From NCBI GenBank assembly GCA_943704425.1, contig CALSCP010001837.1, forward strand, positions 1 to 42,519: a stretch of DNA of 42,519 nucleotides, written 5' to 3'. A program made the position numbers and the translations under genes. Position 1 is the first letter of the stretch; each line of letters opens with the position of its first letter. The stretch is from Ministeria vibrans ATCC 50519. Taxonomy: Eukaryota; Protista; Filasterea. The notes below the pieces were generated by a model. It had not been told where the DNA came from. It made no database searches and saw only the letters and a list, made by a program, of their open reading frames with translations. Below, one piece after another: positions 1 to 42,519 of the stretch.

Positions 1-158
<158 letters not shown>

Positions 159-271
159 TTTTATTGTCATTATTATTGTTATTGTTTCTCAACTTCAACT
201 TTTCTAATTATTATTATTTTCCACAGTTGAAGTATTATTATTTTAATAGAAATAATGAAATGAACACAGAA

Positions 272-2692
272 TCAGTGGCGACGGTTGGACCAGTCGTGGT
301 CGTGGTCGTGGAGGAGGTTCTGGACGACGGCACTGAGGTCGCCGTTGTAAGCGCGCAGAAGACGCTGGTTGATGGTACGCGAGAAGAAACCCATGTCGAA
401 CAGCTGGCGCATCAGCACCTCTTCGTCGTACTGCGGTGCAGCGTCCACTGGCGCTGGCGCAGCAGCAACAGCCGCTTCCGGGAGCTGTGGTGCCGCCAAA
501 GGTTCAGAAGCATCACTGCTTCCGGCCTCAGGCTGAGTCTCAGGATCCGTCTCGGTCACTTGACGGGCTGCCTGGGCGGCAGGCATGGCACCAATGACAG
601 TCTCCTTGGGCACAAAGGCGACAGTCTTCTTGCCTGAGGCCGGGTCGGCAACGACCACGTCGGCCCAAGTGCGGTGTCCAAACCCATTGCCGTCGTACAT
701 GAGACGCCAGTAGCTCTGGTAGCGACCGGGCTGCGACGGAGCGAGCAGGTCGACCGAGAGCGTCGCCTGTTCTCCCGACTTGAGCGCCGGCACCTTGATG
801 GTCTTGCCGGTCAGGTTGCCTCCAATGCACTGCAGCGAGACGCCCTCGGGCCACTGGGTCGCGCCCGTGTTCTGCATGAGCCACGTCTTGGTGAACGTGC
901 CGGGCTCAATCTGCTCGCCATCGGCGTACGTCACGTCACGGACAAAGCGTGCCGAGAGACGACTTGCCGTCATCGCCGCGGTATCTTTCTCCTTCTTCGC
1001 CTGCGCCTCGGCCGCCTGTTCCTTGGCCTTAGCCGCACGCATAGCTTCGAGCTTGGCCTTGGCCTCCTCTCGCACCCGCATGCGATCAGCGTGTGCAAGC
1101 GCATCCTTGCGCTCACGCAGCTCCTTCAGCATCGCCTTCTTCGAGGCAATCTGGGCGCGACGGAGCTCCTCCGCCTCCTTGGCAGCCTCAGCAGCAGCAG
1201 CAGCAGCCGAAGCCTCGGCAGCCGCAGCGGCAATCTCATCTGCCTTCATCTTCTTCTCGGCAGCCTCGGCTGCGGCAGCCTTCTCCTCCTCCTCCTTTTG
1301 CTTCTTCTCCGCCGCCTCCGCCTCTTCCTTCTGCTTCTTCTCCTCCGCCTCCTTCTTGAGCTTCTCAGCGGCACGCTTACGCGATTGCTGGCGAGCCTCG
1401 GCAGCCGCCTTGGCACGCATAGAACCCATCTGCAGCAGTGACGAGGCGGCAGCGCGCACGTCACTCAAAAGCTGACCATGACCGGTCTCAGTGTTGGTAC
1501 GGGAGCGTGCAGCAGGCGTGGGCACAGTCTCGTACAAGTTGTGAGGAAGAATCGGGGAGCGGAAGATGGCGGTGAGTGGACGGTAGACCTTGAGAAAGAT
1601 GTGGCTGGCATCGTGGGAGACAGTGCTGCGCGGCAGTTGTTCGCATGCCTCGCACAAGTCAAAGTCACCGCAGTTTCCGCACTTGAAACGCACACCGGCG
1701 ATGCGCTGCTGACAGTGGTCGCAGAGCACGTTGCGATGGAGAGGCAGGCTGCGCAAAAGAGGAGCAGCAGGGGGCACAGCGCTGCTGCTCGAGGTGGAAG
1801 TGCACACGGAAGAGATGAGCGAGGTCATGTGGGGCTCAAGGTGCTTGGCAATGCTGGGTGCAAGAGCGCTCGCGAGCTGCTCGGGGGTCACGTCAGCACT
1901 CATGCAGCACGTATCGGAGCATGGTCCCGCCGCTGAGTCATGTGCCACCGTCTCTTCTTCCTGTTCCACCTCCACCTCTTCCTCTTCCTGTTCCTGTTCC
2001 TTCGTCTCTTCGGGTTCCTCCTCGAACACAAAGGGCTCGGGTGCCGATTGAACCTCGGCAATGACGACAGCTTCCTTCACGTCCTCCTCTTCGGGTTCCG
2101 CCTCTTCGATCGGTGCTGCCATAAAAGTCATGGGAATCATCTCGACAACGGATGTCTCCTCGTCCGTCTCATCGTCGTGTTGGGCCATCGACGACTCAAG
2201 GTCCGGGTACACCGGCTCCATAACAACGCTCGAGACTTCCGACGACGAAGAGCACACGGATCGAATCTCGTCGTTGTCATCATCGCTTTCGTCACGGTCG
2301 TCACCATGCTGCGGCAACATAGTGTAGCCGGGTTCGCCAGCGACCTGAACAAAGTCCCACTCGGACGACGTGCCGTCCTCGCCCGAGTACTCACGCAGCG
2401 CACTGTCCGTCGAGACTGTTGACACAGGGGGCGCAACGTTGGCGGAGGGGTCAAGCACAAATCGCATCACAAGGCCAGCCTCGTTGAGACAGCCAAGCCC
2501 AAAAGACTCTTGAAGTTCGGCTATATAATATTATAATAATAATAATAATAATTATTATTATATAAAAANNNNNNNNNAGCCACTGACAACAGATGCCACC
2601 ACAAGGTGGTTGAGTCTCTTCACAGTAGTGGCAGTGGCCAGTGAGCTGAGGTCAGACTTGAGGGTCAAAATGGAAAATGAGAAACTGAACAT
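272..2692 (-). CDS. NBR1: NBR1-like selective autophagy receptor (probable PB1-like start, LIR, ZZ zinc finger, coiled coil, FW/NBR1 domain, UBA)
   Basis: Main exon 2520-272 follows a ...tatag acceptor. ZZ finger HRNVLCDHCQQRIAGVRFKCGNCGDFDLCEACE..H..SHIFLK. FW domain ARFVRDVTYADGEQIEPGTFTKTWLMQNTG..WP..PGRYQSYWRL..FGHRTWADVVV. C-terminal UBA LMRQLFDMGFFSRTINQRLLRAYNGDLSAVVQNL. The 5' exon (ATG 2692, MFSFSFSILTLKSDL..TVKRL) runs into the N gap at 2569-2577, so the start is uncertain. Confidence 0.88.
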
Positions 2693-2741
2693 GTATTTCA
2701 CGATGAATCACGAATGATCATTCATTTATTGATTATTCCGC

Positions 2742-3512
2742 ATGTCTGACTCACCACTACCAATCGTCTCAGTGCGTCGTCGAGAGCAAATCTCTGCAGC
2801 TCATCGTTTACACGCAAAGTCGCTGAGTGCCGAGGAAAATCGACAAATGTACGGCAAGTGCAACCATCCCGGCGGACACGGACACAACTACGACAGTACG
2901 TACGCCGCACACGTGGCTGGCGACAACCCCCACCCCCTGACTCCATCCGTCTCTCCCTCGTCGCTGCGTCTGTTCAGTTGAAGTGACCGTGCGCGGCCCC
3001 GTTGACCCCGTCACCGGAATGGTCATGAACATTTCCGACCTCAAAGTACATCCACAAAACCAACGCGGAACGACGCCACTTCTCGCCCACTCACTCATTT
3101 TTCTTTCTTGGTGTGCGTACCAGACGGCCATGCAGAAGGTTCTCGAACAGTTGGATCACAGAAATTTGGACGAGGATGTGGCGTTTTTCGCAACACACGT
3201 TAGGTAAGAGCATCATCATATACCATCATACTATTATAAGAATGTGATAAATATGCTTGAGCTGGTGAGGCCGGTCTGGGAAGGTTGGGCGGGAGTGATC
3301 CATTAGGAGTGGTCCCATCATGCATACGTGCCTTGTATTCTTCTTCTTTATCGACTCATCATAATCATTGTTATAGTACGACTGAAAATGTCGCCGTGTT
3401 TGTCTGGCGTGAGATGCAACACGAGCTGACCGTGCGTCAATTCGACGCGGCGCTTCTCTATGAAGTGTGCATTCACGAGACGGCCAAAAACAGCGTTGTG
3501 TATCGCGGATGA
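2742..3512 (+). CDS. PTS: 6-pyruvoyl tetrahydropterin synthase (4 exons)
   Basis: Exons approx. 2742-2895, 2979-3045, 3124-3203, 3377-3512. Spliced product has SAAHRLH..EENRQMYGKCNHPGGHGHNY, VTVRGPVDPVTGMVMNISDLK, LDHRNLDEDV, STTENVAVFVW and IHETAKNSVVYRG, the animal-type PTPS signature. Confidence 0.95.
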
Positions 3513-3627
3513 GAGCACTGCTGCTTGACGCGTGTGTCGGTTGAGGCGCAAGGCAACTGTATCATTGCAATCGAAGATTAGAAGAAAAAAGAAGAAGGTT
3601 GTGTTGTATAGAAGAAGGACTGGTGAC

Positions 3628-4062
3628 TCACACGTGAGTGGGCTTCTCACTGACATACGGAAACTCTTTTGGAACCTAGTTGCCACAAAGAAAAAGAAAA
3701 AGAAAAAACATCAACAACAGTGAACAAAGAAGTGCGAGTGAGAAGGAGACGTACCGCTCCACGTCGCTCGGGTCCTTCGGTGGTGTACTCGCAAAAGAGG
3801 TAGACGCCGTAGAGCGAGCCAAATGCAAGGCCAAGCATGAGAAGCATCTCCGAGGTGGGTCGCGGCTGAGGTGGAATGAGAAAATGGTAGGGTCAGTGAA
3901 AGGGAAGCGTGTGGGAGGGGCGTGCAGAATCTGCGTGCCTTACCTGGTTTTGGTCCGTCACCCACATTGACAAAATGTCGTCTTCTTCGTGTAACTTGGG
4001 AGGACAGAGCGATCGAGAGTGAGAAACAAAGTGATACAGACAAAAAGTGATACATATAGATG

Positions 4063-4154
<92 letters not shown>

Positions 4155-4920
4155 AACAAAGTGATAGAAAGGAGAGAAACAAAGTGATAGAGAGGAGAGA
4201 AACAAAGTGATAGAGAGGAGAGAAACAAAGTGATAGAGAGAGAAAACAACGCGGCAGAGAGAAACAAAATGAGAAATAGACATGCATAGAAAATGGGTTT
4301 GTGTGTTAGGGTTGTGTGTTACTGGATCGTCGAGATTCCGTCGATGCTGCTTGCTCTCGTACAAATGCGGTTGCTTCAGTTGGGCTGATACAAATGGGAC
4401 TTCCGTGTACGTGCCAATCTGAATACGAAGTAAGTGTCAGCGAGTGACCAACGTCCCGTCAACCTTACCTGTCGATCGTTGGGGTCTGGCATCCACTCTG
4501 CAGCACGAGGGAAAGAACATCACACAGAGAGAATAAGACACACAGAGAGAATAAGACACAGAGGCACATGCCAACAAAGCGACGCTCAGCGGGCAGAGTT
4601 GTCTCGGCAAAAGTCGCNNNNNNNNNNNNNNNNNNNNNNNNNNNNNNNNNNNNNNNNNNNNNNNNNNNNNNNNNNNNNNNNNNNNNNNNNNNNNNNNNNN
4701 NNNNNNNNNNNNNNNNNNNNNNNNNNNNNNNNNNNNNNNNNNNNNNNNNNNNNTTCAAAAAAAAAAAAAAAAAAGCAGTCGTACCGATAAAACCTCCAAG
4801 ATCCTGTCGTCGTGGGTCGCCGGTATCGCGCATTGATGCGACACTACTATGGACCATGCGGCTCGCAGCTGCTCTTTGGGCGAGACCCGCTCGCACTGAC
4901 TGTCTTAACAACGACAGCAT
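3628..4920 (-). CDS. NDUFB8: Mitochondrial complex I accessory subunit NDUFB8 (ASHI)-like, about 6 small exons
   Basis: Arg-rich presequence MLSLLRQSVRAGLAQRAAASRMVHSS. Spliced exons give EWMPDPNDRQIGTYTEVPFVSAQLKQPHLYESKQHRRNLDDPLHEEDDILSMW, then one TM helix (MLLMLGLAFGSLYGVYLF), then VPKEFPY. This matches the NDUFB8 pattern G.Y..P....Q.R.P...W..Q.RRN.GEP.HE..D.L and C-terminal PK.(F/Y)P. An N gap lies in intron 1. Confidence 0.8.
4021..4275. repeat. Intronic (AG)n plus AGAAACAAAGTGATAG minisatellite
   Basis: Long AG run flanked by repeated AGAAACAAAGTGATAGA units inside an NDUFB8 intron. Confidence 0.9.
4618..4753. other. Assembly gap (N run); other gaps at 2569-2577 and 14728-14737
   Basis: Runs of N, each next to low-complexity sequence. 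Confidence 1.
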
Positions 4921-5285
4921 TCAACTGATAATTATACGCGTGTGGGTGGGAATCAAAGAGCCGGGAGTCCACTGTCTATCTCCCCACAGTGTACGTTCGA
5001 GGGCGTGAACAAGAAAAGAAGAAGAAGAAAGTTATCTTGAAAATAGAAATTTAGAAATTAGAATCAGCCCATGAATAGTTATTGATCGTAACAACACCCC
5101 CACCGCCAAGTGTGCACAGGATGCCGGTGTGATGCCCAGGTTGCAATTCTACTTATTTAGCAAGTAGCAGAAGTGTGTTGCTGCAACGACAAAGTACATA
5201 CAAATAAAATAAAATAAATGTTATATGGGAGGAGACAAGTGTGTGTGTGTATGTAATGTGTAATGTGTCGTGTTGTGTTGTGTTT

Positions 5286-7573
5286 TCACTTGGTCTTTTT
5301 CTGCACAAAGGTCGATGACTTGGTGCCACTACGGGGCTGAGTGCTGAGACGCGGCGCCTTCTTTAGCTTGGGCTCCTCAATGCCCTCGGCCAACTGCGAG
5401 AAGGCCGTTGCCGCAGTACGCTTCTTGTCCTTGCCGTCCTTGCTACCCTTACCCGCTGCTCCGCTTCCTCCTCCGCTGCCCGCAAAGAAGCTGCTCGATG
5501 CTTGCGCGTAGTCAAACGCCGCAATGGGTTGCGTCAGCCCCTTGGCCTTGGCCAACATTCGCTTTTCGCGTCTCCGTCGCTTCCCACTGCCACTCCCAGA
5601 CCCAACACCTTCCTCTGTCTCCATCTCCACACCCACGTCCGCCGACCCAACCTCTTCCACTTCCTCTTCATGCTTCTTCTCCTTCTTCTCCTTCGTGTCG
5701 TCCTCCTGCACCACAACGACACTCTCCATCGGCGGCACCTCTTTGTTGTGCTGTGCATCTCCCACCACAATGCGCTCGGCCGCAAGTGGCTCAAACAGTC
5801 GCACAGGAAACGACGCAAACACTTGTGCCACAAGTGCCTTCACACGCTGTGCCTCCTCCCCTTCCCTCTGATTCTCCTTCTCCTTCTTCCCAGCGCCAGC
5901 ACCACCAAAAGCGGTAGCAAGGCCGCTGTTTGGCTGCGCCAGACGCGCCTCCTCGACAGTCAGCACAGAGGGCACATTGGTAAAACGCGTGGGTACAATA
6001 CGTGAAGGCACTGTGGTCGTTGTGTGGCCGTCGCTGAGTTTTGCTGCAGCTGCTGCGACTGCTACTGCACTATTTGCGGTTGTGGTTGTACTTGTCGCGG
6101 TGGTCGCTGTAGTTTCTGCAAGGACGTCGTGTGCAGTTGCGGCGGCGCGTCGGGCATCGCCGATGAGTGCCATGAGCGTCATGACGTTGAGGCGGACAAG
6201 AGGTGGGGTCGGCGTGCAGCAGGCAAGCAGCGAAACGACCGACGAGGGCATGGTCTCGGCAATGCGCACAAGCATGTGACGTGGCAACACGTAATGCAGC
6301 GACTCGTCTTCGTCGCGAGCCGTGGCGTCACGCCAGTCCCACAGGGCGTGCAGCGCCAGCATCTGTTCGCGACGCGCATGCATTGGCGCGGGAATACCCT
6401 TTTCACACAGGGCCGCGTCGTACGGCTCCTTCTCGTATCGCTTGAGGCACAATTCGGTGCTGCGACGCCACACCTCCTCGAGCAGGTTGAAGCCGACGGA
6501 GGAGGAGCTGCGCGCACACAATTCGTTGCGCAGACGGTCGTACACGTAAAGCAGGTAGTGCGTGTCCTCCTGGGCGTAGCGCGCCATTTCGGTGGGCAGT
6601 GGACGCACACGCCAGTCGGCCAGCTGGTACTTCTTGTCAGCGTTGACGCCGCAGTAGTGCGCAAGAAGGTGGGCGAGCGAGTAGGAAGGAAAGGCGAGTA
6701 CGCGCGTGGCCTGGCCCGTGTCGAACACGTTGACGAGATACAGCCCAAAGTCACGCTGGAGCCAGACAATGTCTGAGTCGCAGCCATGGAGCACCTTGGT
6801 GATGGTTGGCGACGTAAAGACGGGCTGCAGCAGATGCATGTGTTCGCGCAGGGCAATCGTGTCGACGAGGAAGTCGGCAGTGCGCGTGCTCAACTGCATC
6901 AGACAGACAAAGCCCTGGAAGGAACGGTAGCTGTGGTTTTCGAGGTCCACTGCAATTTCATGTGCCAGCTCAATTTGACGCACGCAGTCGACGAGTGCCT
7001 CGAGAGTGTCGACAAAGGTACACACGGCGTGTGCAAGAGGCGTGTAGAGAGTCTCCTGAACGGGCGAAAGAACGCTGTCGGGTGCCGTGAAGGCACGCAG
7101 CTCCGCCTCGTACGGGTGGGGAATGCTCATGAGCACCGACGGTGTGTCGGCTGCAAGCCCCAGTGTGCTCTCAAGGTGGGCCCGCAGCGCGGGCGACATG
7201 GTTGACGACTGCAATGGAATCGCGTGTTGCGTCGACGTCTCTGCATTTGTGTCCCCTTCTGCTGTCGCGCCCGCCTCATTGGCCTCGTGCTGCAGGCGAA
7301 AGACATCGGCAAGCGGCTCAGTCGCGTTGGGCTTGGCGAATATGCGCGGAATAAACGGCGACAAGCGGCTGTTGTCGATACGATCACGAAACTCAAGTTG
7401 GGGTCGTCGAATGTTACGTGCTTGCATGAGCGAAAAGGAGCCGGACTGCTTCTTGCTCGATGCCGGACTCTGCGTGACAACCATCTGGACATTCGACGAC
7501 GACGACTTTGACGTGGACGGGGTTGACGCAGCTGCGGCACCGCTGCTCGCAACGGGAAGCTAGAGGACGCGTG

Positions 7574-7632
<59 letters not shown>

Positions 7633-8113
7633 TCGCAATTTTCACGTTGGAAATAAATGAGAACGACGAACCTTTGACGGGGCACTGCCCGTGGCTTCGT
7701 CGAGGGCCATGTCGACACTTTCAAGGATGACGTCAACGGCGTTGGACAGCACGTGCATCCGCTCGTCGTTGTCGCCAAAGCGGCGTGGTTCGCCCACGGC
7801 GTACGACACAACCTGTCGCATGTTCCGCAAAAGCTGAAGGAACACATCAAACGGGCGTTTCAGAGAGAACGGTACGCGTATGCGTGCATGTGTGTGCGCA
7901 TGTGGATGGGGGGAGGTAGGGCGCTCTCTCTCTCTCGTGCGTGGGGCGTACTTGAGCACTGAGCGCTGAGGTTCTCGTGCGAAACTCATCAAAGCCCGTG
8001 TGGTAAAACTGGAAGTCTCCCGAGGCCGTCGAGGGCAGTGCGTTGATTGACTTGGTGGCCGAGACACATGCAAGCAGCAGCTTCTGAGTTGGGTCGTCTG
8101 GATTGGACGACAT
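5286..8113 (-). CDS. EXOSC10: Exosome 3'-5' exonuclease RRP6/EXOSC10 (PMC2NT, DEDD-Y exonuclease, HRDC), 3 exons
   Basis: IAVDLENHSYRSFQGFVCLMQLSTR, KVLHGCDSDIVWLQRDFGLYLVNVFDTGQA, KKYQLADWRVRPL, YAQEDTHYLLYVYD and HRDC LWDWRDATARDEDESLHYVLP. N-terminal exons near 8113-7950 and 7832-7672 give the PMC2NT-like ATKSINALP..DFQFY. Confidence 0.96.
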
Positions 8114-8160
8114 GAGTTGAAGTTACGCAAATTAATTGAAAAAATTAAAGTTATTCATCC

Positions 8161-8446
8161 ATGACTCTACCTACTATCGTCCTTCCCCTGCTATTACTTG
8201 CGTTGGGCGGATGTGTGACTGTCCAGTCGACTCCCATTGATTTTTATGCCCTGTCAGCGAAGATGTGGGATGGGAAAGTCATTGAGTTTTCGCGTCTGAA
8301 AGGAAAGGTAGTCGTCATTGTCAATGTCGCCTCGGAGTGTGGGTACACAGACATGGGCTACAGTGGAATGGTCCATATGTTTAACAAGTACAAAAGGAAC
8401 GGGTTGGTTGTGTTGGCGTTTCCTTGTAACCAAGTACGAGTCTTAC

Positions 8447-8482
<36 letters not shown>

Positions 8483-9078
8483 ACATTCTGTCCGTCTAGT
8501 TTGGCGAACAAGAGCCCGGTACAGACGAGGAGGTGCACGCGTTTGCGAAAGAACGAGGTATTGTGACACTATTGGTGTCTTGTTGTTGTGCGGTTGGCAA
8601 CTCTTGAAGGACTTGCTGTGTGTGTGTGCGCGCCAATGACCTACACAAACTCTACCAGTCCTCGAGATGGTGGCCGTCCTGATGTTGTTGCGCTGCATCG
8701 GAGAGAATAATTGGGAAATCGGGAGAATCGTGAATATTTTGAGGGTGGCTTTGTGCGCTCTTGTGTGTGGACTCCTTCGTGCCATTTGTAATGTTCGACG
8801 ACTGACTCACTGCTGTATGTACCATGCATCTTTTTATAGGCGCCAAGTTTCCGATTATGAGCAAAGTGAATGTGAACGGACGAAAGACCCACAGTGTCTT
8901 CCGATTGGCCAAGAAGGACGCGCAAGTGCGCCAGATTGACTGGAACTTTGAATACTTCATCTATGGGATGCGAGGACAATTTTTGGCACATGCCAAGTCA
9001 GACGAGAGTCTCACCGACTACGAAGATGTCATTTCTGCCGAGATCGATCGGGTGGGTGCCAGCCGTAATGAATTGTAA
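8161..9078 (+). CDS. Cys-type glutathione peroxidase, ER-targeted (GPx7-like), 3 exons
   Basis: Exons 8161-8433, 8500-8557, 8840-9078. Signal peptide MTLPTIVLPLLLLALGG. Motifs VNVASECGYT (Cys codon TGT), LAFPCNQFGEQEPG and WNF. C-terminal RNEL is a KDEL-like retention signal. Confidence 0.92.
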
Positions 9079-9326
9079 TACAAGTGAGAACATTGATTTG
9101 TGTACGCGAAATTGAATGTGTATTTGAGTCATGACTGGCTCAGTGACGCCCACTCGCTCTTAATCATGACTGACGACACTTATGCCAGCGATTAGTGATG
9201 ACCGGAACACCGGGTCTGAATTGAAAGTGAAGCGATCGTGAAGCGATCAATAATGTGTCAATAATCAATATCGGTATAGCTATTCAAATCATGAATCATC
9301 CATGATCAAATTATTTTGTGAGTTGA

Positions 9327-9695
9327 ATGTCACACTCGCTCGCTGCGACGCGTCGCATTTTGCGCAAAGTCGACTTGATGGTGAAGGCACTGAGTCTTGC
9401 GCCGTCTGTCTTGACGCGACGCAACGCCATCAAGAGACAGTTCGCGGAGTGTCGTCCGATCTTACGTCTGACATACCACCCTCTCCATTCGTACGGAATC
9501 ACGTCGAAAGCGGTCAAGTCGCGTCAAGAGGAGCTCAAAAGGAAAGCCCTTGAGCAGGCAGAGGCGCTGCGCCGCGACCGACGCGACGCAAAACGTCTGG
9601 AAAAGGTTATTGTCGATAGAGTTTAAAAGTCATGGTCTAATTATCTCTGTGTGTGTGTGTGTGTGTTCTAGATTGCTGCTGCCGCTGACGCCAGG

Positions 9696-9732
<37 letters not shown>

Positions 9733-11621
9733 AAACTACAACCATCCCGGCGGTTAGCAAATCATCAGTGGCTCCGCCGAAGCGATCGAGCACGCCTCCT
9801 GAGCGTGTGTCAGCGCCCAAAGACGTCGTTGATGATGAACCTGTATCGTTGGTGCCCGTATGAATATTATTGTGTCGCGATCTGCCTCATCCGTATATGT
9901 CTTGTCTACCAGCACACGTCGATTGCAAAGCTCTTTGAAGACTTGCGGACGCGTAAACTCAGTGGCACGGCGGCCCTCGACGCCTTTGTGCGTTTTATTG
10001 CGCCTCTCAACAAACCGCATCAGGCAATCATGTTCAAGATACTCGACCGTTCCCTGAAAATCCGTTGCTCTGTCGCCACCATCAATCAAGTACCAAAAGA
10101 AAACGGAACAGAGGGAAGAGAGAACGAAAGAGGGAAGAGAGAAGAGAGAAAAGAGAAACAATGAGATGGAAAGAAACAAGACTGAAGAGAGACGATGGAG
10201 AAAGATGCAACGTGACGGAGAGAGAATGTAAAAGCTAATCAAATGTGCAAATAGGCAATTCCAATGACGGTGCCTGAATTTCGAGTGGCATTGGCGCGAA
10301 CGTTCTCGATAGGACTACTCTCATCCGGCGAGGGCGACTGGTATGTGTCGCGCAAGATTGACGGAGTGCGTGCAGTGTGCTTTGTACAGGCAGGACGAGT
10401 GGAATTTCGTACACGGACGGGACGACCGATTTCGACGGAGCTGATGGAGCGCAGTGGGATTGTGGGAGAGATTGTGCGTGTATGTGGAGCTTCCGGTGGT
10501 GCGGACGGCATTGTGTTGGATGGTGAGCTGTGGGTGGCTGGTGACGCACGTGATGCTGCCGACGACTTTAGCGCGGTCGCGTCGTTGATTCGACGCAAGT
10601 TTGTGAAAGAAGAAGAGAGAGAGGAGGAAGAGGGAGGGGAAGAGGCACAAACGAAGAGGAGGAAGAAGAATAAGACGAAAAAGGGGACGGCGAAGAAGGA
10701 GAGCGGCGAGGAAATGGCACTGGTGGAGCGGAGCATTGGGGGATTGCGTTTTGCGGTGTTTGATATGTTGACACCTAGTGAGTTTGAGCAGGCCAAGAGC
10801 CGACGTAATTTGTCGACGCGACTCAAGGCACTACGCCAACTGTTGGGAGGGCCAGAAGAAGAAGAAGAAAAAGCAGCAGCAGCGGGAGCACAAAGAAAAG
10901 TAACGGCACTGGGAATGGAGCGAATGAAGGAGCGGAGTGTAGGCGAGGTGGAACAGTGGCTGGCTCGTGCAGATGGGCTCGGGTGGGAGGGCGTCATGCT
11001 GCGCCGCGACGCTTCCTATCTTGGCCAGCGCTGGTATGCTCTGGCTCTCTCTCATTCTGTTTCTCTCTCTATCACTTTGTTTCTTTCCGTACTTTCTCTC
11101 TCTATTGTTTGTTTCTCTCTCGCTCTCTATCACTTTGTTTCTCTCTCTCTATCACTTTGTTTCTTTCCCGCTTCTTTCTCTCTCTCTTAGACATCTTTGT
11201 TTTGTTGTTTCTTTTCTTTTCTTTTTCTCTCTGTTCTTTCTCCTCATTTATACTTTATTCTCTGTGTAGTTCTGATTTGCTCAAGGTGAAACGGTTTCAT
11301 GACACTGAGCTGCGTGTGTTGCGCGTGCAGGTGGGAAGCATGCGCAAGGTGAACCCGGAGACGCATCTAGACGAAGAGCACACGGGAATCATGACCAACT
11401 GTGTTGTTGACTACGGTGGCATCGAGGTCTCTGTTGGCTCGGGCTTTACCTTTGCCCAGCGCGTTCGTTTTGGGCGCCATCCCGAGCAGCTTGTGGGCAA
11501 GCAGATTACCGTGCAGTACTTTGCGGAGTCCGTGACGCGCGGTCCGAACGACGAGCGCATCGTCTCCTTGCGTTTTCCCACTGTGAAGTATGTATATAGT
11601 GACAATGATCGGAATGAATGA
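9327..11621 (+). CDS. ATP-dependent DNA ligase of phage/T4-like type, 5 exons, about 585 aa
   Basis: Exons 9327-9605, 9672-9842, 9913-10089, 10255-11033, 11270-11621 join in frame. Motif I SRKIDGVRA, III VLDGEL, IIIa FAVFDML, IV WEGVMLR, V DLLKVK, OB-fold VGSGFT and motif VI SLRFPT. Confidence 0.92.
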
Positions 11622-11689
11622 GTAAAGGAAAGTTCGATGTACTTCTAAACATTTTTCACTTTTACTTCATTTTAATTTGCACTACCTGT

Positions 11690-12202
11690 ATGTCTTGGAA
11701 CCCCGGCCCGTACGGCACCGACGCCCACCTGTTCGGCATGGCGAACAACGGTGAAAACGACGAGGAGTCGTCGAGTGGCAGCTCGTCGTCCGATGACTCG
11801 TCCGACGACTCGTCAGGCTCCTCCAGCTCGTCCAGCAGCGACGACAGCGGCAGCGAAACGGATGATTCGAGCGACTCGAGCAACAGTTCGACCGCCGGAT
11901 CGTCGACGCGGCGCGAAAAGCAGCTGAAACGTCAGTTGCTCGCCGCTCACACGCAACTTGCCATCGTCAACGCCCAGGAACAAGCTCGGAGGCAGCTTGA
12001 ACTTCAGAACACCGAAATGCTGCAGCAGCAGCAGCAGCAGCAAATGTTGTATGCGTCCAATGCCGTTGGTAAGGCGCCAAAAAGGGGCCGTCCCAAAAAG
12101 GACGCCAAAGCACCCAAAGCTCCTCGAGTCCCACGCGGCGCTCCCAAGGGACCACGTGCCCCCAAAGCGCCGCGATCGCGCAAGGGTCCAACCAAGAAGG
12201 CC

Positions 12203-12250
<48 letters not shown>

Positions 12251-14674
12251 TCCACGACATCATCTTCAACTGTGCTTCTGGCACCTGCGGATATCTATAC
12301 ACCGGCCAGCTACGTGCCCGATCCCGCATTTGGCGTCGCTCCAAACGCCGTTCCTTTCTCTGCAACTCCAGTAGAGGCGCCAGCAGCGCCCGTTGCGGAG
12401 GATCACACGCCTCTCATCGTCGACATGTCGGACATTGTCTCGTCTGTGTCTGCTGCCGTCGACACCAACTCGACAACGGTGGTTCCCACAAAAGCGGAGC
12501 CTACCACCGCAACAGCTACAACTGTAACAACGGCGATTTCGGAGGCTGCAACACCCGCACTGGAGAAGACTGTCGAGACCGTCGAGCAGGCTGACAATGT
12601 TGATGTTCAAAAAACGGTCCCTGCTCTAGTGGAAACGCGTGCTCTGACACCCTCCCCGACCCCAATTCTCCCTCCTTCTCCCCCGTTACAACAACAACAA
12701 CGGCAGCAGACGACGACGAGCGACCCTGTCGTCACCCCCACCATTCCAACACAGACTGTTCGCAAGGCACCCAAAACTCCGACAGCTCTATCTCCTGCAG
12801 CTGCACGTGGGTCCGATCCTGCTCCCACCCCTGCGACCCCCGTCAAACCAGCAGATCAGCACTACTATGACCCGCCCAGCGTGGAGATGGCTCCGGGCAG
12901 CATCCACACGGGCATGAAGCTCGAAGCATGGGACGGCACCGAATGGTGGACGGCCGTTGCCAGGCATGTCGACCGCTCGGCGACCCGCGTCACCGTGCAC
13001 TTCAACTACTGGAACGACACTCACGACACCACAGTGGTGCTTCCGTCAGCTTATGTGCGTGTGCCCAACGGCCGTGCGCGCAACGGCCCTAACAACTCGC
13101 GTCAGTCGCAGTCGCACAAAAAGAAGCCCGCTAAGACACCCGCGAAGCGTTTTCAGGAAGCATGTGTCTTTGGCACCCTTGCCACTGTTCGCAAGCAACT
13201 CGACAAGGGCACAGCCGCCGACCCGCTTATTCTCTCCGGCGATCCCGTCGCCATGCGTGACCCTACTCCTCTCTTGCTTGCCATCTACAATGTCAGAGAG
13301 CCCCTTGTTGCTCTTCTTATCGAACGCGGTGCTGATATCTCTGTCATCGGTACCCTCCAGGGCGATGGTGGCCCCTTCCCCGAGGCCGATATCGCCTGCA
13401 TTGCACCCGTTGAGCTTGCCGTGCTCATCCGCGATCATTTTGCCGACCACGAGACGTTCGGTCCAGCCAGTGTCGCCATCTGTGAACACCTCGCTCGCGC
13501 ACTCAACATCAGCCCAGACGAGCTCCGACCTCGCGACCCCTCTGTCGTGCGCGTGCCTCCACCCTTGCCTGAGAAAGACGACGAGGAAGAAGGGCAAGGT
13601 CAACCCAAGTCTGCCCCCGCTCCTTTAGTTGCTGCTGCTGCTGCTGCTGCTGCTACTACTGCTGCTACTGTTGCCGATGGTGGTACTGCTGCTTCAAGTG
13701 ACGCGAAAGACTCGTCGACTGTGTTTGCTTTGCGTTCTCGCTCCTCTCGCAAACGCAGTCGACATTCAAGCACCCGTCGTCGTGATGCCCCGCCACCGCA
13801 CTTGCCGCTGTACATTCGCTCTGTTTCCCTGCGTTCTGGCGTGCCATCGTCATCAGCGTCGGCTGTGCGTGTTCCTATTGATCTTTTGGGCCCGTTTTCA
13901 ACCGAGAACGCTGTGGATGCGTTGCTTGAGCGTGCTACGCGTGAGCTTGGCAGCAGTGAGCCCATCGCGGCGTTTCGTGACAGCACAGGCGCGCGCGTCA
14001 CTGACACGCGTCTCATGCGTGACGGTGAGACGCTGACGGCGCTCACACACGCCCAGCTGAGCGCAGACGCAGATGGCGATACAGTGATGGCGGATGATGC
14101 GCTGTCAACACTCCAGTCGCGATTGCGACCCGTCTGTGCGCCTCTCGCTCCCGTCGTTCCTCTGCCGCCTCACCATACAGCGGCACTTGCCTTCTTCTCG
14201 CAGAACATTGCTTCCACAGCGACTCCCGAGGCGCTGGCTCATCTGTCACAGCAGCTGGAGCAGTCACTGCGCGAACACCACGGCGCCAGTGACGACGGCG
14301 AGGAGGATGTGCACGACAACGCAAGCGAGAAGGATGGCGATGCCACGCGGTACAAGTACAACGAAGACGACGACGTTGACGTCGACGATCTTGACGACGA
14401 GTTTGACGACGACGACGATGATGCGCTGGATGAGACCAGTGTGCGAGGAAGGAAGAAGAAGAAGCGCCGTCGCACGACAGGCAGTGGCGCGAGTGCAAGT
14501 GTGAGTGGCGGTCGCAGGGACAGTCGAGCGAAGCGCAAGAGGGATGCGTCGTCGTCGACCACGTCGGGTGCAAAGCGTGCTCGAAAGTCACTGGACGACG
14601 GTGCGAAGAATATCTCGCCTGCGTGGCAGAACTTGTGGAACGAGCGGTATGACAAGTGACATTATCTCTTTTTT

Positions 14675-14727
<53 letters not shown>

Positions 14728-14737
14728 NNNNNNNNNN

Positions 14738-14786
<49 letters not shown>

Positions 14787-15287
14787 CGAATAGGTTTGGT
14801 CAGCTGAAGACATTCTCGGAGCGGGCAGGCAGTTGCAATGTGCCGCAAGCGGAAAACTCACAGCTTTCCACGTGGGTGGGCCGACAGCGCTCCAAAGCGC
14901 GTTCGGGCGACCTGTCGGCTGAACGTCGGTCACTTCTGGTCAGTTGTTGCTTTTGCGTGATTGTGTTTGTGTTCGTGGCTGATTCGGGTTGTTTGTTGTG
15001 TATTGTAGCTGAGCATTGGGATGCAGTTGCCCGAGCCCGCTGATGGGAACGGTAGTAGTGCTGCGCCTGTCGTGTCTGAGACGACGGTGAGCACACCAGC
15101 TGAGACAACCCCCGCAACCACCACTGTGCACGCGCCTGCCAGTGCGTCAGACGTCGACGTTCATCCTTGCTCTCCGTCTTCGGGTCATGTTGACACTGCT
15201 GTCGTCGATACCGATGCGGTGGTCACAGCCGAGACTGCGACGGAGACACCAGCTGCATCTATAGATGAGAATGTCGATATTGAATGA
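11690..15287 (+). CDS. Multidomain nuclear/chromatin protein (AT-hook, Tudor-knot/chromo-barrel, ankyrin-like, KHA/ubiquitin-like, HA domain), 3 exons, about 1126 aa
   Basis: Exons 11690-14646, 14794-14938, 15009-15287. AT-hook KRGRPKK. Barrel GMKLEAWDGTEWWTAV..VTVHFNYWNDTHD. Ankyrin TPLLLAIYN..LVALLIERGADI. KHA-like DSTGARVTDTRLMRDGETL. NLS RKKKKRRR. Spliced HA domain WNERFGQLKTFSERAGSCNVPQAENSQLSTWVGRQRSKARSGDLSAERRSLLLSIG. Confidence 0.82.
14679..14784. repeat. (AT)n microsatellite with N gap, intronic
   Basis: Pure TA run inside the intron that splits the HA domain. Confidence 0.95.
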
Positions 15288-15533
15288 ACCCTTTCGTTCT
15301 TTTCTTTCTATTCTCTACGGAGTACTTCGTAGGTAGTGCGATTGCCTACCGGATACTGGATAGTGACAACATTTACATTTTTTTTTATCTGCCATTGTTC
15401 TCATGTGATCTGGGTATATTTTAGGTAGGTGTATCTCTCATCTCTGTCGTACTGTTGAGATCTACTCATCAGTCATCACAGTGATGAGTGATCACACTTT
15501 CTGACGCTCGTTCAACCCCTTTCGCATCCCCTC

Positions 15534-16674
15534 ATGGCTGACGATGTAAGAGACCAGATTGCTCCTTCTTCGATGCATAACACGCCCGTTGGCTCTTGTT
15601 TCAGCGACTCTTGTGCGGCGTGGACATTTCGTCTCCTCATGAGGACATGGCCGGTCTCCTTGCCGAGTACGTCTCTTCCCCCATGCGTCTCTTGTGCTGT
15701 ACTTTGTGTTTTGCGACCAGCGTCACAGTCTGAAAAGGACGAAAAATGGCTTTTTCTGCGAATGACACGATTTTTTTTTTTTTTTTTCCTATCTTTCAGG
15801 TGGACTGGTGATGAAAACACGAGTATCTTTGATTACGTGGTGATGCCGCTGATGAAGGACACGTTCCGTCTGGAGAACGACGCGATTGGCGACATACAGC
15901 CGGTGTCGTCGGATTTGGCGCTGCCGTCGGCGCAGTGGACGCGCTTGGTGGTGGGGCGTCCGAGCGGGTGGATCGCGCTGGACGATGCGGCGCTGAGTGC
16001 GGACGTGCTGCGCGCTCACGAGACGGCGCTTGCCAAGGAGTACATGTGGGCAGTACACTTGAGTCTGCCCTGCTTGATTGTGCCGCTTACGACGCGTCGG
16101 TGCGCCAACACGGCGCGCAATGTTCGCGCACTCATGTTGGAACATGCGCATGCGTCCATGAGTGTGTGGATGCAAGTGCCACTCACCAGCAGCGACGCCG
16201 ACGACGACACGTGGACGTGGTGGAACACAATGCGTACCCTTTGCGACCAACCACGCTCGCTCGGTGTTGCGCTCGTGCTCACATCGGACCTTCCAGCGGC
16301 GGCACTCTCTGCACGCTGGTACGGCGAGCCACTCAAAGGTGTCATTGTGCCAACGGGTGTCTTCACCAGCAACAGCAAAGGCTTTCCCGTACTCAGCAAG
16401 GCACACCAGAACTTTTTGCGCCCGCTTTTCCGCCTCGGCATCCAGCTCATCGTGAGCGACGTGGACGCGTCCAGCACGCGCGGCAACCGTGAGCTTGCCT
16501 ACCTCCACCATCTCTTCGACACCCGTCCTCCCCTGGGAGACGTCGAGCGCTTTGCCCGCGGCTACGAAGACTACCTGCAAAGCCCTCTCCAGCCTCTCAT
16601 GGACAATCTCGACTCGGCAACGTACGAGACCTTTGAGCGCGATCCCTACAAATACGCTGCTTACGAAACGGTAA

Positions 16675-16710
<36 letters not shown>

Positions 16711-17892
16711 GTTGGACAGAGAGAGACAGAGAGAGATAGTGAGAGACAGAGAGAAACAAAGAAAGAGAGAGAGATAGAGGTAATAAATGAAGACACGTCA
16801 GCTGACAATATGCGAGTAGGCGATATATCAAGCGTTGTTGGACCGAGTCAAGGCGAGTGAAAAAGACACGACGACAGTTATTGTGATGGTGGTGGGTGCG
16901 GGACGAGGGCCGCTGGTACAGGCTGCACTGCACGCCACACGCAAGGTACACTCAAGCACACACAATTCCACACAATCCCGCACAAGCACACACAATCACA
17001 TCACAAACATACATATCATTTTGTTTCTCTCTCTATAATCTATTTATTTATGGAACACGCTTGCTCTCACTTTGAATTTTTACTTACGCACCGGTTTCAT
17101 CCACTTGTTGTGCAGGCAGAGAGGCGGACGCGCGTGTTTGCGGTGGAGAAGAACCCCAATGCACTTGTGACGCTGCAAGGGCGCAATGCGCGCGAGTGGG
17201 GCGGCCAGGTGACGATTGTGGCGTCGGACATGCGCGAGTGGCGCTCCAACGGCGGTGTACTTGCCGACATTGTCGTGTCGGAGCTACTTGGCTCGTTTGG
17301 CGACAATGAATTGTCGCCCGAGTGTCTCGACGGCGCAGCGGCGTTCATGCAGCCCGACGCCATCAGCATCCCCGTCTCCTACACCTCCTTTTTTGCGCCC
17401 GTTCTGTCGACACGCCTGCACCAGGAGGCCGCGTCGGGTTCCGCCCCGGCCGCCCTTGAGACCCCCTACGTCGTCATGCTGCGCAGTGCGCATCTGCTGG
17501 CAACTCCTCAACCCTGTTTCACCTTCCACCATCCCAATGAGCGTGCCGCTAGCTCTGGCGTCGTCAACAACGACCGACACACCTCCCTCTCCTTTGCCAT
17601 TGACGCTCCCGCCATGTGCCATGGATTTGCTGGGTTTTTCGAGTCCGTCCTCTACGGCAATGTCCTCATGAGCATTCTCCCGTCCACCCACTCACCCGGC
17701 ATGTTCTCCTGGTTTCCCATCTATTTCCCTCTCGTCACGCCCGTCTCCCTTGCCAAGGACTCCACCCTCGATGTGTCCCTCTGGCGTCGCTCCGACCGCA
17801 AACGTGTCTGGTACGAATGGGCCCTCACCGGTCCTCTGGTCCTCTCCAAGATCCACAATGCCGATGGCAAATCAAGTGCTATTGGTCTCTAA
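15534..17892 (+). CDS. PRMT5: Protein arginine N-methyltransferase 5 (5 exons)
   Basis: TIM-barrel motifs WAVHLSLP, RWYGEPLK and NSKGFPVLSKAHQ. Also GYEDYLQSPLQPLMDNLDSATYETFERDPYKY, SAM loop VVGAGRGPLV, AVEKNPNA, double-E loop VSELLGSFGDNELSPECLDG and SPGMFSWFPIYFP. Confidence 0.97.
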
Positions 17893-18115
17893 AATCATCC
17901 ATCGTTGTACTTTTATTTTTACACGAATACCAAAGACGAGAAAAGTAGCCCAAGGGAGTGATAGTCTAATAATCAATTAATCAATATTCTCATTATAAAT
18001 AGCTCATAAAGACTAAAGAGTATTGTTAACACTGAACAACTGAACTATGAACTATTCTGTTAGTCAACTGTTAAATAGTAACAAATAAGGACCAATTTTT
18101 CCTTCTGCTTTTGAT

Positions 18116-20381
18116 ATGCTCTTCCCACATCGTCTGCTTCTTGCCGCTGCTGTAGTCACGCTGGCCGCAGCAGCCCAGCTGAGCTTCGTATGTCGCCCCG
18201 ACAACGACATTTTCGCGTTGCTGTCACAACAACATTCGTTTGCGCGATACGACAGCGTTGCCGAGGCTCTCACGCACACGCAGTCGGGCAGTCTGATGGT
18301 TCTTGCCGATGGCTATCCTACCCAGAACACACTGATGTCGTTGGCTCAGATTGAGACTGCGCGCCATCAGAATGTGGCTGTCTTTCTCGAAGCACCCGCT
18401 GCGCTCCCGCGGGCCTCGTGCGCCCCGTTGGCCGCTGCCGAAGTGTACCATCGACTGGTGGTCAATCGGACTGCGGGTATTGGCGGTCTCGAGCCGCTGT
18501 CACTGCTCATGGCGCAGGGAGCGTGGTTTGTTGACATTCGCGAGTGCGACACCTGCCTGACGCGCTCCGCCCTTGTCTATGCCAAGGTTGCCGGCGTCGA
18601 CACTGCCACGTACGGTATGCCCCCGGACGCGCTACTGAACCCCGTTCTGTTTGACCACGGGAGCGCCGAGGCGACGGATGCCCCCGAGCTATTTCTTGTC
18701 TCCGCCATCAAGTTGTCCGTGCCCGTCTCGTCACGTTTCGAGCCGGTCGCTGCCTGGCAGAGCCTCTGGGCTTACATTCTTACGCGCATGTCTAACGGTA
18801 CCATCACGGAGCTTCCCACACTCCCTCAGCTTGCGCACCCCTACAAGGCGGATCCCCGTGCCAACGTGTCCGTTGACGACGAGCGCCAGTCATTTGTGCG
18901 TGCCTCCCAATGGCTCCATCGCCTCACACGCACGGGAAACGACAGCTGTCCTGCGCCCTACTTGAAGGAAGGCGCGGCAACTGTCACTCCCTTGTGTATG
19001 TTTGAAGGCTACAGTTCCTTGATGGACTACAATGGCACACAGCAGCTGGCGACTGGCGTACGCATGGACTGCACCCTTGAGACTGCCATGGTTTTTGCAT
19101 TGCGTGCGGCCCTTGTCGACGGCCAGGGACGTGATGATGCCGGCCGTCTTCTCGACTACGCATTTTTTCAATCGGTGGCGCAACAGGGAGCGCGTGCTGA
19201 CGAGAACGCACCGCAATACGGTCTGTTAACGTGGGGCACAAGTTCGCCAGCTCTCACCGATGCCTTCTATGGCGACGACAACGCTCGTGCCTTGCTAGGT
19301 GCTATCACGGCGAGCGCAGCGTTGCAGCGTGCCGACTGGGACGTATCCATTTTAAGGGGGGTCCTTGCCAACGTACGCACTGCTTCTCAGAGTGGATTTC
19401 GTCCGGGACGCATCAATGCACCCGACATTGATAAACTTGGCTGGCGCCACTATTTCTCGGCTAACTACACCTTCACGACGGTACCGTCGCCTCAGCCGCA
19501 CTACCAAGCGCGTCTCTGGTACGTCTACCTGTGGACGTACGCCCGGACACGTCTTACTGTGCTGCGTGACCGGGCTCTCCAAGGCATTACTGCCACCATG
19601 GAAGCCTTTCCCGCCTGGCCCTGCACCGAATACGCCGTACGATTTGAGAAAGAAAATTAGGTGACTCTTTTTTTAACATAATTATATATATACATGTATC
19701 TTATTGTAGAGCGAAGAATACGGGGCGATGATTCATGTGCTTGCATGGCTTGTGCGCGTCGAACCTGCTGTGCCAGTGTACCGCGCGTGGTTGCGTCAGG
19801 CGAGTGAAGCGTATCTCGCACGACAACAGACGGTCGGGGGCTGTGTACAGGAGTCGCTGGGCACGGTGCGCTGCTCAGACCCACCACCGGCGTCCAACAA
19901 GGCGTATGGCAGTGCTGAGGCGCCGATCACACAGAGCGACAATGACACCATTGCCGATATGCTCTACTCGAATAACTTTGCGCTGATTGGACTGCTTGAG
20001 GCGTATCACGCGACGGAAGGTGACGATTTTTATGGCAAGGCACTAGACGCACTCGTAGGCTGTGTGGTACGTGTTCAGGCGACGAGTGTTTCTCGGGAGG
20101 AACTGGATGGCGGGTGGATGCGCGGTTGGGACTACGCACGCAATGACTACTGGGGCAGCTCGTCGGACGCCGGCTGGGGGGTGTGGAGCATGGAGAGTGG
20201 GTGGACGACGACATGGATTGCCACTACGCTAGCCATACGACAGTTCTACAATTCGCCCGATCACGATCGATCGCTGTGGGCATTTACTCAGGAGCGCAGT
20301 TCGATTGCTCCGGGACTCGCACGCACCGTGTGTCAGACCTTCTTTAAGGATGATCTGGCGTCGATTTGTGATCAAGATTGA
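18116..20381 (+). CDS. Secreted protein of unknown function, probable (alpha/alpha)-barrel glycosidase-like, bacterial-like; 2 exons, about 730 aa
   Basis: Signal peptide ([14 protein letters not shown]). One intron 19637-19709 joins the two ORFs in frame (..CTEYA|[17 protein letters not shown]). Motifs [35 protein letters not shown] and the Trp-rich [30 protein letters not shown]. The product call is inference. Confidence 0.7.
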
Positions 20382-20415
20382 AGAATTGTAATGGGGGGGT
20401 TTTTTGCACAAGAGT

Positions 20416-21402
20416 TTAGGACATGAACATGGAGTATGGGTTGGAGTATGCCATGGCACGCTTGTTGGGATGTGGCACAGCACTGAACTGCACAAACTTG
20501 GGGGTGAGCGTATGGTCGAGATTGATAAAAGCGCCCTTGTTGCCCATCTATGCAAACGACGACACGAGAAAGGTGAGTGGAGGGTGTTGCGTGTGTGAAT
20601 GCGAGTGTGCGTAATGTGCGCGTATGGATGGTGCTGCGTTTGTATGAGTGAGTGTGCGAGTGTGTGCTTACCTGATCGCAGTAGTTAGGAGCAGAGAAAA
20701 TGGTAATGCACTTTCCGTCGTGCGTCACTTCGTATCCTTCGTCCTTCACTTCGTGCGAGCGAATCAGCAAATCTACAAAAAGAAAAAATGTTTTTAGAGA
20801 CATCATCGTTGATGAGACAGGAATGATCTCTCTCAATCTCTGCATTGTATTGTAAGTGTGCAGTACCAAGGTTGTTTTTGGCAAGGAATGCCTTTGTGAC
20901 GTCTGGGCCAAAGTGGACACCGACACCGCGTTTGCTGGGCGCACGGCCCGTCTAACAAGCGATACAGTTGGACACACGGATTAACACACAGTGACAGTTG
21001 ACAAAGACACGACACAAGACATGGGCTGACCTCCTCGTGGGGATCGGACCAGAGCATTTCGGACATGATTCCATCGTCGGGGGGAGGACGGTCGCGCTTC
21101 TGGTTGGCAATGTCGTCCACAGTCACAGTGTCGTCGGAAAAAAGTCCGCCGTGCATCACGAGCACTTTCTTGTCTGAATAAAAATGTGTCAGTCAAAAAG
21201 AGCGATAACATGTGTGATTTCTCTGCGAGTTAAACGGGTGTGTTCACATACACCATCATGCCCACAGTCTCTCACACACACACATATCGTACTGAGTCGG
21301 TGAGAGAGCGGCAAGTTGTTGAACGTCTTGTGGAAGCAGCGAAGCATCTGCTCTCCGTACTTGGCCTTCATCTCACCATTGAATCCATAAATCTATCAGA
21401 GC

Positions 21403-21497
<95 letters not shown>

Positions 21498-23480
21498 AGT
21501 GATACAGAGAGGAGAAAGAAAACAAAGTGATAGAGAAAGAGAAGTGTGAGTACCATACGGTGTGTAGATCTCTCTATTTCTTTTTTTTTCTTTTTTTCTC
21601 CTCTCATTCTGTAACTTTCTATTTATCTCCTCTCTCTTTGTAAACAACAAACCTGCGTGAGTCGTTCGCTCTCGTGGTTCCCGCGGTTCAAGTGCAGTGC
21701 AGTCGGATAGAGCACCTTGAGCGCCATCAGAGTCACAATCACCTCCACCGAAAACGACCCCCGATCCACAAAATCTCCATTGAACAACTACAATAAGAAG
21801 AGCGAAGATAATTACTTGCATGAATAACAGCAACAAACACATTGGGGTTGAGTGTACGTATGGGTTTTCGGGACTGGGAAGTCCGTTGAGCTCAAAGATA
21901 TTCAAGAGATCGTAGAATTGCCCGTGGATGTCACCACACACAGTGAACTTGCTGTCCTTCGGGATTGTCACGTCCACCTGAGACATAACGCGAGACAGAA
22001 CAAATGACAAAGAAACAAAGTAACAAACAAAGAAAGAAAGAAAAAAGAAAGAAAACGATAGAGAGAGAGAAAGAGAGAGAGAAAGGAGGGGAAAGAAACA
22101 AAGTGATTGAGAGAGAAACAAAGTGAGAGAGAAACAAAGTGAGAGAGAAAAGAAACAAAGTGATAGAGAAACAGAGTGGTAGAAAGAAAGAGTATGAGTA
22201 AGTGTCCTATTATTTTCGCATATTGTACCAGAGTGGGTTGAGCAGAGACAATTTTGAAGGCAGAGTGGATAATCTATCTCGAGAGCAATTGAGTTAAAAA
22301 TCATTCTCACACACACTCTCTCTTTCTCTCTCTCGGTTGCTAGTCATTACGCGATAAACAAACTTCTTGTGGATGAGCTTCTCGTCTCGGAAATACTCAA
22401 TCATCGCCTTAACAAAGTCCAGAGTGAGCTCTTCGCTCTCCATCACTGGTCCATCGTAGCTCGACTCGATTGCTACAAATAATGCAACATATTAATAATA
22501 AGAAAAGCATTTTAGAAATACATGAAGTGAAAATTTAACTCAGCGAAATAGAGAGTGTGAAAAATAATAGAGAAAGAAGACAAAAAATTAATCAATACTA
22601 AAAAAAATTAAAGTATTTGGGGCTCTCTGTACAATTTATATTATATCTCTTACCCATCGTTTCAATCTCAACTGCCTCGAAAATGCTCTTTTCGTCGTCG
22701 CCGGCAATCGCCTCCTCAAATAGCATGCGACGCACAATCTTTTCGCATTCCTTGCGCTTCAGCTTTGCCTGTGCGTCGTTCGGCACCACCTTGCACACAG
22801 TCGTGAAGTCACGCAGCGCCGTCTTGAACTTGCCCACTGCAAAGTTCCCCGATGCCCGTCGATAGTACGCCTAGGATCAAACACATGGCATTGTCAGTGA
22901 AGCGGCAGAGGAGGAGCGTGTGCGTGCGTGACAGAACGAGACTGTGTCACAGATGACAATCGATGAGTGACTGACCTTGACAAACTTGGGATTGATCTCA
23001 AGGGCCCGGGTCGCATCCGCCATGGCATAGCCATACTCCTACAGAGACGGGCGTCCAAGCAGTGAGCGAGAGAAGCGGCCGCTGGGACGAGATGGACGAC
23101 ATGCGCCTTCTTGATCAATGATGATGATGTGCGTACCTCCGTCTTGAGGTAGGCCGCCGCGCGGTTCGTGAAGTACGCTTCAACGGTGCCGTTCGACTGG
23201 GCAATGGCGGCGGTGTAGCCTCGAATGGCAGCGTGGTACCGTCCCTCTGCGAACGACAACGCAGAAAATCAATCCATCGCTCAACGCAAAAGCAGAACAC
23301 ACAACCACATCCAGCGTGCATCCCCACACGCAGCAGTCCGCACTCACAGCGCGCACACACGCCTCTCACCCTACCGCGAAAGTCAACGTTGGCGGCGTTC
23401 TTGGTCGCTTCCGCCATTTCCAACTGCTCCGGACTCACAGGCTCCTTCTGCACCGCAGGCAATGTGTCTGCACTCGACAT
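20416..23480 (-). CDS. PPP5C: Serine/threonine protein phosphatase 5 (TPR plus PPP catalytic domain), multi-exon
   Basis: TPR exons ([35 protein letters not shown]). Catalytic motifs [62 protein letters not shown] and [10 protein letters not shown]-terminal [12 protein letters not shown]. Confidence 0.97.
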
Positions 23481-23680
23481 ATCAGCAATACACTCGCTAT
23501 ATCACCAGTACAACAAAAATGATTCGATTATCGATAAAATTGAATATTCATTATTCGATGATAATAGTTATAAATAATGATCATCGTTGTAGATTACGGT
23601 TCGCCGTCACTCACAGCCCACTCTTTGTTCTTTCTTCTTCTTCTGCTTGTGCTGAAACCGTCCTCTTGTGCTCTTGCCTC

Positions 23681-28632
<4,952 letters not shown>

Positions 28633-28720
28633 CACACAAACACACAAACACAAACTCTAAAGACGCAGTCATCGAGCAAACACACGATAATATAGAGAGA
28701 CGCATAATTATGTTTTATTG

Positions 28721-29809
28721 TTACACCGTGGAATGATCAGAGTTGTGCGCAATTTCGTGTATCTGGGCAATGGCAGTGACATAGAGGCCCATAAGGGCAG
28801 TGATGGATGTCCCTTCGCTCGTTTGGGCGGCGTAGTCCGACTCAGTGTCTGCGTGTGAGCGATAGGCAATGAAGACACCGTCGCTCTCGACGACCCATCG
28901 GCGAATGTCGCTGAAGGGCACGCAGCTGAGTTCTCGTCGGGTGCGTTTGTCGAGGCGCGTGAGGCCGCGCGGCGAGATACACAGGAGGCGTGGAACTAGA
29001 CGTTGCAGTTGGGGGTCGCTCTCGCGCACAGCAAACTCCGTTTGGAAGTGACGTGGAAAGAGCAGAAGGAAGGTGGCAAGGAAACGCATTTGCGCAGTGG
29101 CAATGTCAAGTGCGGCGTCGCCATGGAATTTGCAACAGAGCGCGGCAACTCGGTCGCGTACGTGAGGGATGTCCAACCCGCCTGGAGGAAGGACGCTCTG
29201 CAGCTCCCGGCGTGTGGGGACAAAGTCGGCGGGCATCTCCTTGGCATAGTCGACCAGAAGCGTAAGGGATGCAAGTACAACGGCGTGCGGTTCGTCCATG
29301 GGCGTGTCGCCGCGTATGATGCACGTTTGCGCCTCGGCAAAGAGAACGTCTCGCTGAGCGTGCTTGACCGTCAACTGCGCGACGCTCTGGAAAAGCCGTT
29401 GGACAAAAGGCGGGGGCTGCAGGCCAGCGGTGTCGAAGAGCATGACAAGCTGTCTGTACGAGTGTTTTCGCGTCGACATGAAGCGGAGGGCGCGCGTACG
29501 CGCGACAAGTTCAAATGTGGCACGATCGTAGAATCGAAGAATGTCGTGCAGGCGGTGACAGGTCGCCTCCAGCTGTAACAGAGACCAGGCATCGCCATCG
29601 CGCGCTAGAGGCAAACATATGGCAATGATCAGCTCGGGTGGGAGCTGCAGGAGACGCGAGCTTGCGACGCCAGCGGACAGTTTCAACCCCTGCGGTGGCC
29701 TTCGCTCCTGCTGGACGCGCTCATCGAGCTCCTGGAGAGCCCGATAGCGTCGTAGTGCACGCTTCCTTCTCAACGGACTCGAACATACGCTCGAGTAACA
29801 CGAGCCCAT
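28721..29809 (-). CDS. N-acylated F-box protein with talin-head FERM F2-F3 (PTB-like) domains, intronless, 362 aa
   Basis: N-terminus MGSCYSSVC. F-box LLQLPPELIIAICLPL..LLQLEATCHRLHDIL. Talin F2-like DVLFAEAQTCIIRGDTPMDEPHAVVLASL. Talin F3-like LVPRLLCISPRGLTRLDKRTRRELSCVPFSDIRRW..YAAQTSEGTSITALMGLYV. Confidence 0.82.
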   Translation of the reverse strand: MGSCYSSVCSSPLRRKRALRRYRALQELDERVQQERRPPQGLKLSAGVASSRLLQLPPELIIAICLPLARDGDAWSLLQLEATCHRLHDILRFYDRATFELVARTRALRFMSTRKHSYRQLVMLFDTAGLQPPPFVQRLFQSVAQLTVKHAQRDVLFAEAQTCIIRGDTPMDEPHAVVLASLTLLVDYAKEMPADFVPTRRELQSVLPPGGLDIPHVRDRVAALCCKFHGDAALDIATAQMRFLATFLLLFPRHFQTEFAVRESDPQLQRLVPRLLCISPRGLTRLDKRTRRELSCVPFSDIRRWVVESDGVFIAYRSHADTESDYAAQTSEGTSITALMGLYVTAIAQIHEIAHNSDHSTV

Positions 29810-30007
29810 AGAAAATAATGAATTATTATGAATAATAATTTACTTTATTATTATTATTATTATTAGTTATTACCATCATAATAATAATAATAATAATATT
29901 AATTAAAAATATAATTATTATTATTATTATGAATATTGATTTATGATCGCTAGTGCTTTTGGTACTTGATTACATATGACTAGAATGATTAGAGTCGCGT
30001 AAAAAAT

Positions 30008-30771
30008 TTATTTCGGAAGGTTTGCAACGGGAGTGTCGGGGCGGGAGTAGAGAACAGTTGCAGCAAGTACAAGACAGGCGCCTACAAGCCAAAGAGGCGG
30101 CGGGGCAAAGTTGAAGAGGAACGCAGAGACAAGCGACGACATAACAATCGAGACGGACGTGGCAAACCCTGCGCGCAAGAAACATTCTGTCAGACACGAA
30201 AAGGAAAGAAGAAAGCGCACCTTTGGCAATGTTATCGGCGTATTTGACCACAACGGCCACGACAAGACCGCCCAGCGCACTGTTTGCAATCACGCCCCAC
30301 ACAAGCGGAGTGTACCTATCACAACATCATATACGACACACTCAGGCGGAGAAAGAGAAGAGGAGGCAAGTGGGGGAGTAGAGAGGTACCCATAAAAGAA
30401 ACCGAGAGCGTAGACCTGCTCTGAGTCGGTCAAGAGCACGCCTAAGAGCCCGATGACAGAGCCGTAGAGAGCCAGCTGCACATTGCGCACCCACACACTC
30501 TGCTTGCTCTCTTTGAGCATCTTCTCAAAATAGACGCCAGCAAAACCACTGCTAAGACACGCCATGACAACGGCAACAAGACCTGTCAGCGCCGAGCCCG
30601 TCGTCGCCGCCGTGTGGGCTTCTTTCCCGCCCGCCCCCGACACAGAAACCTGTACCAGCGCAATCCCCACCGCCAGTGACACCAGCGACGTCCATTTGCG
30701 CCGCGACAGCACCCGCGACAGCATCCCCACCGAAAAGATCGCCGTCGTCAAGATCTTCAATTGGTATCTAC

Positions 30772-30816
<45 letters not shown>

Positions 30817-31474
30817 CAATTAAACACAACCACAAATGGGGGGTGTTCGCGTGTGATCGTACGTCACTTGAAAGGTCGCCGTATCGAGATTGCTGATGGA
30901 CACATAAATAAGATTGTTTTGCACCTGGACGGACATACATGTTTGTGAATGGACACACACATGCACACATACACACACACACACACACATAGAAATACAT
31001 AATATCATCATATTTTATATGGTTTGATGGCTCGTACGGTATAGAGTAGGGCGGGCACAGCCATTTTGAGCCAGTCCATTCTGGTCGAGATCAACGACGT
31101 GACGACCTCCTCCGGTTTGGAGATGACCATCATGAAAAGACTGGCGAACATTTTGAGTAACTCTGCGCATACCACTGCCGTGCTCGGTATGTAGCGTGGC
31201 CCGTCAAGCGTGCGCGAATAGCGCATGATCAGTGCAAGTGATCTGAGAAAAAAGTGTGTCAGTCGGCTCACGGTGAAGCCGCACAGACAAAAGCCTCGTT
31301 CTTCGAGTCGACATCCTCTTACGAATTTTGAACCACCAGAATGACAAGACTAAGGAGTTTGATGGGGATAACCCTCCCAAACACTACAAAAGGCAGAGTG
31401 ATGTGAGAAAAACGGCCTCACACATCATCTGTGTGTTTCAGGTCACCTGTAATAGAAGGCGTGCCGTCCGCCAT
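30008..31474 (-). CDS. SLC35A-family nucleotide-sugar transporter (UDP-Gal/UDP-GlcNAc type), about 7 exons
   Basis: Spliced [85 protein letters not shown] and [15 protein letters not shown]. The start may extend to the in-frame ATG at 31687. Confidence 0.93.
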
Positions 31475-31899
31475 GGTGTGCAGTCGTACAACAATGTAGG
31501 TGTGTCCACGGCGAGACCGAAGCGTCAAGAGTCCTTTGTCAGCGAAAATTTGAAGCGCGTTGCAACGACCAAGAATCAGCGTAACACTTCCAGCGATAAG
31601 GAGCAAAATAAAAAGTCCCACAACAAGCCAGAGCAGCGAACTTAACAAAAACGATAGGTCGGGGTCAGACGATCTAGCTCTAGGCATAAATTTGGTGTTT
31701 GATGATTGATCACTTTGAAATTTGAATCATCTTACACAATCGGAATGCCCATTTTTTCCAACACACCCTAAATTCTAAAATGATGTGACTCTCAAATCAC
31801 AATCCTCGTGAGTCATAAATCGACTTTTGGTTTCAGTTTTTATATTCCTTTCTTTCACAATCAACAGACCAACATCGAAAACTGAAACTGGAACGTTAT

Positions 31900-31915
31900 C
31901 ACACACACACAGACA

Positions 31916-32003
<88 letters not shown>

Positions 32004-32025
32004 AACACGCGCGCGCGCGCGCGCA
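31900..32025. repeat. (CA)n running into (CG)n alternating purine-pyrimidine tract
   Basis: About 100 nt of CA repeat followed by a CG repeat, between the STAG stop and the SLC35A start. Confidence 0.9.
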
Positions 32026-32148
32026 TTTAAGCATACGGCCTCACTTGGCAGCCAGTGAGGAACGTGTCTTCCCTCGAGCAAACACACTCTCCATCATTTC
32101 ACCTTCGTCCGACTCTACATGAAAGTAATAAAAATTAATAATTGTCCC

Positions 32149-35100
32149 TCAAAAAATTATGCTTCGCGCACCTTCTTGGACCCCTTGGAACACAGGCAAG
32201 TCCATTTGTGCCATTGGAACGCGTCGCTTTTGGCGCGGCGGACGACGCACCAGCTCCTCCTCCTCTTCCTCCTCCTCCTCATCATCATGTGCGCCCTCAT
32301 CCGACGACTCTTCAATGCCGCGCTTTGATACAATTGTCTTGGAGACACTCAAGCTGCCACCTGCGCTACCTTGTGTCGTCTTTGATCGCTTGCGTGCGCT
32401 CGTCGGTGTCTTGCTCTTGCCCGTTTTCTTCTTAGTCGAGGTTGTTGACAAGCTCGACAGGCTGAGTGACAGCGGCTGAGTAAGCTTACCAAACCGTACG
32501 CGGTCCTCGTCCTCGTCATCTTCGTCGTCCTCCTCCTCCTCGTCCTCGTCCTCCTCTTCCTCTTCGTCAATCTCGTCGTCTTCTTCGGGCGCCTCCTCGA
32601 ATAGACGCTTTCGACTGCTCGGCTTGGTAGGCGATGCTGTGGGTCTGGTCTGGGCCAGACGTGCCGAAAGAGCGCTCGCAGTCTTGCGACGCTTCTCCGC
32701 GAGTTCTTGGCGACGACGTCCTGTCAGCGAGGCACTTGCAGCACTGCGTTTCGTCGTCGTCACGCGTGCACGACGCGGTGCCTTGACCTTCTTGGTAGCG
32801 CCCGTTGCACTGGGGCTGCCCGAGCTTGGCTTCGCGCCACCCTCGAGGTGCACACAGTATTCTTCGGCGCGTGTCACGTCAACTGAGCGCGCCGGCTCCT
32901 TGGCGAGCAACTCGCGAGCGTACTTCCATACGAGCGCCTTGTCCTCCTGCTTGACGCGTCCCGAAAACTCATCGAGAACACGGAAGAAGGGCAGACGCTC
33001 CTCGACCTGTTCATCACTGGGCGTCTCGGTGCGCCCACCAAGCACCCACTCAATGCCACGACGATGAAAGACAATCATGGCCTTGCGTTGTGCATCCGAC
33101 ATGGTGACACCACACGACTGAGCAAGACGATGCGCAAGGGCCACCACAGTGGAGGTGTCGCCGTTTGCCTCGCTAAATGACGCCTGCAGCGCTGCGAGCA
33201 TTTGCGTAGTGGTGCCCGCCAAGCTCGTCTCACGCATTTTGGCCAGGAGTACCTTGAGAATCGCTTTGTAACGGTAGGACAGCGTGACGTACGCCCGGAA
33301 CAGCGACACGGCGGCACTCAGCGGAATCGCATTGTTACCCACAAGCTTGCACAAGCACAGGAGGGTCCGACGTCGTTCGCCCAGTGACAACGACTGTGTC
33401 CACGTCGACTTCTCCTCAGCAAGGTCCTCCACAGTTCCATCCGCGTCCGCTTGCTCGGGCATCTGGTCCCACTCGTCGCTGACGCCGTCGTCCGACAGCA
33501 CATAGGGAGCATCGTCGTCGTCGGCTCCGTCCTCTGTTGACTCAAGCGACAAAGCATGCTCTTGCTCAGGCAGCACCACCAACTCCTCGACAAAGGCGAC
33601 GCACTCGTCAATCACCGATTGAGACGCAATAAAATGCAGCCTTTCGAGTGTGGGCGCTGAAAAAATGAGCAGGAAATCCGACAGAGTCGCAAAGAGGTAG
33701 GCACGCAGACGCGACGGGAGTTGAGGCGAGCGTACAAATGACGTGAGTTGGTGCACAAAGAGATCACGGCGCTTAATAATCGTGTCGGCATCCACACTGG
33801 ACGACGAGGGCAAGAGGCGCACAATGTTGACAAAGACAATGCGCACCGCGGGCAACAACAACACCGAGTGGAGCGACTGAGCGTCCGCAAAGGCTGCGAG
33901 CAGACGCGACGTGGGCTCGTAGGCGGCGTCGAGGCTGCGGTGTCGTTGAAGTGCTTCGATCCGCTTGAGCGCAACGTGCACCGGGTAAAGAGCGTCGTGC
34001 ATTCGACCCGCGGCAGCATTGTCGTCGAGCAAACGATCAACACGCGCACCCAAGGCGTGAGTGTTCAGCAGTTCACTCACAAGCTCGTCCATGGCAATGG
34101 TCACGTCCCCCTCCAACTCGTCGTGCTCCAACATGAGTGACATGGCGCGTGTGCTCGCATCAATCACGTCGTCCTGCCCAAAGGTACTGGCCGCTGTGCG
34201 CAAGTGATTCACCAGCGGCGCCAGGTGACCGCGCAGGCGGTGAGTGGTGTACACGTGAAAATCAAAGGCGTGCACAATGGAGGCGAGGCGCGCCATTTTG
34301 TCGCCGTCGGCAGCAAAGCGATCCATGAGCGACGGCAGCTGCTTGGCAAAGTGAACGGTGAGCGTTTCGCGTGCCTCCTTGGCGTCCGCGCGAGCCTTGG
34401 GTGTCGACTGATCGCTTACGGCACGATGAACGGCCGCCTCGAGCATGGCAAGAAGTGTGGCCTCGTGACGATCTGTCTCTGCATTGTTCAAGAGGGCGTG
34501 CGTCAGCGCTGGCCAGTCGGTGAAAGATGCCTCGCAGCGCTTCCACATGCTATCGACAAGTACGGCAGCGTAGCCAATGGGAAGGAGACTCTCATCGTCG
34601 GCGCTTGCCTCGTCACTCACCAGACTCACATGGTCACCACAAAACCAGCGGACAATGGCATGCAGTGTTCGCAAATGGCCCTTGTCAATGGAAGTGACAG
34701 CAGACATGGCGCGCTTGCCTTTGCCTGTGCTCGCCTTTCCCCTTTGTCCGCCTCGTCGCCTCGTGCCATCATCATCGCCATCGTTGTCGTCGTCGTCGTC
34801 GTCGTCGTCGTCGACGGCGCTTTTTGGGCCGTCGTCGTTGTTCAACTCGATGAGGTGCGTGTGCAAAAACTGGCCGGCTGCAAGACGGCAGGGAGCGTCG
34901 TCGGGTCGCGTAAACATTTGCGTGGCAGTTCGGTCAATGATGAGCGAAACGAGGCTGTCGTCGTCGTCATCGAGGAGACGGGCGCGCGCGAGACAGGTTA
35001 CGAGACTGACGGCACGCGCAGCCACGTCGCTGCTGACATCGTCCACCATTTCGGTCATGCGCTTCTTGAAGCGCTCTGTGAGAGCCTGCAGCGACTGCAC

Positions 35101-36408
35101 AAAACTTGGGTTGCTGTACAGACGCAAGAGTCCTTCGACGGCCGCGAGTCGCACATGGGGCTCCTTGTCAAAGAGCGACCAGGCGATGTACTTGAGCTTG
35201 GTGTCGCGTGTCTGGCCACTCGTGTCGTCGCTGTCGTGCAGAAAGCGCTGGGGACAGTGTTCGAGCCAGACGCAGAGCTCGGCTATGCACTCGGCGCGAA
35301 TGTTGACAAAGAAGTCGCGGTAGCGGGTGAGAAAAATGTTCTTGAAAATGTCGCAAATGAAGCCCTTGGGCTCGTCGTCGGTCGCGTCTGGGTTCCACAG
35401 TGCACGCTGCATTGTCTGAAGGCGCTCAAGAAGCGCATCAAGATCCTTGGCGCGTGCACCCTTGGCGGACGCTCGCTTGCGCTCTGTAGCTGAAATTTGC
35501 TCGTCAATGTCGACGAGCTCATCGACCAGTGCTGTGTGCAGCTTCATGGCGGCAAAAGTGGCAGTGTGACGGACGGCGCGATGAGGCGCGGACGCAAGAA
35601 GACCAAGCCAAGTAATGACGGTGGTCATGAGACGACCGCTTGCGAGGTGGTCGCCGCAACTTGAAAAGAGTCGCTGCACAAAGTCGGCAAAGTTGTTGCG
35701 AAACTTCTTGTACTCCTTGGGCGCCGTCATGACAATGGGATAGGCGTCGCCCGAAGCAAGACTCAGACAGAGCTCCTTGATGAACGGCGTAATGTTGTCG
35801 CTGCACACCATGCTCTCGGTAACCACATCCTGACAACCGGCGCTGCGCGTGAAGAATGTCACCAACTTGGCGAGCGCTGCCACCGGGTTTCGCTCGTAGC
35901 TGTCTACCCATTCACACACTACCGCCTTGATGGCCGAACGACCACGCAGCACCACATCAAACAGATCGGCGGGCGCGGCGCTCTTGGTACGTGTCGTCGT
36001 TGCCTTCTTCTTCTTTGTGCGCGTCGTCTGCTCCTCGTCATCTTCCTCATCCCCAATCTCGTCGGCGTCGTCTTCATCATCATCATCATCATCGTCGTCG
36101 TCGTCGTCGTCGTCGTCATCCTCCTCCTCTGCATCACTGCTGTTGGTCGCCTCAAACGTGTTGTCATCTTCTGCTGCTGCGTCGCTGATGTCCTCGACGC
36201 GTTTCGCCGAAACGCGTTTCTTTGGCGTCGCTGTCTTGGCTGGACTCTTAGTCTACACACACACACACACACAGGTCAGTGTATGTGCACCAATTCACAC
36301 AGTAGAAAGATGTCAGACACAGGGGGGTGAGAGACAGGGAGAGGAGGAGGGGAGGGGGAAGGACGAGTGTTTCGTTGTTGAAACTTTTTTTTTCTTTGTT
36401 GGTACCAT
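32149..36408 (-). CDS. STAG: Cohesin subunit STAG/SA/Scc3
   Basis: STAG domain YPIV..KKFRNNF..HRAVRHTATFAAMKLHTALV. SCD motif RYRD..IRAECIAELCVWL..KLKYIAWSLFDKEPHVRL. HEAT-like body and an acidic/basic tail. Probable start ATG at 36408-36406 is followed directly by a GT donor and spliced to a large exon 36252-32149 (M|TKSPAKTATPKK). Confidence 0.93.
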
Positions 36409-36801
36409 CGATTGTTCACTCTCGTGAGCTGCCGACGAGTGCCTATACGAGAGAGGAGAGACAATTCCAAGCAAGTCAGTCAGGGGGTAGTGCAAAACGA
36501 GCGGCGGCGACAGTGGTGGTGAGACAGAAACGAAAACACGGCGGAAACACGAAATTTCGGCGCCAAAACACCGAAACAAAAAGCCAAAACGTCAAAACGA
36601 GTGCTTGAGAGTTCAAAGGGAGTGGAACGAGTTGTCCTCACGCCGGGTTGTCCTACCGAGTGGCCCGCGTTGCGCGCTTTGTGCCCGGCATGATCAGAAA
36701 GAGAGCGAAAAAAAAATGAACTCGAGACTCATCTTCAAATCTATGAATAAAAGTAAAAAAAAGTTTTTAAGACTTATTTTTACTGTGGCGATTGCACCAG
36801 T

Positions 36802-37792
36802 ATGCCGCATCTTTCCTTCAAAGGATTTGTGGCGACGGTAGAGCGAGCTCAAGAGTACGCACTCGTCTGGGTTTGGTTTGCGTTGCTCAACGCACTCGTG
36901 AATGCCCTGTAGCATATTCGAAGCGGCTCGCACAGGGCGCTGTCTCATCTTCCATGAACGCCCTCCGCTGGCGGACGTTGCGCCAGGCTGGGGTTTCGTG
37001 TTTGACAATGAGCGGTAAGAGGAACCACCCGTCACTTTGCTCGTGCCACAGCGCCCAGCCGCCCGTCTGCTCCACCGCATCCGATTATCGGCCTTTCACA
37101 CGCCCTTGCTTTGTAGAAGCGGCATCAAGCGCTGGACCGACAGTCGGTACGTTGGTGGTTTTTTTTTTCTTTTTTTTTTTTTTTTTGTGTGATATTTTTG
37201 AGGTCACACCCAAACCCCAAGTGGGGCCGTTCAACTCGTCGTTGCGAATCCTAGAGCTGCTAGGATTCTGTGTGTGAACCTTACCGTGGGCTGCAGCGTG
37301 TCTGCGGGTGCAGCCCATCCCCTGTGTGACGTTTTGATTTGTTATCGTATCTTTCTGTCACTCCGCTGCTTCCGTGCCTTCCTCGCATACGGATGCACCC
37401 ACTACGCATATTGGCTAGCCGCCTGCGGACAGGCACTCCCTCTCGTCAACAGGGCGTTCCCATGACCCATTTTTTCACACACCAAAAAAAAAAAAAAAGA
37501 CAAAGAAAAAATGTATTGCCCCTGACACACACGAAGGGCGCCCCTGTGCTCTTTTTGCATCGCATACATTGCAAAACCTTATTGTATTACCCGCAGTTGC
37601 AGCGATTCCGTCTTTACATGCGTCTTTCCCTTGGGCGGACGCAAACGGAACCTCACACGCAAAACCCATCGACCCCATTGCGTTCTCCCTGTTTTCGCCG
37701 TCGCCCTCTGTCGCCTCTCTTCGACGGCTTTCCCTCTATCGTGTCGTGGCTCTTGTGGATCACCAACCTATACATATGTCACGTCTCATGTG

Positions 37793-37823
<31 letters not shown>

Positions 37824-40800
37824 TTTTTTTTGTCTCACGTACAAAAACAAACTTCTTCTCTTGACTGTTTTTTCTTTTTTCCTCTTTTTCCCTCCCTCTC
37901 TGTAGCTATTGGGGTCACACTCAACACCCCACTCCAAAATTCTCACTCTACCTTGAAACATTCTCATTGGGCACGGCAAAAGTGACCAAGCCCCGCGGAT
38001 TACGCAAGGTATTCCACAGAGACACACTCAATGCGACACAAACATTCACACAATAATAATATTAATATTAATTATTTTTGATGTTCTTCACCCGCTCCTC
38101 TTCTCAGATCGTCGTTCAGGATCTGTTCAGCTCGTTGCGCCTCATCAACTACTTTACTGACGAATACTACCGCGAGGAGAACACACTTACCATTTACACT
38201 TGTGTTGACGAAGGGGATGCGCAGCGCAACATCATCACTTATCAAGCAGAGTCAGTTCTTGTGTTTGTGTGTGTGTGTCTTGTCATTTTTTTCAACTTTG
38301 TTTTCACCCCTTTTCTACAGCCAAGCGAGAGCCGTTGTGGCGCGAAACGAACCGGTGCGAGAGACACCCGTCACTGCGTTCGATCTGGGAGTGTACATCG
38401 ACCGCAAAACTGGAGGGGGTCGCTTATTGAACAGCGCTTCGCCTCAGCGCAATATTTCTCACGAGTCGTCTCACCACAGCGGTCTCCCGCCTCGTCAGGC
38501 TGCTACGAAATGCCGTAAACGTTTTATTGAGCCGTCTCCGTCGCTTTCGTTGTCAGAACGCGGCTCCTCTGTTGAATCCGCGTCAAACTTCCAATACACG
38601 CGTCCGTCACACGCGGTGGCTACTGTTACCACCACTACTGCGACCTCCGACTCCCGTACCCCCTCTCGTTGCCGTTCTGGTTCTCAAGAGGAGTTGCGTC
38701 AGCAGCAGCAGCAGCAACGACAACATCCATCGCGTATGACAAACACGCGCCAATCTCTCTCACCCAGCGAACTCGACGAGCAACACATCGTTCAAGAGCG
38801 AATCCAGGCAGTATACTACCGATCTCTCCTACACCAACTTGCGGCCCCGCCCCTAAGTACGCCCTCCGCAGCCGCATCTGCCTCCGCGTCGGCTACCTTG
38901 CCCACTGCACGCGCCGGCAACCACATCGAGTATCCTGTCGAGTTCCCCAGCGACTGTGAGCCCAATCTCCTTGCCATGATTGGCACCGACAAGAGCTTTC
39001 CCACGATCATCCCAGGCACCCAGCCCTTTCTCACTCCATCCCATCCACTATCACATCCGCAACAACAACAACAACAACAACAACAGCAAGCTTCTTCACC
39101 TCACACCGTACCCATCACCACGGCTATTCCTCCGTCTCGCACCAAAAAGACCAAGAACGATCACAACGATGCCAATCGTCAACCCACCACTGCACTCTTA
39201 CAGGTTCGTCGCAACTGCATTGGCAATGCTCTTACTCACTCACCAAAACACTCCTTTGTCTTCTTCTTTCTTCTTTTTAAGGCTGAGCGTAATCCTTCCA
39301 ACGAGAATCATACAATGGAAAAGACCCTCACAACAGACGACATACTCCGTCTTCAGTCCTCCGTACACACATCTTTTGCGAGTTCCTATACCACGTTCAT
39401 CACGACTCACTCTCTTTCTCTTTCTCGTCAGGACTGTCGTGTGCCTATGAAACGTGTACGCTCCAAATCCGACGGAGCCGAGACAATGGTAAACCCAGTT
39501 TTGAAATTTGTCTTCGTCCGTGCTCACACATACACAAACACACACGTTTCTTCAGCCTCGTGTGTCTCCAACTGTGCCTCGCAATGGATCTGGCTCCAAC
39601 AGATCCTACACCATGGAAGATGCGCAGGAGCGCGATCGTGCCTTCATGTATCAATTGCAGGCGTTTTCCCCCGAAGGTTACTTTCTCCGCTCTCGTCACA
39701 CTTCGTCTCCTCAATCTTCTTTTTTTTTCTTCTTTTCTACATTTTTAGAACGACATGTTTTGTTCCAGTACCTTACAGCTCGTATGTCAACCAAACTTAA
39801 TCCTTTCATCGCGTTTTCCTCCATCTCACGTACTTTATATTGCGAAATGACTTGTGTAGAAAATGCCGAGTTTGTGCACGACATGATGTTCCCGGAAGAT
39901 TGCAGTGATGGCGACGACGAGTCAGTGCAGTCAAGCTCGCCACCACTGCCACCACCCATTGTGCATGCACACCTTCAAAGAACTCTTCAGGAGCAGCTGC
40001 ACCAGCCGTCGCCTCCTCCCCAACCCATTCAGTCGCTCAAGTCCCTAGAAATGTCCCAGAGTGCTCCTTCAACGGCCCAGCCCATGCAACTCCAACGTGA
40101 CTCAGCGTCGCCCGGCGTTCCAGTCAGCCCTCCTTCACACAATGGTATGTCCACTACCGACACCGGCGCCGATAATCCTACCACCACCACCACAACGACC
40201 ACAACAACATCGACAACAGCTCCTGTCGCTTCAGCATCGCCTACGACCAGTACCACCTCGACACCCATTTATCCAGAAATGCAGCGAGTCCGTCCTGTTC
40301 GATCTGTCTCCTACTCCTCGCAGGGTGTCCCTGCCGGTACCACTCGTGTCCCTCCGCCGTCTACGGCCGGTACCACTCGTGTCCCTCCGCCGTCTACGGC
40401 CGGTACCACTCGTGTCCCTCCGCCGTCTACGGGCTACTCGTTCAAACACAGTGCCCTGCAAACGCCCTCCGTCGCTCCCAGCTTGCCTGTCCAACTTAAG
40501 ACGGACATTTTCAACTCAATATTGGCCCAACTGGACAGCCCAGCTTCATCTCCTGCAACCGCTTCTCCCTCTGTCGCTCCTGGGTTCTCTCAACAATCGC
40601 CTTTAAATTCATTTTCCAGTACTAAATATCATCGTGTGTCATTTACATTTCTGATTCTGCTTTTCTGAAATTCTGTAGATTTGCGCGCAACTCAGTCACA
40701 ACCTCATTTTGACATGAGCGTCTCCAACCTGCGCTCGGGCGTGTCGTCTCTGTCCGTCCACAGCCCTCAACCCTCCGACGCATATGTCTCGCCGCTTATC

Positions 40801-41025
40801 ATTGGCCCCACCACACGAACGCCTCCCTCCTCCCTCAGCACACACACGTCCTCTCCCACTGCCACGACGTGTATCCCTCCCCCGCGGACACAGGAAACGC
40901 GTTCGCCCAGCCATGGCATTCACACTCTCTCCGGTTCGCGTCACTCCCAATCCCCCACATTTATGTCACGTCACAGCAGCCCCAGTTCCAGCGCAAGTTC
41001 GCCGATTGTCAGTGTTGCCGAGTAA
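36802..41025 (+). CDS. WOPR (Gti1/Pac2, Wor1-like) transcription factor, 12 exons, about 903 aa, with a long Q/S/P/T-rich tail
   Basis: Exons 36802-36854, 36913-37014, 37117-37146, 37906-38008, 38108-38250, 38321-39203, 39282-39362, 39432-39488, 39556-39676, 39749-39781, 39860-40618, 40679-41025. All junctions are GT-AG and phase-consistent. N-terminus: MPHLSFKGFVATVERAQDIFEAARTGRCLIFHERPPLADVAPGWGFVFDNERSGIKRWTDSRYWGHTQHPTPKFSLYLETFSLGTAKVTKPRGLRKIVVQDLFSSLRLINYF. The 3' exon boundaries are less certain. Confidence 0.85.
40333..40431 (+). repeat. Perfect 33-nt coding tandem repeat x3 (AGTTRVPPPST)
   Basis: GCCGGTACCACTCGTGTCCCTCCGCCGTCTACG repeated three times without mismatch. Confidence 0.97.
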
Positions 41026-41275
41026 CTAAGTAAACAAACAACGGAAACGAATATACAATTTTAACGTAATTATTATAATAATAATAATAATTATTATTAT
41101 TATTATTATTATTATTATAATATTTAAGTGCCTTTCAGCATCGCGTTTCAGCAACGCCGGCGCGGTCATAGAAAAAGGGCACCGCAAGACGAGTCCAAGT
41201 CTCATCGCAAAATAAACAAACTGATTGAAACGGGAAACAGAATTTTTACTTTTAAATAAACTAGCCGATCTTGCA

Positions 41276-42519
41276 ATGCTCTACGCAAGACTTCCGCCTT
41301 TTTCTTTGTTTATTGGGAGGGGCTTTCGGCGAGCGATCGCCACCCCAGCACGTTCCAAAATTGAGAAAATCGCTGCGATCACTCAAGCACCAGTCTTCCC
41401 ACTCACCGCCGTTCAAGTGCTGGAAACTCCCGAGGAGTTCTTCCAAACGATCCTCGTTCGACAAGCCACGCCTCTCGCCCTCAAGCGGCTTCTTCTCACG
41501 CGCTTTTTTTGCAGTCTGAAACGCGCAAAGCTTCGCAACGCATTTCGATTGCGTCGCTCTACCTCGAGACACAACGCACTGAATTGGTACTAGAGGGGTC
41601 TCCACGACTACGCACACACACACATGCATACATCCATCCATACATACATACATACACACGCACACACACGTTGACCGCATCTTCTTCTCGTGCTTCTCCG
41701 TCTGTCCGTTCAGGTGCACGAACTTGATCAGGCTGCAAAGCGAAATGCTTCCACCGACTTTCGCATCAAGTCAGATGCACCTCCAACAATAACTATTATA
41801 TGATTATCATGTGTGTCTGACCGTCTTCTCTTTCTTTTTGCTTTCAGAATCTTACTTGATCGAGTGCGTGCCCAGCGTGGTAAAACCAACTCGTGCACAC
41901 AACTCCAGCCGTTGCTCGAGCAGCACCCTCAGACACAGCTGTTTCTATTTCACTCGCCGCTTCTGCGCGGTCTGCGACTGCGCTTTGTTCCACCACCGTT
42001 CAACGAGACGTTTGGTGTGATGCACATTAAGGCACTTGTCTTTGACAACAACGTCATTCTCACTGGGTCAGCCACATATTGACTTTTGTGTGAATTTGTG
42101 AAGGCGGTTTGTACTGAATGTGCCTGCCATTTGCACAGGGCAAACCTGAGTGACTCGTACTTTTCCGACCGACAAGACCGTTACATGGTATTGCGCGACT
42201 GTCCTGAACTTGCCGATTATCTCGACAGCCTTATACAGACCATCGGCAGCTTTTCCTTCTCCCTCAAGGTGAGTGCACTCGTGTATACGTACGTACTGTC
42301 GGAGCAGCGTTGGTACAAACTGTTATTTTTTTTTTAGGCGGACGGCACTTTGTGTGCACCTCACGACTCCCCACATCCCTTCAATGCACCCCTTGACGAA
42401 TTTTGCGATCATGCGCGTTCTCAGCTGCGGTCTCTGCATGCACACTGGCGCGCCACGTTACCCAGCTCGCACAACTCCCACACTCTGATTGCACCTTTTG
42501 CTCAGGTGCCCCCCCCCCC
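41276..42519 (+). CDS. PGS1: Mitochondrial phosphatidylglycerophosphate synthase (PLD family), 5' part only
   Basis: Arg-rich presequence. Motifs VLETPEEFFQTIL, ASQRISIASLYL, ILLDRVRAQRG, LFHSPLLRG..PPFNETFGVMHIKALVFDNNVILTG|ANLSDSYFSDRQDRY and LADYL. The gene runs off the window end. Confidence 0.93.

Follow-up and report, generated by a model that had tools for sequence, protein, structure and literature searches.

Ministeria vibrans, a filasterean protist, encodes a protein that begins with an acylation-type motif and a polybasic helix and continues through an F-box and a helical linker to an F2–F3 module of talin type that has diverged strongly. The gene is a real, lineage-restricted gene of this organism and lies in a window of 42,519 nucleotides (contig CALSCP010001837.1, the whole stretch of DNA analysed); its features are collected in Table 1. 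We favour, at a probability of roughly 0.4, a membrane-tethered SCF receptor that uses its talin-type F3 lobe on receptor tails, with integrin β as the leading candidate: since an F-box is joined to a diverged copy of the integrin-binding part of talin, receptor tails of the integrin type may be marked by this protein for removal.

Filastereans such as Ministeria possess the integrin adhesome, which animals were later to employ in building tissues. To our knowledge, little has been reported on how filasterean cells switch integrins off, and the only route by which we know FERM/PTB lobes to enter E3 ligases is the RING protein IDOL. If the favoured reading is correct, an F-box protein borrowing the integrin-binding lobe of talin would be a compact answer to integrin switch-off, a new substrate-recognition module for the F-box repertoire and a natural example of a scaffold domain converted into a degradation adaptor; should the gene be unexpressed, or its product fail to bind Skp1 or integrin tails, it would be a curiosity of one genome.

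Table 1. Features of the F-box/talin-head gene and its flanks (positions in the window).
Feature	Position	Strand	Basis or remark
ORF, 362 aa + stop codon	28721..29809	-	complete, intronless
AATAAA, candidate polyadenylation signal	28714..28719	-	1 nt past stop codon; read from sequence
AT-rich spacer, 200 bp, AAT/ATT repeat	29810..30010	-	SLC35A-type transporter stop codon to ORF ATG
Residues 1–9, MGSCYSSVC, predicted N-myristoylation site	29783..29809	-	Gly2, Ser6; read from sequence
Residues 12–35, polybasic amphipathic helix containing RRKRALRRYR	29705..29776	-	AF2
Residues 48–91, F-box core LPPELIIAI ... ATCHRLHDIL	29537..29668	-	Pfam PF12937 + own-genome HMM
Residues 92–150, helical linker	29360..29536	-	AF2 helices 96–113, 118–128, 134–148
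Residues 151–253, talin-type FERM F2 lobe	29051..29359	-	FERM_M, phmmer, AF2, VIA
Residues 254–348, talin-type F3 / IRS-type PTB lobe	28766..29050	-	PF02174, VIA

The gene is a single intact reading frame of 1089 nt that starts at the first in-frame ATG downstream of stop codons, and no AG acceptor was found ahead of this ATG when the flanking sequence was inspected. Its promoter and 5' UTR must lie within the AT-rich spacer. In frame 0 alone, codon usage looks coding and resembles that of the neighbouring genes (+0.16 bits/codon, versus -0.25 and -0.28 in the other two frames), and GC at the three codon positions (0.67/0.46/0.67) is like that of the neighbouring genes. Assuming 3 stops per 64 codons, 362 stop-free codons would arise by chance with a probability of ~3e-8. 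When the whole protein and its residues 1–150 and 135–362 were run through a word-index search, the public protein collection yielded neither an exact nor a near-identical match, whole or fragmentary; such blanks exclude near-identical copies only, because the whole-protein search also failed to return talin fragments that HMMER does detect. The closest row of that collection to the M. vibrans talin (P0041) is 58% identical, and the collection may lack M. vibrans transcripts. A contig look-up for DNA encoding the protein returned nothing on record and no transcript-derived copy.

The C-terminal part of the protein carries the strongest evidence. The Pfam IRS-type PTB profile (PF02174) matches at 41.9 bits (E 1.1e-10), well above its cut-off of 22, whereas FERM_M on the F2 lobe is sub-threshold (E 0.004); phmmer against the PDB finds talin-2 F2–F3 over residues 151–347 (E 1.8e-8). 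In the AF2 model pLDDT is 84–97 across F2–F3 (83–97 in the F2 lobe), Foldseek matches the model to talin F2–F3 with E 1e-12 and VIA superimposes it on the same module with Z 16.4. F3 alone superimposes on talin F3 with Z 15.4–15.6 and r.m.s.d. 1.4 Å over 91–92 residues. Membership of the PF02174 family is thus supported by the profile and, in the superimposed model, by a predicted PH/PTB sandwich with a C-terminal helix. The 362 residues contain no F0, F1 or rod, and Pfam finds no RING in them. The three-lobed FERM clover is reduced to F2 and F3; FERM_N/F1 is unmatched in Pfam and the preceding region is all-helical in AF2. Fragments of true talins carry Talin_middle, VBS and I_LWEQ domains in addition; the full talin architecture is absent here. 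The earlier note had described a C-terminal part tracking talin F2–F3 without F0/F1 or rod; both the searches and the modelled fold bear this out.

Comparison with talin reveals that the peptide groove of F3 appears largely kept and the basic loop lost, as judged from the aligned residues. The strings LVPRLL, IRRW and QTSEGTSITALMGLYV, which had been singled out as talin-like, are all present and HMMER aligns each to the corresponding talin string. L271, R304, W305, V344 and I347 are equivalent to talin L325, R358, W359, I396 and I399 (equivalences from the phmmer alignment to talin, with F2 residue numbering assigned by hand), and the R–W pair is indeed retained as RRW. In talin these residues have roles in binding W739, DTA and NPLY of the β-tail and its membrane-proximal helix (PMC2958305, PMC12237089). 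The replacement of the KGKNK loop by SDPQLQR is likewise seen in the HMMER alignment: F3 lysines K316/318/320/322/324 align to R/S/P/L/R, with K318, K320 and K322 lost. The loss extends to F2, where K256, K272, K274 and R277 align to V, P, V and R, so that 3/4 of the membrane-orientation residues are gone. Among talin-conserved columns 27/59 are identical and 38/59 similar; overall identity is about 25%. The S6–S7 hairpin of talin F3 (FTLDFGDY) is rewritten, and next to the groove talin W351, Y377 and D397 are replaced by V, D and T. As both the hairpin and groove-adjacent residues are altered, ligand specificity may have moved away from integrins.

The F-box match is weaker than the talin-like match, yet at the sequence level it is significant when taken as a single prior hypothesis. 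Pfam F-box-like (PF12937) scores 16.1 bits (E 0.0099), below the cut-off of 24.3 bits, and a six-frame scan of the genome places the match at 29537–29650 with 19.4 bits (E 0.03 per genome), which puts it near rank 50 among the 57 F-box-like matches found. When 20 other F-boxes of M. vibrans were made into an HMM, with the protein itself excluded, this gave 16.3 bits over residues 48–91 (E 2.8e-7, Z=1), a score reached by 0/5000 shuffles (maximum 10.3 bits); of 988 natural six-frame pieces with 91 k residues in all, the ORF scores highest, and the next-best, at 13.1 bits, is a partial chance match. The match spans the diagnostic LPxEL-I-L-CxR part, and the H1–H2 loop carries a 4-residue insertion. 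The F-box proposed earlier is retained, with support from the own-genome HMM and with Pfam sub-threshold. The score below Pfam's curated cut-off and the 13-bit chance match in the natural background were both counted against our best reading.

Structural modelling of this region is less decisive. Full-length AF2, run without an F-box alignment, places helices where they are expected for an F-box at pLDDT ~50, and the N-terminal third is of low confidence; with an F-box alignment pLDDT rises to 85–89 at the F-box, in a model that is partly circular because that alignment was its input. On this partly circular model, Skp1-bound F-box proteins make up some 15 of the top 50 VIA matches to helices 58–113 (Z 3.6–5.0), F-box proteins predominate among the weak structural matches with Z ≤ 5, and Foldseek E-values are > 4. 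No PDB F-box was matched by the sequence of residues 1–150; PDB sequence matches of the same segment to MOG1 and Spo0J were rejected as insignificant. In the ESM Atlas the nearest look-alikes of residues 1–150 are F-box clusters at 0.81, which we treat as a lead only, and the whole protein gave no usable match there. An hhalign comparison of the F-box segment with alignment A3 was discarded as circular since A3 includes the protein itself, and alignment A2 (the protein, F-boxes and talin fragments) was left unused for folding, its F-box tails being misplaced onto the C-terminus. Some talin matches (HMMER) begin at residues 132–137, and the last ~18 residues of the linker may correspond to the final strand of talin F1; sequence searches found no homologue for the rest of the linker.

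Both N-terminal features on which the earlier note had based a membrane anchor, the MGSC..C pattern and the basic patch RRKRALRRYR, are present in the sequence. MGSCYSSVC conforms to a PROSITE-type N-myristoylation pattern, G-{EDRKHPFYW}-x(2)-[STAGCN]-{P}, and Cys4 and Cys9 are candidate palmitoylation cysteines; an acylation-type motif of this sort at a Met-Gly start is short and common. The helix formed by residues 12–35 has pLDDT 90–95 in the N-terminal AF2 model and is helical in the full-length model too. It could serve for membrane binding or be NLS-like, and RRKR could equally be read as a nuclear localisation signal.

In the mechanism that we propose, acylation by myristate or palmitate, in concert with the basic helix, would hold the protein at the inner face of the membrane, the lipid anchor replacing the lysine patches with which talin F2 and F3 contact acidic lipids. 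The F-box would recruit Skp1-Cul1-Rbx1, and the F3 groove, formed by strand S5 (..DIRRW..) and the C-terminal helix, would bind a short peptide of the W...NPxF/Y type within a membrane protein's cytoplasmic tail, and that membrane protein would be ubiquitinated and then removed. The integrin β tails of M. vibrans would be the leading candidate targets, and by competing with talin the protein would act as an integrin down-regulator. The genome encodes one true talin (on contig C12), three integrin β tails (two with the sequence W..NPLF), no fewer than three Skp1 loci, several cullins and an NMT gene; the tail ..W-SSNG-NPLF.. has W-x7-F spacing. This context, that of an integrin-bearing filasterean, fits the proposed SCF/integrin role. 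A fuller version, in which a membrane-tethered SCF talin-head ligase of pre-animal or parallel origin degrades integrins, competes with talin and converges on the IDOL–LDLR system, is unlikely as a whole.

The receptor might instead serve a different substrate, its F3 groove retuned to another NPxY/F-like or helical motif in a membrane or adhesome protein. This is somewhat unlikely, the residues that are kept (talin R358, W359, I396, I399 and L325) being those documented for β-tail binding and the organism's own β tails having the matching spacing, although the extremely long F3 branch (see below) and the replacement of conserved talin positions in S6–S7 and around the groove would suit it. 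The VIA structural matches include complexes of talin F3 with PIPKI, layilin, RIAM and APP, which mark the groove as promiscuous; talin F3 is known to bind PIPKI-gamma, layilin, RIAM and APP peptides as well. A non-degradative regulator, one that engages tails or Skp1 but builds no ligase, we consider decidedly unlikely. A membrane-tethered, rod-less talin head would occupy β tails without an actin link, and only the F-box points to ubiquitination, yet the Skp1-contacting core LPxEL..I...L is well kept, the genome holds a full SCF set and F-box proteins whose C-terminal part is a peptide-binding domain are mostly substrate receptors. DOK1 and ICAP1, talin competitors in animals, provide a model for such a tethered competitor, and yeast Rcy1, a Skp1–F-box trafficking factor, an alternative non-degradative one.

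More doubtful still is that the F-box match arose by chance and the N-terminal 150 residues are a lipid-anchored helical segment, which would make the protein a membrane-pinned mini talin head. The shortfall against the Pfam cut-off, the low rank in the genome, the failure to find a PDB F-box by sequence, the Foldseek E-values and the occurrence of a 13-bit chance match within only 91 k natural residues would all suit that case. Against it, two independent profiles converge on the same 40 residues, neither the shuffles nor any other natural piece attains the score, the diagnostic part of the motif is covered and an F-box placed ahead of a binding module is the canonical arrangement; the look-alike F-box clusters of the language model point the same way, as a lead only. 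A non-functional ORF, either a decaying retrocopy or an untranscribed frame, is highly improbable. Its lack of introns, of an orthologue and of a transcript-derived copy (word-index search, contig look-up) would agree with one, but the run of stop-free codons, the native codon usage, a fold that is confidently talin-like despite ~70% sequence change and an AATAAA directly past the stop codon speak against it; a decaying copy would not be expected to keep its frame open through such extreme divergence.

Several known systems come close. Talin F2–F3 (PDB 3G9W, talin-2 with the β1D tail; 1MK7, talin with β3) has the same two-lobe fold, and LVPRLL, strand S5 with ..I(K/R)RW and the C-terminal helix are common to both, but at only 20–30% identity; F0, F1, the rod, the vinculin-binding sites and the I/LWEQ domain belong to talin, the N-terminal F-box and acylation motif to the Ministeria protein. 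IDOL (MYLIP) is a FERM-RING E3 ligase for LDLR, VLDLR and ApoER2 whose FERM F3 selects the receptor tail for ubiquitination (PMC7521653). Its F3ab subdomain is among the structural matches (VIA, Z 13.2), and by analogy an F3-type lobe would again pick a membrane-receptor tail for ubiquitination. This parallel is functional only: no sequence relationship is detectable beyond the fold, IDOL carries its own RING whereas the Ministeria protein would require Skp1-Cul1-Rbx1, its FERM is complete and ERM-like with an extended F3 as against F2–F3 only, and it occurs in animals whereas the present gene is seen only in Ministeria. Lipid is also known to put F-box proteins on membranes, by N-myristoylation, which Toxoplasma TgFBXO1 requires (PMC6685633), or by prenylation, as in geranylgeranylated FBXL2 (PDB 6o60); these have other substrate-binding regions, without FERM or PTB, and acylation of the Ministeria protein is predicted only. 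The order of N-terminal F-box, linker and C-terminal peptide-binding module is that of Skp2, Fbw7/Cdc4, beta-TrCP and FBXO31. Such canonical receptors carry WD40, LRR or another known FBXO domain instead of a talin-type F2–F3, and their F-boxes differ from the present one, which falls under the Pfam cut-off and has the loop insertion. While the membrane-anchored F-box protein as a concept is already known from TgFBXO1 and FBXL2, a lineage-restricted, putative F-box substrate receptor with a talin-type F2–F3 module appears, from sequence comparison, to be a real novelty.

A HMMER search of 1.84 billion representative proteins matched only talins, over residues ~150–350; the N-terminus matched nothing and no orthologue of the F-box/talin-head protein was found among them. 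We found no description of the architecture in the literature, in keeping with the statement of the earlier note that no such family had been described, and no second F-box/FERM gene in the M. vibrans genome: on the contigs that hold both kinds of match (C2497, C2779) the two are at least 9 kb apart or on opposite strands. The F3 lobe is 30% identical to that of the M. vibrans talin (compared through the F3 exon only); talins of animals or fungi are at least as similar to it. In an F3 phylogeny of 57 rows and 90 columns, from which rows with <75 matched profile positions were excluded, the branch of the protein measures 3.5 changes per site where the median is 0.14, ~25x a typical talin branch, and has no supported neighbour; the tree is therefore silent on donor and age. 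Of the suggestion that the gene is intronless and possibly retroposed, the first part holds, the second finds no support in the 30% identity to the organism's own talin or in the tree position. Where the F-box/talin gene is intronless, the corresponding region of the M. vibrans talin is interrupted by introns. Other single-exon genes, for example STAG, occur in the same window.

The predicted 362-residue protein encoded on the minus strand carries a talin-type F2-F3 region. Pfam places an IRS-type PTB domain at residues 259-347 (41.9 bits, E = 1.1e-10, above cut-off) and a sub-threshold FERM_M match at residues 151-245, and phmmer against PDB sequences returns talin-2 and talin-1 F2-F3 on top (E = 1.8e-8, residues 151-347). 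This alignment pairs LVPRLL, IRRW and the C-terminal helix with talin exactly as the earlier note had stated. That note had also read about 220 residues as tracking talin F2-F3, which is borne out by the AF2 model [built on an alignment of 23 talin fragments; pLDDT 84-97 across residues ~165-350]: Foldseek identifies talin F2-F3 (E = 1e-12) and VIA-align gives Z = 16.4 for F2-F3 against talin, and for F3 alone Z = 15.4-15.6 (r.m.s.d. 1.4 Å over 91-92 residues). The r.m.s.d. of ~11 Å for the lobe pair is a different inter-lobe angle in the predicted structure, with the same fold.

In talin-1 numbering (taken from the phmmer/PDB alignments), R358 forms a pocket for β3 W739, W359 and I396 a surface for β3 residues 740-742, I396 and I399 contact the Leu of NPLY, and L325 forms a pocket for the membrane-proximal helix (PMC2958305, PMC12237089). 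Strand S5 of talin, T354-N-I-K-R358-W359-A, reads S-D-I-R-R-W-V in our protein; the R-W of the talin KRW motif is thus kept as RRW, as had been proposed. L325 (L271 here) and I399 (I347) are also kept, and I396 is V344. The claim that the basic F3 loop has been replaced likewise holds, K316/K318/K320/K322/K324 being R/S/P/L/R. The F2 patch K256/K272/K274/R277 has become V/P/V/R and the S6-S7 hairpin (FTLDFGDY in talin) is rewritten. Over the 59 columns conserved in at least 85% of talin fragments, 27 are identical and 38 similar.

Ministeria vibrans is a filasterean, a unicellular animal relative with an integrin adhesome (bioRxiv 10.1101/2020.04.29.069435). Its genome (2860 contigs, 29.72 Mb searched) has introns, one true talin, integrin β tails, Skp1, cullins and N-myristoyltransferase. 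The β tails, ..AAW-SSNG-NPLF-QPNTKEFD-NPLF.. and ..KW-KQGE-NPLF.., have the same Trp-to-aromatic spacing as β3 W739...Y747. At the membrane-proximal site the integrin β loci L003 (1441-1680, contig C2390) and L004 (1441-1680, C749) have NPLF; the distal site is NPLF in L003 and NPVI in L004. Because the NPxY tyrosine is absent from both, no tyrosine-phosphorylation switch is possible at these motifs. L006-L009 (contigs C220, C173, C2018, C2043) comprise at least three Skp1-type loci, two at ~92 bits and one diverged (59 bits), plus a fragment at a contig end; the locus on C220 lies ~11 kb from a cullin gene.

The N-terminus, MGSCYSSVC, matches the usual N-myristoylation pattern as a sequence (Gly2, uncharged residue 3, Ser6), and Cys4 and Cys9 could be palmitoylated. 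Residues 12-35, which include RRKRALRRYR, form a confidently predicted basic helix in the AF2 model of residues 1-150; the basic run could alternatively be a nuclear signal.

The Pfam F-box-like profile matches residues 54-91 with 16.1 bits (E = 0.0099), under its 24.3-bit cut-off, and a six-frame genome scan returns 57 matches, among which this site ranks about 50th at 19.4 bits (E = 0.03 per genome). An independent HMM trained on 20 unambiguous host-genome F-boxes, this protein left out, matches residues 48-91 at 16.3 bits (single-sequence E = 2.8e-7), including the diagnostic LPPELIIAI...L......L.L.ATCHRL; none of 5000 shuffles exceeds 10.3 bits, and none of the other natural stop-free six-frame pieces in a set of 988 (91 k residues) scores as high. 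The second-best piece (13.1 bits) covers just part of the profile, its Arg/Trp-rich end, and looks fortuitous. A 93-residue stop-free piece adjoining the Skp1 locus L007 (C173, plus frame 1, residue offset 598) matches only the Arg/Trp-rich C-terminal half at 12-13 bits, probably by chance. In the residues 1-150 model pLDDT is 85-89 over residues 51-90, and the best structural matches are weak (Z = 3.6-5.0) and mostly Skp1-bound F-box proteins, including FBXO42, Cdc4, β-TrCP, cyclin F, FBXL17, FBXO31, Fbw7 and Skp2; since the input alignment was made of F-boxes, this is consistency and not proof. We put the probability that residues 48-91 form an F-box at about 80-85%.

Features at and around the F-box/talin-type gene
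Feature	Coordinates	Strand	Remark
Open reading frame	28721-29809	minus	362 codons, uninterrupted
AATAAA	28714-28719	minus	1 nt past the stop codon
Spacer	29810-30010		200 bp of AAT/ATT-repeat DNA, transporter stop codon to ATG
Out-of-frame ATGs	around 29871-29877		could make a small upstream ORF
Simple sequence	28040-28600	minus	nearly all simple: long (GA)n run, (GAA)n run, several ~30-bp units of form GAGAGGAGAAAGAAACAAAGT
Cohesin STAG/SCC3 gene	32149-35955	minus	single 1268-codon ORF

Several upstream in-frame stop codons close the frame and leave the first ATG as the sole start available in this exon; no AG acceptor is present in the bases before it (..ttttct ATG GGC..). Codon usage is neighbour-like in frame 0 only (+0.16 vs. 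-0.25 and -0.28 bits per codon), and the three codon positions have GC fractions of 0.67/0.46/0.67.

Scanned in full with HMMER, 1.84 billion cluster representatives yield 53 matches (22-33% identity), all confined to residues ~132-354, and no homologue of residues 1-130. Those with a name belong to a chytrid, a fluke and a tardigrade. Of the nine matches put through Pfam, none has an F-box; they are talins, talin fragments or a tandem-FERM protein. The host genome yields a single further match, the true talin on C12, which, compared exon by exon, has 28% identity across residues 237-348 and 30% across 93 aligned residues; profile scans found no second ORF with F-box and FERM/PTB matches. The protein's terminal branch in an F3 tree measures 3.52 changes per site (median 0.14) and has no supported neighbour. 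From the HMMER scan, genome scan and tree we therefore conclude that the gene is an orphan fusion, in which the talin-like part has undergone about 25 times as much change as talin orthologues. It may or may not have arisen by retroposition: the talin gene is intron-split where this gene is continuous, but single-exon genes such as STAG also occur in the window. A full-text literature search found no F-box protein described with a talin, FERM, PTB or NPxY link, which together with the HMMER scan upholds the statement that no F-box/talin-head family has been described. Closest in concept are the FERM-RING ligase IDOL/MYLIP, which selects the tail of the LDL receptor via its F3 (PMC7521653), and, for lipid-anchored F-box proteins, the N-myristoylated TgFBXO1 (PMC6685633). 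The best database match, P0001 (1529 residues), is a tandem-FERM protein whose second FERM is talin-like with F0; a long open frame of the host genome (C238:26078-28117) matches FERM_M twice and IRS-PTB weakly, which suggests a tandem-FERM protein.

Domain order and groove-residue retention are the demonstrated part of the model we favour. Acyl groups and the basic helix would tether the protein to the membrane in place of talin's lysine patches, the F-box would dock Skp1-Cul1-Rbx1, and the F3 groove would capture a W...NPxF/Y-type tail, most plausibly integrin β, which would be ubiquitinated, talin being displaced meanwhile. Recognition of a different substrate is the alternative we take most seriously, though we doubt it: the hairpin is rewritten and the branch long, and the groove residues and host tails fit an integrin-type ligand. 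It is unlikely that the protein is a non-degradative talin competitor or forms a Skp1-only complex; a talin head lacking the rod would suit a competitor, and the kept F-box core and host cullins speak for a ligase.

A spurious F-box match, which the Pfam score would allow and the own-genome HMM and shuffles speak against, we regard as quite unlikely. Very improbable is a dead ORF, with orphan status and no near-identical sequence in the protein collection searched on one side and the intact frame, codon usage and AATAAA on the other.

Upstream, 200 bp of spacer lie between the ATG and the stop codon of a same-strand SLC35A-type nucleotide-sugar transporter; as nothing else separates the two genes, the spacer must hold both the transporter 3' end and the promoter of this gene. 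Downstream, the gene is convergent with a multi-exon P4 flippase (3' ends facing), the gap of ~690 bp between stop codons being GA-rich microsatellite. No human-, virus- or toxin-like sequence was seen in the window. Intron density in the window is strongly gene-dependent, since STAG/SCC3 is single-exon and the flippase and transporter have many exons.

Follow-up and report, generated by a model that had tools for sequence, protein, structure and literature searches.

A WOPR (Gti1/Pac2) gene of probable holozoan type, dispersed over short exons in the genome of Ministeria vibrans

This analysis addressed a question raised by one stretch of DNA from Ministeria vibrans ATCC 50519, namely whether a region without a long open frame (36802-38250) holds a WOPR transcription factor gene hidden by its short exons, as an earlier note had claimed from the letters, and whether such a gene moves the origin of the family further back in time, as the same note had proposed. 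The whole stretch of 42,519 nucleotides that was analysed is called the window here. WOPR proteins have two conserved regions, WOPRa of approximately 80 aa followed by WOPRb of approximately 50 aa, which lie N-terminally with a variable linker between them, and the function of the fungal members is known from genetics and structures.

Gene structure and splicing

We observed a WOPR (Gti1/Pac2) gene at 36802-41025 on the forward strand, which is nuclear, consists of 12 exons, is present in RNA-like sequencing runs and has a product of 903 residues. The coding frame, traced exon by exon, comprised 2709 coding bases and 903 codons with no internal stop and with correct phases at the 11 introns; it opened with the ATG at 36802, the first start past an in-frame stop, and ended with the stop codon TAA at 41023-41025.

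The domain is dispersed over the five 5' exons, all on the forward strand, for which the coordinates and the lengths given in the earlier note (53, 102, 30, 103 and 143 nt) agreed. Exon 1 (36802..36854, 53 nt) encodes MPHLSFKGFVATVERAQ, the beginning of WOPRa, and exon 2 (36913..37014, 102 nt) continues WOPRa with IFEAARTGRC...PGWGFVFDNE, its full translation being IFEAARTGRCLIFHERPPLADVAPGWGFVFDNE. Exon 3 (37117..37146) is only 30 nt long and encodes SGIKRWTDS, including the motif KRWTDS. It is followed by intron 3 (37147..37905, forward strand), by far the longest intron at 759 nt, which is bordered by tracts of poly-T and GT repeats. Exon 4 (37906..38008, 103 nt; full translation YWGHTQHPTPKFSLYLETFSLGTAKVTKPRGLRK) carries the end of WOPRa (YWGHTQHPTPKFSLYLE), the 12-residue linker and the beginning of WOPRb (RGLRK), and exon 5 (38108..38250, 143 nt), whose translation opens with IVVQDLFSSLRLINYFTDEYY, continues WOPRb. 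All donors between these exons are GT and all acceptors are AG, and the split codons encode D, R, R and D. The resulting domain begins at residue 1 of the protein and spans approximately 145 residues.

The search of public runs returned 20 matching runs in eight studies, four of which were compared across 36500-41200: X1, X5 and X6, RNA-like runs from three studies whose RNA nature is a guess, and X18, a DNA run. The RNA-like evidence consists of contigs, from which no expression level follows. Within the domain, these contigs showed the GT..AG joints 36854>36913, 37014>37117, 38008>38108 and 38250>38321, the first of them in X1 and X6, with the X1 contig beginning at 36792. Past the domain, GT..AG joints were found in the RNA-like runs at 39203>39282, 39362>39432, 39488>39556, 39676>39749, 39781>39860 and 40618>40679. 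Exon 3 appeared as a 30-letter aligned side in all three RNA-like runs.

The joint across the long intron, 37146>37906, spans three masked repeats and was derived from record arithmetic, with no direct alignment row. In X1 record 3, 25 adapter letters plus 63, 102 and 30 letters add up to 220, and the boundary 37905/37906 lies at record position 220/221; the arithmetic of X5 record 15 and X6 record 19 agrees. Since the coordinates add up in X1, X5 and X6, this joint can be deduced, and the RNA support for the 37146/37906 junction that the earlier note had looked to was thus found, by arithmetic on RNA-like contigs. The DNA run X18 followed the genome without a break across all introns, and therefore the joined forms do not represent a DNA variant. 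The DNA depth over the gene equalled that of its flanks. Taken with the GT..AG borders, the RNA-like joints bear out the claim of five short exons spliced in phase.

Intron 3 was also considered as the site of a cassette or poison exon, which was rejected: RNA-like contigs were colinear there, at approximately 1.5% of exon depth and with no joints. A known RNA in this 759-nt intron was likewise rejected, as no Rfam family was matched anywhere in the window. The segment 37200-37470 of the intron has only a mildly stable RNA fold (z = -2.3).

The remaining exons, 6 (38321-39203), 7 (39282-39362), 8 (39432-39488), 9 (39556-39676), 10 (39749-39781), 11 (39860-40618) and 12 (40679-41025, with the stop codon), all on the forward strand, encode a tail of approximately 756 residues that is rich in S, P, T and Q and contains poly-Q runs. 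By composition count, these four residues make up 46% of the protein from residue 146 or so onward, and the tail-coding exons contain a 33-nt triplication. The Pfam scan found no domain in the tail, and the protein carries no EH1 or WRPW co-repressor motif. Homologue searches with the low-complexity exon 6 tail, whose length band left out a 903-aa product, with the domain region of the paralogue L001 and with the open frame 38205-39797 gave no matches.

The gene is divergent in transcription from a cohesin STAG/SCC3 gene. Also nearby are genes for an IRS-type PTB (talin-like) protein, a P4-ATPase, PRMT5, an RRP6-like exonuclease and an NBR1-like protein. This neighbourhood is an ordinary eukaryotic nuclear context.

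Membership of the WOPR family

The exons of the window gene were searched one by one, so the scores refer to single exons and not to the joined protein. The holozoan WOPR profile used for this purpose was built from 12 relatives and the paralogue L001, with the window gene left out. Against this profile, which is not Pfam's model, exons 1-5 scored 4.1, 17.7, 10.6, 11.0 and 16.7 bits, a sum of 60 bits. They covered profile positions 4-143 as colinear, abutting pieces (4-18, 21-54, 57-65, 68-104 and 107-143), and the two-position gaps coincide with the split codons. None of 1000 shuffled peptides equalled the observed score, for each exon. When the window was scanned in six frames against the same profile (2263 stop-free tiles), five of the six best tiles lay in the gene locus. 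In hhalign, exon 2 gave an E value of 1.7e-8 with a probability of 95%, exon 4 gave 1.9e-5 and exon 5 gave 4.3e-4, in the same order as in the holozoan-profile search.

The conserved residues agree with these scores. Across holozoan and fungal sequences, ten columns of the alignments A1/A2 never vary, namely G, G, RWTD, W, Y, G and Y, and all ten are kept in the window exons. The translated motifs match those that had been quoted previously (F.GFV, GWGFVFDNE, SGIKRWTDS, YWGHTQHP, LYLE, KPRGLRK and LRLINYF). The order of WOPRa and WOPRb, their N-terminal placement and the variable linker are all found in the window gene, as is the invariant core including KRWTD[SG]. Exon-wise scores, shuffles, hhalign and invariant columns therefore agree with the claim of a WOPR gene hidden by short exons, and the linker, at approximately 12 residues within exon 4, is very short, as that claim had it.

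The search with the Pfam model Gti1_Pac2 (PF09729, gathering threshold 23.6 bits), which the earlier note had proposed as a check on the spliced protein, was made with single exons and with relatives and came out in two ways. Ten holozoan relatives and the paralogue L001 pass; single window exons (33, 34 and 47 aa) gave no Gti1_Pac2 match, and exon 5 matched only DUF7816, below threshold. As these pieces are too short for the model, the lack of a match in single exons is not evidence against membership. In a six-frame search of the organism's own genome (29.7 Mb, 2860 contigs), PF09729 did not pick up the window locus, and four other loci were found.

The structural comparison with Wor1 and YHR177w that had been suggested was made through a proxy. 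When the PDB sequences were searched with a profile from alignment A2, which contains holozoan proteins only, it matched YHR177W with an E value of 1.4e-23 over both conserved regions and Wor1 with 3.2e-21. The AF2 model of the Pigoraptor protein P0012 had pLDDT values of 86-97 across the WOPR domain, and a Foldseek search with this model returned 4m8b and 4qtk/4qtj at E values of 1.5e-8 to 6e-7, the next match standing at 0.04. The TM-score of the model against 4m8b/4qtk, normalised to target length, was 0.56-0.65, as measured on P0012 as a proxy and not on the window protein. The proxy thus matches both structures, and we infer a WOPR fold for the window protein by its relation to P0012.

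Holozoan relatives and divergence from the fungal proteins

Among 1.84 billion proteins, a HMMER search with the L001 domain found 26 matches. The best named ones (EukProt) came from Corallochytrium, Choanoeca, Pigoraptor (two), Chromosphaera, Hartaetosiga, Syssomonas and Salpingoeca infusionum, and fungal Gti1/Pac2 proteins ranked below the holozoan ones. All ten holozoan relatives tested against PF09729 passed, at 33.8-92.7 bits. Summed exon BLAST scores placed P0012 at the top with 94 bits, followed by P0006 with 91 and P0001 with 88, a narrow margin that does not imply orthology. The view that this is a non-fungal opisthokont genome is supported, and the holozoan, Pigoraptor-like affinities of the gene fit Ministeria vibrans. 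Among the relatives, which range from ichthyosporeans to choanoflagellates, no labelled animal member was found.

The four loci found in the organism's own genome are L001 (contig C1768), L002 (C2330), L003 (C1986) and L004 (C2426). All four were obtained as six-frame PF09729 matches, and the comparison points to about five WOPR paralogues in this genome, the window gene included. L001 scored 50.4 bits against PF09729 (E 3.6e-13). In L001, most of the domain, from the first strand through the WOPRb motif LRLIAYF, lies in a single exon that may follow a long open frame upstream, whereas the same region occupies five exons in the window gene. L001 residues 40-55, 70-106 and 107-124 correspond, in colinear order, to exons 2, 4 and 5 of the window gene.

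The holozoan relatives, namely P0012 (Pigoraptor chileana P012189), P0009 (Syssomonas), P0006 (Chromosphaera), P0002 (Corallochytrium) and the choanoflagellate proteins P0003, P0007 and P0010, resemble the window protein in their N-terminal WOPR domain, short linker (approximately 12-25 residues) and long, disordered tail. They share with it the start F.G.V and the motifs PG.G[YF]V[YF]D, RWTD, W....HP, [IL]Y.E, GLRK and LRL[IV].Y[YF]. However, where the window protein reads WGHTQHP and GLRKIV, most of them have WSDSxHPGG and GLRKKT, and the window protein has the shortest linker, the longest tail (903 aa in total) and a domain split by four introns. In this comparison, the window gene appears as the most divergent WOPR member seen.

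The fungal proteins Wor1 of Candida (4qtj/4qtk), YHR177w of S. cerevisiae (4m8b), Ryp1 of Histoplasma, Gti1/Pac2 of S. pombe and Sge1 of Fusarium are like the window protein in their two-part N-terminal domain and Q-rich tail. Fungal WOPR proteins have WSPSR, GL[IV]KKT and a linker of 25 to more than 100 residues, in contrast to the WGHTQHP, GLRKIV and 12-residue linker of the window protein; the divergence of WSPSR and GLxKKT into WGHTQ and GLRKIV, pointed out previously, is thus as described. Since the holozoan relatives that pass Pfam are also without WSPSR, the fungal-type motifs WSPSR and GL[IV]KKT mark the fungal branch and not the family. Part of the divergence noted earlier is clade-typical, because the holozoan branch has W[SG]DSxHPGG in common together with a short linker. 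The Pfam family is shared with the fungal proteins by way of the relatives and the paralogue, whereas direct exon similarity is weak outside exon 3, which scored 12.2 bits against a fungal-only profile, with exons 2 and 5 at approximately zero.

Possible function, alternative readings and meaning

On sequence comparison, we consider it highly probable that the window gene, with its 12 exons and 903-residue product, is a member of the holozoan branch of the WOPR family (Gti1/Pac2, PF09729) and has a predicted DNA-binding role. If the window protein resembles Wor1, Ryp1 and YHR177w, its two conserved halves would probably interlock into one beta-sheet domain, which, as in the fungal proteins, would recognise a short DNA motif, a loop with an arginine lying in the minor groove (PMC4567300, PMC13729134). 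The low-complexity tail rich in S, P, T and Q would probably recruit the transcription machinery and act in activation. The motif KRWTDS has been described as a putative PKA site in Sge1, Wor1, Ryp1 and Gti1 (PMC2762075), and KRWTDS of window exon 3 is identical to it; this site may be under kinase control, possibly by PKA. We infer the DNA binding, the regulatory role and the PKA control of the window protein from these fungal counterparts, and the gene itself would have been inherited from an opisthokont ancestor. The idea that the gene regulates itself via TTAAAGTTT, the core motif of fungal Wor1, was considered and rejected, with six matches in the window at one mismatch or fewer against 6.3 expected and none near the gene; for a member as divergent as this one, such a chance-level count carries little weight.

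A further-reaching proposal, which we put forward as a speculation and rate as unlikely, is that the holozoan WOPR branch represents an ancestral opisthokont cell-identity switch lost in animals, and that the divergent Ministeria paralogue, with motifs altered beside the RWTD core, controls a life-stage change via a DNA motif unlike the fungal one. Recent work on the species has described both aggregation (PMC13366479) and mating, either of which might be such a change. The cell-state switch and the altered specificity suggested in the earlier note are likewise hypotheses.

The same divergence could have arisen if the gene were a neofunctionalised paralogue that kept the fold and lost or changed its sequence-specific DNA binding, and that now, for example, pairs or competes with the other paralogues. 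The replacement of holozoan-shared motifs by WGHTQHP and GLRKIV in the most divergent member, the near-zero fungal-only profile scores of the exons other than exon 3, and the room for specialisation left by the five or so paralogues are in line with this idea. However, the ten invariant family columns are kept, RWTD included, a long tail rich in Q, S, T and P is what activating WOPR factors typically have, and there is no sign that the DNA-contact loop has been lost, so we regard a change of this kind as quite improbable. Decay into a non-functional copy that is transcribed but unused is very improbable: an open frame across 12 exons and 903 codons, with the right phases at 11 introns, one spliced form common to three studies and a retained set of conserved core residues argue against it, despite the unusual sequence divergence, a domain interrupted by a very long intron, and the low-complexity tail with its recent 33-nt triplication.

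WOPR papers up to 2026 term the family fungal-specific (PMC4567300, PMC13729134), which would speak for fungal contamination or a recent transfer from a fungus. Such a source is scarcely credible here, as the best relatives are holozoan with fungal-type proteins ranking lower, the gene has 11 introns and stands among the host genes for cohesin STAG, the talin-like PTB protein, the P4-ATPase and PRMT5, its DNA depth is that of the flanks, and four paralogues lie on other contigs. Membership of the holozoan branch is therefore the reading that we retain.

Capsaspora is a filasterean. Since Gti1/Pac2 has already been reported in Capsaspora, as well as in Salpingoeca and Corallochytrium (Mérényi et al. 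2023, PMC10406608), the family is already catalogued in the lineage assigned to this genome, which is the case in which the earlier note had expected its novelty to fall. The suggestion that this gene implies an older origin of the family is accordingly not supported, given that report and the catalogued holozoan relatives that pass Pfam; genome surveys have contradicted the fungal-specific label since 2023. In the literature searched, we found no paper pairing WOPR with Holozoa and no experiment on any holozoan WOPR protein. Non-fungal WOPR is thus little known among WOPR workers, yet not new. With this gene, a filasterean-type genome gains a well-supported WOPR member with RNA-like evidence. 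Functional study of non-fungal WOPR proteins, such as whether they govern changes of cell state in the closest relatives of animals, can set out from the corrected gene model. Moreover, the 30-nt exon and 759-nt intron of the gene keep its domain out of reach of searches that rely on ORFs or on six-frame translation, and WOPR gene counts in intron-rich protists are therefore probably too low.

C-terminal EH1-like motifs in holozoan relatives

Two holozoan WOPR proteins encoded outside the window end in closely similar heptapeptides: FSIENIL closes P0005 of Pigoraptor chileana (residues 348-354), and FSIESIL closes P0006 of Chromosphaera perkinsii (residues 443-449). Each fits FS[VI]xx[IL][LM], the consensus for the EH1 motif through which animal factors bind Groucho, exactly; the motif stands at the extreme C-terminus and is conserved from the filasterean to the ichthyosporean protein. 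EH1 motifs in ichthyosporean factors, together with Groucho orthologues, were reported by Copley 2016 (PMC4943189), who makes no mention of the WOPR family. In our motif scan, neither the window protein nor the other WOPR loci contained an EH1 motif.

Intron 3 and read-derived contigs of the window gene

Intron 3 of the window gene (37147-37905, + strand) measures 759 nt, whereas the remaining ten introns span 58-102 nt, and long poly-T and (GT)n tracts are found at both of its ends. Contigs from the RNA-like runs, which are public runs only guessed to be RNA, covered parts of this intron at approximately 1.5% of exon depth and showed no joints inside it. No Rfam match was obtained in 37147-37905; the predicted RNA fold of 37200-37470, within the intron, had a z of -2.3.

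Contigs from all four runs compared, including the DNA run, joined position 40196 back to 38701 with AGCAGT in between. As both of the linked places (38701-38723 and 40178-40196) consist of CAG/CAA repeats, misassembly across repeats that encode poly-Q seems a likelier source of this link than a rearrangement. One of the RNA-like runs, X6, carries an organism label different from that of the DNA run and contains the same spliced WOPR gene with a few base differences, namely at 36953 in exon 2 and at eight further places within 36500-41200. The C>T difference at 36953 would turn His into Tyr in WOPRa, the first conserved half of the domain. Since the depth was only approximately 4, these differences may represent a second strain, a close relative, or error.

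Paralogue L001 and genes neighbouring the WOPR gene

At 1389-1716 of the paralogue L001, on contig C1768 of the same genome, the intron following the WOPR exon is filled by a tandem repeat with units like GAGAGAGTTCAAGA. Upstream of the WOPR domain, the reading frame stays open for approximately 475 codons, which include a long poly-Q stretch, and leads into the domain in phase; therefore, the domain may be internal in L001 and not N-terminal.

Within the window, two large open frames on the + strand, 11618-14656 and 18116-19657, had no Pfam match at E <= 1e-5. The neighbours of the WOPR gene named by Pfam were an NBR1-like gene (ZZ and N_BRCA1_IG; 275-2470, -), an RRP6-like exonuclease with HRDC (5289-7484, -), PRMT5 (15534-16736, +), a P4-type phospholipid flippase (24203-26357, +), an IRS-type PTB (talin F3-like) protein (28724-29809, -), and cohesin STAG/SCC3 (32152-35955, -).
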